Source: an uncultured Candidatus Saccharibacteria bacterium (GTDB taxonomy: Bacteria > Patescibacteriota > Minisyncoccia > UBA6257 > GWB1-50-10). Taken from it: a DNA stretch of 64,000 nt. Every line of letters starts with the position of its first letter. Positions within the stretch are counted from its first letter, which is position 1. The notes beneath the pieces were generated by a model. The model was not told where the DNA came from, made no database searches, and saw only the letters and a list, made by a program, of their open reading frames with translations. Below, piece after piece: positions 1 to 64,000 of this stretch. The stretch spans positions 11,719 through 75,718 of the forward strand of contig CAYHLH010000001.1 of the NCBI GenBank assembly GCA_964357525.1, read 5' to 3'. The position numbers and the translations under genes are program-made.

Positions 1-28
1 TTTTCTTATATCCCTTTTTGCGTCTCAT
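1..28 (-). CDS. 5' end of unidentified gene continuing beyond window start (N-term MRRKKGYKK...)
   Basis: Minus-strand ATG at ~26-28 preceded by the same uORF-stop/7-nt spacer junction (TAA-GATTGGC-ATG) seen at the rpsL copy; body of gene lies outside the window. Confidence 0.3.
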
Positions 29-222
29 GCCAATCTTATTTGCGAGCGGAGCGAGCAATCATAAGATTGCGCACCCGCCCAAGTTTTTTGGATTTTGCCG
101 ACTTCTTTATCATTGTTATTTTCATAATGGTATCAATTCTATTTACCCGTATAATTGCAAAAATTTGGGCGGGTAAGGTTTTGTCATCAAAATTTCTTCG
201 AAATTTTGAACAAAGCCCTTAT
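29..222 (-). promoter_or_regulatory. Conserved upstream leader module, copy A (hairpin H0 + long inverted-repeat stem P1 + short uORF) abutting the gene at window start
   Basis: P1 arms GCACCCGCCCAAGTTTTTTGG (71-91) and CAAAAATTTGGGCGGGTAAGG (158-178). H0 hairpin TCAAAATTTCTTCGAAATTTTGA (186-210) followed by CAAAGCCC. uORF MIARSARK* at 36-62 (minus). Homologous to copies B-G. Confidence 0.6.
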
Positions 223-314
223 GCCTTTTTTCCCTCTTCGCCCCGTACTTCGAACGCTGTCCCGACGCTTCGGTCGGGACTCCGACCTCTGATTTTATCA
301 GAGCGTCGGAGCTG

Positions 315-725
315 TTATGATTTTTTTTCACGTTTTGCTCCATATTTTGACCGTTGTTGTTTTCTCTTATTAACTCCCTGCGTGTCGAGAACTCCCCTCA
401 CGATGTGGTAGCGCACGCCCGGAAGGTCCTTGACCCTGCCTCCGCGGATGACGACCACCGAGTGCTCCTGGAGGTTATGCCCCTCGCCCGGGATGTAGGC
501 GGTCACCTCCATGCCGTTCGTGAGCCGCACGCGAGCGACCTTCCTAAGGGCCGAGTTCGGCTTCTTCGGGGTCGTGGTGAACACCTTCACGCACACGCCT
601 CTCTTGAAGGGCGAGGCGGAAAACACCGGGTTGTTCTTGATCATGTACATACCCAAAGCCGGCGCTTTGTTCTTTTTCTGCGCTCTTGTCCTCCCTTTTC
701 GTATCAATTGTCCTACGGTTGGCAT
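315..725 (-). CDS. rpsL: 30S ribosomal protein S12
   Basis: ORF 315..800 contains [12 protein letters not shown]...[11 protein letters not shown]...; start reset to the ATG at 725 giving a ~136 aa S12-length protein. Confidence 0.9.
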
Positions 726-1005
726 GCCGATGTTATTCGCGAACGGAGTGAGCGACCATATTTTCATATGAATAGTTCGCTCGGTCAAAATGAAAACCAA
801 CGCTTTTCATTTCTCCCTCGCTGCTATCCATAACATCGAGCACCCGCCCAAGTTTTTGGGCGCGTGTCGACTCTTTCACCATTGATTGTTTCATTGTTAT
901 ATTCATTGTGCAGGCCTTTGTTGTTTGAAAATTTGGGCGGGTAAGGTTTGGTCAATCAAAAAACCCTCGCCTACGGCTTGGGTTTTTTGAACCAAGCCCT
1001 TAAAA
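726..1005 (-). promoter_or_regulatory. Conserved upstream leader module, copy B (diverged proximal part, long uORF) directly upstream of rpsL
   Basis: P1 arms GAGCACCCGCCCAAGTTTTTGGG (837-860) / GAAAATTTGGGCGGGTAAGG (927-946). H0 TCAAAAAACCC...GGGTTTTTTGA then ACCAAGCCC. uORF of 32 codons at 733-831 starting ATGGATA like other copies and ending TAA-CATCGGC-ATG(rpsL). Confidence 0.6.
733..831 (-). CDS. candidate leader peptide (uORF, 32 aa: [32 protein letters not shown]) upstream of rpsL
   Basis: In-frame ATG...TAA on minus strand; the start context ATGGATA and the stop-to-ATG spacing are shared with uORFs of other module copies. Confidence 0.3.
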
Positions 1006-1035
1006 CCTACGAGACAAGAATACCCAAGAACGCCA

Positions 1036-1078
1036 AAAAACGCAAGCCCAGTAGAGCTACTTTGTGATTCTACTGGGC
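1036..1078 (-). terminator. Rho-independent terminator downstream of the site-2 protease gene
   Basis: Hairpin CCCAGTAGA...TCTACTGGG followed on the minus strand by CTTGCGTTTTTTGG. Confidence 0.5.
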
Positions 1079-1091
1079 AAGCAGAAAGCAT

Positions 1092-1724
1092 TCAAACCCC
1101 CACAAAAAGGCGGAAGAGGAACTCAACCGCGGGAAAGAGGAAATTGAGCCCCGAAAAGATGAGGACGAGGAGGATGATGAACCCGTAGCGCTCCAAAAAC
1201 GCCTGGGCTGCTTCGGTCCCGCGCGGGAGAAGCCAGAACAGGATCTTGCTGCCGTCCAAGGGAGGGATAGGGATGAGGTTGAAGATCGCGAGGGCGATGT
1301 TGATTATGATGACCGAGGCGATGAGCGGCTCGACGGCGCCGAACCCTCCGCCCGCGCGGTATGCGAGCGCGAACACGAGTGCAAGCACGACGTTCGCCGC
1401 TGGCCCCGCGAGCGCGATCAAAGCCCCTCCCTTCTTAGGGTCTTTCAGATTATAGGGATTGTAGGGAACGGGCTTCGCCCACCCGAACACGACGCCGCCG
1501 GGAATCAAGGATAGGAGGAGCGGGAGCGCCACGGACCCTATGGGATCTATGTGCTTCAACGGGTTCAGGGTCAATCTCCCCGCAAGGCGCGCGGTGTGGT
1601 CGCCGAGCTCGAGTGCCATAAGCCCGTGCGATACCTCGTGCACCACGACGGAAAACAGCAGCACCAACAGCTGAAATACGAAGAAAAATTCCATTTTGTT
1701 CTGAAGCTTGATTATATCACGCAA
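1092..1724 (-). CDS. Site-2 protease family zinc metallopeptidase (M50)
   Basis: HEVSHG HExxH motif and multiple TM segments; the true start may be the internal MEFFF at ~1694. Confidence 0.75.
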   Translation of the reverse strand: MRDIIKLQNKMEFFFVFQLLVLLFSVVVHEVSHGLMALELGDHTARLAGRLTLNPLKHIDPIGSVALPLLLSLIPGGVVFGWAKPVPYNPYNLKDPKKGGALIALAGPAANVVLALVFALAYRAGGGFGAVEPLIASVIIINIALAIFNLIPIPPLDGSKILFWLLPRGTEAAQAFLERYGFIILLVLIFSGLNFLFPAVEFLFRLFVGV

Positions 1725-1748
1725 ATCTCGTATTCTACAGGCACGAAA

Positions 1749-2384
1749 ATGAAGAGGATAATCATCATTCTCATCGCGGTCGTCGTCATTATGGTGGGCT
1801 TTCTGGGCACTCTTTACTACCTCGTCATGCGTTCGGCGCTAGAGGAACCCGAGGCGGGAACGTCCGCGCAAACGGGGATCATGGGACTCTTCTTCAAGAA
1901 TCCCGAAACGGTGAACCCGAGTGCTTTCGTAACCACGACGACGTCCAGCGGCACCACCGTCATACAGATCGGCACAACTACGGTAACGACCGAGGCGCTC
2001 GTTGAGATCCCGACCTCCATCGTGTACATAGCGAGCGAAGCGCCGGAGAAAGTGGTGCTCTCGATCGAGAGCGTCGGCAAGACCGACAAGGGGACGGTGC
2101 TCGTCGCGCTCCGCGTATTCACGCTCGAAGCGTCGCGCGCGACCTCCATTAATCCCGCCGACTTCCTCGCGCTCATCCCTCCCGAGGGGAACGAGACGAG
2201 GCCGGACTTCATCCAGGGCAACTTCACAAACATGGCGCCGGGAGGGAACTACCAGGGGAACGCGATTTTCACGGTGCCCGCAGGGAGGACTTCCATCATC
2301 CTCCAGGTTGGGCGGGGTGAAGGCGTCGTCTTCTTCGAATTCAACTTCGCCAACAAGACATTCCGGCAGGTTGAAATAAGTTAA
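1749..2384 (+). CDS. Hypothetical membrane-anchored protein (N-terminal TM helix, Thr/Val-rich extracellular domain)
   Basis: ORF 1551..2384 trimmed to the internal ATG at 1749 (MKRIIIILIAVVVIMVGFLG...) to avoid overlap with the protease gene. Confidence 0.5.
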   Translation: MKRIIIILIAVVVIMVGFLGTLYYLVMRSALEEPEAGTSAQTGIMGLFFKNPETVNPSAFVTTTTSSGTTVIQIGTTTVTTEALVEIPTSIVYIASEAPEKVVLSIESVGKTDKGTVLVALRVFTLEASRATSINPADFLALIPPEGNETRPDFIQGNFTNMAPGGNYQGNAIFTVPAGRTSIILQVGRGEGVVFFEFNFANKTFRQVEIS

Positions 2385-2597
2385 GATTTTGTATAAAATC
2401 TGAATTCAGTGAGAATTTTATAAACAAAATCTTACCCACCCAAATTTTTAAAAGATAAAACATTATGACGAAACAATTCAATCAATTAAAAGGCAGTCAC
2501 CGCGATATCCCAACAATCGTTCAAAAACTTGGGCGGGTGCTCAATTCTATGGATAAATTTTTATCGCCGACTGACTCAAAAATTTATATATAATCGG
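2385..2597 (+). promoter_or_regulatory. Conserved upstream leader module, copy C (opposite orientation, serving the plus-strand bL28 gene)
   Basis: Reverse complement carries GATTATATATAAATTTTTGAGTC...GATAAAAATTTATCCATAGAATTGAGCACCCGCCCAAGTTTTTG; second P1 arm CTTACCCACCCAAATTTTT at 2431-2450. uORF MDKFLSPTDSKIYI* at 2549-2593 ends 5 nt before the ATG at 2599. Confidence 0.65.
2549..2593 (+). CDS. candidate leader peptide MDKFLSPTDSKIYI (uORF) upstream of rpmB-like gene
   Basis: ATG GAT AAA TTT TTA TCG CCG ACT GAC TCA AAA ATT TAT ATA TAA; conserved in copies D and G. Confidence 0.35.
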   Translation: MDKFLSPTDSKIYI

Positions 2598-2598
2598 C

Positions 2599-2817
2599 AT
2601 GCGCATCTGTTTTTACTGCGGAAAATCGTACAAGGGCGGCGGCACAAGGAAACTCCTTCGCGGCCACTACAACCCGACGAACTTCGGGAAGAAGCGGGCT
2701 AATTTGCAGTGGATGAAGGACGGAAAGACCGGCAAGCGCGTACTCGCGTGCACCTCGTGCATGAGAACGACGATAAAGACGAAAACAAAAAAGGGGAGGA
2801 AGGTCAAAACCCACTGA
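2599..2817 (+). CDS. rpmB: 50S ribosomal protein bL28-like (small Lys-rich zinc-ribbon r-protein)
   Basis: 72 aa; CxxC...CxxC with GHYNPTN..KKRANLQ..RVLACTSCMRTTIK resembling L28 (C.ICG...SH.N..KRR..PNLQ...RV.L.VS..ALRTI.K); identity among small r-proteins not certain. Confidence 0.5.
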   Translation: MRICFYCGKSYKGGGTRKLLRGHYNPTNFGKKRANLQWMKDGKTGKRVLACTSCMRTTIKTKTKKGRKVKTH

Positions 2818-2835
2818 ACAATTCTATGGAATTGT

Positions 2836-3486
2836 TCAGTGATTTTGTAACGGGACGAAGACGAACCCTGGGAATTCCTCCATTTCGAGCTTTCCGAATT
2901 CGGTCTTTTCCATTTTCCACACCGAGAGGCCCAAGGGGATGACCATTCGCCCGCCTCGCGTCGGCTCGCCGCGAGTCGAGGCGGGCCCGCCCGCTTTCAG
3001 CTGTTCCACGAGCGGCTGCGGCAATTCACTTCCGGAGGCGGAGACGAGTATCTTGTCGAACGGGGCCTCGCTGGACAGACCCACTTCCTTCCCCGCCGGC
3101 TCGATGCGCACGTTCTTGAACCCGTACTTGCCGAGATTTGTCTTCCCGAATTCCACGAGTTCGGGGACTATTTCCGTTCCGATTACGCTCCCCTTCTCTC
3201 CTGCGATGCGCGCGAGGAGCGCCGTGGTCCATCCGGAACCGGAACCGACATCCAGGATCTTCTCCCCTTCCTTTGGCTCAAGGAGCTCCAGCATGAACGC
3301 GACGGTGTACGGCTGCGAGATGGTGGCGCCGTATCCTATCGGAAAGGCATTATCTTCATACGCGGCACGCCTGTATGCCTCTGGCATAAAATCGGCGCGG
3401 TCCACCTCAGTAAACGCGCGGACGATAACGGGGTTTTTCAGAACTCCTTTACGCTTAAGATGCTCCACGAGCTCCGCGTTCGCCAT
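2836..3486 (-). CDS. pcm: Protein-L-isoaspartate O-methyltransferase
   Basis: ATISQPYTVAFMLELL...LDVGSGSGWTTALLA motifs. Confidence 0.85.
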   Translation of the reverse strand: MANAELVEHLKRKGVLKNPVIVRAFTEVDRADFMPEAYRRAAYEDNAFPIGYGATISQPYTVAFMLELLEPKEGEKILDVGSGSGWTTALLARIAGEKGSVIGTEIVPELVEFGKTNLGKYGFKNVRIEPAGKEVGLSSEAPFDKILVSASGSELPQPLVEQLKAGGPASTRGEPTRGGRMVIPLGLSVWKMEKTEFGKLEMEEFPGFVFVPLQNH

Positions 3487-3632
3487 TATATTATTTTACA
3501 ACTTATTCAAAATTGAAGCCGGGAATTTCACGTCGCTCCGCTCTTTAAGAACCCACGGTTCTTAACGGATCTCCTCCACGGGAGACCAGCGTGTTCTCCC
3601 GACCCCACTCCTGTCCAATTCCATAACCGGCA

Positions 3633-3665
3633 AATACAAAAGACGGGAAAAATCCTGTCTTTTGT
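3633..3665 (-). terminator. Hairpin terminator downstream of tRNA-Pro
   Basis: GACGGGAAAAATCCTGTC palindrome followed by TTTTGTATTT. Confidence 0.45.
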
Positions 3666-3671
3666 ATTTTG

Positions 3672-3746
3672 TCGGGCTGCCGGGAATTGAACCCGGTCTA
3701 CATGCACCCCATGCATGCGTACTGCCGGTATACTACAGCCCGAGTG
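3672..3746 (-). tRNA. tRNA-Pro (anticodon GGG)
   Basis: Reverse complement folds as a cloverleaf with anticodon loop ATGGGGT and T-arm GGGTTCAATTCCC; coordinates approximate by a few nt. Confidence 0.75.
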
Positions 3747-3810
3747 AAGGAGGGATGCTATCTTTCGAAGAAAGATACAGCCCTAACGCACCAAAATTGT
3801 AGCGAAATAA

Positions 3811-3835
3811 AAAAATATCCGCAATTCGCGGATAT
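3811..3835 (-). terminator. Bidirectional hairpin terminator (ATATCCGCAATTCGCGGATAT) flanked by A/T runs
   Basis: Perfect palindrome downstream of ORF 3887..4267. Confidence 0.45.
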
Positions 3836-3886
3836 TCTAAAAAATGTTTTCAATGGTTACTTCAAGATATAGGAATACTTACGGTG

Positions 3887-4267
3887 TTATTTCACTCCCT
3901 CACCCTCGGCATCAACTTTTCCACCACGAATATGCGTATTGCTGCATGAAGGACACTTTCCTTTATGATCATCCCGTATACGTTCAAACTCGGATCTGTC
4001 GAAATAATAGATTCGTGAACCATCGGGCATTTTCCAATACCAGCATACCGTTGATTCCCTACAATCAGTGACAAACTCAACCTTTTCACCCGCTCTGCGA
4101 ACATCGGTAACTTCAGAAGGTACGAAATTAACGCCGCGGCTCAAATCTTCTGTGTCTGAACGGGGGAATATCTGCCCCTTATCGCCACCACCACCTAAGG
4201 CATTCACTGTAAAACCTAACGCGGAGATTTCATTGATATTTGAATATTTTTCTGCTTTTTTTACCAA
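3887..4267 (-). CDS. Hypothetical protein with C-terminal CPSC zinc-ribbon-like motif
   Basis: 126 aa ORF with a TTG start; AT-rich flanks; no recognisable family. Confidence 0.4.
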   Translation of the reverse strand: MVKKAEKYSNINEISALGFTVNALGGGGDKGQIFPRSDTEDLSRGVNFVPSEVTDVRRAGEKVEFVTDCRESTVCWYWKMPDGSRIYYFDRSEFERIRDDHKGKCPSCSNTHIRGGKVDAEGEGVK

Positions 4268-4367
4268 AACAGAACCCCTTTCGTTTTTATTAAAAATAAA
4301 TGTTATTTAACTAACTAAAAAATACCATATAATATGGTATAAGTCAATAATCAAAAACGGGACCGAA

Positions 4368-5273
4368 CTACACGTGCAGGTACCGGCGGATGGCGATGAC
4401 CGAAGAAAGGATGCCGAGCGCGACGCCGAAGAGCACCTGGTAGAGGAAAAATTTCAGGAAGTTAGCCGAAAAGTACGCACTTAAGGACACTTCGGGTATG
4501 AAATTGGAAACATATGGCGAGATGAACCCGATGATGGGCACCAAGATGAGGAAACTCACGATGGCGCCGATGACGCCGTAGAGGATGCCCTCCACGATGT
4601 AGGGCCCGCGGATGAAGTTGTTCCCCGCCCCCACGAGCCGCATGATGCCGATGGCGTCGCTGTTCGAGAATATGGCGAGCCGGATGGTGTTGAACGTGAT
4701 CATGATGGCGAGGAAGGAGAGGAACGAAGTGAGGATGGCCCCTCCGTTCCTGATGGTGTCGACGAAGGCGATGAGGCGGTCGATGACGAGTTGGTTCTGC
4801 GCATAGGTCACCTTTTCCACCTGTTCGTTGAACGAGGGCTTGTCGAGATAGCTCGCGATCGTCTCATAGTGGCGAGGGTCATTCGCCTTGATGTTCAGGG
4901 ACGCGAGAAGCGGGTTCTCGTCGAGCTGGGAGAGGGTTTCCGTGATGACCGGATCGTCCTTGTGCTGCTCCTGAAATATGCGGAGAGCGTCGTCGCGCGA
5001 GATGTACTCCACCTCTTTCACCTCCGAAAGCCCTTCAAGGGAACGCTTGATGTTCAGGACGGCGTCCTCGGTGACGTTCGTCTTGAAGTACACGCTGATG
5101 TCTATTTTCTCCTGAATGGACTCCACCGCCCCCTTTGCCACGACGTTGAAGACGATGAGGCCCTCGAAAACGATGAGCGCGAGGACCATGATGCTGATTG
5201 TGGATGCGGAAAGCCACCCGTTCCTCATGAAGCTGCTCCATCCGTATTTCACTATGCGAAGAAGTTTTACCAT
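4368..5273 (-). CDS. ftsX: Cell division permease FtsX
   Basis: 4-TM topology with large periplasmic loop, adjacent and co-directional with ftsE. Confidence 0.85.
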   Translation of the reverse strand: MVKLLRIVKYGWSSFMRNGWLSASTISIMVLALIVFEGLIVFNVVAKGAVESIQEKIDISVYFKTNVTEDAVLNIKRSLEGLSEVKEVEYISRDDALRIFQEQHKDDPVITETLSQLDENPLLASLNIKANDPRHYETIASYLDKPSFNEQVEKVTYAQNQLVIDRLIAFVDTIRNGGAILTSFLSFLAIMITFNTIRLAIFSNSDAIGIMRLVGAGNNFIRGPYIVEGILYGVIGAIVSFLILVPIIGFISPYVSNFIPEVSLSAYFSANFLKFFLYQVLFGVALGILSSVIAIRRYLHV

Positions 5274-5292
5274 TGCCTCCTTATTATACTAT

Positions 5293-5976
5293 CTATCCTA
5301 TGATGAACCTCCCGTTCTCCTCGTCTTTCACGACCGCTCCGTTCTCGAGCGTAATGACGCGCTGTCCCAGTGTGTTCACTATCTCCTTGTCGTGCGTCGC
5401 GAGGATGACCGTGCTCCCGAGCTCGTTTATCTTCGTGAGGAGCTTGATGACCTCCCACGTGTTGAAGGGATCCAAATTCCCCGTCGGCTCGTCGGCAACG
5501 AGCACGTCCGGCCTGTTTATCATCGCCCGCGCGATCGCCACGCGCTGTTTTTCCCCGCCCGAGAGCTCCTGCGGGAAATTGTGCGCCTTTTCCCTCAAGC
5601 CCACCATCTCAAGGACCTGCGGGACCAATTCGTTTATCTCCGTCTGCGTGCGCCCCTCAACCTCCAGGGCGAACGCGACGTTTTCGAACGCGGTCTTCTT
5701 CAAAAGAAGGCGGAAATCCTGGAAGATGACGCCGATGTGGCGGCGGTATTCCGGCATCTCGTTCGAACGCAGCTTCTGAACCTCATAGGGGCCGAAGAAT
5801 ACCTGGCCCTTGGTCGGCTTTTCCTCCCCGATGAGGAGCTTGATGATGGTGGATTTCCCCGCCCCCGACCTGCCGACGATGGAAACGAACTCGTTCGGCT
5901 GGATCTTGAAGCTTACCTTGTCCAGGGCTACGGTGCCGTGATTGTAGGTTTTGGTGACGTTTTGGAAGATTATCAT
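5293..5976 (-). CDS. ftsE: Cell division ATP-binding protein FtsE
   Basis: Walker A GRSGAGKST, ABC signature LSGGEKQR, Walker B LVADEP; start set to the internal MIIFQNVTKTY. Confidence 0.9.
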   Translation of the reverse strand: MIIFQNVTKTYNHGTVALDKVSFKIQPNEFVSIVGRSGAGKSTIIKLLIGEEKPTKGQVFFGPYEVQKLRSNEMPEYRRHIGVIFQDFRLLLKKTAFENVAFALEVEGRTQTEINELVPQVLEMVGLREKAHNFPQELSGGEKQRVAIARAMINRPDVLVADEPTGNLDPFNTWEVIKLLTKINELGSTVILATHDKEIVNTLGQRVITLENGAVVKDEENGRFIIG

Positions 5977-6091
5977 GCGATTTTCCCCGATACCGCCGGA
6001 AAAGGCCAGAAAAATGGCGCGATATCGCGGCCTATGAGACAAGTATACACCATTTTCCGCCCCCTGCGCCCCTTGTTGTGGATAAGGAAGA

Positions 6092-6778
6092 TTACCCCTG
6101 GAGGATGTCCAGGTCGCCTTCGAGCACCTTCTCCACCGCGGACCATTTCTTTCCCGTCGCGTGGTCCTTCACCTGCTTGTATGGATGCAGCACGTACGAG
6201 CGTATCTCATGGCCCCACTCGGGACTGACCCTTGTTTTGAGGTTCGCGAGCTCGGTCTCGTGCTTTTCCTTCATGAGCTCGATGAGCTTCGTCTTCAGCA
6301 TCTCCATCGCGCGGTCGCGGTTCGAGCTTTGACTCCTCTCCGCCCTGCACGATACGACGACGCCCGTCGGGATGTGCACCACGCGGACCGCGGTCTCTAC
6401 CTTGTTCACATTCTGCCCGCCGGGGCCACCGGAGCGCGAGAATTCCACCTTGATGTCGCTCTCCGGTATCTTGAGCTTCGCGGTCTCCATTAGGGGAAGG
6501 ATAGGGAGCACCTCCACTAGCGCGAACGAGGTGTGGCGCAACTTCTTCGCGTCAAATGGGGAAATTCTCACGAGCCGATGCACGCCCGCCTCGGAGCGGA
6601 GGCGCGCGTAGGAATCCCCCTTCAATTCGATGATATTGTCGCTTATCTGCGCCGATTTCCAGCCTTTTTTCTCCGCGTAACGGGAATACATGCGAAGGAG
6701 CATTTGCGCCCAATCCTTCGCGTCATCTCCTCCCGCGCCCGCCAACACCGACACTATCGCTCCTTTTGTATTTTCCAT
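6092..6778 (-). CDS. prfB: Peptide chain release factor 2 lacking N-terminal domain 1
   Basis: SPF tripeptide (RISPFDAKK), GGQ motif (SGGPGGQNVNKVETAVR); aligns to RF2 from ~residue 120 onward; ATG is 2 nt from tRNA-Thr. Confidence 0.8.
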   Translation of the reverse strand: MENTKGAIVSVLAGAGGDDAKDWAQMLLRMYSRYAEKKGWKSAQISDNIIELKGDSYARLRSEAGVHRLVRISPFDAKKLRHTSFALVEVLPILPLMETAKLKIPESDIKVEFSRSGGPGGQNVNKVETAVRVVHIPTGVVVSCRAERSQSSNRDRAMEMLKTKLIELMKEKHETELANLKTRVSPEWGHEIRSYVLHPYKQVKDHATGKKWSAVEKVLEGDLDILQG

Positions 6779-6779
6779 G

Positions 6780-6852
6780 AGCCGGAGAGAGGAGTCGAAC
6801 CCCCAACCTTACCCTTACGAAGGGTCTGCTCTGCCATTGAGCTACTCCGGCA
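6780..6852 (-). tRNA. tRNA-Thr (anticodon CGT)
   Basis: Reverse complement GCCGGAGTAGCTCAATGGCAGAGCAGACCCTTCGTAAGGGT...GGTTCGACTCC...CTCCGGC; anticodon loop TTCGTAA. Confidence 0.75.
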
Positions 6853-7297
6853 TACCCCCAACAAACTTACGGCCTTCTTTTGCTCTCTTACTTAACACAC
6901 GCCCTTTTCTCCCACTGCCTTTATTCAACCCTGCATACGTTGGGGTCAGTGAATCGCAGTTCGGACATAGAAGACGAAGGTTGCTCTCTACATTATTGCG
7001 CCAATTGCCATCTATGTGATCAGCCACCAAGGGGCTTTGTTTAGTCACAGGATTTACCTTAGACCATCCGCACAAACAGCAACAGTCGTTGTATTTTCTC
7101 CGCAAATATCGTTTAACATATCTTGAAACTATGCCTAGTCCCTGTAATCCACTTACTTTCCCATCTTTCCACCTCTCGATGTATGACCGATATTGGTATT
7201 CAAGCTGACACACATTACTGCAATAGCGATAATACGAACGCTCCGGTTCTTTGCCACATACCGGACATTTTCTTCTTGGTTTTCGTTGAATCGGCAC
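6842..7297 (-). CDS. HNH endonuclease domain protein
   Basis: CxxC pairs plus HIDG...N...NL..LCPNC HNH motif; 3' end overlaps the 5' end of tRNA-Thr by ~10 nt. Confidence 0.7.
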   Translation of the reverse strand: MPIQRKPRRKCPVCGKEPERSYYRYCSNVCQLEYQYRSYIERWKDGKVSGLQGLGIVSRYVKRYLRRKYNDCCCLCGWSKVNPVTKQSPLVADHIDGNWRNNVESNLRLLCPNCDSLTPTYAGLNKGSGRKGRVLSKRAKEGRKFVGGMPE

Positions 7298-7463
7298 ATA
7301 AGTAATTATACATCAACCCGGGACCAACTCCAAAAGTAACGGCGGTCGTCGATTGTTTGTATTTTAAAGAGCGATAAAAATGTCATCCCCCCGTTGCATT
7401 TCGCGAAGCGAAATTGTTTTGGAGATCTATGGTGGCGATGAATCCGCCCTCCATATTCTTCCC

Positions 7464-7688
7464 TTACTTATTCCTGCGCGTCAAGACGAAGAGATTGTTT
7501 CCCTCGTACTCCAATGTGTAATTGCGGTCGGCGTTGTCCTCAAACTGGCACAACTTGTTTTTCTTCGCCATTTCGAAGAACACCTTCGATTCGGCGGTTT
7601 CCAAGTGGTCCTTAAGGTGATACGCGCCTTCTTTCGCGTCGGAGTCATATCGAACCCTGTAATCGTGTATGTATTTCGTCTCCGCCAT
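7464..7688 (-). CDS. Hypothetical small protein (74 aa)
   Basis: ORF 7464..7892 trimmed to the internal ATG (MAETKYIHDYRVRYDSD...) so it does not overlap the PAP2 gene. Confidence 0.35.
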   Translation of the reverse strand: MAETKYIHDYRVRYDSDAKEGAYHLKDHLETAESKVFFEMAKKNKLCQFEDNADRNYTLEYEGNNLFVLTRRNK

Positions 7689-7696
7689 GCGTTCAA

Positions 7697-8239
7697 TTAT
7701 ACCACCCGTCTCCCGCCTTCCGCCTTCCCTCGGCGGGAAACTAGCCACTTCGCCGCAAGGAACGACACTAGCGCGATGAGGAATCCCGCGACGATGTCGC
7801 TGGGCCAATGGACGCCCGAGGCGACCCGTGCGAGGGAAACGACCGCCGCGGCGACGAAGAACCATAACGCCCATTCCCGGCGCACATGCCACATCGCGAA
7901 CGCGACGGCGAATAGCAATGCCGCATGCCCCGAGGGAAACGAGCCGCCGGACGCGGTGAAAAGCGGCTTCAGGCCAAGAACCTCATACGGGCGGCCGCGG
8001 TCTATGAGAAACCCCACGATCTCCGCAATGACGCCGCGCGAGAGAAGCAGGACGAGCGCGGTGAAAAGCGCATCGTGTATGCGCGCGCGCCTCCCCTTTT
8101 CGGAGAGAAGAAGCCATAAGGCGAAGGCGCCGACGAGCCACGGCAGATAAACCGCCAGGGAGACCAATACGAAATTAAAAAAAGAGAGCCGCTCGGCAAT
8201 CTGGTAGAAGAACTGAAATAAGAGAAGATCGAGGGCCAT
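7697..8239 (-). CDS. PAP2 family phosphatase (undecaprenyl-diphosphatase-like)
   Basis: SFPSGHA and GVHWPSDI PAP2 motifs; membrane protein. Confidence 0.8.
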   Translation of the reverse strand: MALDLLLFQFFYQIAERLSFFNFVLVSLAVYLPWLVGAFALWLLLSEKGRRARIHDALFTALVLLLSRGVIAEIVGFLIDRGRPYEVLGLKPLFTASGGSFPSGHAALLFAVAFAMWHVRREWALWFFVAAAVVSLARVASGVHWPSDIVAGFLIALVSFLAAKWLVSRRGKAEGGRRVV

Positions 8240-8246
8240 TATGCAC

Positions 8247-8447
8247 TTAATTTCTGGTGAACGGCAGAAGCCCTAAAATGCGCGCGCGCTTGATGGCGCC
8301 GGCGAGCTGCCTCTGGTGCGAAGCGCACACGCCGGTGTGCCGCGGATCGATGATCTTCGCCTGCGAGGACACGAAACGCCTCAACACCTCGACGTTCTCG
8401 TGATCGATGATCTTGACATTCTGGGAACAAAAAAAGCACTGGCGCAT
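8247..8447 (-). CDS. rpsR: 30S ribosomal protein S18
   Basis: CFFC...IDHENVEVLRRFVSSQAKI.PRHTGVCASHQRQL..AIKRARILGLLPF. Confidence 0.9.
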   Translation of the reverse strand: MRQCFFCSQNVKIIDHENVEVLRRFVSSQAKIIDPRHTGVCASHQRQLAGAIKRARILGLLPFTRN

Positions 8448-8662
8448 GCCGATTATATATAAATTTTCGAGTCCACCGACGATGAAAATTTATCCATAGA
8501 ATCGAGCACCCCGCACATAATATGCCGATTCGACGATGTATAATATTCTATTTTACTCCTGTTGTTCATAAAATTAATTTTAATGAATCGCTTATGTGCA
8601 GGGTTTAGGTTTGGTAATCAAAAATTCTTCGCCCGCGGCTCGAATTTTTGAACCAAGCCCTA
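8448..8662 (-). promoter_or_regulatory. Conserved upstream leader module, copy D (type-2 P1 stem), between ssb stop and rpsR start
   Basis: P1 arms GAGCACCCCGCACATAA (8504-8520) / TTATGTGCAGGGT (8592-8604). H0 TCAAAAATTCTTCGCCCGCGGCTCGAATTTTTGA then ACCAAGCCC. uORF MDKFSSSVDSKIYI* at 8453-8497, stop 5 nt before rpsR ATG. Confidence 0.65.
8453..8497 (-). CDS. candidate leader peptide MDKFSSSVDSKIYI (uORF) upstream of rpsR
   Basis: ATG GAT AAA TTT TCA TCG TCG GTG GAC TCG AAA ATT TAT ATA TAA on the minus strand. Confidence 0.35.
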   Translation of the reverse strand: MDKFSSSVDSKIYI

Positions 8663-9124
8663 AAACGGAATATCCTCCGATTTTATCTCCTCGTCTATGG
8701 AGACCTCCGGCACCGCCTCATCGCTCGCCGGCGCGTCGGGAGTGAAGTTGTCTCCCGTATCCTGTGAGGAGGAATCCTGCGGGAATCCTCCGCGGTCGCT
8801 GCGGGGTCCGAGCTGCAGCCGCTCCCCGACTATCTCTGTGGTCTTCCTGGGATGCCCTTCCTTGTCGGTCCACGCCCTCGTCTGCAGCCTACCTTCGACG
8901 AGCGCCGACGCGCCCTTCCTTAAGAACTGGTTCGCGATCTCAGCTTGGCGCCCCCACAGGACCACGGTGTGGAATTCGGCCCTCTTCTGCTTCTCCCCGC
9001 TCTTCGAGGTGAAAAAGCTGTTCGTGGCGAGCGAGAGCGTGCACACGGACTGCCCCGTCGGCGTCTGCCGGAAATCGGGGTCCCGCGTCAGATTTCCCAT
9101 GATGAAGACCTTATTGAGGTTCAT
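8660..9124 (-). CDS. ssb: Single-stranded DNA-binding protein
   Basis: MNLNKVFIMGNLTRDPDFRQTPTGQSV OB-fold N-terminus and acidic C-terminal tail ending DIPF. Confidence 0.9.
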   Translation of the reverse strand: MNLNKVFIMGNLTRDPDFRQTPTGQSVCTLSLATNSFFTSKSGEKQKRAEFHTVVLWGRQAEIANQFLRKGASALVEGRLQTRAWTDKEGHPRKTTEIVGERLQLGPRSDRGGFPQDSSSQDTGDNFTPDAPASDEAVPEVSIDEEIKSEDIPF

Positions 9125-9143
9125 TTCCGTTCATTATACTCCT

Positions 9144-9585
9144 TTATTGGAGTATTTCCTCGATCTTCTTTTCCAGCGCTTCGTTCGAAAGCTGGCTACG
9201 ATATACGCGTTCGCGGACGGCGCGGCGCGCGGAGCGCGGGTGTCCCATGGACGGCGGAATGCCCATTGCCTTCTCCTCTTCTCCGGGGAATTCCCTCGTT
9301 GCCATCGCACGGAGCACGTTTTCGGAACGCGTCACGGCGGCAAGCGCCTCCTGGAGCGCGCCGGGGGCCGTGAGCAACACGAACGCTCCGGAAAATCCGA
9401 ACTGCTGTTTTTTCACCGGGTACGCGAGGCGCACTTTGATGAGCGGTTGTTCTTTCGCGATCTCCGCTCCGTGCGCGGAGAGCGCCGCGCGGAGCGCGGT
9501 GGTGTCCTCATCCCTCGTCACGAACGAGAGGCGGTATTCGACGGCATCCTTCTTTTCCCCTTCCATATGCGGAGCAAGCATACCG

Positions 9586-9608
<23 letters not shown>
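9144..9608 (-). CDS. rpsF: 30S ribosomal protein S6-like
   Basis: RLAYPVKKQQFGFSGAFVL motif typical of S6; position rpsF-ssb-rpsR; overlaps the rpoC stop. Confidence 0.6.
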
Positions 9609-13289
<3,681 letters not shown>

Positions 13290-13293
<4 letters not shown>

Positions 13294-16200
13294 GTTTCGC
13301 TTTCCCCCTCGCTCGCTCCTTCGGCATTTTCCTCGTAATCATAGGTGATGTTGAGGCCCAGCGATTTCAGCTCCGCAAGGAGCACGTTGAAGGATGCGGG
13401 AAGGAACGGCTTCTTGATCTCGTGGCCGCGTATGATGGCCTCGAACGCGGCGCTCCTCCCCACCACGTCGTCGGACTTGATGGTGAGCATCTCCTGAAGA
13501 GTGTGCGCCGCGCCGTATCCCTCGAGCGCCCACACCTCCATCTCGCCGAACCGCTGTCCGCCGAGCTGCGCCTTGCCCCCGAGTGGCTGCTGCGTGATGA
13601 GGGAGTAGGGGCCGGTAGAGCGCATGTGTATCTTGTCCTCCACCAGGTGGTTCAGTTTCATCATATAGATGTACCCGACGGTCACCGGCTTCGGGAACTG
13701 GTTTCCGGAAAGCCCGTCGTAGAGCGTGAGCTTCCCGTGTCGCGGGAATCCCGCCAGCTCGAGCTCGTCCTCTATGTCCTTGTCGGTCGGCCCCACGAAA
13801 TTCGGCACGATGGCCCTATACCCCAGGGTATACGCTGCAAGCCCCAAATGCGTCTCGAATATCTGGCCGAGGTTCATGCGGCTCGCGACACCGAGCGGAT
13901 TCAAGACAATATCCACGGGCGTGCCGTCCGCGAGATGCGGCATGTCCTCGATGGGGCGCACCTGAGAGATGACCCCCTTGTTCCCATATCTGCCCGCGAG
14001 CTTGTCGCCCGCGCGGATCTTCCTGAGCTGCGCGACCTCCACCTGTATCTTCTTGATGATGCCGGGCTCGAGCTTGTCGCCACGGTCCCGCGAGAAGATC
14101 TTGATGCCGATGACCCTGCCCTGCTTCCCGTGCGGCAAGACGAGCGAAGTGTCCTTCACGTCGCGCGCCTTCTCGCCGAAGATGGCCCTGAGGAGCCGCT
14201 CCTCGGCGGTGAGCTCGGACTCGCCCTTGGGGCTGATCTTCCCCACGAGGATGTCGCCGTCCCTGACCTCCGCGCCGATGCGGATGATGCCTTCCTCGTC
14301 GAGGTTCCGAAGTTTGTCCTCGGACACGTTCGGGATGTCGGGAGTCGTGAGCTCGGGACCGAGCTTGGTGTCCCGGACGGAACAGGTGTGCGTCTCGATG
14401 TGGATGGAGGTGAAGACGTCCGCGCGCGCAACCCGCTCCGAAACGACGATGGCGTCCTCGAAGTTCGCCCCGTGGAAAGGCAGGAACGCGACGAGCAGGT
14501 TTTTCCCGAGAGAAAGTACCCCGTCCGCGGTCGCCGAACCGTCCGCCAAGGGCATCCCCTTCTTCACCTTGTCGCCAACGGCGACCAGTGGGCGCTGCGA
14601 TATGCACGTGGAGTTGTTGGAACGCTTGAACTTGGGAAGACGGTAGACGCGAGCGCCCGATTCGGTCTTCACCGTGACGGAGAGCGCGTCGACTTCCGTG
14701 ACGGTGCCGCCAACGTCCGCGATGAGCACGCGTGACGAGTCCTGCGCGGCCTTCACCTCGTCCCCGGTGCCCACCAAGGGCGGCTCGGGAAGCACAGGCG
14801 GCACCGCTTGGCGCTGCATGTTGCTGGCCATGAGGACGCGGTTCGCGTCGTTGTGCCCCAAAAACGGCACGAGGGACGCCGATACCGACACGAACTGGCT
14901 GGGAGACACGTCTATGTAGTCAACCTCGTTCCGGTCGCAGGTTCCGGGATTCCCCTTCACGCGCGCGGCGACGCGCTGCGGAACTATCCCGTGTTTCTCG
15001 TCGAGCGGGGTGTCGGACTGCGCGATGTCGTACTTCTGCTCCGCGACGGCGTCAAACCACGCGATCTCCCTCGTCACGACCCCCTTTTCCACCTTGAAAT
15101 AAGGCGTCTCCAAAAATCCATAGTCGTTCACGCGGGCGTTCGAGGCCAAATAGTTCACGAGACCGATCGAGGCGCCCTCGGGGGTCTGGATGGGGCACAC
15201 TCTCCCGTAATAGGAGCTGTGCACGTCCCTGACCTCGAATCCCGCGCGCTCGCGGGTGAGTCCTCCGGGACCCATGGTGGAAAGCCGGCGCTTGTGCTCG
15301 AGTTCCGACAAGGGGTTCACCTGGTCCATGAACTGACTGAGCTGCGAGGACGCGAAAAAATCCCGGACGACCGAGGTCAAAAGCTTGTAGTTCACGAGCT
15401 GGACGGGCTGGAGTTGCGACCGGTCGAACATGCTCATCCTGTCCTGGACGCCCCTACGGAGGCGCGCGAAGCCCACGCGGAGCTTCATCTGCACGAGCTC
15501 GCCGACGGCGCGTATCCTCCTGTTTCCCAGGTGGTCGATGTCGTCGGGAGCGCCTTGCGGGTCGTTGTTCAGGCGGATGACCTCCCTCACTATCGCGACG
15601 AGGTCGTCGCGGTCGAGAAGCCCGCCTTTCTTCTTTTCCGTCACGAGGCGCTGATTCAGCTTGAACCTCCCTACGGGAGAGAGATCGTAGCGGTCGAAGC
15701 GGAAGAACATCGGATCGATGATGCCTTTCGCCGATTCGACGGTGACGAGGTCGCCGGGGCGGAGGCGCTTGTGGATGTCGAGGTACGAATCGTCAAGGGT
15801 CTGCGCCTCGTCCTTCTTCAAGGTCGCCTCGATATGCTTCACCTTCCCCGTGTCCACCTCCTTGAAGGCGGCGGCCATCTCCTCGTTCGACGCGAAGCCG
15901 AAGATGCGGAGGAGCTCGGTGACCGGGGCCTTCCTCTTGCGGTCTATCTTCACGTAGATGGCGCCGTCGGAGTCCGTCTCGAATTCGAGCCACACGCCGC
16001 GGTTCGGAATGACCTTCGCGCCGAAGAGCTTCTTGCCGCGGAACACGTGTTCGGAATAGTAGACGCCCGGGCTCCGGATGAGCTGGAGGATGACCACGCG
16101 CTCGACGCCGTTGATGATGAATGTCCCGCGGTCGGTCATGATGGGAAAATCACCGAGGTACACCTCCTGCACCTTGGACTGCTTCGTCTCGTTCATCACG

Positions 16201-16481
16201 AGCTTCAGGTTCACGCGGAGCGCCGCCTCGAAGGTCTGGTCCTTATCCCTCGCCTGCTCCTCGATGTATTTCGGCGGATCGAACTTATAGTCGAGGAAGT
16301 GGAGTTCCAGCTCCTTGCCGGTGTGGTCCGTGATGGGCGATATCTCGTCGAAAAGCTCGCGGAGCCCCTTGTCCACAAACCATTTGAAGGAATCCGTCTG
16401 GATCTTTACGAAATTGTCCGGGGTGTGCGAAAACCCCTTGTAGGACGAAAAAAGTTTTGTGGTGTGAGGTACCTTAAACAT
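13290..16481 (-). CDS. rpoB: DNA-directed RNA polymerase subunit beta
   Basis: 1063 aa; conserved beta-subunit blocks (GDKLAGRYGNKGVIS, NPLGVASRMNLGQ...), 4-nt overlap with rpoC. Confidence 0.97.
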
Positions 16482-16500
16482 GAAAATTGCGGAAAAACGA

Positions 16501-17556
16501 CTACGAGGAAAGGTATTGTGCGCGCTTCGCGTTGTGTTCCTGGAGGGTTTTTGAAAAATGCGTCTCCTGAGTGTCTGGAGCGGACAGATAGTAAAGGTAG
16601 GGGCTCTCCGCGGGGTTCGTCGCCGCGCGAATCGCGGCCTCGCCCGGATTTGCGATGGGGGTCGGGGTCCATCCGACGCGCTTATAGGTATTGAAAGGGG
16701 AAGCGAGTGAGGTGTCTGACCTCAGGACCCGTATGTCCGCGCACCCCTTCAAAAGCCCCTTGCACTTCGCGTACGAGATGGTGGCATCCACCTGCAAGGG
16801 CATCTTGAGCCCGATGCGCTTCAAGAGCACGCCCGCGACGAGCTCTCTGTCCTCATATTCGGGCACTTCCCGCTCGAGGTAGGAAGCGAGGATGAGCCGT
16901 TCATACCAGTCGCGCGACTCCGAAAGGAGCGGCCACGCGCGCGATGTGAAGATGCTTAGCATTCTCCTCACCACGACCTCGGGAGAGGAATCCTTCTCGA
17001 AGTAGTACGTCTCGGGAAAGAGGAATCCTTCGAGGGACGCGGCGCGGGTGAGGAACGGGAAATCGATGCGTAGCGTTTCTATCGGGAACTTCGTGAGATC
17101 CTCCTCTTCGCCGATGACCCCTTCCTCGACGAGCGTCACCGCGATATCGCGGAGGGTCGCCCCCTCGGGGATCGTGACGAGCACGTCGCCTTTCTTCGCC
17201 GAAGTTATCTCGCTCATGATCTCCGGAACGCTCATCGCGTTCGAGAACTCATAGGCGCCCGGCTGTATCTTCTGCGCGCGGCCGGAGAGAAGCGCGTACA
17301 TTTTGAACACGGCAATGGATTTAATGAGCGATTCGCGGGAAAGGCGCGCGGCGACCGATCGGAAACTTTCCCCTTTCTCGATCGTAAACTCTTTCGCCAC
17401 CGTGCCGCCGTCCGCGGGCTGCAGGCCGTAAAAAAAATAACCGGCGGCGACCACTAAAAACAAAAGAAGCCCCAGCCCCACGAGGACGGACAAGTTCACT
17501 ACCTCTTTCTTGTCATAGTGAGGATTCAAGCTTCTTGCTCTGTATGATACCCACAA
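16501..17556 (-). CDS. mltG: Endolytic murein transglycosylase MltG (YceG family)
   Basis: N-terminal TM and YceG-like domain (LQVDATISYA...). Confidence 0.7.
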   Translation of the reverse strand: MWVSYRARSLNPHYDKKEVVNLSVLVGLGLLLFLVVAAGYFFYGLQPADGGTVAKEFTIEKGESFRSVAARLSRESLIKSIAVFKMYALLSGRAQKIQPGAYEFSNAMSVPEIMSEITSAKKGDVLVTIPEGATLRDIAVTLVEEGVIGEEEDLTKFPIETLRIDFPFLTRAASLEGFLFPETYYFEKDSSPEVVVRRMLSIFTSRAWPLLSESRDWYERLILASYLEREVPEYEDRELVAGVLLKRIGLKMPLQVDATISYAKCKGLLKGCADIRVLRSDTSLASPFNTYKRVGWTPTPIANPGEAAIRAATNPAESPYLYYLSAPDTQETHFSKTLQEHNAKRAQYLSS

Positions 17557-18592
17557 GGAGCGAGGCCGTCAAGATGCTTGAACCCCCGTAGGAGAGGAAC
17601 GGCAAAGTGATGCCTGTGACTGGCACAAGCCCCAAATTCGAGCCGATGTTGATGAGGGAATGAGCGAGAAACACGATGGAGGCGCCGAGCGTCACGAATT
17701 TCCAATAGTTGTCCCCCACCCTGGCGCCGATCGCGGTGAACCGCCAGATTATGAGAAAGTACGCGAGGATTACGAGCGTGCCCCCAAAAAGCCCCCACTC
17801 CTCGACAAGCGCGGCAAAGATGAAATCCGTTTCCGCCTCGGGAAGGAACCCGAGCTGCGACTGCGTCCCGCCCCTGAACCCCTTTCCGAAGAGCTCGGCG
17901 GAGCCGATGGCGACCTTCGACTGGATGACGTTGTAGTTGATGCCAAGCGGGTCGCGCTCCGGAAACACGAACGCCGTGATGCGGTCCTTCTGGTACGGCT
18001 TGAGGACGAAGCTCCAGAGGAGCACGGCGCCGAGAGCCGCAAGGGCGAGCCCCAGGAGAAACCTCCTTAGATGTATGCCGGAGAGGAGCAGGAACCCGAT
18101 CCAGATCGCGAAGATGACTGCCGCGCTCCCGAGATCGGGATGCGCCGCGACGAGAAGCCCCGGCACGCCCGCAAGGAGGAATGAGAACGCGATATTCTTC
18201 CCCTGCCACGCCGCCAGGTACCGCTTCGAGAAGAATCCGGCGAGGACGAGAATGAGCGCGAGCTTCATGAGCTCCACCGGCTCGAACTGGAATCCGCCGA
18301 CGACTATCCAGCTCTTCGTCCCCCGTATGGTCCCGCGCTGGAATTGGGAAACGAGAAGCAACGCGAGGGAAAACGCGTAAAGCCCGTAGGAAAACCACCT
18401 CTGTACCGAAAGCCACCGCCAATCCGCGCGCGAGGCGAGGAAGAAGAGGAGGAGCGCCCCGGCCGCCCATGCAAGCTGCCGGAAGAACAGCTCCATGTCG
18501 AGGGAGGCGAGCATGAGAAGCGAGAACGACAGCAGAAAGAAAATGCTTCCGTAGAGCATCCAATCGGCGTCCCTGAGGCGCGAGGAGAACAT
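17513..18592 (-). CDS. ftsW: SEDS family peptidoglycan glycosyltransferase FtsW/RodA
   Basis: 10-TM protein with the conserved C-terminal segment GGTSQLGFLPEAETDFIFAALVEEWG; start trimmed to MFSSRLRD. Confidence 0.8.
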   Translation of the reverse strand: MFSSRLRDADWMLYGSIFFLLSFSLLMLASLDMELFFRQLAWAAGALLLFFLASRADWRWLSVQRWFSYGLYAFSLALLLVSQFQRGTIRGTKSWIVVGGFQFEPVELMKLALILVLAGFFSKRYLAAWQGKNIAFSFLLAGVPGLLVAAHPDLGSAAVIFAIWIGFLLLSGIHLRRFLLGLALAALGAVLLWSFVLKPYQKDRITAFVFPERDPLGINYNVIQSKVAIGSAELFGKGFRGGTQSQLGFLPEAETDFIFAALVEEWGLFGGTLVILAYFLIIWRFTAIGARVGDNYWKFVTLGASIVFLAHSLINIGSNLGLVPVTGITLPFLSYGGSSILTASLLVGIIQSKKLESSL

Positions 18593-18593
18593 T

Positions 18594-19352
18594 TCACTCC
18601 GCCTGGATGACGACGCGGGTATTCCCGGGATCGATGAGGCGCGCGAGGAGTGCGTCCGCGGGGAACGCGACGGAAAAGTCGCGTACCGAAGAGGCGGGGA
18701 CCGAGGAGAGCACAGAACGCGAGGCATACAGTTCCTTCCCGTACTGGTCGGAGACGACGGCGATTATCTCGATGCCCGACGCGTCAGCGGAACCGTCGTT
18801 CTTAACGGATCCCGACACGCGTATGGTCGTCCCGGAGGCGACGGAGAACGGACCCGAGGAAAGGGAAAGGGACGGAAAAAGCGCCGAGAACGACCTCTCC
18901 CACCGGGGTTCCCCGACAGAGAACTCGATGCGGGCGATGCTTTTCGAGAATGTCTTCACCCCGCGCTCGAGGACGAGCGCGCGCCGCAGAGAAGGAACGG
19001 AGAGCTCTCCCGCCACCTCTTCTATCATCCTCCCGCCGGACTCGAAGATCTTGAGCGAGTAGGGGGCGCTCCGGGCCGCATAGTCGCGGTTCGGATTCAG
19101 CACCTCGAAGAGCGCGACATTCCCGCCCGCAGACGTAAGGACATTCGGTTCCTTCGTGACGCGGAGCGGCTGAAGCTCCACGATCTCGCACGGCGTGCAG
19201 GGCCCGCCGCAATCCGCCTTTTCTTCTCCCTGATTCCGCATTCCGTCCGTGCAGCTTCCAGCGGGCTTCAAAAACGCCTGGTAGGCCCACACGGCGATGC
19301 CCGCCGCGACAAGGACGAACGCCGTTCCGTATATCGTTTGCTTGTTGCTCAT
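18594..19352 (-). CDS. Hypothetical membrane-anchored protein
   Basis: N-terminal TM helix, Cys-rich stretch (CGGPCTPC), Ser/Val-rich domain. Confidence 0.45.
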   Translation of the reverse strand: MSNKQTIYGTAFVLVAAGIAVWAYQAFLKPAGSCTDGMRNQGEEKADCGGPCTPCEIVELQPLRVTKEPNVLTSAGGNVALFEVLNPNRDYAARSAPYSLKIFESGGRMIEEVAGELSVPSLRRALVLERGVKTFSKSIARIEFSVGEPRWERSFSALFPSLSLSSGPFSVASGTTIRVSGSVKNDGSADASGIEIIAVVSDQYGKELYASRSVLSSVPASSVRDFSVAFPADALLARLIDPGNTRVVIQAE

Positions 19353-20047
19353 TTCAATGCTTTTGCCATTGCGCGGAGCTTCCTTAAGTCCGCCGATGCG
19401 CCGCCGACAAGCGCGCCGTCGATCTTACTTTCAGAGAGGAAGGCTTTCACATTCTTCGCATCGACGGAGCCCCCGTAGAGCGTTTTCACCCGTGAAACGC
19501 GCTTGATAAACTTCGCCATCGCGGCGGCGTCGGAAACCGAACATGCGCGTCCGGTGCCGATGGCCCACAAGGGCTCGTAGGCGACGATTACGCCCTTACC
19601 ACTCCTTCCGAGAACGGCAAGCTGGCGCCGCACGTACGCCTCGGCGACGCGCCTCCCTTTTCTCCTGACGCTCCACGGTTCGCCGACGCAGAGAACGGGC
19701 GTGACTTTCATTCCCCGCGCGGCTTTCAGTTTTTTCAAAATCAAGGAATCCGTCTCCCCTATCGCGCGGCGTTCGGAGTGCCCAACGAGCGCGTATCGGA
19801 CCCCGAACGATTTGAGCATCGGGAGCGACACCTCGCCTGTATAGGCGCCTTTCGGCTCATGGAAGAAATCCTGCGCGCCGAGCGAGATCCCCTTCCCTAT
19901 CTTCGAAACGGCGGGCAGAAACGGGAACGGCGGGAATACGACGACCGTGTGCTTGCGTCCCGCTTTCCGCGCCGTGCGGGCGAGGGCGAGCGCCTCGCGC
20001 GGAGCCTTGGGATTCATCTTCCAGTTGAGGCCTATGAATTTCCTCAT
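19349..20047 (-). CDS. tpiA: Triosephosphate isomerase
   Basis: IGLNWKMN, VGHSERR, AYEPLWAIGTG motifs; the N-terminal part of the 499-aa ORF 19349..20848 is an artefactual extension. Confidence 0.9.
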   Translation of the reverse strand: MRKFIGLNWKMNPKAPREALALARTARKAGRKHTVVVFPPFPFLPAVSKIGKGISLGAQDFFHEPKGAYTGEVSLPMLKSFGVRYALVGHSERRAIGETDSLILKKLKAARGMKVTPVLCVGEPWSVRRKGRRVAEAYVRRQLAVLGRSGKGVIVAYEPLWAIGTGRACSVSDAAAMAKFIKRVSRVKTLYGGSVDAKNVKAFLSESKIDGALVGGASADLRKLRAMAKALK

Positions 20048-20946
20048 CCCGCGTGCTCCAAAAACCTCTTGAATACGACGTGCGCGTCCTTTCGCCTCAA
20101 GACGATTCCCGAGAGCGCCGCGAGGTACGGGAGGCGCTTCATCCTCTTGCCGAGGAGCGCCGCCGCCGAGGGGTACGACGCAATGCTCTCGCTCGCGATG
20201 GATTTTGGGTCCCATTTCAATATCTCCTCGCCGCTGCGGCGGTTCCTGGAATGAGGCGAGAATCCCGACGCGATGAGGTCGGAAACTGCTGCGGCGCCCA
20301 TTGCCTGCGGCTTCGCGCCCAAAAGCGCCCCTGTGCGGGACATCTCGTCGATGAACTGCGCGGCGAGCCATCCCTTGGCGTTCGCCCCCCACCCGAGGCC
20401 GTCGGCGATGCCGAGGCCCAGGGCATACAGGTTCTTCAAGACCCCCGCGAGCGCGATGCTCTTTATGTCCGAAACGTGCGCGAACCGCGCGGGGGTGCCG
20501 AAGAACAGCTTCTTGACCTTCAGGAACACCGCGCGGTTCGGCGTCCCGATGACCGCGACGCCGTAGAGCTCGCGGTCGAGCTCCTCGGCGAGGAACGGGC
20601 CGCCGATGAGCGCCACGGGATTCTTCGGACACTCGTCGCGGATGACCTCGTGCGCGAATTTCTTCGTTCCCTTCTCTATTCCCTTTGTGAACACGGCAAG
20701 AACGGCGCCCTTCGCGAGGAACGGCTTCATCGAGCGAAGCGCGCTCCGCAGGCCCCACGACGGCACGCAAATGAACACCACGGAGGCGCCACGGACGGTC
20801 TCCGAGAGCGAGTGGTGGACGTGCGGCTTCTCCAGATCCATGTCCCACACGAACACCTGTTTGCCGTTTCGGCTCAAAAGCATCCGCACCGACTGGCCGA
20901 TACGCCCCCCGCCGATGACGGCAATCTTCATCTTTCCGCGCTTCAT
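20044..20946 (-). CDS. gpsA: NAD(P)H-dependent glycerol-3-phosphate dehydrogenase
   Basis: IAVIGGGRIGQS Rossmann motif, GpsA C-terminal domain; 4-nt overlap with tpiA. Confidence 0.85.
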   Translation of the reverse strand: MKRGKMKIAVIGGGRIGQSVRMLLSRNGKQVFVWDMDLEKPHVHHSLSETVRGASVVFICVPSWGLRSALRSMKPFLAKGAVLAVFTKGIEKGTKKFAHEVIRDECPKNPVALIGGPFLAEELDRELYGVAVIGTPNRAVFLKVKKLFFGTPARFAHVSDIKSIALAGVLKNLYALGLGIADGLGWGANAKGWLAAQFIDEMSRTGALLGAKPQAMGAAAVSDLIASGFSPHSRNRRSGEEILKWDPKSIASESIASYPSAAALLGKRMKRLPYLAALSGIVLRRKDAHVVFKRFLEHAG

Positions 20947-21123
20947 TCCGATGACGAAAGGAAACGCATACGCGCGTTTCCGTACGATTGCGACGATTTG
21001 TTGTATGTTTTCCTTATTTTGTACATGGTTCTTTTCCTAAGTCTTTCCACGGCACACCGAGTGATCTATTCATCATACGGGACTCATATCCCCTTCAGTA
21101 TAGAACCATTTACGGCAAAATAA

Positions 21124-21152
21124 AAAACCCGCTCTGCGGCGGGTCTTTTTAA
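21124..21152. terminator. Bidirectional hairpin terminator (AAAAAACCCGCTCTGCGGCGGGTCTTTTT)
   Basis: GC stem flanked by A-run and T-run. Confidence 0.5.
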
Positions 21153-21168
21153 ATACAATCAACTCTTT

Positions 21169-21606
21169 TTATGCGGCGATGCGGAGAAATTTTTCAAGAT
21201 TCCCAAAGTCGTCCTTGGATTCCACAATAAACGACCTTCCTGCGTCAAACAGTTCATTCGCAAGCATCGCTTGCGACGGATTATCTAACGATTTCTCAAG
21301 GAAATCCAAAACCTTTTTCTCAATGACCAGAATATCGAACCGGAAGCTCTTCATTACATTTTTAAGAGCGTTCACTCCATTCTCCTCTTCATCATCATGA
21401 AAATCGACCCACTCGGTGTCATTCGTCGAAATCCCTCCTTTGTTCGGAACTAACATCTCAAGATGGGCGAATATGTCTTCCGGCCAACTGCACCAATCGC
21501 AAAATGCCACAACGAGCGCCCTTTTTTTCCGCTTTATACCTATAATCCGCCGAATCACTTCCCATACTGCCTCTGCGATGTGGGCAAACACATTCTTTTT
21601 TTTCAT
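21169..21606 (-). CDS. Hypothetical protein (145 aa, CDWC motif)
   Basis: AT-rich ORF in a low-GC island; no family recognised. Confidence 0.45.
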   Translation of the reverse strand: MKKKNVFAHIAEAVWEVIRRIIGIKRKKRALVVAFCDWCSWPEDIFAHLEMLVPNKGGISTNDTEWVDFHDDEEENGVNALKNVMKSFRFDILVIEKKVLDFLEKSLDNPSQAMLANELFDAGRSFIVESKDDFGNLEKFLRIAA

Positions 21607-21748
21607 TTTTCACCTCTTTATTAAAATTTTAAGAATATTCTTTCTGGGAAAATTAAACCCCCGATAACGGGTGCTGTCAAACTTCACCCCTGTGAAAGGA
21701 AAAACCCGCGGGTGAGCGGGTTTAACTTGAATCGGAAAGTGGATGTAA

Positions 21749-22171
21749 CTAAAAACTTATTTCGTCCTCGACGGGAATATACAACTTCTCGATATCGCTC
21801 CTTACGATATCCATCTCATCCGCGCGGACCGTGAAAAACTCCTTCACACCCAGGTTTTTCGACTCCTTTCGGAAGGTCTCAAATTTCTGGTTACCGAACC
21901 GGTTCATATCGTTCATGAAATCCTCATCTACAATCACAAAAACATACATTCCAACTGCAATCTCCTTTTTTCTGTCAATAAATGCCTTCGCCTGATTTAC
22001 TGTCGAGTAAAGGCGTACCGCATATGCGACATCAAGGGCGACCTCAGCATCTTCCCCAAGCTGAAGAGATTCAAACGAGTTGGTAATTATCTTGTAATCC
22101 AAACCCTTGAGAGCTTCAACGGCAAGAGGGATAAAAGAGGGGTTCTTTGCGAGAATTAGAATTTTTTTCAC
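21749..22171 (-). CDS. Hypothetical protein (140 aa), Rossmann/receiver-like N-terminus MKKILILAKN
   Basis: AT-rich island ORF. Confidence 0.45.
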   Translation of the reverse strand: MKKILILAKNPSFIPLAVEALKGLDYKIITNSFESLQLGEDAEVALDVAYAVRLYSTVNQAKAFIDRKKEIAVGMYVFVIVDEDFMNDMNRFGNQKFETFRKESKNLGVKEFFTVRADEMDIVRSDIEKLYIPVEDEISF

Positions 22172-22376
22172 TTCTTCCTCCGTGATTAAATTGATTTGTA
22201 ATTCTTTATCTGTTTTTCATTATACCACATCGAAATATAAAAGTCAATAATTCAGGGATTTTGTCGACCCAGTAGAACTGTGGCATGCCGTGATTCTACG
22301 GGGTCAACCCCCGCAAGCGACAAAAATGGCCCGCTTTTATGCGGACCATGCAATACTTTATTTTTATGTAGGGGTT

Positions 22377-22796
22377 TCAGTCGTCTTCATTCTCATCACA
22401 AGCGCCGTTTTTGCCGCGCACTACATCGCTCGTGATCTTCGTGTTTGGGACAAAAAAATCCGCGATTTGCGATTTGATTTCTTTCTGTTTCAATCCCCCG
22501 TTCGGCGACTGCAGTTTGAATATGACCTTGGCATTATATGCCTTTCTTTTAAGGTTTTTGTACTGGTTTGGTGTCATGTACCCGTGTAATTTTCTATCCA
22601 CCAAAAAATGGGTAAAATCGCCCGACATAAGCCCGTCAAGTAATTTATCCCATTCGTCCTGGGGACCCACGCGATCGCATTCAAACTTCAGTTCCGTGCG
22701 GTTCGATTTGTCCGTATAATGGACGATAAGGGGCAGCACGTTCTCCTTGAACGCCTCGGAGCAGTACGCAACGAGGATTTTGATTTTCTCTTTCAA
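22377..22796 (-). CDS. Hypothetical protein (139 aa), N-terminus MKEKIKILVAY
   Basis: AT-rich island ORF; loosely resembles its two neighbours in length and N-terminal pattern. Confidence 0.45.
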   Translation of the reverse strand: MKEKIKILVAYCSEAFKENVLPLIVHYTDKSNRTELKFECDRVGPQDEWDKLLDGLMSGDFTHFLVDRKLHGYMTPNQYKNLKRKAYNAKVIFKLQSPNGGLKQKEIKSQIADFFVPNTKITSDVVRGKNGACDENEDD

Positions 22797-22930
22797 ATCT
22801 TTGTTCTCCTGTTTAATTTTTGAAAGTTGTTAAATGAGCGTCTGTTTACAATATCAAATGTATGAGAGTTTGTCAACTTGCCCCGAATCAAATGGAGACA
22901 AAACAGCTCGTAAACGAGTTGTTTTGTTTC

Positions 22931-22946
22931 TGTAGCTCCAAGGGGA
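22931..22946 (-). repeat. Partial duplicate of the tRNA-Glu 3' end (acceptor + T-stem)
   Basis: GTAGCTCCAAGGGGAA identical to 23092-23107 of the intact tRNA-Glu ~150 nt away. Confidence 0.6.
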
Positions 22947-23052
22947 AGCTCACCCGCTGGGAAACCCACGGTTTTCCCACAACCTTCCTCCACGGAAGGG
23001 ACGCGGTGGCTTCCCTTCCGACCCATCCCTCGTTCAATTCCCGACAACTACT

Positions 23053-23090
23053 GAAAAGAAATTCCCTCTTGCAAGAGGGAATTTCTTTTC
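23053..23090 (-). terminator. 38-nt perfect palindrome GAAAAGAAATTCCCTCTTGCAAGAGGGAATTTCTTTTC directly 3' of tRNA-Glu
   Basis: Perfect hairpin; likely tRNA terminator/processing signal. Confidence 0.45.
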
Positions 23091-23092
23091 AG

Positions 23093-23164
23093 TAGCTCCA
23101 AGGGGAATTGAACCCCTGTTTACGCCGTGAGAGGGCGTCGTCCTAGCCACTAGACGATGGAGCC
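23093..23164 (-). tRNA. tRNA-Glu (anticodon CTC)
   Basis: Reverse complement GGCTCCATCGTCTAGTGGCTAGGACGACGCCCTCTCACGGCGT...GGTTCAATTCCCC...; anticodon loop CTCTCAC. Confidence 0.75.
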
Positions 23165-23200
23165 ATATAATAATGCTTTTGAATAATAAATTGTTTTAGT

Positions 23201-23279
23201 GCGGGGTAAAAGGGAGATGCCTGCCCCGCACCGAGCTTCGCTCTGGTGCGCGGGTCCTAGCCGTTAGACGATGAGGCCA
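23201..23279 (-). pseudogene. tRNA-Glu-like fragment (5' acceptor + D-arm only) preceded by a GC hairpin
   Basis: GTCCTAGCCGTTAGACGATGAGGCC matches the 5' third of tRNA-Glu; no matching 3' acceptor strand, so not a functional tRNA. Confidence 0.4.
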
Positions 23280-23307
23280 AACACCACCATTGTACCGAAA
23301 GCGGTGA

Positions 23308-23736
23308 TTAAATCAAAAAATACAGGACCGCGGAAACGGCGCCGAGCGCGAGATACGGAAGGGAGATATGAAGCAAAAGCGCGTTCCTGAAGGCGTGGCG
23401 GAGATTATGGTCCGGAAATTTGGGCGCCGCAGTCCCTTCCGGCAGCGTGCCGGTCTCGAAGATTTTCTGGAGCACGCTGGCAATCTCGTCCCGGCGCTTC
23501 TTATAATTCTGGCGGTAGGTTTTGTTGATCCCCTCAAAGAACCAAAAGACGGCTAGGAGAATGACGGAAACCGCGAGGATTTCTTTCGCGTTCGACTGGA
23601 ACGCCCACCCGATGCTCACGCTCCAGAGCGTCACCGCCCATGTCTTTATTGTCGTCGTGAACCCATCGTACTTGTCCATTTGGGACTGCATCATCCCAAG
23701 TTCGTCTTTCAGGATTTCAAATTGATTCGTTTCCAT
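23308..23736 (-). CDS. Hypothetical membrane protein
   Basis: ORF 23308..23769; 3 predicted TM segments; probable start METNQFEIL. Confidence 0.4.
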   Translation of the reverse strand: METNQFEILKDELGMMQSQMDKYDGFTTTIKTWAVTLWSVSIGWAFQSNAKEILAVSVILLAVFWFFEGINKTYRQNYKKRRDEIASVLQKIFETGTLPEGTAAPKFPDHNLRHAFRNALLLHISLPYLALGAVSAVLYFLI

Positions 23737-23765
23737 GGATTTATTATACCGCGCCCAATGCAATC

Positions 23766-25067
23766 TCAATCATACAGCCCCGGCTTTCGCAACCATTCGG
23801 GCTCCTGCCGCACGAGGACGTCTTCCGCCGACGCGAGGTCCAGAAGTATCGCCTTCACCACTCGCTCCATCCGCACGCCCTGGCTTCCCTTCACGAGGAC
23901 GAGGTCATCGCGCTGCATCTTCTGCCCCAATTGCATGCCGAGCTCGTGCACATTTGTGAACGAAAACACCTTCTTCGGGGACATCCCCGCGCGAAGAGCG
24001 GACTCCGCGATGATCTTCCCGCGTATGCCAAGGGTAAAGAGGAGGTCGGCGCTCTCCCGGGCGAGGCGCCCCGCGCGCTCGTGCGCCTCCAGGGTGTGGC
24101 TCCCAAGTTCCAGCATGTCCCCTAAAACGACGATCTTCCGCTTCGCGGGAACTGACTTCAAGACCGCGAGCGCCTCCTCCATTGAGAGAGGCGCGGCGTT
24201 GTAGGTGTCGTCGATGATGAGCGACTGCTTCACGCCCCTCAATATCCTTTTCCTGCCATTAGGCGGAGTGTATTCGCGGAACGCCGTGGCGGCCATAAGA
24301 AGGTTGATGTTGAAGAGTATCCCCGTCGCGACTGCGGCGGCGATGGCGTATGCGGACGATCTGCCGAACGCCCCCGATACCTTGAAAGGCACGGTGCTGC
24401 CGCCGTATGAAAGCTTGAAGCTGATGCCTACCGCCTCCGCGTCGATGAAGTGCTTGAAACCCAAGATGCGCATGTGCGCCCCCTCGGAAAACCCGTAGGT
24501 GATGGTGTGGGCGCGCGTCTCCCTCTGGGAGGAAAGCACGCGCTCGTCGTCGGCGGAGAGTATCGCGAATCCCGTAGCCGGGAGCGCCGCAATGAGCTTT
24601 GCTTTTTCCCTTACAACCCCCTCGACGCCCGCGAAGAACTCTATGTGCACGGGCGTTTCCCCCACCGCCGTGAATATGCCTATGTGCGGCCGCGCGATCT
24701 TCAAAAGCCCCTCCATGTCCCCCGGCCGGTCGATGCCGTACTCCAAGACCAGAACCTCCGGGTAGTCGCCGTTCTTCCGCACGAGCCCCAGAAATCCCTT
24801 AATGATGACGCCGAGCCAGAAAAACGCGCCTTTCGGGGCACCGAAGTCGCCGATGATGGAAAGCGGCAAGCCGAATTCATTGTTGAAATTCCTCGACGCG
24901 GCGCGCACCGAACGCTCCTTCTTGAGGAGCAGCGCCACGGTCTCCTTCGTCGAGGTCTTCCCTACGTTTCCAGTGATGCCGATGATAGCAGGTTCGTGCC
25001 TCAGGACGACGCGCCTGGCGATGAACTTCAGGAGTTTTTTCAGAATGGCGAGGCCGACGGATCTCAT
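23766..25067 (-). CDS. murF: UDP-N-acetylmuramoyl-tripeptide--D-alanyl-D-alanine ligase
   Basis: GITGNVGKTSTKE ATP-binding motif and Mur ligase domains. Confidence 0.85.
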   Translation of the reverse strand: MRSVGLAILKKLLKFIARRVVLRHEPAIIGITGNVGKTSTKETVALLLKKERSVRAASRNFNNEFGLPLSIIGDFGAPKGAFFWLGVIIKGFLGLVRKNGDYPEVLVLEYGIDRPGDMEGLLKIARPHIGIFTAVGETPVHIEFFAGVEGVVREKAKLIAALPATGFAILSADDERVLSSQRETRAHTITYGFSEGAHMRILGFKHFIDAEAVGISFKLSYGGSTVPFKVSGAFGRSSAYAIAAAVATGILFNINLLMAATAFREYTPPNGRKRILRGVKQSLIIDDTYNAAPLSMEEALAVLKSVPAKRKIVVLGDMLELGSHTLEAHERAGRLARESADLLFTLGIRGKIIAESALRAGMSPKKVFSFTNVHELGMQLGQKMQRDDLVLVKGSQGVRMERVVKAILLDLASAEDVLVRQEPEWLRKPGLYD

Positions 25068-25072
25068 CGCTT

Positions 25073-26701
25073 CTATTGTACCCCCTGGTTGTCCGGGGGA
25101 ACATGGTAATACTGCAGGAGGAACTCGGTTAGCTTCTTGAATGTCGTGACGACGGTCTCGCCCGCCGCCTCCCCGTGCGCGGGGCGTTCCATCTTAACGA
25201 GCACCGTGAACCTTGGATTCGAGGCCGGCGCGTACCCGACGAACGTGTGTATCATCTCCTCGGAATATTTTCCCGTCGCGGGGTCGATTATGAAAGCGGT
25301 TCCCGTCTTTCCCGCCACCTTGTAGTTCGGTATCGCGGCGACCTTGTTCTTGACGACTGAGGAAACGAGTATGTCCGTGACGGTCTCCGCGGTCTCTTTT
25401 TTGAGGACCCGCCTAACCACTTCCGGCCTCATGTCCTTTTCGATGAAGGGCTTCATCAGGACCCCGCCGTTTCCGAGCGCCGAATATGCGGAGATGAGCC
25501 CCACGGGCGTCACGGAGATCCCCTGTCCGTACGCGGCGGTGGCGAAATCGATGGCGCGCACTTCCTTCCTCACTAGGTTCCGCAGGTTCCCGCGGATCTC
25601 GCCGGGAAGGCCTATGCCGGTTTCCTCACCCAATCCGAAGGAGGAAAGGTAGCGGTAAAAATCGTCGTGCCCCACGGCGCGCTCCGCGAAGATGGCGCCG
25701 GTGTTCACGGAATTCTGTATCACCTCGCGCATCGTGATGGTGCCGTACACCTTATTTTGGAAATTGCGCACGGTCTTCCCGTTCAGTGTGACGCTCCCCG
25801 TATCCGTATAGGTCGTTTCGGGAGAGAGCTTCCCCGTATCGAGGCCGGCGGAAAGCGTGAAGGGCTTGATGACGCTTCCGGGCTCGTAAATGAGTTGCAC
25901 GGCCGGATTCAAAAAGCTTCCGATGGGAAACGAGCCGTAGCGGTTCGGATCGAAATCCGGCTTCGACGTCATTGCGAGAATTGCGCCGGAGGTCGGCTCC
26001 TGCACGATGATGGTGCCCCCCGTGGCGCCGTATTTCTCGATGAGCTCCTCGAGGAGCCCCTCCGCGTGGTCCTGGACTCCGCGGTCTATGGTGAGACGGA
26101 CCGATTCGCCCTTCGCGAGGCGCTCATCATGAAACTGCTCCGCGCCGTAGAGCGCCGTCTGCGCGTCGTCCTTCATCCCCACAAATCCGATGACCTGGCT
26201 CGCGAGATGGTCGAACGCGTAGAACCTCCCCGGGGAATTCTCTATGCTCACCCCCTTGAGCTTCAGCGCCTGGACCGCCTTTACCTGTTCATCTGACGCG
26301 CGTGGAAGGAGGGGCAGATATTCGCTGCCGGATTCCGCCTTCGCCGCGATCTTCCCAGCGAGCTCGCGGGGATCCATGAGAACGACTGGAGCGAGAGATG
26401 CCGCGGCTGACACCGGGTCCCCGATCTCCTTCGGCGAAACAAAAATGAGGGGATATTCCCTCGTCATCGCGACCGATACGTCGTTCCCCGAGCGGTCCGT
26501 CATGAATATCTGCCCGCGCCGGCGGAGCCGTTCGTCGGCCGCCTCCGCTTCGGGCGACTTCCCGACCTCGCCCATGACGGGCCCGAGGAGGGAAGCGAGG
26601 AATCCCCGCTCGTTCACCTGTATGACGTAGAGCCGCGCGCCGACCGCCGCATACAGCGCGAAAAAGAGTATGAAAACGAATATCGCGCGGCCTTTCGACA
26701 T
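25073..26701 (-). CDS. ftsI: Penicillin-binding protein (class B transpeptidase, FtsI-like)
   Basis: SVIKP (SxxK), SxN and AGKTGTA (KTG) motifs; N-terminal TM. Confidence 0.85.
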   Translation of the reverse strand: MSKGRAIFVFILFFALYAAVGARLYVIQVNERGFLASLLGPVMGEVGKSPEAEAADERLRRRGQIFMTDRSGNDVSVAMTREYPLIFVSPKEIGDPVSAAASLAPVVLMDPRELAGKIAAKAESGSEYLPLLPRASDEQVKAVQALKLKGVSIENSPGRFYAFDHLASQVIGFVGMKDDAQTALYGAEQFHDERLAKGESVRLTIDRGVQDHAEGLLEELIEKYGATGGTIIVQEPTSGAILAMTSKPDFDPNRYGSFPIGSFLNPAVQLIYEPGSVIKPFTLSAGLDTGKLSPETTYTDTGSVTLNGKTVRNFQNKVYGTITMREVIQNSVNTGAIFAERAVGHDDFYRYLSSFGLGEETGIGLPGEIRGNLRNLVRKEVRAIDFATAAYGQGISVTPVGLISAYSALGNGGVLMKPFIEKDMRPEVVRRVLKKETAETVTDILVSSVVKNKVAAIPNYKVAGKTGTAFIIDPATGKYSEEMIHTFVGYAPASNPRFTVLVKMERPAHGEAAGETVVTTFKKLTEFLLQYYHVPPDNQGVQ

Positions 26702-26988
26702 CAGTGCGAGGTGAGATACCGCGGATTGCGCTCCAGCACGAGTCCCGACGCGAGGGCCGCTTCCTCAAGCCGGCGCGCGTCCGTCATCTCGTAGAGCTCG
26801 TTCTTGAGTTCCGCGTTCCTCACGTTCGCCGTTTCAATGGCTTTCCGGAGCGTTCGTTCCTCGGCGCGGAGAGACGCCACCGCGTTGTATTCGAAAACGA
26901 GGAGCGCCCCTCCCACAAGCGTCACGAGCGAAAGCGAGAGGAGAAATCTGAGGTTGTTCTTTTGGCTTGAAGGGTTGAAAATCGTCAT
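26701..26988 (-). CDS. ftsL: Cell division protein FtsL-like
   Basis: 95 aa, single TM plus coiled coil, positioned between rsmH and the PBP gene. Confidence 0.6.
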   Translation of the reverse strand: MTIFNPSSQKNNLRFLLSLSLVTLVGGALLVFEYNAVASLRAEERTLRKAIETANVRNAELKNELYEMTDARRLEEAALASGLVLERNPRYLTSH

Positions 26989-27878
26989 AAAATCTTTATT
27001 GCGCGCAGTTTTGCCGAACGTGCCCGCGGGTTCTGCGCCACTTCGCCGCGGCCGGCCTGGATGGGTTTTTTCGTAACGTGTTCCGCTCGACCTAATCGGA
27101 ACAGTTCCTTAAACCGGTTTTTAACCAACGCGTCCTCGAGCGCATGGAAGGAGATGACCGCTACCCTTCCTCCCGGCTCGATCCACTGGGGGAATTTTTC
27201 CAAAAACCTCTCGAGGCTTCCCAGCTCGTCGTTCACATAGATACGGATCGCCTGGAATGTCTTGGTTGCTCCGTGCAGTCCCCGCTCCTTTCTCTTGCCT
27301 TTGACGGAAAGAACTATGCCGGAGAGTTCCGCGGTCGTCCGTATCCTCTTGCGCTTCCGCTCCCGGACTATCCGCTCCGCGATCGCGCGCGCGCGGCGCT
27401 CTTCGCCGTAGCGCGCGAGTATGTTCTCGAGCGCGGGAACTCCGAAGCTGTTCACCACCTCCTCGGCAGAAACGCCCCCATCCTGGTCATAGCGCATGTC
27501 GAGACGGCCTTCGCGCATGAAGCTGAACCCCCTCCCCGCATCCTCGATGTGCAAGGATGAAAATCCGGCGTCGACGAGCATCCCGGAGGCCGTTTTGATG
27601 CCGGCATCCTTCATGGACAGATCCGCGTCCGCATAGTTCCCGTTCATAAGGAGCACTTTCGTCTTCGTGTCGCGCGCGAGCGCGTCCGCGATCTGGATTC
27701 CGGCGCGGACGAGCGAAGGGTCTCGGTCTATGCAGAGGAGCGTTCCTCCCGGCGATATCGCCTTCGCGATCTCCCTAGCGTGTCCGCCGGAGCCGAACGT
27801 GCCGTCAATGAAGGTCTCTCCTGGCAACGGAGACAGAACGCGTATGGTTTCGTGTAAAAGAACTGGGATGTGCGGCAT
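26985..27878 (-). CDS. rsmH: 16S rRNA (cytosine1402-N4)-methyltransferase RsmH (MraW)
   Basis: MPHIPVLLHE...DGTFGSGGHA. Confidence 0.9.
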   Translation of the reverse strand: MPHIPVLLHETIRVLSPLPGETFIDGTFGSGGHAREIAKAISPGGTLLCIDRDPSLVRAGIQIADALARDTKTKVLLMNGNYADADLSMKDAGIKTASGMLVDAGFSSLHIEDAGRGFSFMREGRLDMRYDQDGGVSAEEVVNSFGVPALENILARYGEERRARAIAERIVRERKRKRIRTTAELSGIVLSVKGKRKERGLHGATKTFQAIRIYVNDELGSLERFLEKFPQWIEPGGRVAVISFHALEDALVKNRFKELFRLGRAEHVTKKPIQAGRGEVAQNPRARSAKLRAIKIL

Positions 27879-27887
27879 GGGCGCGCG

Positions 27888-28322
27888 TCAGATGCCGAGA
27901 TCGCCGAGTTTCTCCGCGATCTCATCCGCCGCGCCTTCGGTCTTCGTTTTGTATGCGTTCCATTCTCCCGCATCCCAGACCTCGAGGCGCGTGCCGACGC
28001 CGATGATGACGGCGTTTTTCGAGAGCCCCGCGAATTTCCGCAAAGGTCCCGGGATCAATATCCTTCCCTGCACGTCGAATTCCACGTCCACCGCGCTGGA
28101 GAGGAGGTGTCTTGAGAATGCCCTCGATAACGACTTCCCTATCGGTAGTCCTGAGAGTTTCTCCTCGACGAATTTTTGCCACTCGCCCTCTCCGAGGACG
28201 AAAAGGCATCTGTCGAATCCCTTCGTGATGATGCCGCCGTGAATGAGCTTCTCGCGGAACTTCGCGGGAATGGCCACCCTGCCCTTAGGGTCAACGGTAT
28301 GTGTGTATTCGCCGAGAAACAT
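27888..28322 (-). CDS. mraZ: Transcriptional regulator MraZ
   Basis: MFLGEYTHTVDPKGRVAIPAKFR duplicated MraZ domain. Confidence 0.9.
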   Translation of the reverse strand: MFLGEYTHTVDPKGRVAIPAKFREKLIHGGIITKGFDRCLFVLGEGEWQKFVEEKLSGLPIGKSLSRAFSRHLLSSAVDVEFDVQGRILIPGPLRKFAGLSKNAVIIGVGTRLEVWDAGEWNAYKTKTEGAADEIAEKLGDLGI

Positions 28323-28500
28323 GGCTCTGTGATCTGAACTCTGAGCGAACGACCATGAGCGAAATGAATTCAGTTATCACGGAGAGCACCCCGCACATAA
28401 CCGATATATTTCGCTCTTCCCACACACAACTCTCAAAACTTGTAAAAACCCCCTTTTGTCGATTGAGAGTGTTATGTGCGGGGTCCGCAGTTTCATAGAC
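28323..28500 (-). promoter_or_regulatory. Conserved upstream leader module, copy E (type-2 P1 stem; degenerate uORF) upstream of mraZ
   Basis: P1 arms GAGCACCCCGCACATAACC (28383-28401) / GTTATGTGCGGGGTCC (28470-28485); proximal segment homologous to copy D but without an intact uORF. Confidence 0.55.
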
Positions 28501-28731
28501 TCGCTCTGCTCGTATGAAACTGGGAGTTATCCCCAGAAGAGGGTACTTATCCACATATTTACCCACAATTCCCCACTTCGCCCTCATACTACACCACAAT
28601 GCGGGAAATGAAAAAGCAAATTTCCGGAGGAGCCAAAAACGCTCTTTTTGCTGTAGAAAAATGGCGTGGTGCCGGAGTTATCAACAGAGCAAAATGCCAA
28701 GCGTCAAAAGATAACGTAGAATTGAGAAATC

Positions 28732-29445
28732 GTGACCTCGAAACATTCTCTTAAAGTACCCCGGCACCTCGCCGTCATTCCCGACGGGAACCGCAGGTGG
28801 AGCGCGATGATGGGCATTCCCCTTTCCGAGGGATACGCGAAGGGCGCGGAAAACTTCCTCGTCATTGCGGAGGCGTCGTTCGCGTCCGGCGTGAAATATT
28901 TCACGATCTGGGGCATGTCAGAGGATAATTTGAAAAAACGGAGCAAGACCGAGATTGCCATCCTCAGGTTCCTCTTTAAAAAGGAATTGCGGAAGCTCCT
29001 GGAATCGGAAAAACTCGTGAAGAACGGGATATCCATGCGCATAATCGGAAACGGGCTCCATATGCTCCGTGACAAGGAAGCGGCGGCGCTCGCGCGCGAG
29101 GTGGAGGAGATCTCTGGTCGGTTCACGAACCGCCGCATGACGCTCCTTTTCGGCTACGACGGGAAAGAGGACATGCTCTCCGCCATCAAGGGGCTTCACG
29201 GCGAAAAAAATCCGCATATCACGTACGAGGGCGTGAAGAAGCATTTGATGACCCCCGACCTTCCGCCTGTGGATTTCCTCATCCGAACGGGCGGCGAACC
29301 GCACTGGTCAGGCGGGTTCCTCATGTGGCTCACCGGCGACAGCGAGCTGTATTTCCCGGATATGTATTGGCCCGCGTTCCACCCGAAGGATTTGAAGGAT
29401 GCGTTCACCGAGTATTCGTCGCGCCGGTCCATGAAGGGAAGATGA
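28732..29445 (+). CDS. uppS: Undecaprenyl diphosphate synthase (isoprenyl transferase)
   Basis: HLAVIPDGNRRW and FLIRTGGEPHWSGGFLMW motifs. Confidence 0.85.
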   Translation: MTSKHSLKVPRHLAVIPDGNRRWSAMMGIPLSEGYAKGAENFLVIAEASFASGVKYFTIWGMSEDNLKKRSKTEIAILRFLFKKELRKLLESEKLVKNGISMRIIGNGLHMLRDKEAAALAREVEEISGRFTNRRMTLLFGYDGKEDMLSAIKGLHGEKNPHITYEGVKKHLMTPDLPPVDFLIRTGGEPHWSGGFLMWLTGDSELYFPDMYWPAFHPKDLKDAFTEYSSRRSMKGR

Positions 29446-29446
29446 T

Positions 29447-29779
29447 ATGACGCACGCGCACCATCACCTCCACAGGCGCAAACGCATCCACGTGCGCCAC
29501 GAGATATATCCACATCCGAATCCGTGGAAGCGGTTCCTCGACCGCTCCGTGCTCTTCGTGGGCGTCGCGGCCCCATTGATGACCTTCTCGCAGGTGTGGC
29601 TCATCTGGACGACAAAAAGCACCGAGAGCATTTCTCCCTCGACTTGGGGAATGTACTTCATCGCATCCATCGTGTGGCTCATCTACGGGCTCGCGCACCG
29701 CGAACTCCCCATCGTCATCTCCAACACGCTTTACGTCGTGGCCACCGCGCTCGTCCTCGTCGGCATCGCGATCTTTTGA
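29447..29779 (+). CDS. Small 3-TM membrane protein, SemiSWEET/PQ-loop-like
   Basis: 110 aa, three TM helices with an FSQV(W) PQ-like motif; assignment tentative. Confidence 0.4.
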   Translation: MTHAHHHLHRRKRIHVRHEIYPHPNPWKRFLDRSVLFVGVAAPLMTFSQVWLIWTTKSTESISPSTWGMYFIASIVWLIYGLAHRELPIVISNTLYVVATALVLVGIAIF

Positions 29780-29853
29780 AATAAAGATCAATCGCGTTTC
29801 CCTTCTTCCGCGATTTTCGGGTAGGCGCTGGGATAAAAGGAAATGCGCTCCGC

Positions 29854-30813
29854 CTACAGCACTTTCACCTGCGAGAGCAGGAAGTAGTGGTTGAAGACGA
29901 TGAGCGACCCCACGAGGAGGAGCATCATCGCGCCGTTCAGTATCAAACGCGGGTGCTGGACGCGTATCTTGATGAAAATCATCAAGGAGAACGCGAGCGC
30001 GATCATGGTGAGCATCATGGCATAGAGGTAGTTCACCATGCGGTGCGGGAGGGAAAAGAATTCCCGGAGGAATCCGAGCGATGCCGAGGCGGGAGGAACG
30101 GACACCCCCGCTGTTTTCGGGGACGCGGGTTGCGGCGGCACCTTTTTATCCGTTTTTTGGACCGTCTTCGCGGGCTCTGCCGTCCTCGGAGCTTCCCCTG
30201 CGGGAGCCGCGGGGGCGGTGAAAGCCGCCACCGGAACCGAAACGGCCGGCGCGGCGGGTCGGCCGAAGAATTGCACCACGAAGAGCGCTTCCCTCCCCTC
30301 GAAGACGCCGCGCGCGACGCCTATGCCGATCTCCGTGAAGCGGCCTGAAAGTATGTTCTCCTTATGGGATTCGGAGCGCATCCACGCACCAACGACGTCC
30401 TCCGATTCGGCGAAGTTCACCGCGAGGTTCTCCCCCGCGTTCGTGTAATCGTAGCCGACACGGTCGAGCCACGACCACGGCGCCTCGCCGCCGGGGCCCT
30501 GGTGCGAAAAATATCCCTCCTGCGCCATGTTCTCGGCTTTCAGCTGCGCCGCGCGGGCGAGGAGCTCGTTGCTCGCCAAGGTCGGCACCTGATATGTCTC
30601 CCTGTTCCGGTTCGTGAGATTCGCGACGACCGTCGGGAGAATGCTCGCCGAATAATTCGTCGCGGGAAGTATCCAGTAGATCTGGACGAGAAAGAGTATC
30701 TCCAGAAAGAGCGCGGCGGAGAACACCACGACCGCCGTTTCCCAATGGAAAAAGCGGGGCTTGAGGTCGTTCCCATCGTGCGGAATGAAATAGTTTTTGA
30801 AAAAATTCGCCAT
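29854..30813 (-). CDS. CAP/SCP (PR-1-like) domain protein with TM segments
   Basis: CAP motifs HKENIL / FTEIGIG; ATG start reset to 30813 (MANFFKNYF); TATAAT box 17 nt upstream. Confidence 0.6.
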   Translation of the reverse strand: MANFFKNYFIPHDGNDLKPRFFHWETAVVVFSAALFLEILFLVQIYWILPATNYSASILPTVVANLTNRNRETYQVPTLASNELLARAAQLKAENMAQEGYFSHQGPGGEAPWSWLDRVGYDYTNAGENLAVNFAESEDVVGAWMRSESHKENILSGRFTEIGIGVARGVFEGREALFVVQFFGRPAAPAVSVPVAAFTAPAAPAGEAPRTAEPAKTVQKTDKKVPPQPASPKTAGVSVPPASASLGFLREFFSLPHRMVNYLYAMMLTMIALAFSLMIFIKIRVQHPRLILNGAMMLLLVGSLIVFNHYFLLSQVKVL

Positions 30814-30875
30814 TTTCTTATGCAAAAATTATAGCATAAAACGCGTTAAAAATCAAATTACCTGAAAATAAAAAC

Positions 30876-30900
30876 CGAGTGGTCGTGCTCGGTTTTTTTT
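30876..30900. terminator. Bidirectional hairpin terminator (AAAACCGAGTGGTCGTGCTCGGTTTTTTTT)
   Basis: GC stem + T run. Confidence 0.5.
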
Positions 30901-30945
30901 GTAGGGTTTTCTCAAGGGTTTATTTTAAGCTCGGTGCACGCCGTT

Positions 30946-31215
30946 CTATGATGTCGCAAATTCTTTACAGTGTAAACTTTCAAGGTGGTACTTGTTTGTC
31001 TCATCCTCATACGGTGAGGTATGTGATGATAAAAACTTTTCGAACTCCGACTCATCCATGGCAAATATCATTTCTATCCATTCTTTCCACGTGGTAAGTT
31101 TGAATCTTGTGCCGTTATCGAAAATGTATTGCTTTGCGATCTCGAATTCATCCTTGGAAAATTTACAGTGTTTGCAGCTACTGACGTACATTTTTTTTCC
31201 ATTATGCATGTGCAT
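30946..31215 (-). CDS. Hypothetical protein (89 aa, CKHC motif)
   Basis: AT-rich small ORF. Confidence 0.35.
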   Translation of the reverse strand: MHMHNGKKMYVSSCKHCKFSKDEFEIAKQYIFDNGTRFKLTTWKEWIEMIFAMDESEFEKFLSSHTSPYEDETNKYHLESLHCKEFATS

Positions 31216-31289
31216 CGGTGACCCTCCTTTCCGTTATAAGATTTTAAAATTCTCACCTTCTTTCTACCCCGCCGGACGCGCGGCGTCAA

Positions 31290-31329
31290 CCCGGTAGTAG
31301 AAACTCGATATCGAGTTTCTACTACCGGG
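31290..31329. repeat. 40-nt perfect palindrome CCCGGTAGTAGAAACTCGATATCGAGTTTCTACTACCGGG
   Basis: Arms identical to the terminal inverted repeats of the element at 37619-37760. Confidence 0.8.
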
Positions 31330-31819
31330 TCAATACCTAAAAAAAGGCCCTCGCGGTGAGGAAGGCCTTATTATTTATACGCATGAACCCAAAGGTTCTA
31401 TATGAATACAGGAGGAGAAAACAAAAAGCTACGACCAGCGTAACTTCGAACGGAACGGGCGTCAATCCCGTTAGAGAAACGGGTTTTGAGTCATGCTCAA
31501 GCGCCGGTTCATACCTTTCGGATAAGGTGTAAAAGAAAATATAAGCATAATGGAATTAAAAACCCGCATGACTATTCTCTAACGGGATCGACCCCCAAAC
31601 GAAAAGCCCACGACGGGGCGTATGAGCGCGAAAGAACCCCGATGAAAGATTCCCGACAAAGAATCAAGTGGGTTTCCGCAATTCAGTGGGTTAGAAAATC
31701 GGAGGTAGTACCAATTCTCTGTCCGACCGAAAGATGTAGGAATCCCTTTGAAAAATAATTTAGTTCGGAATCTTTTCTCCAGGGTTCTGTCTGTATTATA
31801 CCACTCGGGGTTTATGTCA

Positions 31820-31890
31820 AAAGATTGACCCCCACACCAAATTATGTCTGTGCAAGGACCACCCCTAAAACCGGGTATTGGTGTGGGGGT
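31820..31890 (-). terminator. Large hairpin (CCCCCACACCAA...TTGGTGTGGGGG) immediately 3' of ndk
   Basis: 12-bp GC-rich stem with 37-nt loop. Confidence 0.4.
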
Positions 31891-31896
31891 TGATAA

Positions 31897-32418
31897 TCAC
31901 TCCCCGTCCTTATAGTACATGCCGATGGTGTAGTGGGTGTAGTCCGGCTTGTGGCTCACGAGCTCCTCGGGTTTGAACCAGACCCCGATTTCCGTCTCGG
32001 CCTCCTCCCGGTTTCCGGAGGCGTGAATAAGGTTGAAAATGCCGAGCCCGCTCTCGTTCGCCGTTTCCATGGACACGTGGGTGTAGTCCCCTCTTATGGT
32101 GCCGGAGAGGGCGCTTTTCGGCTCCGTCACACCCACCATTTTCCGCGCCACCTCTATCATATCCACACCCTCGAGGACCATGGCGATAATCGGGCCGGAC
32201 ATGAGCATCTGAATCATCGCACGCCTCACATCCTCCCCCCTCCGGCGGGCGACGTCCTCGGTGTAATGCCGAGACGCGGTGTCCTCCTTCGAAACGAGGA
32301 GTTTCAGTCCTACGATCCTGGCGCCGACGCGCTCAAAGCGCGTGAGGATCTCCCCGGTGATTCCGCGCTGGAGCGAGTCGGGTTTGAGAAGGATGAGGGT
32401 TCTTTCCGGTTTTCTCAT
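31897..32418 (-). CDS. ndk: Nucleoside diphosphate kinase
   Basis: NDK fold, NLIHASG active-site His region. Confidence 0.8.
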   Translation of the reverse strand: MRKPERTLILLKPDSLQRGITGEILTRFERVGARIVGLKLLVSKEDTASRHYTEDVARRRGEDVRRAMIQMLMSGPIIAMVLEGVDMIEVARKMVGVTEPKSALSGTIRGDYTHVSMETANESGLGIFNLIHASGNREEAETEIGVWFKPEELVSHKPDYTHYTIGMYYKDGE

Positions 32419-32422
32419 ATTC

Positions 32423-33871
32423 CTATTTTCCGCCAGAGGCGGATCCGCCTTTGGAGGACTTTTTTGCGATCGAAATGCCGAGCTCCTTCAATTGACCATC
32501 CGAAACCTCGGAGGGAGAGCCCATCATGAGGTCCCTGCCGTCGCCCGTCTTCGGGAACGCGATGACCTCGCGGATGTTGGGTTCGTTCAGAAGTACCATA
32601 AGCAGGCGGTCCAATCCCGGCGCGAATCCGCCGTGCGGGGGCGCGCCGTAGCGGAACGCCTCCAGCATGTGGCCGAATTTCTCTTTCTGTTCCGCCTCCG
32701 AAATGCCGAGGCACTCGAATACCTTTTTCTGTTCTTCCGCGCTGTGGATGCGGATGCTTCCGGAACTCAACTCGTAGCCGTTCAGGACCAAATCATACGC
32801 GTTCGCCCTGATCCCGTGTATGTCTTTCCCGGCGAGAAATTTTTCCTTGTCGTCCTCGTGCACCGCGCAAAAAGGATGGTGCATTGCCTGAATTCCGTGT
32901 TGTTCTCCGCCAGAGGCGGATCCGCCTTCGGCGGAGAACATCGGGAAATCCAGAACCCACGCGAACGCGAGCTCGTTCGGGTCTTTCTTGTCTTTGCGCA
33001 GATCGGGTTTGTCCGTTTTGTGTTTTTTCATCGCCTCGGCGTATGACATGCGCGGGAAGGGAACGGCGGAAATCCGCTTTTCGGGGAAAAGCTTCTTCAC
33101 GAGTTTGATGAACATCTCCTCGGTGAACCTGAGCACATCCTCGCGGTCAACGAACGACATCTCGTAATCCAGCTGGGTGAACTCCGGCTGGCGGTCGCCG
33201 CGCGTATCCTCGTCCCTGAAGCAGCGCGCGATCTGAAAATAGCGTTCCAGGCCCGCAACCATGCAAAGCTGCTTGAACTGCTGCGGCGACTGCGGGAGCG
33301 CATAGAAAGTTCCGGGATACACGCGCGACGGCACGAGATACTCCCGCGCGCCTTCCGGCGTTCCCTTCATCAGGATGGGCGTCTCTATCTCGACGAAATC
33401 GTGCGCGTGCATGTATTCGCGGAAGAAGGAAATGACGCTGTCGCGCATCCTCATGTTTTTCTGCATTCGCGGGCGCCTGAGGTCCAGGTAGCGATATTTC
33501 ATCCGTACCTCCTCGGAAACGTCCCTTCCGTCGGCGTTTATCTCGAACGGCGGCGTTTCGGCCTCGTTCAGGATTTCCAAGCCCGTCGCGGAGAGCTCAT
33601 ACTCCCCGTTCGGAAGCTCCTTGTTTTCCATTCCCGCGGGGCGCTTTTTCACCGTCCCTATAAGGGAAATCACCCATTCGGGGCGGAGCATGTCCGCCTT
33701 TTTCTGGAGCGCCTCGTCCTTGGAGGGAAAAACGGCCTGAGCGATGCCGGTGCGGTCGCGGAGGTCTATGAAGATGAGTTTCCCGTGGTCGCGCCGGACG
33801 GCGACCCACCCCTGAAGTGTGATTTCCTTCCCTTCGTGGCTCCCGATGTCCTTTGCGAGTACGCGGTCCAT
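32423..33871 (-). CDS. aspS: Aspartyl-tRNA synthetase
   Basis: Class II motifs (FRDEDTRGDRQPEFTQLDYE, GGFAPGLDRLLMVL); start trimmed to MDRVLAKDIG; carries two in-frame palindromic GGSASGG inserts. Confidence 0.85.
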   Translation of the reverse strand: MDRVLAKDIGSHEGKEITLQGWVAVRRDHGKLIFIDLRDRTGIAQAVFPSKDEALQKKADMLRPEWVISLIGTVKKRPAGMENKELPNGEYELSATGLEILNEAETPPFEINADGRDVSEEVRMKYRYLDLRRPRMQKNMRMRDSVISFFREYMHAHDFVEIETPILMKGTPEGAREYLVPSRVYPGTFYALPQSPQQFKQLCMVAGLERYFQIARCFRDEDTRGDRQPEFTQLDYEMSFVDREDVLRFTEEMFIKLVKKLFPEKRISAVPFPRMSYAEAMKKHKTDKPDLRKDKKDPNELAFAWVLDFPMFSAEGGSASGGEQHGIQAMHHPFCAVHEDDKEKFLAGKDIHGIRANAYDLVLNGYELSSGSIRIHSAEEQKKVFECLGISEAEQKEKFGHMLEAFRYGAPPHGGFAPGLDRLLMVLLNEPNIREVIAFPKTGDGRDLMMGSPSEVSDGQLKELGISIAKKSSKGGSASGGK

Positions 33872-33974
33872 AAACACGATTATTGTATAGAAAAAGCGGC
33901 ATGCGGGCAAATACAAAATAAAAGAGACCTCATGAATAATGAGGTCTCTCAAAACCTGAAACTCGGCAGATGTG

Positions 33975-35012
33975 TCAACGCAAGTCGTCCAACAGCCAGT
34001 CGAGCAGATCCATATGGGCGTTCTGGAGATTCAAGGCGACATCCCCTTCGATTCCCTCTCTCGCCAAAATTTCAGACCCTATATCGAGGAGTAGAGAACC
34101 CATCACCCTTTCCAAGAGCAACGCATTGAAATTCTTGAAAATCCATCCTTTCTCGAAAGATTCGAGATTCCTATCGTATGCTTCAAGCCAATCCATGCTC
34201 GGCTTGTAGAGGTCGAAAAAAACCTCGGAATCCCTCATCCGGAGCAGACATGACCATATATTGAAAAGCAAATCATACCCCTTGGGCCGCCACGACCAGA
34301 AAGCATTTGACATGATGACATACGTTCCGTTGGGCCTCCTCAGTATGTCGTTCGTACTGAGGTGTCCGTGCATGAATTCCATGGGAATTCCGGAAAAGCG
34401 TTTTTTGACCCTTTCCCCGAAGGCCTCGAAACGGTCTCCGAATTCCGGTAAGGGAATCACGCGCTTCTGTTTTTCCGATATGTCTTTCCACTTTCTCGCC
34501 CTTTCAAGGACGAATCGTACGGAATCCTTATCATTCTCGGGAATTGTGAGCCAAGGTTTTCTCACCAGCTTGGTTTTGTATTCCTCATAGAAACCGCAGA
34601 ATTCCCGCATCTCGACTTCCAAAGCATACGGCATTTCGAAAATGCGATTTCCCTTCACCCATTCTTGCAGCATGAAGCCGTATCCCCTGTGGGCATTCCA
34701 TTCCTTGAACACATGCGTTTTGGGAGGAGCGATGCGCTCGCTCAAACTCTGCTCCTTCAATTTGGATATCATCAGGCCCTCTTCGATGTCCGGCTTCAGG
34801 AATTGGATTTTGAGGACCATCGGTTCCGCGCTGACGGAACCTTTCATGATGAAAGTGCTTACCTTCTTATTGTCATAAATGAGACCCCTGAAGACCTCTT
34901 CCTCACTATTGAAACCCGTTTCGTCCCATATCGTCTCGAGTGCGCGGTTGATCTGCTCCTGGGTGGTGCCTTTAAAGCTCGCGTATTTCTCGCTTATTTT
35001 GTTTCCCGTCAT
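33975..35012 (-). CDS. Phosphotransferase enzyme family protein (APH/choline-kinase-like fold)
   Basis: HGHLSTNDIL catalytic-loop-like motif, D..W...D region; lower GC than surroundings. Confidence 0.5.
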   Translation of the reverse strand: MTGNKISEKYASFKGTTQEQINRALETIWDETGFNSEEEVFRGLIYDNKKVSTFIMKGSVSAEPMVLKIQFLKPDIEEGLMISKLKEQSLSERIAPPKTHVFKEWNAHRGYGFMLQEWVKGNRIFEMPYALEVEMREFCGFYEEYKTKLVRKPWLTIPENDKDSVRFVLERARKWKDISEKQKRVIPLPEFGDRFEAFGERVKKRFSGIPMEFMHGHLSTNDILRRPNGTYVIMSNAFWSWRPKGYDLLFNIWSCLLRMRDSEVFFDLYKPSMDWLEAYDRNLESFEKGWIFKNFNALLLERVMGSLLLDIGSEILAREGIEGDVALNLQNAHMDLLDWLLDDLR

Positions 35013-35128
35013 GGAATTTCCTTTCTATTGTTAATTCAATTGTATAAAACTGCTTGAGTTATAGAACGGGAAAACAGTCGCGTCAAGAAAGTGCGTGTTT
35101 ACACTGAGCGAGCGTCAGCGAGTCGAAG

Positions 35129-35246
35129 TGTGCGCAGGGTGAGAGAATCTCACTCGCTTCGCTCTTTGAAAACCTCACGGTTTTCAAGACTTTCCTTCAC
35201 GGGAGCGTTGCGCCGTTCCCGACCCCATACGCGTTCGACTCTCACC
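35129..35246. repeat. Degenerate partial copies of the tRNA-Tyr 3' end
   Basis: GTGCGCAGGGTGAGAGAATCTCACTC (35129-35155) vs GGTGCGCAGAGTGAGAGTCGAACTCAC of the tRNA; plus-strand GTTCGACTCTCACC T-arm copy at 35230-35246. Confidence 0.5.
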
Positions 35247-35286
35247 AAAAACCAAAGTAGTTCTCCATTTAGAGAACTACTTTGGT

Positions 35287-35374
35287 TTGGTGCGCAGAGT
35301 GAGAGTCGAACTCACGGGATCCAAAGGACAAGGGATTTACAGTCCCCTCCCGCCCCCTACGGGACTACCTGCGC
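35287..35374 (-). tRNA. tRNA-Tyr (anticodon GTA), long variable arm, encoded CCA
   Basis: Reverse complement GCGCAGG...GGGACTGTAAATCCC...GTGAGTTCGACTCTCACTCTGCGCACCA; hairpin terminator CCAAAGTAGTTCTC...GAGAACTACTTTGG follows. Confidence 0.75.
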
Positions 35375-35659
35375 GAACCGGTTTTTATAATACTCCAGCA
35401 AATCCTTCAAAGACAAGAGGAGTTTTTTGTCTATGTAGCGGATATGCACCAGCCCGTGTTCCATCTTTCGTCCGTCTTTTCGGAAATCCTTCCGTACATA
35501 CGGCTTAATGAACTGCTTTGTGGAAATATGCGTCAACCTGCTCCAAAATGCGGCAAGTTCCCCGACATTCTGGTCGGCGTAGCAATACAAAAGCACCCGG
35601 AATTTTCTCTCATTAAGCTCGTACACGGAGCGCAAAAAATTAAGGAATACCGCGACCAT
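35357..35659 (-). CDS. Hypothetical ORF (100 aa), possibly a remnant
   Basis: 3' end runs into tRNA-Tyr; out of frame with the HTH ORF just upstream; may be a decayed gene. Confidence 0.25.
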   Translation of the reverse strand: MVAVFLNFLRSVYELNERKFRVLLYCYADQNVGELAAFWSRLTHISTKQFIKPYVRKDFRKDGRKMEHGLVHIRYIDKKLLLSLKDLLEYYKNRFAQVVP

Positions 35660-35712
35660 TTCCGGATCGCTGTTCGTAAAATCAACTATGTCCGCCTATA
35701 CAAACCGTGTTT

Positions 35713-35838
35713 TCACATGAAATACGTTACCGCATCCAAAGAAACACCGAGCGTCTCCGCAATCTCCCGCATGCTCAACTTTTTTCCGTAATAGAGCTCT
35801 TTTACTATCTTCAGTTTTTTATCCGAAATGGCTACCAT
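35713..35838 (-). CDS. Small HTH protein (41 aa; sigma-70 region 4/Xis/TerS-like helix-turn-helix)
   Basis: MVAISDKKLKIVKELYYGKKLSMREIAETLGVSLDAVTYFM; not in the supplied ORF track (below its size cutoff). Confidence 0.3.
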   Translation of the reverse strand: MVAISDKKLKIVKELYYGKKLSMREIAETLGVSLDAVTYFM

Positions 35839-35892
35839 ATTAAAATTATAAAACCCGCCCCCAGTGCAGGTCAAATGAAATGGTACACAGAA

Positions 35893-36303
35893 CTATCGCT
35901 TTATTTTAAAGCGAAACTTTCTTTCTTCCCCGCTTTTTCGACAGTTCGGTGATTTCCCCTCTTCGGTGATGGCGATCCTATCCTCCTCGCTTTCCCCTTC
36001 CGGCGGGGACACCACGAACGATGTCTTTTCCTTGGTGCGGTCGTCCGTCACTTTCGCGATCTTTTCGGTGACGACGTTGTCCGCGCGGAGGATGAATACC
36101 TTGAGGCGGCGGAGGAATTTCTCGAACCACACCTTCAGCACCTCGTCCGCATGCTCGAGCATGAGCGTGAGCTCGTGCGTCCTGATGCGCGAACGGCTTT
36201 CCAGGAACACCTCGTTCGAAACCCTGGGGAGCGCGCGAAGGGCCAACACGATGACCCCCGCAAGCCCCGCGAACACCGCTATTTCGAAGATGAACGACCA
36301 CAT
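35893..36303 (-). CDS. Hypothetical membrane protein (N-terminal TM, charged coiled-coil C-terminus)
   Basis: 136 aa; start abuts leader module copy F. Confidence 0.5.
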   Translation of the reverse strand: MWSFIFEIAVFAGLAGVIVLALRALPRVSNEVFLESRSRIRTHELTLMLEHADEVLKVWFEKFLRRLKVFILRADNVVTEKIAKVTDDRTKEKTSFVVSPPEGESEEDRIAITEEGKSPNCRKSGEERKFRFKIKR

Positions 36304-36500
36304 GCGAATGATGTCTAAATTTTCGAGTGCCGCCGTAGCGATGAAAATTTAGCCACAACATTCAGCACCCGCCTAAGTTTTTGAATTTCTATTACGGACT
36401 TTCCCATGTCTATATTATACATCTTCAAAAATTTGGGCGGGTAAGATTCGGTACTCAAAAATCCCTCGCCTTTGGCTCAGATTTTTGAACCGAGCCCTTA
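36304..36500 (-). promoter_or_regulatory. Conserved upstream leader module, copy F
   Basis: P1 arms CAGCACCCGCCTAAGTTTTTG / CAAAAATTTGGGCGGGTAAG; H0 CTCAAAAATCCCTCGCCTTTGGCTCAGATTTTTGA then ACCGAGCCC; possible GTG-initiated uORF (M)AKFSSLRRHSKI* at 36315-36356. Confidence 0.6.
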
Positions 36501-36941
36501 CAGTTCGTATCTCGCGAAGCGGGCAACGGCGATGTTCTCCCCCACCTTACCAACGACGGAATTCATGAGGTCCTTCACCGTCATTGTCTCGTCGCGGACG
36601 AAGGGCTGCCCCAAGAGCGCTTCGACGGACTCCGGGTCCATCGCCGCGATATGGAGCGCGATGTCGTGCGCGAGCGCCTTGAACGCGTCCGCCTTCGCGA
36701 CGAAGTCCGTCTCGCAGCGGAGTTCCAGAAGCACTCCGACGCGCCCGTTGTGCACGTAGGTCTCCAGGAACCCCGCGCCGGTCGCGCGGCCCTTTTTCGC
36801 CTCCGCCTTCAGAGCCCCCTCTTTCGCGATGATTTCCTTCGCCTTCTCGTAGTCGCCTCCCGCGGCCTCTAGCGCGCGCTTGCACTGCATCACGCCGGCG
36901 CCGGTCTCCTCGCGAAGTTTGATGACGATGTCCTTTGCCAT
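36498..36941 (-). CDS. tsf: Elongation factor Ts (short form, 147 aa)
   Basis: N-terminal UBA-like KLREETGAGVMQCKRAL and TDFVAK motif; downstream of rpsB. Confidence 0.85.
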   Translation of the reverse strand: MAKDIVIKLREETGAGVMQCKRALEAAGGDYEKAKEIIAKEGALKAEAKKGRATGAGFLETYVHNGRVGVLLELRCETDFVAKADAFKALAHDIALHIAAMDPESVEALLGQPFVRDETMTVKDLMNSVVGKVGENIAVARFARYEL

Positions 36942-36944
36942 GGA

Positions 36945-37616
36945 TTATTTCAACGCTTCCCTAATGCGGTTCAAGACCCACGCGACGCTCTTCACGCCGT
37001 GGTCGTTCGCAAAAATGGGGTAATCGATGAGGGTCGGATCGTCATTCGTGTCGAGTATACCTACCGTCGCGACCTTCGCTTTGCGCGCCTCGCGGATGGC
37101 GGTCTCGGAGGAGGACGCATCCACGAAGAAAAGCACGTCGGGAACTTTCGTGAGCGATCTCAAGCCCTCGAAGTGCTCGCGCATCTTCGCGATCTGCTCC
37201 GTGAACTTCCGCTGTTCGTTCTTCGTGTATTTCTCAAATCCCCCCTTTGCCTGCTTTTCTTTCAGTTCCTCGTAGTACGCAATCCGCTTCTGAATGACGG
37301 AAAAATTCGTTATGGTGCCGCCGAGCCAGCGCGTCACCACATAAGGAGCCTTGAGCTCCTCGGCAAATTCCTGGATGAGGCGCTTCGCCGCGGGACGCGT
37401 TCCCGTGAAGAGGAAGAGCGCCCCTGCCGCCTTCTTTTCCTTCATGAGTTCCGCCGCCTTCGAAAGCGAGGCGTCCACGCTATCCGGATTCAGGAGTTCG
37501 AGCTCGTTCTTGGTCCCGCCGATGTGGGGCTTCATTTTTGGATGCGTCTTGCTCCTCTTGTGCCCGAAGAGCACGCCTTCCTGCACCATCTCTTTTACGA
37601 TGTTTTCGTCTAACAT
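36945..37616 (-). CDS. rpsB: 30S ribosomal protein S2
   Basis: VLFGHKRSKTHPKM...; rpsB-tsf arrangement. Confidence 0.9.
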   Translation of the reverse strand: MLDENIVKEMVQEGVLFGHKRSKTHPKMKPHIGGTKNELELLNPDSVDASLSKAAELMKEKKAAGALFLFTGTRPAAKRLIQEFAEELKAPYVVTRWLGGTITNFSVIQKRIAYYEELKEKQAKGGFEKYTKNEQRKFTEQIAKMREHFEGLRSLTKVPDVLFFVDASSSETAIREARKAKVATVGILDTNDDPTLIDYPIFANDHGVKSVAWVLNRIREALK

Positions 37617-37618
37617 GC

Positions 37619-37760
37619 CCGGTAGTAACTCACGCGCTCCATCCCGACCGCGGTCGGGATAGGGTGCGACTGTTCTTGAAAATAATGGAATTGTAACTCA
37701 TGACCTTATCTTTACTCTTTACCTGGAATCGTCACCATACTGCGCGTGACTACTACCGGG
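37619..37760. repeat. ~142-nt element bounded by 19-20 bp inverted repeats CCCGGTAGTAACTCACGCGC / GCGCGTGACTACTACCGGG, in the rpsB 5' region
   Basis: The inverted repeats share the CCCGGTAGTAG core with the 40-nt palindrome at 31290; internal hairpin TCCCGACCGCGGTCGGGA. Confidence 0.6.
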
Positions 37761-37819
37761 CATGTGAATAAAAACAACCTCTGTATGCTACCGAAAACGC
37801 TGCGGAAAGTCAAAGATTT

Positions 37820-37905
37820 TCCTCAGCTTCTTGGCTTATTAGCTGATTACTTTTTAGAAATTAATTTTTTCAGTTTCCTAATAAGCTACGGCCTAAGAAG
37901 CTAAA
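37820..37905 (-). terminator. Long imperfect hairpin 3' of mraY (AGCTTCTTGGCTTATTAGC...GCTAATAAGCTACGGCCTAAGAAGCT)
   Basis: Inverted repeat flanking an A/T-rich loop. Confidence 0.35.
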
Positions 37906-37908
37906 AAG

Positions 37909-38958
37909 CTAAATAAACCTCGCCATGAAGAAAAGTATGAGGCCGAGTATGGTCATCACGCCGGAGATTATCCAGAAACGCATGGTCACCTGCGTTTCGG
38001 GCCAGCCGAGCCCCTCGAAGTGGTGGTGGATGGGCGTGGAAAGGAAGAGCTTACGCCCGAGGAGCTTCTTGTGGAGAACCTGGATGATGACGGAGCCCGA
38101 CTCGATGAGGAGGATGAATCCGAAGAATGGGAGGAAAAGGGCCGTGTTCGTGAACATCGCCATGACCCCGAGGGTGATGCCGAGCCCCATCGAACCCGTG
38201 TCCCCCATGAAGAACTTCGCGGGATGCACGTTGTACCAGAGGAACGCCAAAAGCGCCCCCAATATCGCCGCGTTCATCGCCGCGAGGTCGAACCGGTTCA
38301 TGATGAAGGACACGATGGCCATGGCACAGAACGAGAAGAAGAGCACTCCGCCTGAAAGTCCGTCCAGGCCGTCCGTCTCGTTCGCGGAGAACGCCGTCGC
38401 GACCACCACGAACACGAAGAAAAGCATGTACCACGCGCCGAGGTCCACGAGCCCGAGGAACGGAACGTAGATCTCGCTCCAGCCGAGCCGTATGTGGAAC
38501 CACCACGCGCCTATGAGCGACACCAGTGTGTAGAGCGCGAGCTTGTGCTTGATGGTGATGCCGCCGCCCTTGCCGGACCCCTTCCCGATGATGCCCCAGA
38601 AATCGTCGATGAATCCGACAATGGCGCCGAAAGCCAATGCCGCGAGCGGCACATAGGTCTCGGGGCGGGAAACGAAGTTCAGGTATCCGAGAAATCCGTC
38701 GAAGGCGAGGTCTCCAAGGAAAAGTATGACGGCGAGCCCCAACACCGTACCCCATATGATGACGCCGCCCATCGTCGGCGTGTCGAATTTGTGCTTGTGA
38801 TGCTCGTAAAAAACGGGCGCGGTCGCCGCGTCGCGGATGTTCCTCTTCTTCAGCCCGTACTTGAGGAGCGCGCGGTACACGAAGGGCGTGATGCCCAAGG
38901 CCACGATGAACGCGATGGCGAAAACTATGAGCGCGCGTATGCTTTCGAAAACTTCCAT
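37909..38958 (-). CDS. mraY: Phospho-N-acetylmuramoyl-pentapeptide-transferase
   Basis: 10-TM MraY with MGDTGSMGLG motif. Confidence 0.9.
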   Translation of the reverse strand: MEVFESIRALIVFAIAFIVALGITPFVYRALLKYGLKKRNIRDAATAPVFYEHHKHKFDTPTMGGVIIWGTVLGLAVILFLGDLAFDGFLGYLNFVSRPETYVPLAALAFGAIVGFIDDFWGIIGKGSGKGGGITIKHKLALYTLVSLIGAWWFHIRLGWSEIYVPFLGLVDLGAWYMLFFVFVVVATAFSANETDGLDGLSGGVLFFSFCAMAIVSFIMNRFDLAAMNAAILGALLAFLWYNVHPAKFFMGDTGSMGLGITLGVMAMFTNTALFLPFFGFILLIESGSVIIQVLHKKLLGRKLFLSTPIHHHFEGLGWPETQVTMRFWIISGVMTILGLILFFMARFI

Positions 38959-38963
38959 GCCGA

Positions 38964-39008
38964 TTATATATAAATTTTCGAGTCTGCCAACGATGAAAAT
39001 TTATTCAT
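38964..39008 (-). CDS. candidate leader peptide MNKFSSLADSKIYI (uORF) upstream of mraY
   Basis: ATG AAT AAA TTT TCA TCG TTG GCA GAC TCG AAA ATT TAT ATA TAA; stop 5 nt before the mraY ATG. Confidence 0.35.
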   Translation of the reverse strand: MNKFSSLADSKIYI

Positions 39009-39039
39009 AAAATCGAGCACCCGCCTAAATTTTTGAATC

Positions 39040-39297
39040 TTATTTTTCATTGATAGTGTGAGAGAGAATCTTCTTCATATAATTTCTTCCCCATCCGGTC
39101 TTGAAATATTGTTCACGTTGCATGGCATCCTTTTGATTTCTATACAACTCACAATAAATCAGTTCCCATGGCCTCTTGTTTTTCGTTGAATGTACCCTAC
39201 CTTTTTGATGCTCCTCAACCCGCCTCTTTATATCTTGAGAATAGCCGACATATACACTTTTGTCTCTTTTACTCCTCAAAATGTAGATGCCATACAT
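39040..39297 (-). CDS. GIY-YIG nuclease family protein (UPF0213-like, 85 aa)
   Basis: MYGIYILRS...VYVGYSQDIKRRVEEH...KRPWEL; ORF 39040..39333 trimmed to the second Met because the first 12 codons are simply the P1 arm sequence. Confidence 0.75.
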   Translation of the reverse strand: MYGIYILRSKRDKSVYVGYSQDIKRRVEEHQKGRVHSTKNKRPWELIYCELYRNQKDAMQREQYFKTGWGRNYMKKILSHTINEK

Positions 39298-39354
39298 ATT
39301 CAAAAATTTTGGCGGGTAAGGTTTTCTTACCACGCCACGGCGTGGAGAAAGCCC

Positions 39355-40323
39355 TCAAAACTCATACGCCTGTTCCATCCAGGCAAGCACCGACGCGACC
39401 TCTTTCACCCTGTCGGGGCTCCCCAATATGATAACCGCGATGCGGAAATCTTTGAATGCGAGCACCGCGGCGAGGTTCTGGCGCGCCACATCTGACGTGC
39501 CCGTTTTCCCGCCGAGGAACAGCTTGTCCGAGACGAACGGATTGATGTTCGTTTCCGTTCGGAACTCCGTGGTGTTCGTCGGCTGCACGAGATAGTTCAC
39601 AAGTCGCGTCCAGTTCAGGATCTCCGGATGTTTCTCGTATATGTATTCGGTGAGAATGAACATGTCCTCCGCGCTCGTGAGGTTCGTGTCCGCAAGCCCC
39701 GACGCGTCGTTCAGAATCGTCCCTCGCATCCCGAGCTCGCCCGCCTTCTTGTTCAATAACCGGTTCATCTCCGCCTTTCCTCCCGCGAAATCCTCGAACG
39801 CCGCCGCCGCGCGGTTCGAGGAGGTGAGGAGCATTATCTTCAGGAGATCGCCCGAAAGGTACACTTCCCCGCTTTTGAGCCCTCCCGCAACGCCTTCCGC
39901 GAGCATTGCCCGTTCGGTGACCGGCACTTTCCGCTGATTGCCGTACTGTTCAAGGACCACGACGGCCGTGAGAAGCTTTGAGAGCGACGCCGCGGGCCAC
40001 GTCTCGCGCGTGCGGTAGCGGAAGAACGGGAAATCCTCGTCGAGCGACTGGACGAGCACCGCCTGCGCCTCGATGGTGGGGTCCAACACTTCCCATTTCC
40101 GCTCGGGAAGCCGCTTGTTCGAAGGCCTCGTGTTCTGCGAGAGGGCGTCCGAGCCGTACCCGGTCGATGTCGGCGAGCCCGAAACGTCTATCGTGCGAGA
40201 CGTGAAGAGCGCGCCGAAATCCCCTCCGTAAAAGACGAAGAACACTATGCCTCCCGCGACGAGCGCGGTTCCGACGACCGCGAATGCGGCGTTCCCGGTT
40301 TTCTTGAGGATTTCCCTAAGCAT
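39355..40323 (-). CDS. D-alanyl-D-alanine carboxypeptidase (serine peptidase S11)
   Basis: SLSKLLTAVV (SxxK) motif, N-terminal TM. Confidence 0.7.
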   Translation of the reverse strand: MLREILKKTGNAAFAVVGTALVAGGIVFFVFYGGDFGALFTSRTIDVSGSPTSTGYGSDALSQNTRPSNKRLPERKWEVLDPTIEAQAVLVQSLDEDFPFFRYRTRETWPAASLSKLLTAVVVLEQYGNQRKVPVTERAMLAEGVAGGLKSGEVYLSGDLLKIMLLTSSNRAAAAFEDFAGGKAEMNRLLNKKAGELGMRGTILNDASGLADTNLTSAEDMFILTEYIYEKHPEILNWTRLVNYLVQPTNTTEFRTETNINPFVSDKLFLGGKTGTSDVARQNLAAVLAFKDFRIAVIILGSPDRVKEVASVLAWMEQAYEF

Positions 40324-40912
40324 TTGACTCTGCGGGAGCGTGTGGCGCTTCTTCCTCCTCCATGACCGCGAAATCGTCTAGAGCGCGGTGGTATTTTTCG
40401 TAATCTGGAAGCTCCCCGATGCGCGAGAGCCCCATGTGGCGCAGGAACTCGAAGCTCGCGTGGTAATCGTACGAGTGAGGATGTTTCTCGCTCGGGGTCC
40501 GCTCGACGAGGCCGCGAAGCATGAGGTTACGGAGCGTGAACCCCGAATTCACCCCGCGGATGTAATCGACGGTGACCTTCGAAACGGGGCCGAGATACGC
40601 GACAAGGGAAAGCGCCTCCTGCGCCGCGGGAGTGAGTTCCGTTTTCCATTCCTCCTCGATGATGCGCTTGCGCGCGTCCGCAAACTCCGGTTTCGTGGCA
40701 AGCTGCACTTCGCCCCCGTGCATGATGAGCGTGAGCCCGGATCGCGGGTTTTCCCCCATGTCTTTGGAAAGTTCCCCGGCGAGCGCCTCGAATTCCTCTT
40801 TTTTCATCCCGAGCGCCTTCGCCGCCTTTTCGGCGGGCACCGGCTCTCCGTAATGAAAAAGGAACGCCTGCAATAATGCTATTTTTGATTCTTGGGATGA
40901 GAGTTCACTCAT
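40316..40912 (-). CDS. scpB: Segregation and condensation protein B
   Basis: Tandem winged-helix ScpB architecture; directly downstream of scpA. Confidence 0.75.
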   Translation of the reverse strand: MSELSSQESKIALLQAFLFHYGEPVPAEKAAKALGMKKEEFEALAGELSKDMGENPRSGLTLIMHGGEVQLATKPEFADARKRIIEEEWKTELTPAAQEALSLVAYLGPVSKVTVDYIRGVNSGFTLRNLMLRGLVERTPSEKHPHSYDYHASFEFLRHMGLSRIGELPDYEKYHRALDDFAVMEEEEAPHAPAESNA

Positions 40913-41040
40913 GATATTTAAACAATAATTTAGATTGAATCTTCGAGTTTAATAGTTCTTAACTTGAAATTTAAAGTGCAAAATGATTTTTAATTTTGCA
41001 TTTCACCTTTGCATTTTGAAGTTTGAATTTTGCATTCATA

Positions 41041-41763
41041 TTATGCTTTTTTGCCCTTCTTCGCAACGAAAATCTCGGAAAAATGCCCCTTCTGGTCCAC
41101 GTGCAACGCCTGGTCGCGGACGAGGTGCAGGACCGCGAGGAAGAGGACAACGATCTCGCGCCTAGAGGCGTTCTTCTTGAACTCGCTGAATGCGGTGGGC
41201 TCCGAAGTGATCCTCGCCATGACCTCCTGTATCTTTTGCTTGAGGTTCACGACCTCGCGCGCGATGGTCTCGACGGGCGTGTAGAGGCGCTCCAGGTCTC
41301 CGTACACCTTCGCCATCGCGGCGCGAAGCGTCTCCGAAGTGACGCGCTCGGGAGGGAGGAATACGCGCTCGCTGGACAAAAGGAACTCCCTTGCGCCCAT
41401 CTTGGGCGAGGCGCTCCACGCCTCCGCCAAGTGCCGCTCCGCGTCCTTCAATTCCTTATAGAGCCGGACGCGGGATTCGAGGTTCTTGATGTCGGCCTCC
41501 TCCTCTTCCGTCAAGGGAAGCGAGGGGAGGAGTATCTTCGATTTGATGAAGATGAGCTTGGAAGCGACAACGAGAAAATCGGCGACGAGCGCCCGATAAC
41601 GCGGGTCCTCCTCAAGCGCCGTCACGTAATTCAAAAAATCCCCCGTGACCTCGGCAAGCGAAACGAGGGTGATCTCCATCTTCTTCTCGAGGACGAGGTC
41701 CAAAAGCGTCCCGATGGGCCCCTTATACGAGTCGAGCGAGAGTTCGTAGGATGTGTCAGCCAT
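41041..41763 (-). CDS. scpA: Segregation and condensation protein A
   Basis: ScpA kleisin N- and C-terminal conserved regions (LDLVLEKKMEI...). Confidence 0.75.
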   Translation of the reverse strand: MADTSYELSLDSYKGPIGTLLDLVLEKKMEITLVSLAEVTGDFLNYVTALEEDPRYRALVADFLVVASKLIFIKSKILLPSLPLTEEEEADIKNLESRVRLYKELKDAERHLAEAWSASPKMGAREFLLSSERVFLPPERVTSETLRAAMAKVYGDLERLYTPVETIAREVVNLKQKIQEVMARITSEPTAFSEFKKNASRREIVVLFLAVLHLVRDQALHVDQKGHFSEIFVAKKGKKA

Positions 41764-42802
41764 GCCTCACTACCATTATATCGCCTTCCTGCATCGTGTA
41801 ATCCTTCCCTTCAATGCGCACCCAGCCCTTCTTCTTCGCTTCGTTCCATGCGTCAGCATGCCCTGAGCTCGCCGAACGGGCGGCCTCCAAGAGTTTGTCA
41901 CAAGAGACCACCTCGGCTCTGATGAATTTCTCCTCGAAATCCGTGTGTATCTCCCCCGCCGCCTGCGGCGCCTTTTCCCCCTTGGGGCAGGTCCACGCGC
42001 GGGTCTCGTCCTCCCCCGTCGTGAAAAAGCTCATGAGCCCGAGGGTCTCGTATGCCTTCCGAACGAGCACATCCAAGGAAACCGGGGACGAAAGATCCTG
42101 TATGAGCCAATGCATTCCGGATTTCTGAATTTCCGCCTTAACATTTTCAGAAACATCGGATTCGCTTCCGTTCAAGAGAATGATTTGCGGTTTCGCTGTC
42201 AAAAGGTGAAGTTCATTGATGACCGGTTCGTGCGCGAACTCCGTTACGTATTCGTTCCCTGCCTGCGCAGGCAGGCGCGAAATCTTCTCCTTCACCTTTT
42301 CCAAAATTTCCCTGTTGTGCTTCGCCGACTTCTCTCCCGCGCGTATGTCCTTGTCTATCGATACGATTCGCTTCTCTACGGTTTCCAGGTCCTTCAAAGC
42401 CAATTCGGTCTTGATTGTCTCCATGTCGCGCAACGGGTCGGGCTTTCCTTCCACGTGTATTATCTCGTCATTCTCGAACGCCCTCACGACCTGCACTATG
42501 GCCTTGCAATCGCGTATGTGGGTCAGAAATTGGTTCCCCAATCCCTCGCCCTTGTTCGCTCCCTTCACGAGTCCCGCGATATCGTAGAATTCCACGACGG
42601 CGGGAACCGTCTTTTTTGACTTGCTGATGTCCGTGAGTTTTTTCAACCGCTCGTCTGGAACCGGAACGACGCCCACGTTCTGGTCTATGGTCGCAAAGGG
42701 ATAGTTCGCGATGTGTATGTCCTGCGCGGTCAAATGCTTGAAGAGCGTGGATTTCCCCACGTTCGGAAGCCCAACTATTCCGATTGAAAGTTTATATGAC
42801 AT
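41756..42802 (-). CDS. ychF: Ribosome-binding ATPase YchF (Obg-family GTPase)
   Basis: GIVGLPNVGKSTLF G1 motif, TGS C-terminal domain; start trimmed to MSYKLSIGIVG. Confidence 0.85.
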   Translation of the reverse strand: MSYKLSIGIVGLPNVGKSTLFKHLTAQDIHIANYPFATIDQNVGVVPVPDERLKKLTDISKSKKTVPAVVEFYDIAGLVKGANKGEGLGNQFLTHIRDCKAIVQVVRAFENDEIIHVEGKPDPLRDMETIKTELALKDLETVEKRIVSIDKDIRAGEKSAKHNREILEKVKEKISRLPAQAGNEYVTEFAHEPVINELHLLTAKPQIILLNGSESDVSENVKAEIQKSGMHWLIQDLSSPVSLDVLVRKAYETLGLMSFFTTGEDETRAWTCPKGEKAPQAAGEIHTDFEEKFIRAEVVSCDKLLEAARSASSGHADAWNEAKKKGWVRIEGKDYTMQEGDIMVVRHG

Positions 42803-42892
42803 ATCAAGGTAAGAATAGGACAGGAAAGGGCGGAAGTAAAATAAAAACCCGCACTCTTCCGAGTACGGATTATATAAAACGGATCTTCTCAA

Positions 42893-43495
42893 TCAACCGA
42901 AAGTGAATTCAACTTTGATTAAAAGAGGTGGGAGATTTGAATCGAGGTTCTTAACTGGAAATGTCAATCGTTCATAATTTTTATCCCGCATCATCCAAAA
43001 ATCCGAGTTTAGATGAACAATTTCAGTTTTTTCTTTAAAATCCAAACAGTAATATGGTTTGCACAGATCTAAAAGAAAGTTTCCGCCGTCCCTCCATATT
43101 ACGCGGTCTGTACGCGCAACTCTCTGGTCATAAACATCAGGGACATTATATTCCCACGAAACAAAGCGGTTTAACATCCATCCTTCCTTCATATTATAAG
43201 TTTCGGAAAGGTAGTAAGAGTAACTGTAGCGTCCGTAAGGCGAGAGGGGTGGCGCTACTTTTTCAAAACTTCCTTCATCATTTTCCCAAAGCCCTGTTCG
43301 TACTTCCGTTGTGAGAACTGTCATCTTAGGATAGGGAGGATATGTAAATACCATAAAAAGCAAAAAGATTGGAATAAAAAATGTTTTAATGGGAACATTC
43401 CAGGCCCACGGTCCTGCACCCCAAATGAGAATAGCGACGATTCCTCCGATGAAAAATGCATACACAAATTTCCAGAGGAGAAGTTCAGCAAACAT
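42893..43495 (-). CDS. Hypothetical membrane protein (Trp/Tyr-rich, low GC)
   Basis: 200 aa, two N-terminal TM helices. Confidence 0.4.
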   Translation of the reverse strand: MFAELLLWKFVYAFFIGGIVAILIWGAGPWAWNVPIKTFFIPIFLLFMVFTYPPYPKMTVLTTEVRTGLWENDEGSFEKVAPPLSPYGRYSYSYYLSETYNMKEGWMLNRFVSWEYNVPDVYDQRVARTDRVIWRDGGNFLLDLCKPYYCLDFKEKTEIVHLNSDFWMMRDKNYERLTFPVKNLDSNLPPLLIKVEFTFG

Positions 43496-43794
43496 AATGT
43501 CTCCTTTTTAATAGTTGAGAAATATTGTTAGTTAACTAATAAAGAGTTTACCATAAAAAATTGGTATAGTCAATATGACGAATTTCACCTCCCTACCTGG
43601 ATACTTATTTTGAATTCAAAGGGTATCATTTTTGCTTCGTTTCTCATTATGTCCGATTGCGTCCGTACCGTGCCGATGGAAAGCTTGTAGCTCATACCGC
43701 AAGCGTATCACCGCTTTCTGGAAATGAAAAACCTCCGCTTCCTCCTCGCCCAGTATTTTCCCGCGTACGCGACGCCAAACTAGCTTGTAGCTTA

Positions 43795-44337
43795 TTAGCT
43801 TCTTAGTTTTATATGAAGCCTTCTTTTCCTTCGCGTCCAATATGGACCAGCGTAATTTACCCCGACGCGCGCAGAGTGAATAATGTCCCTTCCTGGAATC
43901 TTTTCCCCTGATTCTATCCAAAGTCCGGATTTCTTCTCCGCGGGCTTTCCGTTCAATTTCCCGTCAATGCGGAAACGTTTGGTGACTCGTGCCGGCCCAT
44001 TCCACAATTCCATAGAATTGGGGAACTGCACGGCTCGAATCAAGATCGCCGCAGGATAACCCTTTTCCCTCGTCACTATATTGAGCATCCAATGCATCCC
44101 GTACGTGAAATACACGTACCAGACGCCCGCCTCGCCGAACATCACGGCATTCCGCTCCGTTTTCCCCCGCGAAGCGTGACTCGCCCTGTCGCGGAACCCG
44201 TCATACACTTCCACTTCCATTATCTTCCCCCTAATGATCTTTTTCCTGACTTTCCTGCACAAAAACGAACCGAGAAGTAACTTCGCTACCTTCTCGGTGT
44301 CCCGTGAAAATGATTTTTGCGGCAATACTCTCCCCAT
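43795..44337 (-). CDS. mpg: DNA-3-methyladenine glycosylase (Mpg/AAG family)
   Basis: VEVYDGF.D.ASHA..G.T.RN..MFG..G..YVYFTYGMH motif block; start trimmed to MGRVLPQ. Confidence 0.75.
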   Translation of the reverse strand: MGRVLPQKSFSRDTEKVAKLLLGSFLCRKVRKKIIRGKIMEVEVYDGFRDRASHASRGKTERNAVMFGEAGVWYVYFTYGMHWMLNIVTREKGYPAAILIRAVQFPNSMELWNGPARVTKRFRIDGKLNGKPAEKKSGLWIESGEKIPGRDIIHSARVGVNYAGPYWTRRKRRLHIKLRS

Positions 44338-44702
44338 CACAAGAGATTCCTTATCTCCGCGAGCACTTCGGCGGGAATCGGGTCGCGCTCGGGGCTTTTC
44401 CCCGGATACCTCCACGCCGTGATGACCCTTATTTTCTTGCCGGTATCCAACGCGAAGTTCTCAAGGCCCTTCAATCTCCTTTTCTTCCCCTTCGCGAGTG
44501 CGTACATCACCCATATCTCGGAATACCGCTTGCTTCCCGCCGGCTGCATCACGGCCACCGTTTCTTCGGCTATCCCCTCCTCCGTCCGCGCGGGGAAGCG
44601 AATAATGCGCTTCACGCGCGATTCGGGGATGGCGTAGTACTGCATCTTTTCCCACGCATGGTCGGTCCATTCGTACCTGTCGTCGTTCTTCGGCTGCTTC
44701 AT
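44337..44702 (-). CDS. Hypothetical protein (~120 aa; H..W..M..R.I...V..V...IRVITAW pattern)
   Basis: ORF 44337..44987 trimmed to MKQPKNDDRYEW; ATGA overlap with the upstream PEBP gene. Confidence 0.4.
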   Translation of the reverse strand: MKQPKNDDRYEWTDHAWEKMQYYAIPESRVKRIIRFPARTEEGIAEETVAVMQPAGSKRYSEIWVMYALAKGKKRRLKGLENFALDTGKKIRVITAWRYPGKSPERDPIPAEVLAEIRNLL

Positions 44703-45151
44703 CACTTGCGCATGAATATGCCGACGAGCTCGGCGCGTTCGAGTATGTGCCCCTTCATTGCTTCCTCCAGTCCCGCTTTCCCGGTCTCCGGCGGAAGCTC
44801 GAGCAAGGCGTCGAGCGCGTAGAGCTTGAAGCGGTAGCGGTGGGGCTTCGAGCCCTTCGGCGGGCAGGGACCTCCCCAACGGTTGCTTCCGAAACTTGTC
44901 TTCCCCTCGACCGCCCCGTGAGGCACGGTATCCTCTTCTATATATTGAGTGCCCGCGGGAATGTTCCACACGAGCCAGTGGTTCCACGTGACGCCGCCGG
45001 TCGCGTCAGGATCGTCCACGACGAGCGCGAACGACCTCGCTCCCTGCGGAGCGTTCTTAAGTTCCAGAAACGGGTTCACGTTGTCGCCCTCGCAGGTATA
45101 CTTTTCGGGGATGATATCCCCGTCTTTGAACGCAGAACACTTCAAAATCAT
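44702..45151 (-). CDS. YbhB/YbcL family phosphatidylethanolamine-binding protein (PEBP)
   Basis: PEBP motifs DPDAP-like (DDPDATGG) and H.RY.F.LYALD. Confidence 0.75.
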   Translation of the reverse strand: MILKCSAFKDGDIIPEKYTCEGDNVNPFLELKNAPQGARSFALVVDDPDATGGVTWNHWLVWNIPAGTQYIEEDTVPHGAVEGKTSFGSNRWGGPCPPKGSKPHRYRFKLYALDALLELPPETGKAGLEEAMKGHILERAELVGIFMRK

Positions 45152-45195
45152 CGTCTTGCCTGAATTTTATCACTCCCGTACTATAAAGGAAAACG

Positions 45196-46287
45196 ATGTC
45201 TTCCCTCGCCATCTACCGCAAATACCGCCCGAAAACCTTCGGCGAACTCCTCGGACAGGAGCTCATTTCCGGAATTTTGAGGGAGGCCGCGAAGCACGAC
45301 AAGATATTTCACGCGTACCTCTTCGCGGGGCCGCGCGGCACGGGAAAGACGACGACGGCGCGCCTCATCGCGAAGATAGCGAACTGCGAGAATCTGGGGA
45401 AAGACGGCGAGCCCTGCAACAAATGCAAATTCTGCTCGGCGATAGACGAAGGGCGGAGCATGGACGTCGTCGAGATCGACGCGGCGAGTAACCGCGGCAT
45501 CGACGAGATCAGGGACCTCAAGGAGAACATCCGCACCGCGCCGTCTCAGGCGAAATGGAAAGTTTTTATCATAGATGAAGCTCACATGCTCACGACCCCC
45601 GCGTGGAACGCGCTCCTTAAAACGATAGAAGAGCCGCCGGGGCATGTAATCTTCATCTTCGCGACGACCGAATCGGAAAAAGTTCCGGCTACAATCTCCT
45701 CTCGCACCCAGCAGTTCCATTTCCAGCGTCCGAGCGTCCGGCAGATTACGGATAAGCTCCTTTATATCGCGAAAGGCGAAAAAACGGATCTATCGGAGGA
45801 AGCGGCCGAACTCATCGGCGCGCAGGCGGAAGGAAGCTTCCGCGACGCCGAGTCGCTTTTGGACCAGCTCATTTCCGCCGGTAAAAAGAGCATACAACTC
45901 GAGGATGTGGAGCGCGCCGTGGGTAAGATCGGCTTCCAAAAGCTCTCGGCGTTCGCCGAGGAAATTTTGAAAGGCAATCTGGAATCGGTGCTGGAAAAAC
46001 TTCACGCCATCGAAGACGAGGGATATAACCTGTCGCAGTTCGCAAAAGATCTTATATCGTACATACGGCGCGTTGCGGTGCTTTCCATGGCCCCGAAAAT
46101 GGAAGCGGTTATGAGGCGCGAGCTCACCGACGACCACCTGAAGCGCCTTAAGGGGCACGCGAAACTCTTCAAGAAAGAGCACATAGAGCTTTTGAAATCG
46201 CTAATCACGGCATACGGACAGATGCGTTACAGCTCGTTTCCAATCATCCCATTGGAGGTCGCATTGATTGAAGGACTGAAGAAATAA
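45196..46287 (+). CDS. dnaX: DNA polymerase III subunit gamma/tau (short, 363 aa)
   Basis: AAA+ Walker A GPRGTGKTT, zinc module CNKCKFC, SRC motif region. Confidence 0.85.
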   Translation: MSSLAIYRKYRPKTFGELLGQELISGILREAAKHDKIFHAYLFAGPRGTGKTTTARLIAKIANCENLGKDGEPCNKCKFCSAIDEGRSMDVVEIDAASNRGIDEIRDLKENIRTAPSQAKWKVFIIDEAHMLTTPAWNALLKTIEEPPGHVIFIFATTESEKVPATISSRTQQFHFQRPSVRQITDKLLYIAKGEKTDLSEEAAELIGAQAEGSFRDAESLLDQLISAGKKSIQLEDVERAVGKIGFQKLSAFAEEILKGNLESVLEKLHAIEDEGYNLSQFAKDLISYIRRVAVLSMAPKMEAVMRRELTDDHLKRLKGHAKLFKKEHIELLKSLITAYGQMRYSSFPIIPLEVALIEGLKK

Positions 46288-46301
46288 TGTAATATTCCAT
46301 T

Positions 46302-46910
46302 ATGAACAAAACCATTCTTATCGTCATAGGCATCATCATCGTCATCATCGGCATTTATATTCTGCTCCCGAAGAGCGTGTCCGAGACGACGGAAACGATG
46401 GAGCCCGCCAAGGTCGAAAACGAGACAAAAAACATGAGCCACCTCATCACGCTCGACACGAATTTCGGCGTCATCAAGTTCGCCACCTATGACGCGGATG
46501 CGCCGAAGACGGTGGAAAACTTCACCGCGCTCGCGGAAAAAGGATTCTACGACAACCTCGCCTTCCACCGCGTCATCAAGGGCTTCATGATCCAGGGCGG
46601 AGACCCGAACGGAAACGGCACGGGCGGCCCCGGATACAAATTCGCGGACGAACTGGATCCAGCGACCGAGTCCTACCGGGCGGGTTACAAGAAAGGCATC
46701 GTCGCGATGGCGAATGCCGGCCCGAACACCAACGGGAGCCAGTTCTTCGTCATGCTCGAGGATTATCCGCTCCAGAACAACTACACGATCTTCGGAAAAG
46801 TGACGGAAGGACAGGATGTCGTCGACCTCATCGGACTCGTGAAGACCGACCAAAACGACAAGCCACTCGAGCCGGTCGTCATCAAAAATGTTACTGTAGA
46901 AACCAGATAA
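46302..46910 (+). CDS. ppiB: Cyclophilin-type peptidyl-prolyl cis-trans isomerase with N-terminal TM anchor
   Basis: FHRVIKGFMIQGGDP..GNGTGGPGY cyclophilin core. Confidence 0.85.
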   Translation: MNKTILIVIGIIIVIIGIYILLPKSVSETTETMEPAKVENETKNMSHLITLDTNFGVIKFATYDADAPKTVENFTALAEKGFYDNLAFHRVIKGFMIQGGDPNGNGTGGPGYKFADELDPATESYRAGYKKGIVAMANAGPNTNGSQFFVMLEDYPLQNNYTIFGKVTEGQDVVDLIGLVKTDQNDKPLEPVVIKNVTVETR

Positions 46911-46916
46911 CTCTCT

Positions 46917-46945
46917 AAAAATCCCGCCGGCGGCGGGATTTTTGT
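46917..46945. terminator. Bidirectional hairpin terminator (AAAAATCCCGCCGGCGGCGGGATTTTT)
   Basis: Perfect GC stem between convergent ppiB and the VIT-family gene. Confidence 0.55.
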
Positions 46946-46950
46946 TTCAG

Positions 46951-47439
46951 CTACTTCAGGAACATTCCCACGGCGACGCCTATGCCTATGGCGACTCCGC
47001 CCAAGACCGCCATCTTGAGGATGCCCTTCGCCGCGTTCGTGTGCGAGAGTTTCGCGCTTCCGAAGCCGAGGAAGCCGAGCGCGACAAGCGAGGCGCCGAT
47101 CGAGACGGGAAGCGCGGTCGCCGCCGGAGCGAAAATATAGGGGAAAAGAGGAATGAATCCAGAAACGAAATAGGAGAAAAACATGACGAAAGCATCAGGC
47201 GCCGAGCGCGAGAGCGGCTCTTCTTTTTTCTCCGCGAATTCTTCGGCAGAATTTTCCGAAAGGAAACTCCCCACCGCCATGGAAAACGCCTCCACGAAGA
47301 CGAGAATGACCCCCGTCGCGAATATCGTCTGCGAGTCGCTTCCCGTCGCGGCGACACCCGAAAGGAGCCCCACGGTGGACACCAGGCTGTCCTCGACCCC
47401 GAAAACGAAGTTCCTCAGAAATCCCGCCTTGCGATTCAT
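46951..47439 (-). CDS. VIT1/CCC1 family membrane protein (iron/manganese transporter-like)
   Basis: MNRKAGFLRNFVFGVEDSLVSTVGLLSGVAA motif; ORF 46951..47628 trimmed to that Met. Confidence 0.6.
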   Translation of the reverse strand: MNRKAGFLRNFVFGVEDSLVSTVGLLSGVAATGSDSQTIFATGVILVFVEAFSMAVGSFLSENSAEEFAEKKEEPLSRSAPDAFVMFFSYFVSGFIPLFPYIFAPAATALPVSIGASLVALGFLGFGSAKLSHTNAAKGILKMAVLGGVAIGIGVAVGMFLK

Positions 47440-47496
47440 TGATTGAAATATACCACATATACCGCGCGGCGGAGAAAAAAATAGTATAATAAAGGC

Positions 47497-48723
47497 GTGC
47501 AGAGCATTAAATCCCTCAAGTCCGCGATAGAGAAACAGATCACCCAATCCGCGGACGACATTTCCATCATCGAGCTGGTGGACCTCCTCGTGGAATACGC
47601 GTACAGCTCCCGCGCGTCCGACATCCACATCGAACCCGCCGAGAAGAGGGTCGTCATCCGCCTCAGGATAGACGGCATCCTACAGGACGAGTTTGCCATC
47701 CCGAAAGAGCTCCACGACGAGATCATAAGCCGCATCAAGGTTCTCTCGAGCCTCAAGACCGACATACACCACGTGCCGCAGGACGGTAGATTCAAGGCGA
47801 AGATCGAGGCGCGGGAAAACATCGACATCCGCGTTTCCATCGCGCCCACCTACTACGATGAGAACGCCGTCCTTCGCATCCTCGCCGAAACTAACCAGGT
47901 TTTTTCCTTCGACGAGCTCGGTTTCACGAAGGAACAGCTCGCCATCGTCGAGAAGTCCGTCAAGAAGCCGTACGGCATGATACTCGTGAACGGACCCACG
48001 GGAAGCGGAAAGACGACGACCCTTTATACCATCCTAAAGAAACTCTCCACGCGGGAGATCTCCATCATCACCATCGAGGACCCCATCGAGTACTCCATCG
48101 AGGGCGTCACGCAGATCCCCGTCTCCACTCAGGCGGGGCTCACATTCGCGAACGGGCTCAGGAGCATCCTCCGCCAGGACCCGAACATCATCATGGTCGG
48201 AGAGATACGCGACTCGGAGACCGCGAACATCGCCGTGAACGCGTCCTTGACCGGCCACCTCATGCTTTCCACCCTCCACACGAATGACGCGGCGACCACC
48301 TTCCCGCGGCTCATCGACATGGGCGTGCCGCCGTTTTTGGTAGCGTCCACACTGAACGTCGCGGTCGCTCAGCGCCTGGTCCGCAAAGCGTGCCCGGCCT
48401 GCAAGAAGGAGCGCTCTCTCGATGCCGCCGAACTCCAGAACTTCGGTGGTGCGGCGGCGGCGATGGGCGTCAAGAAATTGACCACCGCCGGCAAGGGGTG
48501 CGACCAGTGCAACGGCACCGGCTACATGGGAAGGACGGGGATCCACGAGGTCCTCGAGGTGCGCGACAATATCCGCGGCCTCATCGTCGCGCGTGCCGAC
48601 TCGAACCAGATCAAGCAGGCGGCAGTGAAAAACGGCATGCTCACGATGATCGAAGACGGGCTCGTGAAGGCGAGGGAAGGCATCACCACGATCGAGGAGG
48701 TCTTGCGCATCATCTATGAATGA
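47497..48723 (+). CDS. pilB: Type IV pilus assembly ATPase PilB / GspE family
   Basis: Walker A GPTGSGKTTT, Asp and His boxes, C-terminal CxxC...CxxC tetracysteine. Confidence 0.85.
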   Translation: MQSIKSLKSAIEKQITQSADDISIIELVDLLVEYAYSSRASDIHIEPAEKRVVIRLRIDGILQDEFAIPKELHDEIISRIKVLSSLKTDIHHVPQDGRFKAKIEARENIDIRVSIAPTYYDENAVLRILAETNQVFSFDELGFTKEQLAIVEKSVKKPYGMILVNGPTGSGKTTTLYTILKKLSTREISIITIEDPIEYSIEGVTQIPVSTQAGLTFANGLRSILRQDPNIIMVGEIRDSETANIAVNASLTGHLMLSTLHTNDAATTFPRLIDMGVPPFLVASTLNVAVAQRLVRKACPACKKERSLDAAELQNFGGAAAAMGVKKLTTAGKGCDQCNGTGYMGRTGIHEVLEVRDNIRGLIVARADSNQIKQAAVKNGMLTMIEDGLVKAREGITTIEEVLRIIYE

Positions 48724-49807
48724 CGGACGCCCTCCCCTTCCCTTCATAGGGGCGCTTTTGTATTCGGTCCCGTTCCAGGAAAAGGTGAATTTCGCGCGCC
48801 ACCTTTCCATCGGCATCAAGAGCGGCATGCCGCTCATGGAAAACCTCCGCCTCATCCGCGGCCAGACCAGATCCAAGCGCTTCCAGCGCATCCTCGACCG
48901 CATCATGAAGGACGTGGAAAACGGGCAATTCCTCGCCCAGAGCATGAAGCGCTTCCGGGCCACGTTCGGCGACTTTTTCATCAATCTCGTGAAGGTCGGC
49001 GAATCCAGCGGCAATCTGTCGTCGAGCCTGCTCTACCTCGCCGAGGAGCTCAAAAAACAGCGCGAAGTGAGCCAACGAGTGCGCTCGGCCTTGATCTACC
49101 CCTTCATCATCCTCATTGCGACCCTCGGCATCACGGTATTCCTCACCTTCTTCATCTTCCCGAAGATCCTCCCCATTTTCTCGAGCCTTCGGGTGGAGCT
49201 TCCTTTCACGACCCGCCTCGTCATCATGACGCTCTCCTTCATCAAGGAATACGGCATCTGGGTCCTGGGCGGGCTCGTGGCATTCATCATGATGATACGC
49301 GTGCTCCTTTTCATCCCCCTGACCCATCTTTTCTTCGACCGGCTCATACTTTCGGTGCCGGTCGTCTCAAAGACAACCATGAGCCTGACCCTCGCAAACT
49401 TCACGCGCTCCCTATCGGTGCTCCTTAAAAGCGGGATGAACATCGTGGATGCGCTCGCGACCGCGAAGGGGACGTTCCACAACCTCTACTACCGCAGGGA
49501 GGTCGAGCGCATCGTCGAGAGCGTGCGGCGCGGGGAATCCATCGCGCGGTACATCGAGAACCATCCGCGCATCTTCCCCCCGATGGTCGCGGGGATGATC
49601 CGCGTCGGCGAGAGCACGGGAAACCTCCAGGAGAACCTGCTTTACCTCGCCGAGTTCTACGAGAACGAGGTGGACGAGCTCACCAAAAACCTAACCGCGA
49701 TTCTGGAACCCGTCCTTCTCCTCTTTATGGGGCTCCTCGTTGGATTCATCGCGCTCTCCATCATCACCCCCATATACAAGATCACGGAAGGCCTTCAAGT
49801 TCACTGA
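48716..49807 (+). CDS. pilC: Type IV pilus inner-membrane platform protein PilC / GspF family
   Basis: Two GspF repeats, 3 TM segments. Confidence 0.8.
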   Translation: MNDGRPPLPFIGALLYSVPFQEKVNFARHLSIGIKSGMPLMENLRLIRGQTRSKRFQRILDRIMKDVENGQFLAQSMKRFRATFGDFFINLVKVGESSGNLSSSLLYLAEELKKQREVSQRVRSALIYPFIILIATLGITVFLTFFIFPKILPIFSSLRVELPFTTRLVIMTLSFIKEYGIWVLGGLVAFIMMIRVLLFIPLTHLFFDRLILSVPVVSKTTMSLTLANFTRSLSVLLKSGMNIVDALATAKGTFHNLYYRREVERIVESVRRGESIARYIENHPRIFPPMVAGMIRVGESTGNLQENLLYLAEFYENEVDELTKNLTAILEPVLLLFMGLLVGFIALSIITPIYKITEGLQVH

Positions 49808-49822
49808 GCCGCACCGCTGACC

Positions 49823-50254
49823 ATGGAAAAAAAAGGATTCTCAATCGTTGAAGTCATCATCGGACTCGCCTTGTTCGCGCTCATCGTAGCGATAGGAGTC
49901 CCGATATCGCTGAACGCCTATCTCAATTACCTCCTCAATTCCGAAGCGAGGAATTATGTGAGCATTCTCCGGCGGGCGCAGAGCTTCTCCTTCGCGAACA
50001 CGGCGGGAAACCCGCACGGCGTGGCGTTCCTTCCCGACCGGTTCGTGCTCTTCCGCGGGACCTCGTACGCGGCAAGGGACGCGGCATACGACGAGATCTA
50101 CTACATATCGGGCGGGGTCGAGGTTTCGAGCGCTCCGGAGACCGTCTTCTCCTCCATCTCCGGCATCCCGAACCTCTCCGGAACATCGACATTTTCGAAT
50201 GGCAGGCAAACATACTCTGTCTATGTCAATCCTCAAGGAACAATCTACTGGTAG
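49823..50254 (+). CDS. Prepilin-type N-terminal cleavage/methylation domain protein (minor pilin/pseudopilin)
   Basis: MEKKGFSIVEVIIGLALFALIVAIG class III signal. Confidence 0.7.
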   Translation: MEKKGFSIVEVIIGLALFALIVAIGVPISLNAYLNYLLNSEARNYVSILRRAQSFSFANTAGNPHGVAFLPDRFVLFRGTSYAARDAAYDEIYYISGGVEVSSAPETVFSSISGIPNLSGTSTFSNGRQTYSVYVNPQGTIYW

Positions 50255-51656
50255 GAGGGGCGGGCAGTCCCTTCTCGACGTCCTCATCGGGCTCGCGCTC
50301 GTCACGATAGTGATCGCGTTCGGCATCATACTCGTCTTCGGGGGTCAGAACGTGCTCACCGACCGCGAATCCTCTCTCGAGGCGCAATCCCTCGCCGCGG
50401 AGGGCATAGACGGCGCGCGGGAAGTGCTGCACCGCGAATGGGACGAGATCCCGGACGGGACGTACGGACTCGTGTTCGCGAGCGGCACGTGGGCTTTTTC
50501 CGGGACCGAGGACGTTTCCGGGGCGTATCGGCGCAAGATCGCCGTCGCAACCGCGGGCGAGGACGAGCGCGAGGTGAAAAGCGAGGTCACGTGGCAAACG
50601 GAGAACCTGCGGATGCTCGAAGTGGAATACGTGACGAAGGTGACGAATTGGAGGACCGTGCTCCACACCGGCGGGGACACGGGCGGAGGGGGACCTTCCG
50701 GAAACTGGCAAAACCCCCAGTCGCTCGGCTCCGCCGACGTCGGCTCGGGGAACCAGGCGACCGACATCGACGTCGTGGACAAGATCGTCTACATCTCCAC
50801 GGCGGCATCTTCCAAAAGCAAGCCCGACATTCACGCCTTTGACGTACTGAATCCCGCTATGCCCATCCTCATGGACAACATCGAAGTGAACGCCTACGCC
50901 GTGGAAAGCATCGACTGGAACGGCAACTACGTCTATGGCGCCTCTACGGGCGTCATCCCCGACCTGAAAATCGTTGAAGCCGCAAATCCGAACAATCTTC
51001 TCTTTACCGGGGAATACAACGTGATTACCTTCGTGAACGCCTTGAGCGTCTTCAAGGACAACCAAACGGTGTACCTCGGAACGCAGAAAACCTCATGGAA
51101 CGGCGAGTTGTTCTCCATTGACGCGTCAAACCCTGGAAATCCGTCACAGCTTGACGTCTACGAGGCGAACGCCGACGCAAATGACATTTTTGTGAAAGAC
51201 GATCTTCTTTACCTGCCGACCTCAAACGACAATAAGGAACTCATCGTGCTTGACGTGTCAAATCCGAGCAACCTGACCGAGGTTGGTTTTCTAAATCTGA
51301 GCGGCGGCGTCGACGCGAAATCCATCTTTGTGATGAGCCCTGACAGGGTGTTCGTCGGCGTAGGGAATTCTCTTTACGTCGTTGATGCCACAAATCCCGC
51401 CGCGATGACGGTCTTGGGCCAAATAGACGCGGGGGGCAGCGTGAACGACATTTACGCGGTGGGGTACATGGCGTTTCTCGCCACCTCAAATAGCAACAGC
51501 GAGTTTCAAGTGATCAACATCACGGACCCGCAGAATCCCGTCTTGTGGTCGTCGCTGAACTTCCCGCAGGTGGCCACCGGCGTCGACTACGAGGACAACG
51601 TCGTCTACGTGTCCGTGCGCTCCAACGACGGATTGCGCATTATCACCTCACAATGA
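50199..51656 (+). CDS. Pilin-like N-terminus fused to LVIVD-repeat beta-propeller domain
   Basis: Hydrophobic pilin-like helix GQSLLDVLIGLALVTIVIA followed by repeated (D/N)xSNP motifs (IVLDVSNPSNL, YVVDATNPAAM, VINITDPQNP); true start probably a few codons in. Confidence 0.6.
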   Translation: MAGKHTLSMSILKEQSTGRRGGQSLLDVLIGLALVTIVIAFGIILVFGGQNVLTDRESSLEAQSLAAEGIDGAREVLHREWDEIPDGTYGLVFASGTWAFSGTEDVSGAYRRKIAVATAGEDEREVKSEVTWQTENLRMLEVEYVTKVTNWRTVLHTGGDTGGGGPSGNWQNPQSLGSADVGSGNQATDIDVVDKIVYISTAASSKSKPDIHAFDVLNPAMPILMDNIEVNAYAVESIDWNGNYVYGASTGVIPDLKIVEAANPNNLLFTGEYNVITFVNALSVFKDNQTVYLGTQKTSWNGELFSIDASNPGNPSQLDVYEANADANDIFVKDDLLYLPTSNDNKELIVLDVSNPSNLTEVGFLNLSGGVDAKSIFVMSPDRVFVGVGNSLYVVDATNPAAMTVLGQIDAGGSVNDIYAVGYMAFLATSNSNSEFQVINITDPQNPVLWSSLNFPQVATGVDYEDNVVYVSVRSNDGLRIITSQ

Positions 51657-52171
51657 ATCCCGCACACACACGCCGGAAAGGTTCAACCCTCATAGAGATC
51701 TTGATCTACTCGCTCCTCCTCGCGCTCTTCATCAGCGCGGCATTCATCTTCCTCGGCGGCGTTCTCAGTTCGTCGAACACCGCGACGGAACGGAACGAGG
51801 TCGTGGCGGGAAAGGAGTTCATCGAGCGGAAATTCGCCTGGGTATTCGGAAGATCGGGCGGCATCCTCTCCCCGGCGCTCGGCTACCCCGCCCCTTCGCT
51901 TTGGGTCTCGGGCGACGACGCGAACGTGTACCCCGCCTCGTTCACGGTGAGCGGCGAGGAACTCTACCTTTCCATGCGCGATACCGGCGGCGAAGGGCTC
52001 CTGGGGGAGAAATTCCCGCTCACCAACGACCGCGTGAAGGTCATCGGCTTCACCGCGGCCAGATTTCCGTCTTCCCAGTCGGCCGGATTCCTCCGCGTGA
52101 ACGTCACGCTCCAAAGCGCGATCTACCCCACTATCGTAGCCACGTCGACCCGCTTCTATTCAATACGCTGA
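51653..52171 (+). CDS. Prepilin-type pseudopilin
   Basis: ORF 51545..52171 trimmed to MNPAHTRRKGSTLIEILIYSLLLALFI. Confidence 0.65.
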   Translation: MNPAHTRRKGSTLIEILIYSLLLALFISAAFIFLGGVLSSSNTATERNEVVAGKEFIERKFAWVFGRSGGILSPALGYPAPSLWVSGDDANVYPASFTVSGEELYLSMRDTGGEGLLGEKFPLTNDRVKVIGFTAARFPSSQSAGFLRVNVTLQSAIYPTIVATSTRFYSIR

Positions 52172-52172
52172 C

Positions 52173-52556
52173 ATGAACACCCGAGGAGGCTACATCGCCG
52201 TCATCTCCGCCGTGATCATCACCGCCGTCGTCATCACGGTCTCCTTCATGCTTTCGAACAGCAATTACCTCGGGCGGTTCGACACGTTCGTTTCGGAAAT
52301 GAGGGAGGCGGCGCGGAACTCCGCGCGCGGGTGCCTCGAGCACGCGCGGTTGAAGCTCGCGGACGACCCCTCATACTCGGGGAACGAGACTGTGGCGATG
52401 GGAAGCTCCACCTGCTCCATACTCACCATAGAGGTGCAGGGGGACGAGAAGATCATCAGAGTATGGGCGCAAATATCGCGGGAACGGGCAAATCTCCGCC
52501 TCAGGGTGGACGAGGACCTCGAAACGGTCTCCTTAGAGGATGTGGAAAACTTCTGA
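52173..52556 (+). CDS. Hypothetical pilus-associated protein (N-terminal TM, PilX-like position)
   Basis: 127 aa within the pilin gene cluster. Confidence 0.4.
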   Translation: MNTRGGYIAVISAVIITAVVITVSFMLSNSNYLGRFDTFVSEMREAARNSARGCLEHARLKLADDPSYSGNETVAMGSSTCSILTIEVQGDEKIIRVWAQISRERANLRLRVDEDLETVSLEDVENF

Positions 52557-52622
52557 ATCCGGCGCGGGGCGCTGTGATATACTGAATCCATCAAGGTCGA
52601 AAGCATACTATACTATAAAGCC

Positions 52623-53069
52623 ATGTTGAAACATCTTATGCGAAGGAAAGGGGGATTCACGCTCATCGAGCTCCTCGTGGTCATCGGCATCATCGCGGTC
52701 TTGGCGGGTATCGTCATCATCGCCTTGAACCCCGCGCGGCAGTTCGCGCAGGCGCGCAACACCCAGCGGTGGAGCAACGTCCAGGCGATATTGAATGGGG
52801 TCGGCCAGCGAACTGCTGACAACAAGGGCATCTTCGAGACAAACTGCGCGGCGGGGGTGATCCCCACGTCGACGACCGTCATCGGCTCCTCATTCTACAA
52901 CCTCGAGCCCTGCATCATCCCGACCTACATCTCCCAGATGCCGGTCGACCCCGTGAACGGGACCTCCACGAACACCGGCTACAGCATCGCGCGGGACGCG
53001 ACGACGGGAAGGATAACGGTTTACGCGCCCGGCGCGGAGCTGAACGACGTCATCTCCATTTCCCGGTAA
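52623..53069 (+). CDS. pilA: Type IV major pilin (PilA-like)
   Basis: KGGFTLIELLVVIGIIAVLAGIV class III signal peptide; C-terminal Cys pair. Confidence 0.8.
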   Translation: MLKHLMRRKGGFTLIELLVVIGIIAVLAGIVIIALNPARQFAQARNTQRWSNVQAILNGVGQRTADNKGIFETNCAAGVIPTSTTVIGSSFYNLEPCIIPTYISQMPVDPVNGTSTNTGYSIARDATTGRITVYAPGAELNDVISISR

Positions 53070-53085
53070 TCCGGTCCAAGAAAAC

Positions 53086-53116
53086 CAAAAACCCTCCGCC
53101 GAGCGGAGGGTTTTTG
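53086..53116. terminator. Bidirectional hairpin terminator (AAAACCCTCCGCCGAGCGGAGGGTTTTT)
   Basis: GC stem with flanking A and T runs after the pilin gene. Confidence 0.55.
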
Positions 53117-53130
53117 GTTGAACGGCAACT

Positions 53131-53364
53131 TTATTGAATCACGGGGCCTCCCGCCGCGGGAACGCCACATGCCTTGCAGTTCTTCTTGTGCGTCACGAGC
53201 TCATAGATCGCCGCAAGACCGACGAGGACGTAGATGACGCGCGAAATGAGCGCGGACATCCCGCCGAAGAGCATCCCTATCTCCCAGCTGAAGAGGGCGA
53301 GGAGGAGCCAGTTCAAACCTCCAACTATGAGGAGGATGAACGAGATTATGTGCAAACCTTTCAT
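53131..53364 (-). CDS. DUF378 family small membrane protein
   Basis: GGLNW...RVIYVLVGLAAIYEL pattern. Confidence 0.55.
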   Translation of the reverse strand: MKGLHIISFILLIVGGLNWLLLALFSWEIGMLFGGMSALISRVIYVLVGLAAIYELVTHKKNCKACGVPAAGGPVIQ

Positions 53365-53460
53365 GGTATGAATATTGAATATCACCGAGCGACCTTTCTC
53401 CTATACATAATCATTCTAACAAATGGCGCCTACGGGAATTATGGGCTATGATGCAGTTCA

Positions 53461-54732
53461 ATGACAAACCCAGGAAAAGGCTTCCACGGCTTAGGCATTG
53501 CCCCCGGAATCCTCGATATCCTCTCGAAAATGAAGATCACAACCCCCACGCCCATTCAGGAGCGCTCGATTCCGATCGCGATGGAGAAAAACGACATGAT
53601 GGGCATCGCGCAGACCGGAACGGGAAAGACCCTCGCATTCGGAATTCCCCTCGTCCAGCACGCGCTCCAGGGAGCGTCTCTCGCGCTCGTCGTCGTGCCG
53701 ACGCGGGAACTCGCGCTTCAGGTCGGCGAAACGCTCTTCAAGCTCGGCGCGAAGCTCAACATCCGCACGGCGACCCTAATCGGCGGCGAGCCGATATGGC
53801 GGCAGACGAAGGACCTCGCGCGCGCTCCGCACATCGTCGTCGGCACCCCCGGGCGCATCATAGACCACATGGAACAGAAGCATATCTCGTTCGGGAAGCT
53901 GGACGCGCTCGTCCTGGACGAGGCCGACCGGATGCTCGACATGGGATTCGCCCCACAGCTTAAGCGCATACTTTCCTCGCTCCCCAAGAGGAGGCAGACG
54001 ATGTTCTTCTCCGCGACGATGCCCCAGGAGATCGTGAAGCTCGCGAAGGAATACCTGAAACTTCCCGTGCGCGTCGAGATCGCGCGGTCCGGCACGACGG
54101 CGGAAAACGTGACGCATGAGATGTTCTTCGTGGCACAGGAGGAGAAATCCCGCCTCTTGGAAAAAATCCTCTACGACTACAAGGGCTCCGTCCTCGTGTT
54201 CTGCAAGATGAAGCACGGCGCGAAGCGCATCGTGACGCAAGTCCGTTCGCTGGGGCACGCAGCCGCGGAGATTCACTCTAACCGCACCTTGAACCAGCGC
54301 AGGGAGGCGCTCGAAGGATTCAAGGCGGGACGCTACCGCGTACTTGTGGCGACCGACGTCGCCTCACGCGGAATAGACGTTACGAACATAGAACTCATAG
54401 TGAACTATGACCTCCCCTCTTCCGCCGAGGACTACGTGCACCGCATCGGGCGTACGGGTCGCGCCGGCAGGAGCGGGCATGCTATTTCTTTCGCGCGGCC
54501 CAACGAGCGCGGAGACATACGGGCAATAGAACGTCTCATCCGAATCACTCTACCGGTCTCGCGCCTTCCGGAGCTTCCACCAACTAGAGCAATAAAAACA
54601 AGCGAGCGCGCGGAACGCGCAATGAGGGGACGCCCTCCTCGGCGGGACACAAGGCCTGCGGGGCGGACTTCCCGCGCACGTTTCGGAGGCCCCTCGCGCG
54701 GACCCCGGAATTTCACTCGGCGGAGGCGGTGA
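53461..54732 (+). CDS. DEAD-box ATP-dependent RNA helicase
   Basis: Q motif, AQTGTGKT, DEAD, SAT, HRIGRTGRAG motifs; Arg-rich C-terminal tail. Confidence 0.9.
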   Translation: MTNPGKGFHGLGIAPGILDILSKMKITTPTPIQERSIPIAMEKNDMMGIAQTGTGKTLAFGIPLVQHALQGASLALVVVPTRELALQVGETLFKLGAKLNIRTATLIGGEPIWRQTKDLARAPHIVVGTPGRIIDHMEQKHISFGKLDALVLDEADRMLDMGFAPQLKRILSSLPKRRQTMFFSATMPQEIVKLAKEYLKLPVRVEIARSGTTAENVTHEMFFVAQEEKSRLLEKILYDYKGSVLVFCKMKHGAKRIVTQVRSLGHAAAEIHSNRTLNQRREALEGFKAGRYRVLVATDVASRGIDVTNIELIVNYDLPSSAEDYVHRIGRTGRAGRSGHAISFARPNERGDIRAIERLIRITLPVSRLPELPPTRAIKTSERAERAMRGRPPRRDTRPAGRTSRARFGGPSRGPRNFTRRRR

Positions 54733-55693
54733 GCTTCGCGGCTTTGATGCCGTTGAGAATCCCCTCCACCTGTGCGATGCTGTCCGCGTCGTAGATGGAT
54801 ACCGCGATTGCATTCTTATCTATCTTTTTCAATACCTTCAACTTTTCTTTGAGGACTCCCGCGCTTACCGCGTCGGATTTCGTGAGAAAGAGGTGTTCGG
54901 GCTTTTCCAAAAGCCCTTTTTTATAATTCCCGAGTTCCGCGCGTATGACGCGGTAATCCTCCTTGGGATCCTCGGACTCGGCGGAAATGAAGTGGAAAAG
55001 GATGCCTGTCCGCTCGATATGGCGCAGAAACTTGATGCCGAGGCCCTTTCCTCCCGAGGAACCCTCGATGAGCCCCGGAATGTCGGCGAGAATGAGCTCG
55101 TAGTACGCGCCGAGATTCGGATCGAGGGTGGTGAAGGGGTAGTTCGCGACCCTCGCCTTTGCGTTCGTAAGCTCGTTCAGCAGGCTGGATTTCCCGACGT
55201 TCGGAAGCCCCACGAACCCGACGTCCGCGATGAGCTTGAGCTCGAGCCGGAGCTCAAAGCTCTCGCCCGGAGTTCCCGGCTCGGATTCCTTGGGCGAGGT
55301 GTTCACGGGCGAGCGGAAATGGAAATTCCCCCTGCCTCCCCTGCCGCCCTTCGCGAGAAGCGCGCGCTCGCCGCCGCGCGAAATCTCCGTGTCAGTGCCG
55401 TTCGTGAGGTTGTGGATGACCGTGCCTACTGGAAGTTTCAGCACGAGGTCTTTTCCGTCGTACCCGTCGCGGAACTGGCTTCTTCCGTCAAGGCCGTTTT
55501 CCGCGGCGAGGACCTTCTTGAAGCGGAACGTTCCCAGGGCGCCGATATCCGACGTCCCCTCCCCGTACACGCTCCCTCCCCTTCCGCCGGAGGCGCCCGC
55601 GGGCCCCAAACTCATCAGATTCTTGTTGAACGCCACGGCGCCCTTCCCGCCGTTGCCCGCGGATATCCTTATGGTGACGTCGTCAATAAGCAT
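54713..55693 (-). CDS. obg: GTPase Obg (ObgE/CgtA)
   Basis: Glycine-rich Obg fold N-terminus (GNGGKGAV, GGRGG) and G domain GLPNVGKSSLL. Confidence 0.9.
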   Translation of the reverse strand: MLIDDVTIRISAGNGGKGAVAFNKNLMSLGPAGASGGRGGSVYGEGTSDIGALGTFRFKKVLAAENGLDGRSQFRDGYDGKDLVLKLPVGTVIHNLTNGTDTEISRGGERALLAKGGRGGRGNFHFRSPVNTSPKESEPGTPGESFELRLELKLIADVGFVGLPNVGKSSLLNELTNAKARVANYPFTTLDPNLGAYYELILADIPGLIEGSSGGKGLGIKFLRHIERTGILFHFISAESEDPKEDYRVIRAELGNYKKGLLEKPEHLFLTKSDAVSAGVLKEKLKVLKKIDKNAIAVSIYDADSIAQVEGILNGIKAAKLTASAE

Positions 55694-55742
55694 TTACTCA
55701 TCGTAACATGCTTCCCTATCGGCGCTAGAAACCGGCAAACGG

Positions 55743-55907
55743 CTATATCTGTATGATGCCGAGGAGGTGATAGACGAGCATCGCAGGCCAGACGATGGCC
55801 TTCAGGACGCCGAAAAGCGCGGCGGGAAAACTCGTGGCGTTCTGGATGTAATAGACGACCGCCCCGACAAAGCCCAGACCGTATATCGCGCCGGAATCCT
55901 TGTTCAT
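55743..55907 (-). CDS. Small hypothetical membrane protein (54 aa)
   Basis: MNKDSGAIYGLGFVGAVVYYIQNATSFPAALFGVLKAIVWPAMLVYHLLGIIQI; not in the ORF track. Confidence 0.3.
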   Translation of the reverse strand: MNKDSGAIYGLGFVGAVVYYIQNATSFPAALFGVLKAIVWPAMLVYHLLGIIQI

Positions 55908-55916
55908 GTTTCAATT

Positions 55917-56609
55917 CTACAACTTTCTCACCCTCTCGGGGAAATTGGAAATGACCCCGTCTACGCCCATATCCTCCACCGCGCGGATGTCCTCCGGCTC
56001 GTTCACCGTCCACGGGAACACCTTGAATCCCTCATAGTGCGCCTTTTCGACGAACGTGCGGTCTATCAGCTTGAACTGGGGATTCACGGAATAGGCATTT
56101 ATCTTCTTCGCGAACGAGAGCGCCTCAGCGAGGTCGGTCTTCGTAAGCACGCCGAGCCGCATACCGGGATCCATCTTCCTGACACTTTCCAATTCCCCAA
56201 ATATGAATGACGTGATGAGAATGTCTTCCCGCGGGGATTTCCAGAATTTTCGGAGATATTCCAGAACCTCCTTGCCTGTCACCTCCTGCTTAATCTCGAT
56301 GTTGAGCTTTATCTTCCCGTCGGCGAATACCAAGAGTTCGTCCAGGGTCGGGATGTGTTCTCCCTTCCCCGCGTCAAGTTCCTTGAGTTCTGCAAGCGTC
56401 TTTTCGGTAACCTTGCCCGTGCCGTTCGTAACGATACTCAAGTCCTCGTAGTGCGTAATGACTATCTCGCCCGATTTGCACCGCCACACATCGGTTTCTA
56501 TCATGTCGGCGCCGTCCGCGAGCGCCGTCCGGAACGACGCCATGGTGTTCTCCGGGGCTTCCCCGGCGGCGCCGCGATGTCCTATCTCCCACACACTGCG
56601 ATGAGGCAT
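55917..56609 (-). CDS. Glycerophosphodiester phosphodiesterase
   Basis: GDPD motifs HRG (IGHRGAAG) and METDV. Confidence 0.8.
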   Translation of the reverse strand: MPHRSVWEIGHRGAAGEAPENTMASFRTALADGADMIETDVWRCKSGEIVITHYEDLSIVTNGTGKVTEKTLAELKELDAGKGEHIPTLDELLVFADGKIKLNIEIKQEVTGKEVLEYLRKFWKSPREDILITSFIFGELESVRKMDPGMRLGVLTKTDLAEALSFAKKINAYSVNPQFKLIDRTFVEKAHYEGFKVFPWTVNEPEDIRAVEDMGVDGVISNFPERVRKL

Positions 56610-56648
56610 ATAGATCAGTATAGGGAACGTGTTGAAACCGAATTAAAA

Positions 56649-57179
56649 CTAAGATTTCTTGGTTTTCAGATATTCTCCCCTGCTCATAAGGCTTTTTGTG
56701 TCCGTGAGCCTATCAAGAAATATCTTGCCATCCAAGTGATCCGACTCATGCTGAATTATCCGTGCGAGCAATCCTTTTGCTTGAAGTTTGAATTTCTTGC
56801 CGTTTTCATCATAGGCCTCAACGGCAACCTCGTAAGACCTCATTACCTTTCCGAAAAGCCCGGATGAAGCCACACTTCCACATCCTTCGTACGCCGATAC
56901 TTGGCGTTTCGAATATTTTTTTATCTTTGGGTTTATAAAAACTCTCACTTTATCGGTTTCATTCGTTTTTCGTAATTTTGTTTTTCTTATTTCCGTCACA
57001 AATATTCTCAGATTTACTCCAATTTGCGGCGCGGCCATCCCCACAAGGTTATGATGCCTCATCGAGTCAATGAGATTCTTAATCGTGTTTTTTGTGGTCT
57101 TTAAACCGAAAGAAACTACGGCTTTTGATTTCTTTCTTATTACGGGATTCCCAACCTGCGTGGAGATTTTAACAACCAT
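56649..57179 (-). CDS. def: Peptide deformylase
   Basis: GMAAPQIG, EGCGS, HESDHLDG motifs. Confidence 0.9.
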   Translation of the reverse strand: MVVKISTQVGNPVIRKKSKAVVSFGLKTTKNTIKNLIDSMRHHNLVGMAAPQIGVNLRIFVTEIRKTKLRKTNETDKVRVFINPKIKKYSKRQVSAYEGCGSVASSGLFGKVMRSYEVAVEAYDENGKKFKLQAKGLLARIIQHESDHLDGKIFLDRLTDTKSLMSRGEYLKTKKS

Positions 57180-57244
57180 ATGATGAGTATACCAAAATTT
57201 TAATGGTTAAAATTCCGGGTTCCGGCTGGGCGGTTTGGGAGGGA

Positions 57245-57808
57245 TTAAAATTTTTTCCGCAAATAATCGGAAAATTGTCTCCAATTACCTATGTTATCTC
57301 CCCAAAATTGGAGCATGTCTTTTTGGGACATTTCCGAGGTGGTTATCTTATACCCGTCCGGTATGAATACCGAGTTCAACGGGGTGTATCTTTTCCTCCG
57401 CGGTTTCATCGTAATTTTTCCCTCTGTCGAATTGCAAAAAAGTTTCGGTTTTTTACCCGGCTCGCAATACGCCAAGCAATCCTTGAAGACCACAGAACGA
57501 TCTTTCTTCCCCTTCATCAAATTTACGTAGTCCTCCGCCCTAAACCAATGATTGACATATTTCACGAACGGTCCGGGGAAACCATTCAGGGCTTTGATAC
57601 ACGCTCCTGCATCGGTTACAAATACAGGCGCTTTGAATTTTTTGCTCGCCCATTCCACGGAAAATGACGCGATATCCTCCACATTCATACTTTGAATTTC
57701 CGGTGGCGCGATATCCTTTTGAATCAGTTTTATATTCAAGCCGGCAAAAGCTTTTTTTGCAATCGCAAATTTTTGCTTATTCCCCGTCAGAAAAATCAGT
57801 TTTTTCAT
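57245..57808 (-). CDS. rdgB: Non-canonical purine NTP pyrophosphatase (Ham1/RdgB family)
   Basis: LTGNKQK N-terminal motif and Ham1 fold. Confidence 0.7.
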   Translation of the reverse strand: MKKLIFLTGNKQKFAIAKKAFAGLNIKLIQKDIAPPEIQSMNVEDIASFSVEWASKKFKAPVFVTDAGACIKALNGFPGPFVKYVNHWFRAEDYVNLMKGKKDRSVVFKDCLAYCEPGKKPKLFCNSTEGKITMKPRRKRYTPLNSVFIPDGYKITTSEMSQKDMLQFWGDNIGNWRQFSDYLRKKF

Positions 57809-57817
57809 ATAAGACCA

Positions 57818-58063
57818 TTAAAGCACTATTTGGGGCGTTTTAGGAGGGCGAGCCGAAGGTACTGAGATTTGAAAATCGAAGTGCTGACGTATCCGGTTGT
57901 TATGAATTGAAAGAATTTTTACGATTTTTCTTGATTTGAAAAAATAATTCCAAAGCCATTTATGGGCAAGTAGAAGGCCGGTTATTAAAATAGTAAAAAA
58001 TATACTAATAACAAGATTTTCCACGAACCATTTTAATGCTGACAATATAAATTTATTTTCCAT
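57818..58063 (-). CDS. Hypothetical small membrane protein
   Basis: 81 aa AT-rich ORF. Confidence 0.3.
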   Translation of the reverse strand: MENKFILSALKWFVENLVISIFFTILITGLLLAHKWLWNYFFKSRKIVKILSIHNNRIRQHFDFQISVPSARPPKTPQIVL

Positions 58064-58141
58064 CGAATTAATTGCTATTTAACCACAATTTTGTTATTTT
58101 TTCAATTTTTAATTTTCGGACAGGGAATCTCATCCTTCGGT

Positions 58142-58411
58142 CTACTCAGGACTTTCAGCACCGCTCGTTTTTTTTATTAAAGAGAGTTTTTTGTCTCTGC
58201 GCCAGCCTTTGATTTCCTTTTCCCTGCGCCGTGCTTCTACAAGAGTTTTGAACTTCTCTGAATGTGCCAAAGCGACAGGCCGACGGATCTTCGTGTAATG
58301 AGCACCCCATTTTGAGTTGTTGTGCTGTTCTATTCTCCTTTTAAGATTATTCGTACAACCCACGTACAATGATTCGTCGTCGCACCGGAGAATATAAACA
58401 AAATACCCCAC
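58142..58411 (-). CDS. GIY-YIG nuclease family protein (UPF0213-like, 89 aa)
   Basis: MGYFVYILRCDDESLYVGCTNNLKRRIEQH; flanked by repeats that resemble the tRNA-Gln 3' end. Confidence 0.75.
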   Translation of the reverse strand: MGYFVYILRCDDESLYVGCTNNLKRRIEQHNNSKWGAHYTKIRRPVALAHSEKFKTLVEARRREKEIKGWRRDKKLSLIKKTSGAESPE

Positions 58412-58525
58412 AGGGATATTTTATCACTTCGTCATCCTTCGTTTACACTCAGGATTCCTCAGTGCCTTCGTCTTTTCTATATTTAGTGGGTCGCAGACCC
58501 TGAGGAGCACAGGGTGCGACGAAGG

Positions 58526-58700
58526 GCTGCGGGACAGGGAATCGAATCTCTAGGTCTCTGACCGGGACCCCGGTCGCTTCGCGACCTAGGGGCCCCAATT
58601 TTTTGGTTTCCCTAGGTCTCTGACCGGGACCCCGGTCGCTCCGCGACCTAGGGGCAGAGCCATGTGTCCTATCCCTAGGTAAATTTATGCCTTTTCCTGC
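58526..58700 (-). pseudogene. Disrupted tRNA-Gln-like copy interrupted by two 44-nt palindromic elements
   Basis: 3' part GATTCGATTCCCTGTCCCGCAGC and 5' part GGATAGGACACATGGCTCTG match the intact tRNA-Gln; two copies of CCTAGGTCTCTGACCGGGACCCCGGTCGC(T/C)(T/C)CGCGACCTAGGGG lie between them; no acceptor pairing. Confidence 0.5.
58551..58653. repeat. Tandem pair of 44-nt hairpin-rich palindromic elements (third copy at 59029-59074)
   Basis: CCTAGGTC...GACCTAGG outer stem, GACCGGGACCCCGGTC inner palindrome; three copies within 550 nt. Confidence 0.7.
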
Positions 58701-58710
58701 TATCCAAAGC

Positions 58711-58781
58711 TGCGGGACTAGGAATCGAACCTAGATTCCATGGTTCAGAGCCATGTATCCTACCGTTAGATGATCCCGCAG
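58711..58781 (-). tRNA. tRNA-Gln (anticodon CTG)
   Basis: Reverse complement TGCGGGATCATCTAACGGTAGGATACATGGCTCTGAACCATGGAATCTAGGTTCGATTCCTAGTCCCGCAG. Confidence 0.75.
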
Positions 58782-58789
58782 CTTTGGAT

Positions 58790-59025
58790 ACCAATAACTT
58801 TTTAAGCTTACCGCCCCACGGGGTGTACTTCAACGCCCATTCCTTTTTACGAGCTTCAGATAATGATTTAAAGAATTCACTGTATACTAACCGCAAGGGG
58901 CGTCTGAATCTCGTACTTTTGACCTTGCCGCCATTGTGAGTAACAATCCTCTTCTCAAGATTCATACAGGTTCCTGTATAAAAATTTCCATCTTTTTCGC
59001 TTTTCAAAATATAAAGATACGGCAT
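58790..59025 (-). CDS. GIY-YIG nuclease family protein (UPF0213-like, ~78 aa)
   Basis: MPYLYILKSEKDGNFYTGTCMNLEKRIVTHN; ORF 58675..59082 is open through tRNA-Gln, so the 3' end is approximate; start trimmed to MPYLYIL; preceded by the third copy of the 44-nt palindrome. Confidence 0.65.
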
Positions 59026-59189
59026 AAATTTACCGGGACCCCGGTCGCTTCGCGACCTAGGGGCCGTTAGACGATCCCGCAATGGTTTACCTGCGGCAGA
59101 CAGGCATTTTTGATATTAGCGCACTCTATTTTTGAAAACAATCCCGACGTAAGGTCGATACTCCGACTGAAACGTCGGAGGAAATCAAA

Positions 59190-59222
59190 AAGCCGCTTCT
59201 AAAAGGAGCGGCTTTGAATTTT
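59190..59222. terminator. Bidirectional hairpin terminator (AAAGCCGCTCCTTTTAGAAGCGGCTTT)
   Basis: Flanked by A-run and T-run. Confidence 0.5.
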
Positions 59223-59235
59223 TACCGCGCTGCGG

Positions 59236-59508
59236 TCAGACAGCAAACAACCGTACTATCGGATACATCTCTTCTTTGGTGGCGCCTACCAGGGCCTTTC
59301 CGACGCAGAGTTTCCGCAGATCCTCCCCTTTCGCGGCCAAAGCGGCCGCGACCCAAAACGTCGAATCCAAGCTTATCGACCTCACCTCATTCAACAGATT
59401 TTTCCTCTCCTGCTCGCTTACGTCGCCGTATTGGAGCGTGTAAATGCACGCTTCTGCCTGTTCTATCTTCGCAAGACAGCCTACGCTTTTCATTGTCGCT
59501 CCTATCAT
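59236..59508 (-). CDS. Hypothetical protein (~90 aa)
   Basis: Third gene of a three-gene run with ATGA overlaps. Confidence 0.35.
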   Translation of the reverse strand: MIGATMKSVGCLAKIEQAEACIYTLQYGDVSEQERKNLLNEVRSISLDSTFWVAAALAAKGEDLRKLCVGKALVGATKEEMYPIVRLFAV

Positions 59509-59807
59509 GACAACACCTCCTCTTTCTTGAGAAGAAATTTTTCGGGAAGATTGAAAGAACGCACCAGAACATCGTTTATTTCTGTTGGGGTGCCTCCCCA
59601 TCTTCTCGCGAGTTCCCACTTGATGCGTTTCAGCGATTTCTCATTCCTCCAAGGAGTTTCTTCACGTCCACGGCTTAAGGTCCTGACACGTACAACAAAT
59701 GCCTCTATAAGCCATTCATCATCGTGCGTGCTGAAATCTTCGGTTATTTGAGAGTCCGCCGGGATTTCGGATTTCGGCAAAAATTGTTTTTTATACATGC
59801 ACATCAC
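59505..59807 (-). CDS. Hypothetical protein (100 aa)
   Basis: Overlaps neighbours by 4 nt on both sides. Confidence 0.35.
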   Translation of the reverse strand: MMCMYKKQFLPKSEIPADSQITEDFSTHDDEWLIEAFVVRVRTLSRGREETPWRNEKSLKRIKWELARRWGGTPTEINDVLVRSFNLPEKFLLKKEEVLS

Positions 59808-60094
59808 ACACCTCCCTTGCTTTCCGACGGCGTTTCCGAACCGTTGTTGTATATGCTCTCGTCGCCCAAAAACCTGCTCACTGCCTGTTCGAGTTCAATC
59901 AGTTTCTCTCCGGTGGTTTCCTCCGAACCACCGTTCATATGGATGTATATCTTCACAATGTCTTCCTTGAGAACCCTTTCTTTTTCCCTGTATGTGCGAT
60001 CCATTACAACAGTTGTTATAAAGAAGGCCAATAAAAGGATGATGCAGATGATTACCAACACAAAAACCCATGTCGCTATTTTTATTTCTATCAT
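59804..60094 (-). CDS. Hypothetical small membrane protein (96 aa, N-terminal TM)
   Basis: First gene of the small operon, divergent from tig. Confidence 0.35.
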   Translation of the reverse strand: MIEIKIATWVFVLVIICIILLLAFFITTVVMDRTYREKERVLKEDIVKIYIHMNGGSEETTGEKLIELEQAVSRFLGDESIYNNGSETPSESKGGV

Positions 60095-60380
60095 GACTCC
60101 TCCGTTTTTAAATTTATAATTGATCGTTTACTGTATTCATAAATACAACAAAAAGCGTTACGAGTCAATCCACTCACCCTTCTCCGAAGGATGAGGGATA
60201 AGTTTTCTTGCCCGTGCGCTTTTTCTGTAATATCGTAGAACCCTATGCCCAGTAATACAACTTCGATGCGCTCTGTGGAAAAAGTAAAAGCGAAGAGAAG
60301 AGGCTGGGAAAAAGAAACAATGCAAACAAAGAACCACACACCTTGTCGCGGTGTAACCAATCGAAGTTGATATACTGGGT

Positions 60381-61376
60381 ATGCCAAAACCCTACGACAA
60401 GATAAAGATAACGACGAAGGACGCGGTAACGACGATAGAAGGCATCGTCACGCTGGAGGCGATAGAAGAGGAAAAGGCGGACGCTTTCCGCGACATCGTC
60501 GCGAACTTCAAGGCGCCCGGATTCAGGCCCGGAAAGGTGCCGGAAACCATCGTGAGGGAACACGTTTCCGAGAAAGACCTCTTCGAGGAGGGCGCGAACG
60601 AGGCCTTGAAGCTCGCGTATCCCGAAATTTTGGACGAGTTCAATATCCGCCCCCTCACCTATCCGCGTGTGGAGGTGAAGAAAATAGAGCTAGGGAGCCC
60701 GCTCGAGTTCACCATACGTGTGGGCGTCGCGCCGGAATTCAGGCTCCCGAACTGGAAATCCATAGGGAAAAGCGTCCCGTTGGAGACGCCGGAAGTGAAA
60801 GACGAGGATGTGGAAAAATTCCTAAAAGAAGTGGAATCAATGCGCTCCACGAAGGAAAAGCCGTTCCTACTCACGGACGAAACCGCGAAAGAGCTCGGAA
60901 AATTCGAAAACCTCGCGGAACTGAAGGCGAAGCTCAAGGAAAACCTCCTCGTGGAAAAAACCGAAGCGATGAAGGCGAAGCGGCGCGAGGCGCTCTCCAA
61001 AAAGCTCCTTGAGGAGACGAAGATCGAGCTCCCGAAATTCTGGGAGGAGGAGGAAAAGGCGGCGATACTCGCCGAACTGGAAGAGCACGCCCAAAGCCAC
61101 AAGATCCCCAAGGAAAGGTTCCTGGAGGGCTTCAACAAGACCGAGGCGCAGTTCGCCGACGAGGAGCTCATGCACCGAGCGAGGCGGGAGAAGATCAAAA
61201 TGATATTGGACAAGCTCGCCGAGAAGGAACGTCTCCAAGCAAGCGACGAGGAAGTGGAACGCGAAGCGATGCACCTCCGGACCCATTACGGGGAAACGGA
61301 CCACGAAAAATTGAAGGAACTCGCCCGCCAGGGGCTCTTGCGGGAAAAGGCGCTGGAACTCGTGGAAAACGCGTAA
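60381..61376 (+). CDS. tig: Trigger factor (short form, 331 aa)
   Basis: N-terminal ribosome-binding domain with GFRPGKVP signature; C-terminal arm domain; PPIase domain apparently reduced. Confidence 0.75.
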   Translation: MPKPYDKIKITTKDAVTTIEGIVTLEAIEEEKADAFRDIVANFKAPGFRPGKVPETIVREHVSEKDLFEEGANEALKLAYPEILDEFNIRPLTYPRVEVKKIELGSPLEFTIRVGVAPEFRLPNWKSIGKSVPLETPEVKDEDVEKFLKEVESMRSTKEKPFLLTDETAKELGKFENLAELKAKLKENLLVEKTEAMKAKRREALSKKLLEETKIELPKFWEEEEKAAILAELEEHAQSHKIPKERFLEGFNKTEAQFADEELMHRARREKIKMILDKLAEKERLQASDEEVEREAMHLRTHYGETDHEKLKELARQGLLREKALELVENA

Positions 61377-61430
61377 AAAACAGGGACCGCAAATGGGTCC
61401 CTTGGTAATCATCGTTTGTCTTTTCCTTAA

Positions 61431-61886
61431 TTAGCCCCCGTTATCCACATTAACGGGAACAGCCCCTCCACTACACTCTATTTTTTCCTTCGAGTACAAG
61501 TATGTTTTGCTTCCGTCTTGCGGAAACGAAAGATAACTGACATAATAATTTCCCTTCTCTTCGGTGAACCCTACATATACCAGTTCCACTCCGGAGTGGA
61601 AACTATCATTGCAGTTGATCTTTCCTGTAATGCTCACATTGCAGGGGTCACTTGAATCGTCAACACGGATCGAGGCGCCTTCTACCGTATTGTATAAAAT
61701 GGCATGCCCGTTCCTTCTCCGATATAAGTATTTGCAATTCTCAAAGACCTTCCCGTGAAGTTCCTGGATCTTATACACCCCGAAAAACGACTTCATTGAT
61801 TTCTCGATGCGTTTGCAGATTTTCTTGGTCGCTTCATTGAGCGCGAGCTCGCGACCGTTCGTGGATGTGGATAGCGTGGATTTCAA
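61431..61886 (-). CDS. Hypothetical protein (151 aa, Cys-containing)
   Basis: AT-rich ORF, no family recognised. Confidence 0.35.
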   Translation of the reverse strand: MKSTLSTSTNGRELALNEATKKICKRIEKSMKSFFGVYKIQELHGKVFENCKYLYRRRNGHAILYNTVEGASIRVDDSSDPCNVSITGKINCNDSFHSGVELVYVGFTEEKGNYYVSYLSFPQDGSKTYLYSKEKIECSGGAVPVNVDNGG

Positions 61887-61973
61887 TTTTTACCTCCTGT
61901 ATTTTAATAGATTTTTAAAGAAATATTTTTAATATTTCCTTGTCGGGCCTGGAGGGACGGGACTCGGAAACTA

Positions 61974-63200
61974 GTGCTTATTTTATCCCAGAAACGCCTG
62001 CATTGTCAATACCGTGGGTGTGCTATGATGCGAGCAATGGAGCCCTTGGCACACACAATCAGGCCGAAGAACCTCGACGAGTTCATCGGGCAGGAGCACT
62101 TGGTGGGAATCGGAAAGCCCATACGCGCCGCGATAGAAAAACGCCATCTTTTTTCATTCGCTCTTTGGGGGCCGCCCGGATGCGGAAAAACGACGCTCGC
62201 GAAGATTTACGCTTCGTCCCTTGACGCCGAGCTCTTCGAGCTCTCGGCGGTCTCCGCAAGCAAGGAGGACATCAGGAAGATCATCAAGGCGAAAAGCCCG
62301 CCTGGGCAGGCAGGCAAGAAGCCAAAAGTGATATTTTTGGACGAGATACACCGCTTCAATAAGGCACAGCAGGATTTCCTCCTCCCGTCCGTGGAGTCGG
62401 GCGAATTGACGCTAATCGGTGCGACGACCGAAAACCCGAGCTTCGAGATCATCGCCCCCCTCCTATCGCGGATGAGAGTGTTCGTCCTGAACGAGCTCTC
62501 CAAGGAGGAATTGAAGACCATCATCACGCGCACGGGGCTGTCGCTCGACAAGAAGGCCACTGAATGGCTCATCGATATCAGCAACGGCGACGCTCGGCAG
62601 CTCATCGGCATCCTCGAGCAGGCACACAAGCTCTATAAGGACATCAATGTCGAAACCTTGACGGAAACCATCCAGAACCGCTTCCTGCGGTACGACAAGC
62701 ACGGCGAGGAGCATTACAACACCATCTCCGCCTTCATCAAATCCATGAGAGCGTCGGATGCCGACGCCGCGCTCTACTACCTCGCGCGGATGGTGGAGTC
62801 CGGCGAGGACCCGAAGTTCATCGCGCGCAGGATGGTCATCTTCGCCTCGGAAGACGTCGGAATGAGCCAGCCGACGGCCTTGGTCATAGCGAACGATGTG
62901 TTCCGAGCGGTCGAGACCATAGGGCTTCCCGAATGCGCCATCAACCTCGCGCACGGGGTCGTTTACCTATGTCTTGCACCGAAAGACAGGACGGCATACG
63001 ACGGCCTCATGTCCGCTATGGACGACGTGAAGAAGCACGGGAATCTGCCTATCCCCCTTACGATCAGGAACGCGCCGACAAAGCTGATGAAGAACCTCGG
63101 ATACGGCAAGGGATACGAGAAATACGGAAAGGAGAGCCTGCTTCCGGAACGCTTGAAGGGTAAAAAGTACTTCATCCCCAAAAAGAAAACCCCGCAATAA
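61974..63200 (+). CDS. rarA: Replication-associated recombination protein A (AAA+ ATPase RarA/MgsA)
   Basis: Walker A GPPGCGKTT, Walker B FLDEIHRFN, MgsA C-terminal domains; true start probably MMRAMEP at ~62022. Confidence 0.85.
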   Translation: MLILSQKRLHCQYRGCAMMRAMEPLAHTIRPKNLDEFIGQEHLVGIGKPIRAAIEKRHLFSFALWGPPGCGKTTLAKIYASSLDAELFELSAVSASKEDIRKIIKAKSPPGQAGKKPKVIFLDEIHRFNKAQQDFLLPSVESGELTLIGATTENPSFEIIAPLLSRMRVFVLNELSKEELKTIITRTGLSLDKKATEWLIDISNGDARQLIGILEQAHKLYKDINVETLTETIQNRFLRYDKHGEEHYNTISAFIKSMRASDADAALYYLARMVESGEDPKFIARRMVIFASEDVGMSQPTALVIANDVFRAVETIGLPECAINLAHGVVYLCLAPKDRTAYDGLMSAMDDVKKHGNLPIPLTIRNAPTKLMKNLGYGKGYEKYGKESLLPERLKGKKYFIPKKKTPQ

Positions 63201-63365
63201 AGCGGGGTCGCTTGTTCTTCAAGAGAACAAGCGGTCAAAAGATATCCGGCGTTTTTTCCTCGTCTGGACCGAAAATTTCCCTTTGTTCTTCGATAACGTT
63301 ACCCTCCTTTCCTGTTTTTAAACAACAAGATCGGAGTATACGGGAAAACGCAGGAAACACAAGCT

Positions 63366-64000
63366 TCAGAGCAGCTTGAAGCGCTCAAAGTGTACGAACC
63401 GGCGCTTTACGCCCGCCTTGTAGAGCACTCCCCTCACCATTTTCATCATCGGGAGAGGCCCGCACAGGTACACCTCCCTTTCCGCGAAGTCGGGAACCAG
63501 ATGGAACAATTTCTCCTCGTCGAGCGTCCCCGTCTCGCCTCCCCCGCTTCGCCCCTGCTCCAGCGAGGCGAGCCATCCTTCCGGCTCGTTCGTCGCCATG
63601 TAAAAAGCCTTGAAACTCATCCCAAATTCCTCCGCGAGCTCGGAAAACTCGCCGCGGAACGCAAAATCGTCCCGCGTGGAGGCGCAGAACACGAGCACGA
63701 CCTCTTTCCCCGCGCGGAGAGCGTCCTCGACGACCGACCGCAGTGGGGTGATGCCGATGCCTCCGGCAATGCAAAGTATCTTTTTCTTCCTCGCCGCCGC
63801 GGCGGTGAAAAGCCCGTGGGGCCCGTCTATCAAGATCTTCGTCCTCGGAGGGATGCCCTTCATCGCCTTCGTGAAATCGCCGAGCGCCTTCACGGTGACG
63901 CGGAGCTCGTTTGCCTTGGGCGGCATGGAGACGGAGAACGGGTGCGATTGCAGGATGAACCCGGGCGCGAGGAACCTGAGCATCAGGAACTGCCCGCCGC
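63366..64000 (-). CDS. FAD/NAD(P)-binding oxidoreductase domain protein (ferredoxin-NADP reductase-like), 5' end beyond window
   Basis: RxYS-like FAD motif (HPFS), NAD-binding GGIGITP; no stop upstream of 63983 within the window, so N-terminally truncated. Confidence 0.6.
   Translation of the reverse strand, partial: GGQFLMLRFLAPGFILQSHPFSVSMPPKANELRVTVKALGDFTKAMKGIPPRTKILIDGPHGLFTAAAARKKKILCIAGGIGITPLRSVVEDALRAGKEVVLVFCASTRDDFAFRGEFSELAEEFGMSFKAFYMATNEPEGWLASLEQGRSGGGETGTLDEEKLFHLVPDFAEREVYLCGPLPMMKMVRGVLYKAGVKRRFVHFERFKLL

Follow-up and report, generated by a model that had tools for sequence, protein, structure and literature searches.

A short release factor 2 gene without domain 1, in the prfB position behind tRNA-Thr(CGT), in Patescibacteria

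RF2 genes (prfB) commonly, though not universally, carry a +1 frameshift site near codon 26. Domain 1 is a helical domain at the N-terminus, through which the E. coli factors touch ribosomal protein L11 and RF3. In RF1 and RF2, which are release factors of class I, it bridges the N-terminal domain of L11 and domain 3 of RF3 (PMC3677378), and it has been regarded as belonging to the architecture universal in bacteria (PMC6514570). PrfH and ArfB/ICT1 share the GGQ domain of release factors but lack an N-terminal domain for interaction with a GTPase (PMC6514570); they are rescue factors that exist beside the canonical RF1 and RF2, whereas in the genomes described here the canonical RF1 and RF2 orthologues are themselves truncated. 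We found no published description of such short forms in the literature on the release factors of Patescibacteria, CPR, Parcubacteria and Paceibacteria.

The setting of the gene also has described counterparts. In the thrU-tyrU-glyT-thrT-tufB operon of E. coli, tRNA genes immediately precede, in the same orientation, a gene for a translation factor, as a single tRNA gene does here; between thrT and tufB there is a spacer of the order of 100 nt that includes a Shine-Dalgarno site. In mitochondria, tRNA punctuation means that the excision of a tRNA sets the 5' end of the mRNA. The prfB junction differs from that of tufB in that its ATG follows the discriminator base by 1-9 nt in many genomes, a mitochondria-like spacing that suggests similar processing. 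Mitochondrial mRNAs are leaderless (PMC6924987). For a bacterial chromosomal gene, we found no description of tRNA punctuation in the literature. Finally, the T4 gene for SegB is a free-standing homing-endonuclease gene in a phage tRNA gene cluster (PMC2330249), and the HNH enzymes F-TflI/II/IV of T5 are placed in phage tRNA gene clusters by work cited in that paper.

A short prfB in the prfB-ftsE-ftsX operon

We analyzed a stretch of 64,000 nucleotides (the window), in which the following features surround the short prfB:

4368..5273, minus strand: ftsX, permease, third gene of prfB-ftsE-ftsX (Pfam FtsX_ECD and FtsX, synteny)
5293..5976, minus strand: ftsE, ABC ATPase (Pfam ABC_tran; likely start at the ATG at 5976, for a length of 227 aa, which relatives share)
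6092..6778, minus strand: short prfB, RF2 with domains 2-4 only (228-aa ORF, ATG start)
6780..6851, minus strand: tRNA-Thr(CGT) (Rfam RF00005, 59.9 bits, gathering score 29; 6779..6851 by ARAGORN)
6842..7297, minus strand: free-standing HNH gene (151 aa; N-terminal zinc ribbon and HNH motif; PHROG HNH, E=1e-17)
7305..7333, minus strand: putative sigma-70-type promoter (-35 TTGGAG at 7328-7333, 17-nt spacer, -10 TATAAT at 7305-7310)
7464..7688, minus strand: conserved 74-aa ORF (MAETKYIHDY...), upstream border of the HNH insertion (no Pfam match)

The 228-aa RF2 has SPF at residues 73-75 and GGQ at residues 120-122. Pfam detected RF-1 and a partial PCRF domain (profile positions 98-194 of 194), and the NCBIfam prfB model (TIGR00020) gave 291.5 bits over model positions 114-346 of 353, below its cut-off of 370 because domain 1 is missing (the full-length sister P0122 reaches 371 bits). 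Likewise, the alignment of RF2 chains from the PDB begins only at about residue 109-130. The initial annotation, which described an RF2 with both motifs and no domain 1, is thus borne out by Pfam, NCBIfam and the PDB, with alignments starting at around residue 110-125. As it also held, the locus has no room for domain 1: 5' of the ATG, the prfB frame is open for just 10 further codons, which run into the tRNA and include no start codon. The +1 programmed frameshift site is absent from the short prfB, and frameshift autoregulation would not be usable by this gene because the N-terminal region that usually bears the site is not encoded. By tblastn, an approximate E. coli RF2 query matched this gene as the sole release-factor gene of the window, with nothing significant for domain 1. 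In a search for contigs encoding it, the exact 228-aa sequence was not on record.

Compared with canonical bacterial RF2, such as that of T. thermophilus (2ihr) or E. coli (1gqe), domains 2-4 of the short RF2 are 41-47% identical. What differs is the lack of the whole of domain 1 (about 105-125 residues), whose contacts with L11 and RF3 are thereby closed to the short RF2, and a deletion of roughly 10 residues in domain 2, which is common to the full-length sister lineage. The AF2 model of the protein (pLDDT 83, pTM 0.80) describes the compact form only and is silent on ribosomal function; when compared by Foldseek with the free RF2 structures 2ihr and 1gqe, it gave TMq values of 0.77-0.79 with a probability of 1.0. 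As modelled, the fold of domains 2/4 and 3 is retained.

The gene occupies the orthologous prfB position. ftsE is its conserved downstream partner, and the order prfB-ftsE-ftsX was found in each of the eight related loci for which genes were called. The full-length P0121, 59% identical to the short RF2, is followed by ftsE and ftsX too, and the nearest full-length RF2s (58-60% identity) share this operon position with the short prfB. TGA ends 13 of the 21 window ORFs of at least 320 aa, rpoC and rpoB included, in agreement with the initial statement that TGA is a stop codon in the window. Among the window ORFs scanned, none matched L11, RF3 or RNase Z.

Regarding the distribution of the short form, the best 120 homologues of the short RF2 were all 220-278 aa long, with 67-99% identity, and their names point to Jorgensenbacteria, Brennerbacteria, Paceibacterota or Minisyncoccia (Patescibacteria, Parcubacteria group). 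The same short prfB was present in about 113 non-identical metagenome loci. Across the loci of the clade, the decoding motif was SPF in 102 and SPY in 12, and GPGGQNVN was found in 106 out of 106 loci with an intact short RF2; an alignment of 32 members had 88 invariant columns. The RF2 genes of Saccharibacteria and Azambacteria are full length. A contig scan with the 228-aa RF2 returned, among the matches listed, mostly full-length RF2 of other phyla, with L009 as the only short-clade locus; these RF2 loci served as our control set for ORF length and domain 1 detection. The short RF2 is a conserved, clade-wide and apparently functional RF2 of Patescibacteria (Parcubacteria group).

RF1 is shortened as well as RF2, so that the reduction is wider than first proposed. 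P0257 and the 119 other RF1 homologues listed measure 230-255 aa. The motif kept in the short RF1 is PVT. A single contig of 278,717 bp encodes P0357 (RF1 type) and P0057 (RF2 type), both of them short, and P0357 scored 366 bits against the prfA model over positions 104-338. RF1 and RF2 both lack domain 1 in the same clade.

Our preferred reading, to which we give a probability of about 0.7, is that the 228-aa gene is the tRNA-coupled prfB orthologue of a large Patescibacteria clade in which both class-I release factors lack domain 1, and that the HNH gene is a separate matter. A lineage with a reduced RF2 was one of the two explanations initially offered, and it is the one that fits a clade-wide short form in the prfB slot and a short RF1. 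The short RF2 would keep the stop-codon-decoding superdomain 2/4 (SPF, or SPY in some) and the GGQ peptidyl-tRNA hydrolase domain 3. Peptide release at UGA and UAA is predicted as the most likely activity, probably by the short factor alone and with no RF3-assisted recycling.

If this holds, a large clade with both factors devoid of domain 1 would show, as an experiment of nature, that this domain is dispensable; it would also supply structural and synthetic biology with minimal release factors and add one more case to the ribosome reductions of Patescibacteria. Since the short proteins fall under the prfA and prfB cut-offs, annotation pipelines label them 'release factor-like' or 'PCRF domain-containing', and marker sets that include TIGR00019 and TIGR00020 would score such genomes as missing both genes.

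The junction between tRNA-Thr(CGT) and prfB

In the window, the discriminator base of tRNA-Thr(CGT) lies at 6780 and the prfB ATG at 6778. The adjacency first noted therefore stands, with a gap of 1 nt by Rfam (0 nt by ARAGORN) instead of the 2 nt given then. A lone C follows the discriminator base, and thus CCA is not encoded for this tRNA. In 94 of about 113 related loci, tRNA-Thr(CGT) was found upstream of prfB on the same strand, a recurrence which argues that the adjacency is not due to chance. No tRNA was present upstream of prfB in 12 loci, and about 45 loci had a longer spacer or an intervening gene between both; hence, the tight junction is common but not obligatory. When we measured the distance from discriminator base to ATG in the 49 tight junctions, it was 1-9 nt in 28, 11-19 nt in 8 and 26-78 nt in 13. 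The shortest class leaves no room for a Shine-Dalgarno site, while some of the 26-78 nt spacers have Shine-Dalgarno-like runs. In some lineages, the 3' acceptor strand of the tRNA contains GGAGGUGG, which could act as a Shine-Dalgarno site on an unprocessed transcript.

The same junction is found before full-length genes. In L211 and L212, a 347-aa full-length RF2 starts 5 nt after the same tRNA-Thr, and in L211 this gene is a single continuous ORF with no frameshift. The junction must therefore have been in place before domain 1 was lost; by this comparison of gene arrangements, it is ancestral and not the cause of the loss. In about 11 loci, an unrelated ORF lies between tRNA and prfB, its start being offset by -1 to +3 nt relative to the end of the tRNA, with prfB close behind it in most of them. 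A 211-aa MBL-fold gene sometimes found in this position was considered as a candidate RNase Z and rejected: it matches Pfam Lactamase_B_3 and Lactamase_B_2 and seems too short. At L009, the encoded CCA overlaps the ATG, so that tRNA and mRNA cannot both mature from one transcript.

We propose that the expression of prfB is coupled to tRNA-Thr(CGT). The 5' end of the mRNA would most likely come from tRNA 3' processing, with an RNase Z-type enzyme cutting behind the discriminator base. The product would be a leaderless or near-leaderless prfB-ftsE-ftsX mRNA, as the DNA spacing suggests. Taken as a whole, a model in which termination on a reduced ribosome proceeds free of RF3 and of L11 contacts, and in which tRNA punctuation replaces +1 frameshift autoregulation of prfB, seems to us evenly balanced between right and wrong. 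Processing at the junction, if confirmed, would give the tRNA punctuation of mitochondria a counterpart in bacteria.

It could be argued that the abutment of tRNA and ATG has no role in expression, the transcript being left unprocessed or prfB being read from an internal promoter, and that the tight spacing is a consequence of genome compaction. The genomes of Patescibacteria are compact, the spacer varies from 1 to 78 nt, and the acceptor strand of some lineages has GGAGGUGG at 5-13 nt upstream of the ATG. However, the other four tRNAs of the window lie about 180-300 nt from the next ORF, and the near-zero spacing also holds for the unrelated ORFs that follow the same tRNA. In the window itself, the acceptor strand reads CUCCGGC, which does not resemble a Shine-Dalgarno site, and no -10 box precedes the prfB ATG; besides, where these loci have an HNH gene, it too is of leaderless type. 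With these points against it, an abutment of no consequence seems rather unlikely, although it deserves to be kept in mind.

Searches for a second factor and for a separate domain 1

One could also argue that the short protein is a paralogue, an accessory or rescue factor like PrfH or ArfB, and that another gene of the genome encodes a canonical full-length RF2. The natural release factors known to lack domain 1, PrfH and ArfB, are indeed accessory factors (PMC6514570), and the NCBIfam prfB score of our protein falls under the cut-off. Yet this model is the best by far: it gives 291 bits, whereas the PrfH and ArfB models reach 81 and 57. The PrfH score (TIGR03072, 80.6 bits) does not reach the cut-off of 166.65, and the ArfB model matches over residues 99-133 only. 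PrfH has a divergent decoding domain and RtcB as its partner, whereas the short RF2 retains the canonical SPF motif and has tRNA, ftsE and ftsX as neighbours, with no rtcB among them; ArfB lacks a decoding domain and ends in a basic tail, whereas that domain is present here with its SPF. The gene also sits in the same slot of prfB-ftsE-ftsX as the full-length gene of the sister lineage, RF1 is shortened likewise on the same contig, no full-length protein from the taxa with a short RF2 appeared among the best 120 matches, and the contigs that carry the short genes suggest genomes well under 1 Mb. Loci of the short clade amounting to about 0.8 Mb yielded no additional RF1 or RF2; they are local neighbourhoods and have little bearing on whole genomes. 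Altogether, a paralogue appears improbable, and we infer that the short RF2 is the sole RF2 of its genome.

A split gene, in which domain 1 is made from a small gene of its own and then joins the short factor, is more improbable still. This domain evolves fast and is hard to detect; yet three CPR domain 1 queries, for which tblastn across the window and some 0.8 Mb of short-clade loci gave no significant match, matched nearly all the full-length control loci, those of distant phyla included. The only domain 1 match among short-clade loci, in L152, belongs to a disrupted gene of the full-length type. A search of the database with domain 1 of P0122 was insensitive (18 candidates scored, two short fragments returned) and led to L213, where a 63-codon domain 1 ORF is followed by an in-frame TAA stop codon and a 245-aa ORF. 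This arrangement would look like a split gene, but L213 belongs to the full-length sister lineage and has the look of a gene with a nonsense mutation, in which the latter half of domain 1 has decayed. Moreover, a split would require two separate events, one in RF1 and one in RF2.

The HNH gene upstream of the tRNA

The second explanation initially offered was that insertion of the tRNA and the HNH gene had removed the RF2 N-terminus. That a local disruption of this kind, by the tRNA, the HNH gene or both, cut off the 5' third of prfB and left a remnant can be dismissed for practical purposes: the adjacency of tRNA, HNH gene and prfB and the foreign GC content of the HNH region would favour it, but the short form is conserved with intact motifs across hundreds of sequences, the closest relatives L002-L005 have the same short gene and no HNH gene, the full-length RF2 of L211 and L212 begins at the same junction with the tRNA, and the HNH gene, situated 5' of the tRNA, leaves prfB untouched. 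Related genomes with a short RF2 and neither neighbour had been envisaged as the mark of a lineage trait; L002-L005 provide the part concerning the HNH gene, and for the tRNA the neighbour proved to be ancestral instead. According to our preferred reading, then, the HNH gene has a history apart from that of the short prfB.

The 3' end of the 151-aa HNH gene overlaps the 5' end of tRNA-Thr, as annotated initially, by 10 nt, and its stop codon TAG coincides with U8-A9-G10 of the tRNA. The ORF has the motif DHIDGNWRNN...N...CPNC, and its match to Pfam HNH_3 is weak (E=0.003) and under the cut-off. The GC content of the HNH region is 42-47%, against 55-65% in its flanks, and the distance from the 74-aa ORF to the tRNA is 612 nt in the window and 118 nt in L002. 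The gene is present in 9 of about 113 loci (the window and 8 other distinct ones), always 5' of tRNA-Thr(CGT), and between divergent hosts the HNH identities equal or exceed those of RF2. The protein matches 159 phage records and is 40-47% identical to phage HNH endonucleases, whose genes lie inside tRNA gene clusters, between tRNA genes, adjoining or overlapping the next tRNA. From the phage tRNA-cluster endonucleases, the window gene differs in being chromosomal, in its constant place 5' of this one tRNA and in having its stop codon inside the tRNA. On the basis of its similarities and distribution, we consider the ORF a sporadic, phage-like, tRNA-associated candidate homing-endonuclease gene.

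The GTG start of the HNH gene lies 7 nt from the end of the putative -10 box, and a TATAAT-like box was found 6-7 nt before the start codon in all seven complete HNH homologues. The consensus scan did not list the putative promoter because its -35 box matches at only 3 of 6 positions. This promoter would drive the HNH gene, tRNA-Thr and prfB, and perhaps ftsE and ftsX. The HNH gene has probably inserted between the promoter of the tRNA and the tRNA itself, borrowing U8-A9-G10 as stop codon; lying between them, it would occupy the position of the pre-tRNA 5' leader, and would thus be a putative homing endonuclease living in a pre-tRNA leader on a bacterial chromosome.

A domain-1-less release factor 2 and its clade

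Between positions 6092 and 7297 of the window, three features abut or overlap on the minus strand: a short release factor 2 (RF2, prfB) gene, a tRNA-Thr gene and an HNH endonuclease gene. The initial observation of this arrangement was confirmed.

Features of the locus and of the DNA upstream of it
6092-6778, minus: short RF2 ORF, 228 aa (Pfam RF-1 and the C-terminal half of PCRF)
6779/6780-6851, minus: tRNA-Thr(CGT) (ARAGORN; Rfam 59.9 bits)
6842-7297, minus: HNH endonuclease ORF, 151 aa (PHROG E=1e-17; Pfam match weak)
7333-7305, minus: putative promoter, TTGGAG, 17 nt, TATAAT (read from the sequence)
7464-7688, minus: conserved 74-aa ORF (MAETKYIHDY...), no Pfam match

The 228-aa protein retains the SPF (residues 73-75) and GGQ (residues 120-122) motifs and, by Pfam, NCBIfam and structure alignments, is missing domain 1, the N-terminal helical domain of class-I release factors. 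Its PCRF match covers only profile positions 98-194 of 194, and alignment to solved RF2 structures begins only at residue ~109-130. Among NCBIfam models, prfB ranks first: positions 114-346 of its 353 align at 291.5 bits, short of the 370-bit cut-off. PrfH and ArfB trail far behind, at 80.6 and 56.8 bits, respectively. We found no further start codon in the RF2 frame upstream of the ATG. The AF2 model (pLDDT 83, pTM 0.80) overlays domains 2-4 of free compact RF2, with TMq values of 0.77 for 2ihr and 0.79 for 1gqe. The use of TGA as a stop codon, also proposed initially, holds as well: rpoB and rpoC end in TGA, and among the 21 ORFs with 320 aa or more, 13 do so.

The best 120 database homologues of this RF2 are all 220-278 aa long, with 67-99% identity, and their named sources are Jorgensenbacteria (a member of the Parcubacteria group, Patescibacteria), Brennerbacteria, Paceibacterota, Minisyncoccia and 'Parcubacteria group'. 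Using clade-specific DNA encoding GGDDAKDW as a search pattern, we retrieved 120 metagenomic stretches; after removal of 5 chance hits and duplicates, and with the addition of the loci fetched earlier and the window, ~113 non-identical short-prfB loci were available. Their decoding motif is SPF in 102 and SPY in 12, all 106 loci with an intact short RF2 encode GPGGQNVN, and a 32-member alignment contains 88 invariant columns. In all eight related loci with called genes, short prfB is followed by ftsE and ftsX. Judging from these sequences, the short RF2 is a lineage trait rather than a local accident. Of the two readings put forward in the initial annotation, the clade-wide short homologues support the one in which the lineage uses a reduced RF2, which extends to RF1 (see below).

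Among the representatives of a library clustered at 50% identity, those closest to the short RF2 (58-59% identity) are full length: P0121, with 337 aa, and P0122, with 347 aa, the latter reaching the prfB cut-off. P0121 also has ftsE and ftsX downstream, which makes the long and the short form positional orthologues. Full-length genes are also found in an uncultured Parcubacteria genome (L010, 60% identity), in Saccharibacteria genomes and in one Azambacteria genome; thus, the short form derived within one Parcubacteria-group subclade. A ~10-residue deletion in domain 2 is common to the short RF2 and its full-length sister sequences. Domain-1 queries taken from three RF2s of the candidate phyla radiation (CPR, Patescibacteria) recovered the domain from almost every full-length control locus, across many phyla, and gave no significant match to the short clade in the 64-kb window and ~0.8 Mb of loci, the sole match among the short-clade loci searched being a disrupted full-length-type gene (L152). 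One further locus, L213, of the full-length sister lineage, has 94% nucleotide identity over domains 2-4 to L211, a locus with full-length RF2, and the same tRNA junction. Its prfB (4001-5071) has a TAA in frame behind codon 63 of domain 1, the second half of that domain has diverged, and an intact 245-aa ORF for domains 2-4 starts at an internal ATG (METIFFGKYDKG...). This single contig could represent domain-1 decay in progress, or a sequencing error.

The tRNA-Thr junction and the HNH gene

According to the second reading, insertion of the tRNA and the HNH gene removed the N-terminus of RF2. This is refuted at both elements. The full-length RF2 of L211 and L212 starts 5 nt past the discriminator base of tRNA-Thr; therefore, the junction already existed when domain 1 was lost, and is excluded as the cause. 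The HNH gene, for its part, is missing from the closest relatives, L002-L005, which have a short RF2 with 80.6-82.2% identity to that of the window over the compared region, and the distance from the conserved 74-aa ORF to the tRNA is 118 nt in L002 versus 612 nt in the window. This ORF, flanked by the PAP2 gene and the tRNA locus, is also present in L002 and L005. By these comparisons, the HNH gene is unrelated to the truncation.

The gap between the discriminator base and the prfB ATG in the window is 1 nt, not the 2 nt initially given. Across the clade, a tRNA-Thr(CGT) in the orientation of prfB is found no more than 2.5 kb upstream in 94 of the ~113 loci; it is inverted in 1, absent in 12, and 6 have too little upstream DNA. 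The 49 tight loci (tRNA within 130 nt of the conserved motif) fall into three groups by gap, with 28 at 1-9 nt, 8 at 11-19 nt and 13 at 26-78 nt. Their spacers are A/T-rich, and in L009 the encoded CCA and the ATG overlap by one A. The other four tRNAs of the window are ~180-300 nt from the next ORF. In ~11 loci an unrelated ORF is placed between tRNA-Thr and prfB, a ~211-aa MBL-fold protein in three (L006, L108, L130) and other proteins in L089, L162, L157, L127, L118, L194 and L150, with several unknowns. Their starts all fall between -1 and +3 nt relative to the end of the tRNA, with prfB close behind in most; the slot directly 3' of tRNA-Thr behaves like a first-cistron expression site.

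From its distribution, the junction is ancestral, and it looks functional. The tRNA and prfB(-ftsE-ftsX) would be co-transcribed, and RNase Z-type cleavage behind the discriminator base, at the 3' end of the tRNA, would yield a leaderless or near-leaderless prfB mRNA. A spacer of 1-9 nt leaves no space for a Shine-Dalgarno site. As an alternative to tRNA processing, prfB could be translated from the precursor transcript, but the acceptor strand of the window tRNA (CUCCGGC) is not Shine-Dalgarno-like; or it could have an unrecognised promoter, although no -10 box was seen before its ATG in the window. The frameshift autoregulation typical of prfB would be absent from the short gene.

The prfB 5' end appears to be a recurrent insertion site: in L005 (~5858-6000) and in L161, directly after the tRNA, a remnant of the prfB N-terminus (..KGAIISVFAGA and MNYNPNTITISVLAGA, respectively) is followed by a ~100-150-nt insert, a new ATG and an intact short prfB. 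L092 and L117 carry partial copies of the tRNA-Thr 5' half ~50 nt upstream of the intact tRNA, which may be footprints of an earlier insertion or gene conversion there.

The HNH 3' end overlaps the tRNA 5' end, as originally described, by 10 nt, its TAG stop being tRNA nucleotides 8-10. GC content is 42-47% across the HNH region versus 55-65% in the flanks. Eight other distinct loci of the short clade carry a homologue (63-81% identity), in each case directly 5' of tRNA-Thr(CGT) and in the orientation of the tRNA; in four lineages its stop codon coincides with tRNA nucleotides 8-10, and elsewhere the offset is 0, -17, -19, +21 or +26 nt. In each of the seven complete copies, a TATAAT-like box precedes the start codon by 6-7 nt, and thus the ORF sits in the pre-tRNA 5' leader position, leaderless in type. 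Between divergent hosts, HNH similarity exceeds RF2 similarity (72% versus 53.5% for the pair L108/L197, for instance), which fits horizontal spread of the HNH gene. Phage homologues (159 records, 40-47% identity) and three viral contigs have the gene within tRNA clusters, where it abuts or overlaps the tRNA that follows, a placement resembling that of the tRNA-region homing endonucleases of phages T4 and T5 (PMC2330249). By its relatives, the gene is of a common mobile type, and what is unusual is its chromosomal niche.

Short RF1 and an intergenic repeat

An exhaustive search returned P0257 (232 aa), recognisable as RF1 by its PVT motif and a C-terminus of RF1 type. The other 119 homologues listed for it are likewise 230-255 aa long, under the names Zambryskibacteria, Liptonbacteria, Colwellbacteria, Paceibacterota and Minisyncoccia. 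P0357 is of RF1 type, scoring 366 bits against prfA over model positions 104-338 of 347, and shares one 278,717-bp contig with P0057, which is of RF2 type; therefore, both class-I factors of at least that genome are without domain 1. The domain-1-less RF1 is recorded at L209 5001-5735 (L209 and L210 are one contig). In its GGQ region (SRAGGPGGQNVNKVETAVR), the clade's RF1 has almost the same sequence as the short RF2, suggestive of gene conversion between RF1 and RF2, or of co-evolution. Domain 1 of the E. coli factors links the N-terminal domain of L11 to domain 3 of RF3 (PMC3677378). Our literature search found no description of such short factors; a survey of release-factor diversity gives only PrfH and ArfB-type proteins as lacking domain 1 and leaves CPR unmentioned (PMC6514570). 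Both short factors score under the NCBIfam cut-offs (366 versus 400 for prfA, 291 versus 370 for prfB), and are therefore named 'release factor-like' or 'PCRF domain-containing' by sources. Such scores could lower marker-based completeness estimates of their genomes.

The window also contains at least four intergenic copies of an AT-rich repeat of ~80 nt (CATGCCGATTATATATAAATTTTCGAGTC...GAATCGAGCACCC):

~8445-8525, plus: repeat copy
38956-39035, plus: repeat copy
2535-2604, minus: repeat copy
36301-36380, plus: repeat copy

A second shared block lies near the repeat, at ~944-1004 and 36444-36498. The repeat may be a promoter/terminator module or a small mobile element.

Follow-up and report, generated by a model that had tools for sequence, protein, structure and literature searches.

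The repeat that precedes seven genes in the window (the whole 64-kb stretch of DNA analysed here) very probably belongs to a family of mobile palindromic elements carrying a GIY-YIG nuclease gene as cargo. With some reserve we also favour the fuller reading, in which copies A to G are members of a family of insertion elements of the Patescibacteria that is present in high copy number, is modular and built of hairpins, is associated with the nuclease and tolerated in coupled operons. CPR/Patescibacteria genomes are regarded as streamlined, yet the element fills junctions in their most conserved operons (rpsL-rpsG, ssb-rpsR, rpmJ-rpsM and rpsH-rplF). No description of it was found in the literature on GIY-YIG proteins, Patescibacteria, intergenic repeats or leaderless translation.

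Seven copies of a three-hairpin element

The element consists of three directly abutting hairpins, P0, P1 and P2. The basal helix of P0 takes in the upstream stop codon, which pairs with a TTA just before P1; P1 has a stem of 17-20 bp of almost invariant sequence; and P2 ends flush with the start codon, its last pair being the GC directly before the ATG (...GC-ATG). At its 5′ end stands a stop triplet (TAA/TAG/TGA followed by GGGCT), which is the actual stop codon of ssb in copy D, of tsf in copy F and of the D-Ala-D-Ala carboxypeptidase gene in copy G. The architecture is pseudo-symmetric in that P2 is built like an inverted P0, and its two terminal sequences, GGGCTTTGT... and ...AAATTTGGC, are not mutually reverse-complementary. 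Orientation tracks the gene and not the replicon strand, copy C being inverted together with its gene. The copies, their parts and their matches to a covariance model are as follows.

29..221, minus strand: copy A (P0 174-221, P1 74-173, P2 29-72, uORF 36-125); the downstream gene starts at 28; covariance match 26-221, 94 bits
726..1002, minus strand: copy B (P0 942-1002, P1 843-941, P2 726-841, containing one additional nested hairpin), before rpsL; covariance match 794-1002, 57 bits
2382..2598, plus strand: copy C (P0 2382-2434, P1 2435-2537, P2 2539-2598, uORF 2465-2593), before the 72-aa Zn-ribbon gene; covariance match 2409-2601, 64 bits
8448..8663, minus strand: complete element of copy D, lying between the ssb stop TAG (8660-8662) and the rpsR ATG (8445-8447); covariance match 8445-8624, 40 bits
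8605..8663, minus strand: P0 of copy D, basal TTAGG/CCTAA including the ssb stop, A/T-rich inner stem and GC-rich apex
8508..8604, minus strand: P1 of copy D, variant type b, ACCCTGCACATAA / TTATGTGCGGGGT, with an AT-rich loop of 63 nt
8448..8507, minus strand: P2 of copy D, GC(T)CGATTC to GAATCG-GC, flush with the ATG
8453..8569, minus strand: uORF of copy D, 38 codons and a stop (MNNRSKIEYYTSSNRHIMCGVLDSMDKFSSSVDSKIYI), beginning in the P1 loop and stopping 5 nt before the rpsR ATG
28323..28522, minus strand: copy E, divergent (P0-like 28488-28522, P1 type b arms 28471-28483 / 28389-28401, P2 28324-28387), before mraZ; marginal covariance match 28320-28527, 16-18 bits, E 0.03-0.08
36304..36500, minus strand: copy F (P0 36442-36500, P1 36368-36441, P2 36304-36366, uORF 36315-36422), between tsf and the 136-aa membrane protein gene; covariance match 36301-36500, 113 bits
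38959..39357, minus strand: copy G (P0 39317-39357, P1 arms 39298-39316 / 39020-39039, P2 38959-39018), between the D-Ala-D-Ala carboxypeptidase gene and mraY; covariance match in two parts, 38956-39093 and 39167-39357, 36 and 32.5 bits
38964..39050, minus strand: relay uORF of copy G, 28 codons, its ATG overlapping the end of the GIY gene and its stop lying 5 nt before the mraY ATG
39040..39297, minus strand: GIY-YIG nuclease gene of 85 aa, flush in the P1 apex of copy G (Pfam PF01541, E 2e-18)

A preliminary description of the window had claimed a repeat in seven copies, and the repeat is confirmed at these places far beyond chance, copy E being marginal. In exact-pattern tests of the window TTGGGCGGGTGCTCGAT occurred 5 times with up to 3 mismatches against 0.23 expected, and AGGGCTTGGTTCAAAAA 4 times against 0.15 expected; repeat detection linked all seven copies, and an unfiltered search of the 64 kb with a covariance model of 19 elements from other genomes matched the seven claimed sites only. 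As claimed, every copy (7 of 7) ends at the ATG of a co-directional gene, these being in order from A to G probably rpsG (the gene runs off the window), rpsL, the gene of the 72-aa Zn-ribbon protein, rpsR, mraZ, the gene of the 136-aa membrane protein and mraY. To call the copies near-identical was too strong, since they are mosaics in which P1 comes in two sequence types (A, B, C, F and G versus D and E) and P2 in three, and the loop length of 60-100 nt given for P1 is exceeded in copy G (265 nt, holding the GIY-YIG gene) and not reached in copy F (42 nt). The motif AACCAAACCTTACC is present but was reassigned: it comprises the 3′ arm of P0 together with the bases to which the upstream stop codon is paired. 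Likewise the uORF is real but overlaps P2, and in copies A, C, D and F it begins further upstream, in the P1 loop. When further copies were sought, as the preliminary description had proposed, 108 of 112 distinct copies were followed by a co-directional ORF, and exactly ...GC-ATG was seen in 83 of these 108. This supports a structured module that has a set orientation and keeps a constant register relative to the start codon. That it is no known riboswitch, T-box or ribosomal-protein leader was also borne out: the Rfam gathering scan of the window returned 4 tRNAs only, and scans by E-value, covering 1-2700 and 8400-8720, found no more than chance matches at 15-17 bits, if anything.

The RNA of copy D is predicted to fold into three abutting helices (MFE -67.8 kcal/mol, z -5.8), and RNAalifold on the 19 elements gave P0, P1 and P2 without linker and the ATG directly after. 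The boundaries in this alignment were curated by hand; automatic delimitation of P0 by folding recovered only 39 elements. Paired cells made up 95% versus 80.7% in shuffles, 22 of 41 pairs had double changes, and the covariation of 0.367, versus 0.122, was reached in none of 500 shuffles. Covariation cannot tell RNA hairpins from DNA hairpins. On the sense strand G.U pairs were no commoner than A.C, and the antisense strand folded equally well or better, both of these strand tests being confounded by conserved internal loops and loop motifs and singling out no RNA strand. P1 has a conserved A.C mismatch on the sense strand and commonly the tip sequence GCGAAGC, which is better known as a very stable DNA mini-hairpin.

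Distribution and mobility

More than 120 distinct copies were found in groundwater and sediment Patescibacteria, the lineages including Wolfe-, Kaiser-, Taga- and Colwellbacteria and others. A search with the left arm of P1 turned up 11 true copies, spread over MAGs from several lineages of the Patescibacteria, and one with the right arm 110 metagenome stretches; viral contigs scanned with the right arm had no match, so that there is no sign of a phage vector. The density in the window is about one copy per 9 kb. Roughly 100 different genes lie downstream, about 30% of them encoding ribosomal proteins and others being pilB, NYN-domain, type IV secretion (T4SS) ATPase and methyltransferase genes, and this range of lineages and genes is at odds with the proposal of one lineage-specific control element for core growth genes. 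Across different genomes rpsM, rplF, rpsR and rplK recur downstream, which could also be compatible with a host function. The family accounts for the 'conserved leaders' that are picked up by gene callers and by searches for RNA motifs in front of genes with no relation to each other in these genomes, and the near-invariant P1 stem offers a practical marker of these lineages and of their horizontal exchange.

The junctions of copies G and F were compared with those of relatives in which the block scpAB-peptidase-mraY-rpsB-tsf-F is syntenic. Conservation of the proteins on either side extends right up to the junction, through the final residue of the one and from the initial residue of the other, and the relatives' junctions read TGA-ATTAGTACT-GTG, TAA-TC-ATG, TAG-ATTCC-ATG, TAA-TTCCCGGCGACC-ATG and TAG-AAAC-ATG, a spacer of 2-12 nt being replaced by the element where the junction is filled. 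At the tsf-F junction one relative carries another variant of the element. These junctions showed no target-site duplication, the flanks being the stop codon on one side and the ATG on the other. P2 identity was 0.90 among 8 copies of one contig versus 0.51-0.64 for the same gene across genomes, and P1 hairpins were found nested within P0, P1 and P2 loops, once inverted. Speaking against the control element proposed in the preliminary description are junctions empty in syntenic relatives, homogenisation per genome and not per locus, and the nuclease gene or its remnants in P1. Mobility is well supported by sequence comparison, and these features, together with the breadth of downstream genes, are those of a mobile element and not of a dedicated regulator; an effect of the element on expression is nevertheless likely.

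The same observations weigh on the view that the element is a cis-acting RNA of the host, an intercistronic leader regulating or coordinating ribosomal-protein and cell-envelope genes, for example through protein binding or uORF control, with the GIY-YIG gene as a later parasite of the P1 loop. Strict orientation with the gene, a fixed register with the ATG and a uORF conserved beyond chance would suit such a leader, but the orthologous junctions of syntenic relatives are empty and copies resemble their genomic neighbours instead of their orthologues. The near-invariance of P1 across lineages, which suggests a trans-acting partner, and the strong covariation in P0 and P2 also speak for it; nested and inverted P1 modules, the missing sense-strand bias of G.U over A.C and the pseudo-symmetry of P0 and P2 speak against it. 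Finally, the share of ribosomal-protein genes and the recurrence of the same genes stand beside the pilB, NYN-domain, T4SS and methyltransferase genes that the element also precedes, and altogether we hold a host leader to be rather unlikely.

Stop codons, start codons and translation

A long ORF lies upstream of 77 copies, and in most of these its stop codon forms the opening triplet of the element (TAAGGGCT in 22 and TAAAGGGC in 19); TAA was fully paired with TTA in 57 of the 77. This docking is not universal, since copies A and B begin with TAA, yet their upstream gene ends 85-95 nt earlier. Element-free junctions of 2-7 nt have no Shine-Dalgarno sequence. Of 35 mid-loop elements, 21 have an ORF that starts at an ATG in the loop and ends within 30 nt of the host ATG, where 5.6 would be expected (P < 5e-5), and open frames were longer on the sense strand than on the antisense; in short-loop elements there is no relay ORF beginning with ATG. 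Readthrough or frameshifting from the upstream gene through the element was rejected because the register of the open frame relative to the upstream ORF differs between copies (L031 versus L052).

A mobile element of this kind would take the place of the 2-12 nt that separate the stop codon of one host gene from the start codon of the next, in operons whose genes appear to be translated without Shine-Dalgarno sequences, from junctions such as TAA-AC-ATG. Ribosomes would then have to go from the upstream stop to a start 130-400 nt downstream, again without a Shine-Dalgarno sequence. With P0, P1 and P2 folded there would be zero unpaired nucleotides from stop to start, and the junction would be topologically compact for that reason. 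In elements with a long P1 loop, an ORF begins in the loop (the GIY gene, a uORF of 28-45 codons, or both), this loop ORF reading through the 3′ arm of P1 and through P2 and terminating 5-7 nt before the host ATG, so that ribosomes would be handed on by termination-reinitiation. The element may be tolerated in tightly coupled operons without Shine-Dalgarno sequences because folding or the relay uORF would keep stop and start effectively adjacent. Translational transparency by either route is put forward tentatively, and against hairpin juxtaposition counts that P0 has to be melted before a ribosome can decode the stop codon. More speculative is the wider idea that a selfish, GIY-YIG-driven palindrome colonises ribosomal-protein operons because it is translationally transparent, as a bacterial counterpart of ribosome shunting or of a termination-reinitiation chain. 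If true, transparency would be what lets a selfish palindrome family colonise these operons in streamlined CPR genomes, and the element would be a model for translation of genes without Shine-Dalgarno sequences across a structured insert of 150-400 nt.

In caulimovirus ribosome shunting a hairpin joins take-off and landing sites and an ORF ends at the base of the stem. The bypass element of phage T4 gene 60 with its MobA endonuclease (bioRxiv 10.1101/2022.08.31.505936) is likewise a mobile cassette whose inserted RNA is harmless at translation, whose hairpins join take-off and landing sites, and in which an ORF ending at the stem base takes part. Gene 60 bypassing joins the halves of one ORF via matched GGA codons, whereas the element, by analogy, would couple two ORFs by termination-reinitiation.

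We regard as unlikely a mobile promoter cassette, in which leaderless or short-leader mRNAs would arise from a promoter of sigma-70 type located either in the P1 loop, which is AT-rich, or in P2, on its 3′ arm. Other genes of the window often look leaderless (TATAAT/TATACT, then 6-7 nt and the ATG), and copies C, D and G have a TATAAT just before the ATG, but this -10-like hexamer lies just 4 nt from the A of the ATG and the transcription start would therefore fall within the start codon. The elements do not have the TAnnnT at 6-7 nt before the start of sigma-70 leaderless promoters; their consensus at -12 to -7 (wAYAAA) is without the final T, and the 3′ arm of P2 varies freely provided that pairing holds. 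A -10 box in this arm giving leaderless mRNA was rejected for its wrong spacing and unconserved sequence. Weak sigma-70-like matches directed at the gene were seen in the P1 loops of copies A and D, whereas short-loop elements have no promoter-like sequence, and mid-length loops are heterogeneous, with no common motif or conserved promoter seen in them. Most copies, moreover, lie inside operons with conventional promoters of their own, e.g. that of rpsB.

Less probable again as the primary role is an RNA processing or stability element, providing RNase III-type sites or blocks to 3′ exonucleases that would divide polycistronic mRNA into stable units and unmask starts without Shine-Dalgarno sequences. 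The ~20 bp of P1 with conserved internal mismatches and the long P0 and P2 stems exactly bracketing coding regions would agree with it, as would the precedents of phage T7 intergenic RNase III sites, REP elements and Correia elements, the last being known RNase III substrates that alter the expression of adjacent genes (PMC2649163). It does not explain why the element is pseudo-symmetric, has nested insertions and carries a nuclease gene, and it could hold alongside mobility, as a by-product of a mobile element and not as a competing account. P0 as an intrinsic terminator was dismissed, there being no terminator-like site in 8200-8900 or at the P0 positions in 1-2700, and no T-run after P0 in other genomes.

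The nuclease cargo and related mobile elements

The tip of P1 holds a 3-nt G-N-A loop (the empty form), a gene for a GIY-YIG protein of ~85 aa (UPF0213/Slx1-like) or decayed remnants. In 119 copies the loop was 3-9 nt long in about 45, 40-102 nt in about 55 and 258-282 nt in 12, and 9 of these 12 long loops have intact, mutually homologous GIY-YIG ORFs, always in the orientation of the element. Some mid-length loops are internal-deletion derivatives of the GIY gene (L096 and, in the window, copy F with its loop of 42 nt). The gene is present in only ~10% of copies, and P1 arms are identical with and without it. Homologues of the nuclease of copy G, whose nearest PDB sequences are UPF0213 BH0048 and SLX1, stand at the same position in 11 other elements.

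Whether the GIY-YIG nuclease is the mobilising enzyme we judge to be evenly balanced, as the gene could instead be a secondary parasite of the P1 tip. As a relative of structure-specific endonucleases it may cut the tips of hairpins or cruciforms, or empty junctions, and repair after the cut would then copy a resident element; cutting and repair copying together would lead both to spread of the family and to homogenisation within genomes. Through the element the abundant and functionally unexplained small GIY-YIG (UPF0213) proteins gain a concrete DNA/RNA partner.

REP/BIME elements and REPINs with their RAYT (PMC3116915) are similarly high-copy, extragenic, hairpin-forming palindromes, occurring as mosaics and inside operons, homogeneous within genomes and with the cognate gene between two inverted repeat copies. 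The present hairpins are palindromic, extragenic and genome-homogenised as well, but the enclosed gene is a GIY-YIG nuclease (PF01541) and not an HUH/Y1 transposase (RAYT), for which the gene between the inverted P1 arms gave no match, and the element differs further in its three ordered hairpins, its flush stop/start docking and its relay uORF. With CREE of Neisseria and ERIC-/RUP-type MITEs (PMC2649163, PMC10969869) it shares a length of ~100-200 nt and inverted repeats near gene starts; further likenesses are hairpin formation and presence/absence polymorphism, as would be co-transcription and altered or preserved expression of neighbours. It is short, non-coding, multicopy and polymorphic for presence like a MITE, but whereas CREE have terminal inverted repeats, a TA target duplication and a variable distance to the gene, the element has a central inverted repeat (P1) and no terminal ones, nothing is duplicated at the target, and its borders are stop and start codons.

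GIY-YIG homing genes, such as Seg of phage T4 (PMC2988022) and the non-intron insertions at stem-loop tips of CPR rRNA (PMC11270868), resemble the cargo in lying between or inside conserved genes, in their hairpin-tip location, in presence/absence polymorphism and in having decayed copies. The GIY-YIG proteins of the element, 83-88 aa long, consist of the catalytic domain (UPF0213/Slx1-like) without the separate DNA-binding domain of I-TevI and Seg, and scored 25 bits against the TIGR01453 model of group I intron endonucleases, which has a cut-off of 56. Their target would moreover be a multicopy palindrome and not a unique gene, and most copies are geneless. When GIY homologues were traced from the protein side, 3 of 5 were set flush into complete elements; of the other two, one was enclosed by an unlike inverted repeat and one lay in the D-loop of a tRNA.

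The repeat in the window and its anatomy

The window has a G+C content of about 57% with sharply AT-rich islands, and one composite repeat is common to seven of these. The motifs TTGGGCGGGTGCTCGAT (5 matches, 0.23 expected) and AGGGCTTGGTTCAAAAA (4 matches, 0.15 expected) are strongly over-represented in the window. An unfiltered scan with a covariance model trained on 19 elements, all from other genomes, matched only the seven sites, copies A to G, that a preliminary description had named, and these are thereby borne out with E-values of 1e-26 to 1e-6 for six copies and a marginal value, only about 0.03-0.08, for copy E before mraZ. The 3′ end of each copy (7/7) lies at the start codon of a co-directional gene, copy C being inverted along with its plus-strand gene, and rpsL, rpsR, mraZ and mraY were identified among the downstream genes by Pfam.

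Alignment and RNAalifold analysis of 19 short elements gave a consensus of three abutting helices with zero linker.

Consensus structure of the element in alignment columns (RNAalifold, 19 elements)
P0, first hairpin: columns 4-82
P1, second hairpin: columns 83-121
P2, third hairpin: columns 122-192
ATG: columns 193-195, directly after P2

Copy D, located before rpsR, shows the same fold when treated singly, P0-P1-P2 and then directly AUG (-67.8 kcal/mol, z = -5.8). P0 opens with a stop triplet (TAA, TAAA, TGA or TAG) and then GGGCT, and in the basal helix this triplet is paired with the TTA immediately 5′ of P1. In the 77 copies with a long upstream ORF, that ORF mostly stops on the element's opening triplet; the 8-mer at the stop is TAAGGGCT in 22 and TAAAGGGC in 19 of them, and 57 have the full TAA-TTA pairing. 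Occasional P0 variants (TGA/TCA, TTAGG/CCTAA, TAAGTA/TACTTA) also remain paired. P1 is nearly invariant, CCCGCC(A/C)AAATTTTTG ... CAAAAA(C/T)TT(A/G)GGCGGG, with a conserved A.C mismatch, and a second sequence type (type b), CCCCGCACATAA/TTATGTGCGGGG, takes its place in copies D and E and in a relative. P2 is free to vary in sequence with pairing retained, its terminal pairs being the invariant GC of GGGT-GC-T with the GC directly 5′ of ATG. A formal covariation count gave 95% paired cells versus 80.7% in shuffles, both-side changes in 22 of 41 pairs and a covariation score of 0.367 versus 0.122, reached by 0/500 shuffles; slid controls gave at most 50% pairing.

Covariation proves the hairpins but leaves RNA and DNA undistinguished. 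A strand-symmetric mismatch count showed no excess of sense-strand G.U over A.C, and folding is at least as good for the antisense strand as for the sense strand. P2 is built like an inverted P0, with its bulge on the opposite arm and its GNA-type tip on the opposite strand, making the element pseudo-symmetric about the P1 tip, a layout to be expected if it is DNA that is recognised, and from either side. Pointing the other way, orientation always follows the gene, and sense-strand covariance-model scores are 2-3 times the antisense scores.

Distribution and probable mobility

With one P1 arm as query, true copies were found in MAGs labelled Wolfebacteria, Kaiserbacteria, Tagabacteria, Saccharibacteria, Paceibacterota and others, and the other arm retrieved 110 metagenome stretches, many from the Hainich groundwater site, the source of the window too. 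Copies missed by exact patterns were added by the covariance model, with up to 6 per 8-13 kb locus. A co-directional ATG-ORF follows in 108 of the 112 distinct copies with enough downstream sequence, the ATG being preceded by exactly GC in 83/108 and by T(T/C)GGC in 70/108. Ribosomal-protein genes make up about 30 of the 99 distinct downstream genes (L6, S13, S12, S18, S8, L21, L11, S5, S3, L18 and more), and the others include pilB, pilC, NYN-domain and T4SS ATPase genes, rpoA, efp, mreB, gyrA, tpiA, ssb and gatB. The leader private to one lineage that was initially proposed is therefore a large family across many Patescibacteria MAGs. No matching Rfam family and no published description of the element were found.

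Searching with mraY homologues gave four relatives that share the syntenic block scpA-scpB-peptidase-mraY-rpsB-tsf-F gene, the last gene encoding a 136-aa membrane protein, and junctions were tabulated for the window and for three loci, L135, L136 and L137.

Junctions in the conserved block (stop codon, spacer, start codon, or element)
Peptidase-mraY, window: 396-nt copy G
Peptidase-mraY, L135: TGA, ATTAGTACT, GTG
Peptidase-mraY, L136: TAA, TC, ATG
Peptidase-mraY, L137: TAG, ATTCC, ATG
tsf-F gene, window: 194-nt copy F
tsf-F gene, L135: 180-nt element with a different P0, type-b P1 and a different P2
tsf-F gene, L136: TAA, TTCCCGGCGACC, ATG
tsf-F gene, L137: TAG, AAAC, ATG

The flanking proteins are conserved right up to the junction, the upstream one to its last residue and the downstream one from its first, so both codons, stop and start, are the host genes' own and the spacer is exactly replaced by the element. 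P2 identity was 0.90 among eight copies on one 320-kb contig, located before eight different genes, and identity was 0.51-0.64 when copies preceding one and the same gene were compared between genomes. On sequence comparison this is the pattern of within-genome proliferation or gene conversion, not of locus-by-locus inheritance.

RNase III-type processing may occur and would be compatible with a mobile element. Orthologous junctions that are empty in relatives, and copies homogenised within a genome, are difficult to square with a host regulatory RNA. A promoter in P2 is unlikely because the -10-like hexamer is only 4 nt from ATG and the arm is constrained to pairing alone. As for P0 as a terminator, a terminator scan found none, and P0 is without a T-run in other genomes.

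The P1 tip and its GIY-YIG gene

P1 loops fall into three length classes, 3-9 nt (mostly a GC-GNA-GC motif), 40-102 nt and 258-282 nt, and the P1 tip is the cargo site. Copy G, before mraY, is of the long class, and its "loop" is an 85-aa GIY-YIG gene (PF01541, E 2e-18) whose closest solved relatives in sequence are UPF0213 proteins and the structure-specific endonuclease SLX1. The ORF lies flush between both P1 arms; of 12 long loops, 9 encode an intact homologue, always in element orientation, and in the other 3 the ORF is broken. Some mid-length loops are internal deletions retaining the first and last codons of the gene (L096 versus L093; window copy F versus G). P1-type hairpins were also nested within P0, P1 and P2 loops, once inverted.

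Among five GIY-YIG homologues from a protein-side search, three are in full elements between co-directional genes, one is inside a different, 8-bp inverted repeat, and one (58% identical) is inserted, together with a P1-like hairpin, into a tRNA gene at its D-loop (L132 1-813, GCA_040961635.1). This tRNA gene, with anticodon region TTGACAT and a 12-nt duplication TCAGCTGGTTAG, looks like a structural RNA gene whose hairpin tip was invaded in the same manner. A survey of CPR rRNA genes reported GIY-YIG ORFs in non-intron insertions and most rRNA insertions at the top or base of stem-loops (PMC11270868). At L130 1-6216 (GCA_041643275.1), a GIY-carrying element with P2 nearly identical to copies D and G and P0 matching D lies within a conjugation or T4SS-like cluster (PrgI, TraC-like, TraG-type ATPase), a context that could be a route of horizontal spread. 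The window also holds the following:
58145-58411 (-): a second GIY-YIG gene, distinct from the first (89 aa; PF01541, E 8.5e-18), with direct repeats TCCTGAGTnnAnCGAAGGATGA on its flanks and tRNA-Gln adjoining
58547-58593, 58609-58655 and 59018-59064: three copies, near this gene, of a 47-nt GC-rich palindromic unit with GTCGCGAAGCGAC

The element works like REP/BIME-REPIN, Correia and ERIC, but on their defining tests it is without RAYT gene, terminal inverted repeats or target duplication, and its cargo is a minimal GIY-YIG domain in contrast to multidomain homing enzymes. A palindromic mobile repeat and a homing-type nuclease, both of known kinds, are here combined, and the way of staying harmless is possibly new; among insertions that are neutralised during translation, the bypass cassette of T4 gene 60 is the closest conceptual parallel (bioRxiv 10.1101/2022.08.31.505936).

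Translation and neighbouring palindromes

Where these genomes lack the element, junctions measure 2-7 nt and have no Shine-Dalgarno sequence (TAAACATG, TAAACCATG); conventional promoters and Shine-Dalgarno sequences are present elsewhere, e.g. at rpsB. With the three hairpins folded, stop and start are predicted to be separated by zero unpaired nucleotides. An ORF from a loop ATG through the P1 3′ arm and P2, stopping at most 30 nt from the host ATG, was found in 21 of 35 distinct mid-loop elements versus 5.6 expected from loop shuffles (P < 5e-5), most ending 5-7 nt before the host ATG. Window copies A, C, D, F and G carry it, its ATG overlapping the GIY gene end in G. The short upstream ORF noted in the preliminary description is thus real, only longer than was described, and would fit a termination-reinitiation relay to the host ATG.

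TATAAT/TATACT-like hexamers without Shine-Dalgarno lie 6-7 nt 5′ of many start codons (window 23736, 47497, 52623, 56609, 57179, 7297 and 55693; L061 9498), which suggests frequent leaderless mRNAs in this organism; clear GGAGG sites are present at window starts 5273, 21606, 43495 and 61886. Ribosomal-protein operon junctions of related genomes are ultra-compact and without Shine-Dalgarno, TAAAACCATG and TAAACCAGCATG in addition to the two already given (L057 1562-3736, L061 12422-12429, L136, L137), and position -1 relative to the start codon is almost always C.

Further palindromes and motifs in the window are:
37617-37770 (-): second palindromic family, arms CCCGGTAGTAG...CTACTACCGGG, here with arms of 19 bp enclosing about 110 nt, separating the conserved rpsB promoter/leader from the rpsB ATG, with (C)ATG on both flanks (CAC-ATG-element-GGGC-ATG)
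31289-31330: same arms, perfect 42-nt palindrome
22263-22308: same family
222-314 (-): two further GC-rich hairpins in the stretch from the rpsL stop codon to copy A, one being CTCCGACGCTCTGATAAAATCAGAGGTCGGAG and the other, tipped by C-GAA-G, GTCCCGACCGAAGCGTCGGGAC; they may be another small palindromic module family
23048-23095: perfect 48-nt palindrome (CTACTGAAAAGAAATTCCCTCTTG / CAAGAGGGAATTTCTTTTCAGTAG) directly abutting tRNA-Glu (23092-23164)
28548-28556 (-): perfect DnaA-box-like nonamer TGTGGATAA (complement TTATCCACA), just upstream of copy E and mraZ

Within copy E itself, the P1 loop includes GTGTGTGGGAAG, a sequence that recalls the GTGGG repeats bound by MraZ.

Follow-up and report, generated by a model that had tools for sequence, protein, structure and literature searches.

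ACCC-tagged palindromic repeats associated with a GIY-YIG nuclease gene in Patescibacteria

The paired stem located at 8504–8604 of the window (the whole stretch of DNA analyzed, 64,000 nt in length) belongs to one copy of a modular repeat unit that adjoins core genes, and another copy of the same unit holds a GIY-YIG nuclease gene within its palindrome. These units probably form a repeat family that is analogous to REP/RAYT or MITE elements and is linked to the GIY-YIG nuclease, with base pairing under selection. Because the palindrome is present in multiple copies and its loop is able to hold a GIY-YIG gene, the element looks more like undescribed mobile DNA than a conventional RNA gene.

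Results and Discussion

Organization of the repeat units

Each unit consists of a leader/promoter module that meets the ATG of the next gene, followed by a palindrome (P1) and a proximal hairpin (H2). P1 is an inverted repeat of 13–23 bp that starts with ACCC and ends with GGGT in every case. The P1 loop contains 5 nt, an insert of 60–80 nt, or a gene for a GIY-YIG nuclease of 83–88 aa and the UPF0213/SLX1 type (loop up to ~300 nt), and the minimal copies (loci L001, L004, L006, L012, and L013) are hairpins of only 37–43 nt. H2 is a two-tier hairpin with AAGGTTT...AAAGCCCTT as its frame, and in many units it extends as far as the preceding gene's stop codon (as in copies C, D, F, and G of the window, as well as L015 and L017). 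The triplet TAA is often found at both ends of the unit, preceding GGGC at one end and lying between TATA and TCGGC at the other; in copies D and G, it is replaced by TAG and TGA, respectively. The sequence TATAAT-CGGC-ATG was considered as the −10 box of a leaderless mRNA, but rpsL in the window retains its own promoter (TTGACC-N17-GAAAAT) approximately 45 nt upstream. The TAA in this sequence could also terminate a small ORF located upstream.

Seven copies of P1 (A to G) are present in the window, and the flanking sequence is common to all seven (Table 1). The division of these copies into two sequence families, as proposed in a preliminary description of this DNA, holds. Copies A, B, C, F, and G have the arm ACCCGCC(C/T)AA(G/A)TTTTTG paired with CAAAAATTT(G/T)GG(C/T)GGGT, and copies D and E have ACCCCGCACATAA paired with TTATGTGC(A/G)GGGT. 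The wording given for the arms of the first family was less exact, as the prefix GAGC is actually GCGC in copy A and CAGC in copy F, and the T/C alternative in the 3′ arm stems from copy C having been read on the opposite strand. The distance between the arms ranges from 38 to 260 nt in the window copies. The type-2 arms of copy E (28388–28401 and 28471–28484) pair perfectly, and in this copy the standard H2 is replaced by another hairpin at ~28488–28523.

Table 1. Positions of the repeat units, their parts, and associated features in the window.
Feature	Position	Strand	Remarks
Copy A	73..220	+	Between rpsL (315–725, minus strand) and rpsG start (26–28); P1 arms 73–88 and 159–174; H2 175–220
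Copy B	842..1001	+	Upstream of rpsL; P1 arms 842–856 and 928–942; H2 943–1001
Copy C	2383..2538	-	Between stop of ORF 1551..2384 and rpmB (L28, start 2599, + strand); P1 arms 2522–2538 and 2434–2450; H2 2383–2433
Copy D, leader/promoter module, beta type	8448..8507	-	Between P1 and rpsR (S18) start codon 8445–8447
Copy D, P1 5′ arm	8508..8520	+	ACCCCGCACATAA, arm type 2
Copy D, P1 interior	8521..8591		71 nt between the arms, AT-rich
Copy D, P1 3′ arm	8592..8604	+	TTATGTGCAGGGT; lone C.A mismatch (+ strand), equal to G.U (- strand)
Copy D, proximal hairpin H2	8608..8659	+	Outer stem GGTTTGGT/ACCAAGCC, inner stem TCAAAAATTC/GAATTTTTGA, cap GCC-CGC-GGC
Copy E	28388..28484	+	Upstream of mraZ (start codon 28320–28322)
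Further ACCC..GGGT palindrome	31289..31330		Other arm type (ACCCGGTAGTAGAAACTCGAT); 19 bp, perfect
Further ACCC-tagged palindrome	31828..31890		ACCCCCACACCAA / TTGGTGTGGGGGT
Copy F	36367..36497	+	Between tsf (stop codon 36498–36500) and ORF 35893..36303; P1 arms 36367–36385 and 36424–36442; H2 36443–36497
Copy G	39019..39354	+	Between PBP/peptidase S11-like gene (stop 39355–39357) and mraY (start 38956–38958); P1 arms 39019–39038 and 39298–39317; H2 39318–39354
GIY-YIG nuclease gene, 85 aa	39040..39297	-	Fills P1 loop of copy G; same strand as flanking genes

For copy D, the predicted stem was found, with 12 of the 13 pairs between its two arms being Watson–Crick. The 105-nt stretch of this copy has folding z-scores of −2.8 (+ strand) and −4.2 (- strand), and its H2 reaches −5.0 on both strands. 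This H2 abuts CTA at 8660–8662, which is the complement of the ssb stop codon (ORF 8660..9124). On the other side of P1, the leader module contains an inverted repeat (AAATTTTC..GAAAATTT) and has TATATATAATCGGC immediately 5′ of the ATG. This module is 93% identical to 38956–39022, which is itself located upstream of mraY (repeat family D7).

A scan of the window for ACCC...GGGT inverted repeats yielded 11 matches, compared to a mean of 1.7 and a maximum of 5 among 100 shuffles. Two of these matches use the same 3′ arm (31890), such that the matches represent 10 distinct palindromes. Chance does not account for these palindromes. The arm type of the palindrome ending at this 3′ arm also surrounds distant GIY-YIG genes in L021 and L023. 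The window genes that adjoin the units are core genes (rpsL, rpsG, ssb, rpsR, rpmB, mraZ, mraY, and tsf), and rRNA genes are absent from the window.

Covariation and the nature of the folded molecule

The preliminary description took compensatory changes in P1 and in the proximal hairpin as the sign of a selected structure. All of the hairpin pairs that it quoted were found (AATTTC/GAAATT, AAACCC/GGGTTT, AATTC/GAATT, and AATC/GATT). An H2 set of 25 copies, drawn from the window plus 17 other loci, has 93% of its cells paired, and 13 of the 16 pairs have changed on both sides. The H2 covariation score is 0.638, compared to 0.197 in shuffles (0 of 500 reach 0.638) and at most 0.18 in slid registers. 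For P1, the 32 distinct arm pairs have 95.9% of positions paired and a score of 0.688 (0.155 in the comparison), and all nine variable pairs covary; since this set was gathered by demanding pairing, the diversity of arm types is informative and the percentage paired is not. At least 12 arm types are present, every one of which is self-complementary, and the ACCC...GGGT ends are paired and invariant in all 32 arm pairs. The retention of pairing through complete changes of the helix sequence, in both P1 and H2, indicates that a folded or self-complementary form has been preserved. The preliminary description had named arms that are the termini of a recent insertion, and identical by descent, as evidence against its interpretation. 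Half of this applies, in that the arms are the inverted termini of an insertion-like repeat that close relatives gain and lose. The other half does not, as the joint change of both arms shows that simple identity by descent is not the explanation.

Symmetry of this kind may also arise in neutral sequences. Template switching in imperfect inverted repeats turns them perfect, and such "quasipalindrome" correction during replication could restore the palindromes with no selection involved. This explanation accommodates the several perfect arms (e.g., copy E, 31289–31330, and L027), but it leaves unexplained the invariant ACCC/GGGT ends over at least 12 arm types and the persistent non-Watson–Crick position 11 of the type-1 arms, in addition to the conserved modular flanks, the nested nuclease gene, and a conservation of 89% versus about 55% (see below). 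It is thus regarded as very improbable.

The compensatory changes do not show an RNA here. The same covariation would be expected from a DNA hairpin or from transposon-like ends that match each other. A known RNA family was rejected, as an Rfam scan of the whole window at the gathering threshold found only tRNAs, and scans of 1–2700 and 8400–8700 at E ≤ 1 found nothing or matches at chance level (15–16 bits). Intron models likewise had no match in these scans.

Nevertheless, each copy might be a free-standing small RNA gene that is antisense to the flanking genes, with an RNA composed of P1 and H2 and a transcription start at ~GCACCC, 3–5 nt downstream of a TAnAAT-like box. Such a hexamer is present at this distance 5′ of GCACCC in nearly all copies. 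On that strand, which is the one read in the preliminary description, P1 has 26 G.T pairs and three A.C mismatches, although most of these wobbles are inherited rather than independent (~9 and 3 independent events, respectively). A conserved U.G in H2 is found in 23 of 25 copies, and for 21 of the 27 H2 sequences that strand is the more stable one (mean −1.15 kcal/mol, Wilcoxon p = 0.012). However, the wobble of copy D lies on the opposite strand, which also gives the better fold for this copy (−26.5 kcal/mol on the - strand versus −23.5 kcal/mol on the + strand), and four of the six listed minimal-hairpin loops (L001, L004, L006, and L013) read GC-GNA-GC on the other strand. Given this disagreement among indicators, the assignment of a folding strand from wobble pairs and loops was dropped. 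A small RNA gene is also difficult to reconcile with a loop that varies from 5 to ~300 nt and may contain an antisense protein gene, with a helix sequence that varies by arm type inside one genome, with the sense orientation of the L010 unit (between rpsC and rplP), and with the lack of an Rfam match even at E ≤ 1. Taken together, these points make a small RNA gene quite improbable.

A GIY-YIG nuclease gene nested in P1

The product of the gene in copy G matches PF01541 (E = 2e-18). Its nearest relatives with a solved structure are UPF0213 (E = 6.5e-10; 1zg2 and 1ywl, E about 1e-9) and SLX1 (E = 3e-6). Across 19 homologues, the catalytic residues Y5, Y16, R26, H30, and E62 show no or almost no variation. 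The homologous proteins (83–93 aa) comprise the catalytic domain alone, with the DNA-binding domain absent. Inverted repeats enclose all 17 nuclease homologues whose flanks could be read, and the loci in which they are nested are non-homologous (PBP-mraY, mraY-amidohydrolase, rpmG-PCMT, rplN-rplX, a TraG-like region, and others). Moreover, the arm type follows the protein clade, with ACCCGCCyAArTTTTTG for the GWGRNY clade, ACCCCCACACC for the KLRSKAF clade, and CCCCGTGAGATA for P0019. The arms of copies A, B, C, and F are common to the nuclease-bearing copies G, L015–L019, L026, L033, and L034. None of the nuclease genes among the homologues found has type-2 arms, which is the type of copy D.

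An inverted repeat was looked for around E. coli yhbQ (25% identical) and is absent. Comparison of the nuclease with PHROGs gave one weak match with no assigned function, and PADLOC gave weak partial matches only. Searches of viral contigs for the arm motif and for the nuclease protein found neither, such that no vector is evident. In a full-text literature search, GIY-YIG genes nested in palindromes, or such repeats in Patescibacteria, were not found to be described.

The 60–80 nt interiors were considered as decayed remnants of the nuclease gene. A likeness between copies D and G noted by eye (AGGAGTAAAATAGA / AGGAGTAAAAGAGA) failed the test of alignment against shuffles, and the similarity of the copy D interior to GIY-YIG ORFs is not significant (p = 0.17). 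Local alignments of 12 ORF-less interiors with seven GIY-YIG ORFs against shuffles all gave p > 0.15. Descent of the ORF-less interiors from the nuclease gene by deletion is therefore not detectable, and the classical MITE relationship fails.

Distribution and turnover among genomes

A search with one 21-nt arm motif returned 14 loci, of which ~11 are genuine units. All are from Patescibacteria MAGs, including Wolfebacteria, Kaiserbacteria, Tagabacteria, and others, with the same flanks and with P1 loops down to 5 nt. The unit is specific to Patescibacteria (candidate phyla radiation; CPR). The evidence as a whole comes from ~35 loci, many of which are on short metagenome contigs.

The locus L027 represents a close relative, with 91% identity in S12 and the same order of genes between rpoC and fusA. 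This relative lacks copies A and B, such that M50 and rpsL are separated by 80 nt, rpsL and rpsG overlap (ATGA), and rpsL has an ordinary promoter (TTGACT-N17-TAATCT); both copies are missing in L028 too. The empty sites in these two loci overlap or diverge too far to fix the unit boundaries for a target-site duplication. The ssb-rpsR site, which holds copy D in the window, is occupied in L027 by a unit with different arms (ACCCCGTGAGATA). Between PBP and mraY, the gap is 10 nt in L016, and a nuclease-bearing copy is present at this site in the window and in L015. Copy C is kept at the same site in L027 (8507–8611) with its leader module swapped. The P1 and interior of this copy are 89% identical between the window and L027, whereas third codon positions of the five neighbor genes are 49–66% identical (about 55% at synonymous positions). 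The conservation of copy C is far above the level of synonymous sites. Together with the strong orientation bias of the units (P1 5′ side toward the gene start in 22 of 24 copies, flanks read by eye), this conservation is as compatible with an element that is useful to the host as with a selfish one. Neither transposition nor cleavage was observed across the compared loci.

These patterns bear on an alternative in which the unit serves the host as a cis-regulatory RNA module. In this case, H2 would be a 3′-end hairpin or terminator of the upstream gene, P1 a processing stem (e.g., for RNase III), and the remaining module a leader or promoter of the next gene, with the GIY-YIG gene as a secondary parasite homing into the loops of P1. 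The conservation of copy C well beyond the neutral expectation, the orientation bias, and the junction of H2 with stop codons in the copies named above are all consistent with such a role. The absence of copies from the same sites in close relatives, with rpsL and rpsG overlapping and an ordinary promoter for rpsL, argues against it, as does the occupation of one site by units with different arms. In addition, the arm sequences are identical across classes, which is beyond the need of a processing stem. A terminator role for H2 finds some basis in ~9 of the 27 H2 sequences, in which an A-tract and a T-tract form the lower part of the inner stem around a small G+C clamp and resemble bidirectional terminators; however, the remaining H2 lack a U-tract on either strand, and a terminator consensus scan of the window is not enriched (13 found versus 12.5 expected). 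H2 is therefore not a canonical terminator in general. The far higher number of ORF-less than ORF-bearing copies agrees with the host-module reading, as do the non-intron GIY-YIG insertions reported in CPR rRNA genes, mostly at stem-loops (PMC11270868). When these points are weighed together, a host regulatory module seems unlikely.

Proposed mechanism and implications

As a possible and still tentative explanation, the units may represent a new class of prokaryotic mobile elements, in which a loop-encoded minimal UPF0213/SLX1-like GIY-YIG nuclease cuts the hairpin or cruciform of ACCC-tagged palindromes and thereby spreads itself and ORF-less palindromes through the streamlined CPR genomes. 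SLX1 cleaves branched and hairpin-like DNA and acts jointly with SLX4. For the units, whose mobility we infer from sequence comparison, the palindrome probably folds, either as a hairpin or cruciform at the DNA level or as a long stem when transcripts read through it. The fold with its conserved ACCC/GGGT base would be the substrate of the nested structure-specific nuclease, and breaks at the fold would be repaired using other copies as the template. Such repair copying could carry the gene, as well as entire modules, from one copy to another and to further sites between genes, with ORF-less copies such as A–F being non-autonomous. We propose that the 3′ hairpin within each copy, together with a leader/promoter that serves the next gene, allows copies to persist inside operons. 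Since this mechanism needs complementary arms, it would explain the compensatory changes. Two points that count against this mechanism are that GIY-YIG enzymes are hydrolytic nucleases, which are not known to catalyze strand transfer, and that a protein of 85 aa lacks a DNA-binding domain.

Approximately ten units are present in the 64 kb of the window despite the very small and tightly packed genomes of Patescibacteria, and several of these lie within operons for ribosomal proteins and cell division. Colonization of such genomes by a repeat family that supplies both a 3′ hairpin and a leader for the following gene is relevant to operon expression and rearrangement in this large, uncultured group. 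Furthermore, because the gene of a domain-only GIY-YIG nuclease is consistently nested in the palindrome, the ACCC-based hairpin becomes a testable substrate for a protein family that lacks a known function. If the proposal is true, the system would be a GIY-YIG counterpart of REP/RAYT and would give this UPF0213 branch its first function. The units may also account for the GIY-YIG-encoding non-intron insertions in CPR rRNA genes. For annotation, covariation alone is not enough to call these units sRNA genes.

Comparison with known systems

The closest proteins to the copy G nuclease by sequence are UPF0213/YhbQ and SLX1, although no inverted repeat encloses E. coli yhbQ. The GIY-YIG homing endonucleases I-TevI and phage Seg proteins have the same Tyr, Tyr, Arg, His, and Glu catalytic residues. 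Similar to the units, GIY-YIG homing genes occur sporadically at otherwise conserved sites and within structured, dispensable sequence. However, the gene described here encodes a catalytic domain of ~85 aa alone, without a linked DNA-binding domain; it is enclosed by inverted repeats rather than an intron or intein, and it is not found in viral contigs. In CPR rRNA genes, GIY-YIG-encoding insertions that are unlike introns of group I or group II have been described, and insertions of all kinds are mostly at the top or base of stem-loops (PMC11270868). These insertions share the phylum and the protein family with the units but are located in rRNA genes. The units also differ from integron attC sites, as their ends are ACCC/GGGT and not the R″/R′ core (RYYYAAC/GTTRRRY), and their neighbors are core genes rather than cassettes.

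Correia-like MITEs resemble the units in size (100–300 bp), inverted termini, intergenic location, dozens of copies, and presence/absence between relatives, as well as in outward promoter-like sequences and a long stem upon co-transcription. As in MITEs, the terminal inverted repeats of copies A, B, C, and F are common to the gene-bearing copy G. In contrast to MITEs, the short units did not arise from the gene-bearing ones by detectable internal deletion, and the termini are of many types that have only ACCC in common. At the loci compared, no target-site duplication could be delimited. The Correia elements of Neisseria are not known to carry a nuclease gene, unlike the units.

The REP/BIME repeats with RAYT ("REPtrons"), which include GTAG- and CGTC-tagged palindromes (Di Nocera et al., 2013; PMC3733652), also share features with the units. 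Both are high-copy extragenic palindromes, mostly 3′ of genes, with several families per genome and a short invariant tag at the hairpin base; both may be transcribed within mRNAs, and in both an enzyme gene is flanked by repeats that are thought to be its substrate. The tag is paired (ACCC/GGGT) in the units, whereas the GTAG or CGTC tag is unpaired (PMC3733652). REP palindromes have 20–40 bp, compared to 37–43 nt for the minimal hairpins of the units, and the window copies are longer with their added modules. The enzyme also differs, being GIY-YIG (PF01541) in the units and an HUH/Y1 (IS200/IS605-like) transposase in RAYT, and its gene lies inside the loop of one palindrome rather than between two REP hairpins. 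Finally, the units add a second hairpin and a leader/promoter module, and their hosts are Patescibacteria.

Copies in the Window and Anatomy of the Unit

In the flagged copy (copy D), the central inverted repeat with ACCC/GGGT ends (P1) has arms ACCCCGCACATAA and TTATGTGCAGGGT, which pair over 13 bp with one mismatch and are separated by 71 nt. The adjoining proximal hairpin (H2) is two-tiered and folds with z = -5 on both strands. All six further copies, which the preliminary description had listed together with two arm families, are present as listed, with type 1 arms (ACCCGCCyAArTTTTTG) in copies A, B, C, F, and G and type 2 arms (ACCCCGCACATAA) in copies D and E. An inverted-repeat scan of the window gave 11 matches, corresponding to 10 distinct palindromes versus 1.7 expected, such that the observation is beyond chance. 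An AT-rich region of 0.7 kb that lacks genes holds two more ACCC...GGGT palindromes, both with other arm types. The second has the arm type that surrounds distant GIY-YIG genes at L021 and L023 (L numbers denote loci fetched from other genomes), and only a weak GcvB-like match (24 bits versus a gathering score of 42), probably due to chance, lies between the two.

Read on the same strand as its flanking genes (the gene strand), the unit runs from the upstream stop codon through H2 (frame AAGGGCTT...AAACCTT), P1, and a leader/promoter module of 45-110 nt to the ATG of the next gene. The upstream stop codon directly abuts the element in copies C, D, F, and G and is 70-90 nt further upstream in copies A and B; copy E, located between divergently transcribed genes, has no upstream stop. 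The neighbors are core genes (rpsL, rpsG, rpmB, ssb, rpsR, mraZ, tsf, and mraY). Two recurrent leader/promoter modules, alpha (copies A, B, and E) and beta (C, D, G, and less clearly F), precede unrelated genes, and the beta modules of D and G are 93% identical despite different P1 arms. In 22 of 24 copies, as read by eye from the flanks, the 5' side of P1 points toward the start of a gene. Motifs resembling GAGCGAAGCGAG/CTCGCTTCGCTC recur in element loops and leader modules across genomes (L001, L005, L010, L015, and window positions 40-60 and 740-760); their core, GCGAAGC, is a very stable DNA mini-hairpin.

Positions of the features in the window
Feature	Position	Strand	Context
Copy D, P1 arms	8508-8520 and 8592-8604		
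Copy D, H2	8608-8659		
Copy D site, ssb stop codon	8660-8662	-	
Copy D site, rpsR start codon	8445-8447	-	
Beta leader modules	2539-2598, 8448-8507, 38959-39018		
Alpha leader modules	29-72, 726-841, 28323-28387		
Additional palindromes	31289-31330 and 31828-31890		Gene-free stretch
Small ORF, copy C	2467-2595	+	
Small ORF, copy D	8455-8586	-	
GIY-YIG gene, first	58169-58405	-	Flanks tRNA-Gln
GIY-YIG gene, second	58798-59025	-	Flanks tRNA-Gln
tRNA-Gln	58709-58780		
Further stretches of the same region	58547-58655, 59018-59079		Near tRNA-Gln

Covariation and the Question of an RNA Gene

Because H2 copies were collected solely by way of the P1 arm and the AAGGTT motif, the H2 3' half and inner stem are unbiased. 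Among 25 copies, 93% of cells are paired and both sides have changed in 13 of 16 pairs. The covariation score is 0.638, compared with 0.197 in shuffles (0 of 500 reach it) and at most 0.18 in slid registers. For P1, all nine variable pairs covary; as this set was pre-selected for pairing, only the diversity of arm types counts as evidence. Given the covariation in H2 and P1, the earlier inference that pairing is preserved is sound, and a selected, paired structure is supported.

The reading of this structure as an RNA gene on the strand antisense to the flanking genes is not established, and a palindromic repeat element associated with a nuclease is the more likely explanation. On that antisense strand, P1 has 26 G.T pairs versus three A.C mismatches, or about nine versus three independent events, since most G.T pairs represent one inherited position 11. 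Also consistent with an RNA gene are a conserved U.G in H2 in 23 of 25 copies, an H2 that is more stable there in 21 of the 27 copies compared (p = 0.012), and a TAnAAT-like hexamer just upstream of GCACCC. However, copy D has its wobble and the better fold on the gene strand, where four of six listed minimal hairpins have GC-GNA-GC loops, a very stable DNA mini-hairpin motif. Moreover, the P1 loop can hold an antisense gene, the L010 unit is in sense orientation between rpsC and rplP, and no Rfam family was matched. The sequence indicators thus contradict each other, both on the folding strand and on RNA versus DNA.

A Nuclease Gene Nested in P1

In copy G, an 85-aa ORF of the gene strand takes up the 260-nt P1 loop and encodes a GIY-YIG domain, with UPF0213 proteins and the SLX1 nuclease domain as the closest solved relatives. 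The catalytic residues are conserved across 19 GIY-YIG homologs. When the flanks of all fetched homologs were inspected, 17 were readable and all 17 genes lie between inverted repeats, with the left arm ending 0-40 nt ahead of the ATG and the right arm beginning at or a few nt from the stop codon (overlapping the last codons in L017 and L030). These loci are unrelated (PBP-mraY, mraY-amidohydrolase, rpmG-PCMT, rplN-rplX, a conjugation-like region, and others), and the arm type tracks the protein clade. No such nesting was found in the flanks of E. coli yhbQ, a distant relative, and none of the loci seen has a nuclease gene with type 2 arms. At L019 2925-2961, a solo mini-hairpin (ACCCGCTTAAGTTTTGC-AGA-GCAAAATTTTGGCGGGT) adjoins a nuclease-bearing copy in opposite orientation and is absent from the otherwise near-identical L026.

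The window contains two more GIY-YIG genes (tblastn E = 4e-13 and 4e-20, respectively), the second of which has an ORF that runs into the tRNA-Gln gene and a duplicated tRNA 5' half (TGCGGGATCGTCTAACGG) upstream. Repeats of CCCCTAGGTCGCGAAGCGACCGGGGTCCCGG break up tRNA-like fragments. The region has the appearance of insertions linked to a nuclease, either within a tRNA gene or beside it.

Among the ORF-less copies A-F, the gene-strand frame in which the 3' arm encodes ..QKLGRVL.. or ..CGVL.. is stop-free through the interior in all six (no stops in about 126 codons versus about 7.6 expected from other frames). Copies A, B, C, D, and F have ATG-started ORFs of 29-57 aa that end with TAA or TAG 5-11 nt ahead of the next ATG; in copy E, the sole in-frame ATG falls within the 3' arm, and the frame has no stop ahead of the mraZ ATG. 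The small ORF is open in the L027 ortholog and L018 paralog, where substitutions have no third-position bias, and other genomes are mixed (10 of 18 copies stop-free). These ORFs may serve as a translated spacer for translational coupling with the downstream gene.

Distribution and Turnover

Species-representative genomes were scanned once with a 21-nt motif taken from the 3' arm, yielding 14 loci. About 11 of these are genuine, all in Patescibacteria MAGs with the same flanks. The organism of the window also falls within Patescibacteria, judging from its S12 homologs. The P1 copies of a Wolfebacteria MAG are bare hairpins whose loops have 5 nt (CTTCG, CTGCG, or CTCCG). A Tagabacteria contig (L008; CAWGAO010000008.1, 417-6849) has eight palindromes with the ACCC tag, belonging to at least five arm types, within 8 kb, a density far above that of the window; many are flanked by ATCATC...TTCTCAAAA or TTAAGAAAA. 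In total, the window and fetched loci have at least 12 arm types, all self-complementary, starting with ACCC and ending with GGGT. At L002 (JAGVCW010000021.1, ~2230-2400), the unit is in sense orientation, with its 3' arm and TAAGG motif reaching into the leader peptide at the start of a type IV pilin-like ORF (..GFTLVEVLVAAALFALI).

The close relative L027 (GCA_041643275.1) has the same rpoC-to-fusA gene order as the window and 91% identical S12. Copies A and B are absent from the same sites in L027, as indicated by an 80-nt M50-rpsL spacer with an ordinary sigma-70-like promoter and an rpsL/rpsG overlap (ATGA), and also in L028. The ssb-rpsR site of L027 has an element with different arms (ACCCCGTGAGATA) and flanks, and its rpsG-fusA site has a type 2 element. 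In L016, a gap of 10 nt separates PBP from mraY, the site of the nuclease-bearing copy in the window and L015, and such a copy is located after mraY instead. Copy C is common to the window and L027, with a beta module in the former and an alpha module in the latter, implying recombination between copies. Thus, the time since close relatives diverged is long enough for units, and modules within them, to be gained, lost, and exchanged. P1 and the interior of copy C are 89% identical between the window and L027 (86% for the interior alone), compared with 49-66% at the third codon positions of rpsL, rpmB, rpsR, ssb, and the M50 peptidase gene. Both copy C versions are 77-79% identical to a paralog found elsewhere in the relative (L018, ~7990-8100). 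These similarities mark the element as more than junk and reflect either sequence constraint or homogenization of copies by exchange.

Proposed Mechanism and Comparison with Known Systems

For the favored reading as a nuclease-associated repeat element, we infer nuclease-driven cleavage and movement of the units. The palindrome with its ACCC/GGGT base would be the substrate of the nested, likely structure-specific nuclease, and breaks there would be repaired from other copies by homology in the shared H2 and leader modules (tens of bp). Such copy-templated repair would spread the nuclease gene among palindromes and shuffle modules, with ORF-less copies being non-autonomous. Copies may survive within operons because they supply a 3' hairpin and leader/promoter to the downstream gene, which may also explain the orientation bias. 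Transcripts that read through the unit would pair the two arms around the nuclease ORF, and the resulting long stem, ending at the ATG of this ORF, would keep the gene silent unless transcribed from within, which resembles fold-back inhibition in IS10 and IS50. Several points count against this model. GIY-YIG enzymes are not known to perform strand transfer, no target duplication was found at the elements, and the absence of a nuclease with type 2 arms among the loci seen weakens it. In alignments, the short interiors are also not detectable derivatives of the nuclease gene.

The literature searched has no description of a nuclease-nested palindrome arrangement, and this element appears undescribed. 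In logic, the nearest analogs are REP/RAYT and Correia-type MITEs. REP/RAYT systems likewise combine tagged palindromes with an enzyme gene flanked by them (PMC3733652), but their defining enzyme class and tag both fail here, as does the deletion-derivative relationship of Correia-type MITEs. GIY-YIG homing endonucleases are defined by a DNA-binding domain and by residence in an intron or phage, both of which the nested nuclease lacks. Finally, CPR rRNA genes are reported to carry GIY-YIG-encoding insertions that are not introns (PMC11270868), and these may be the same kind of element.
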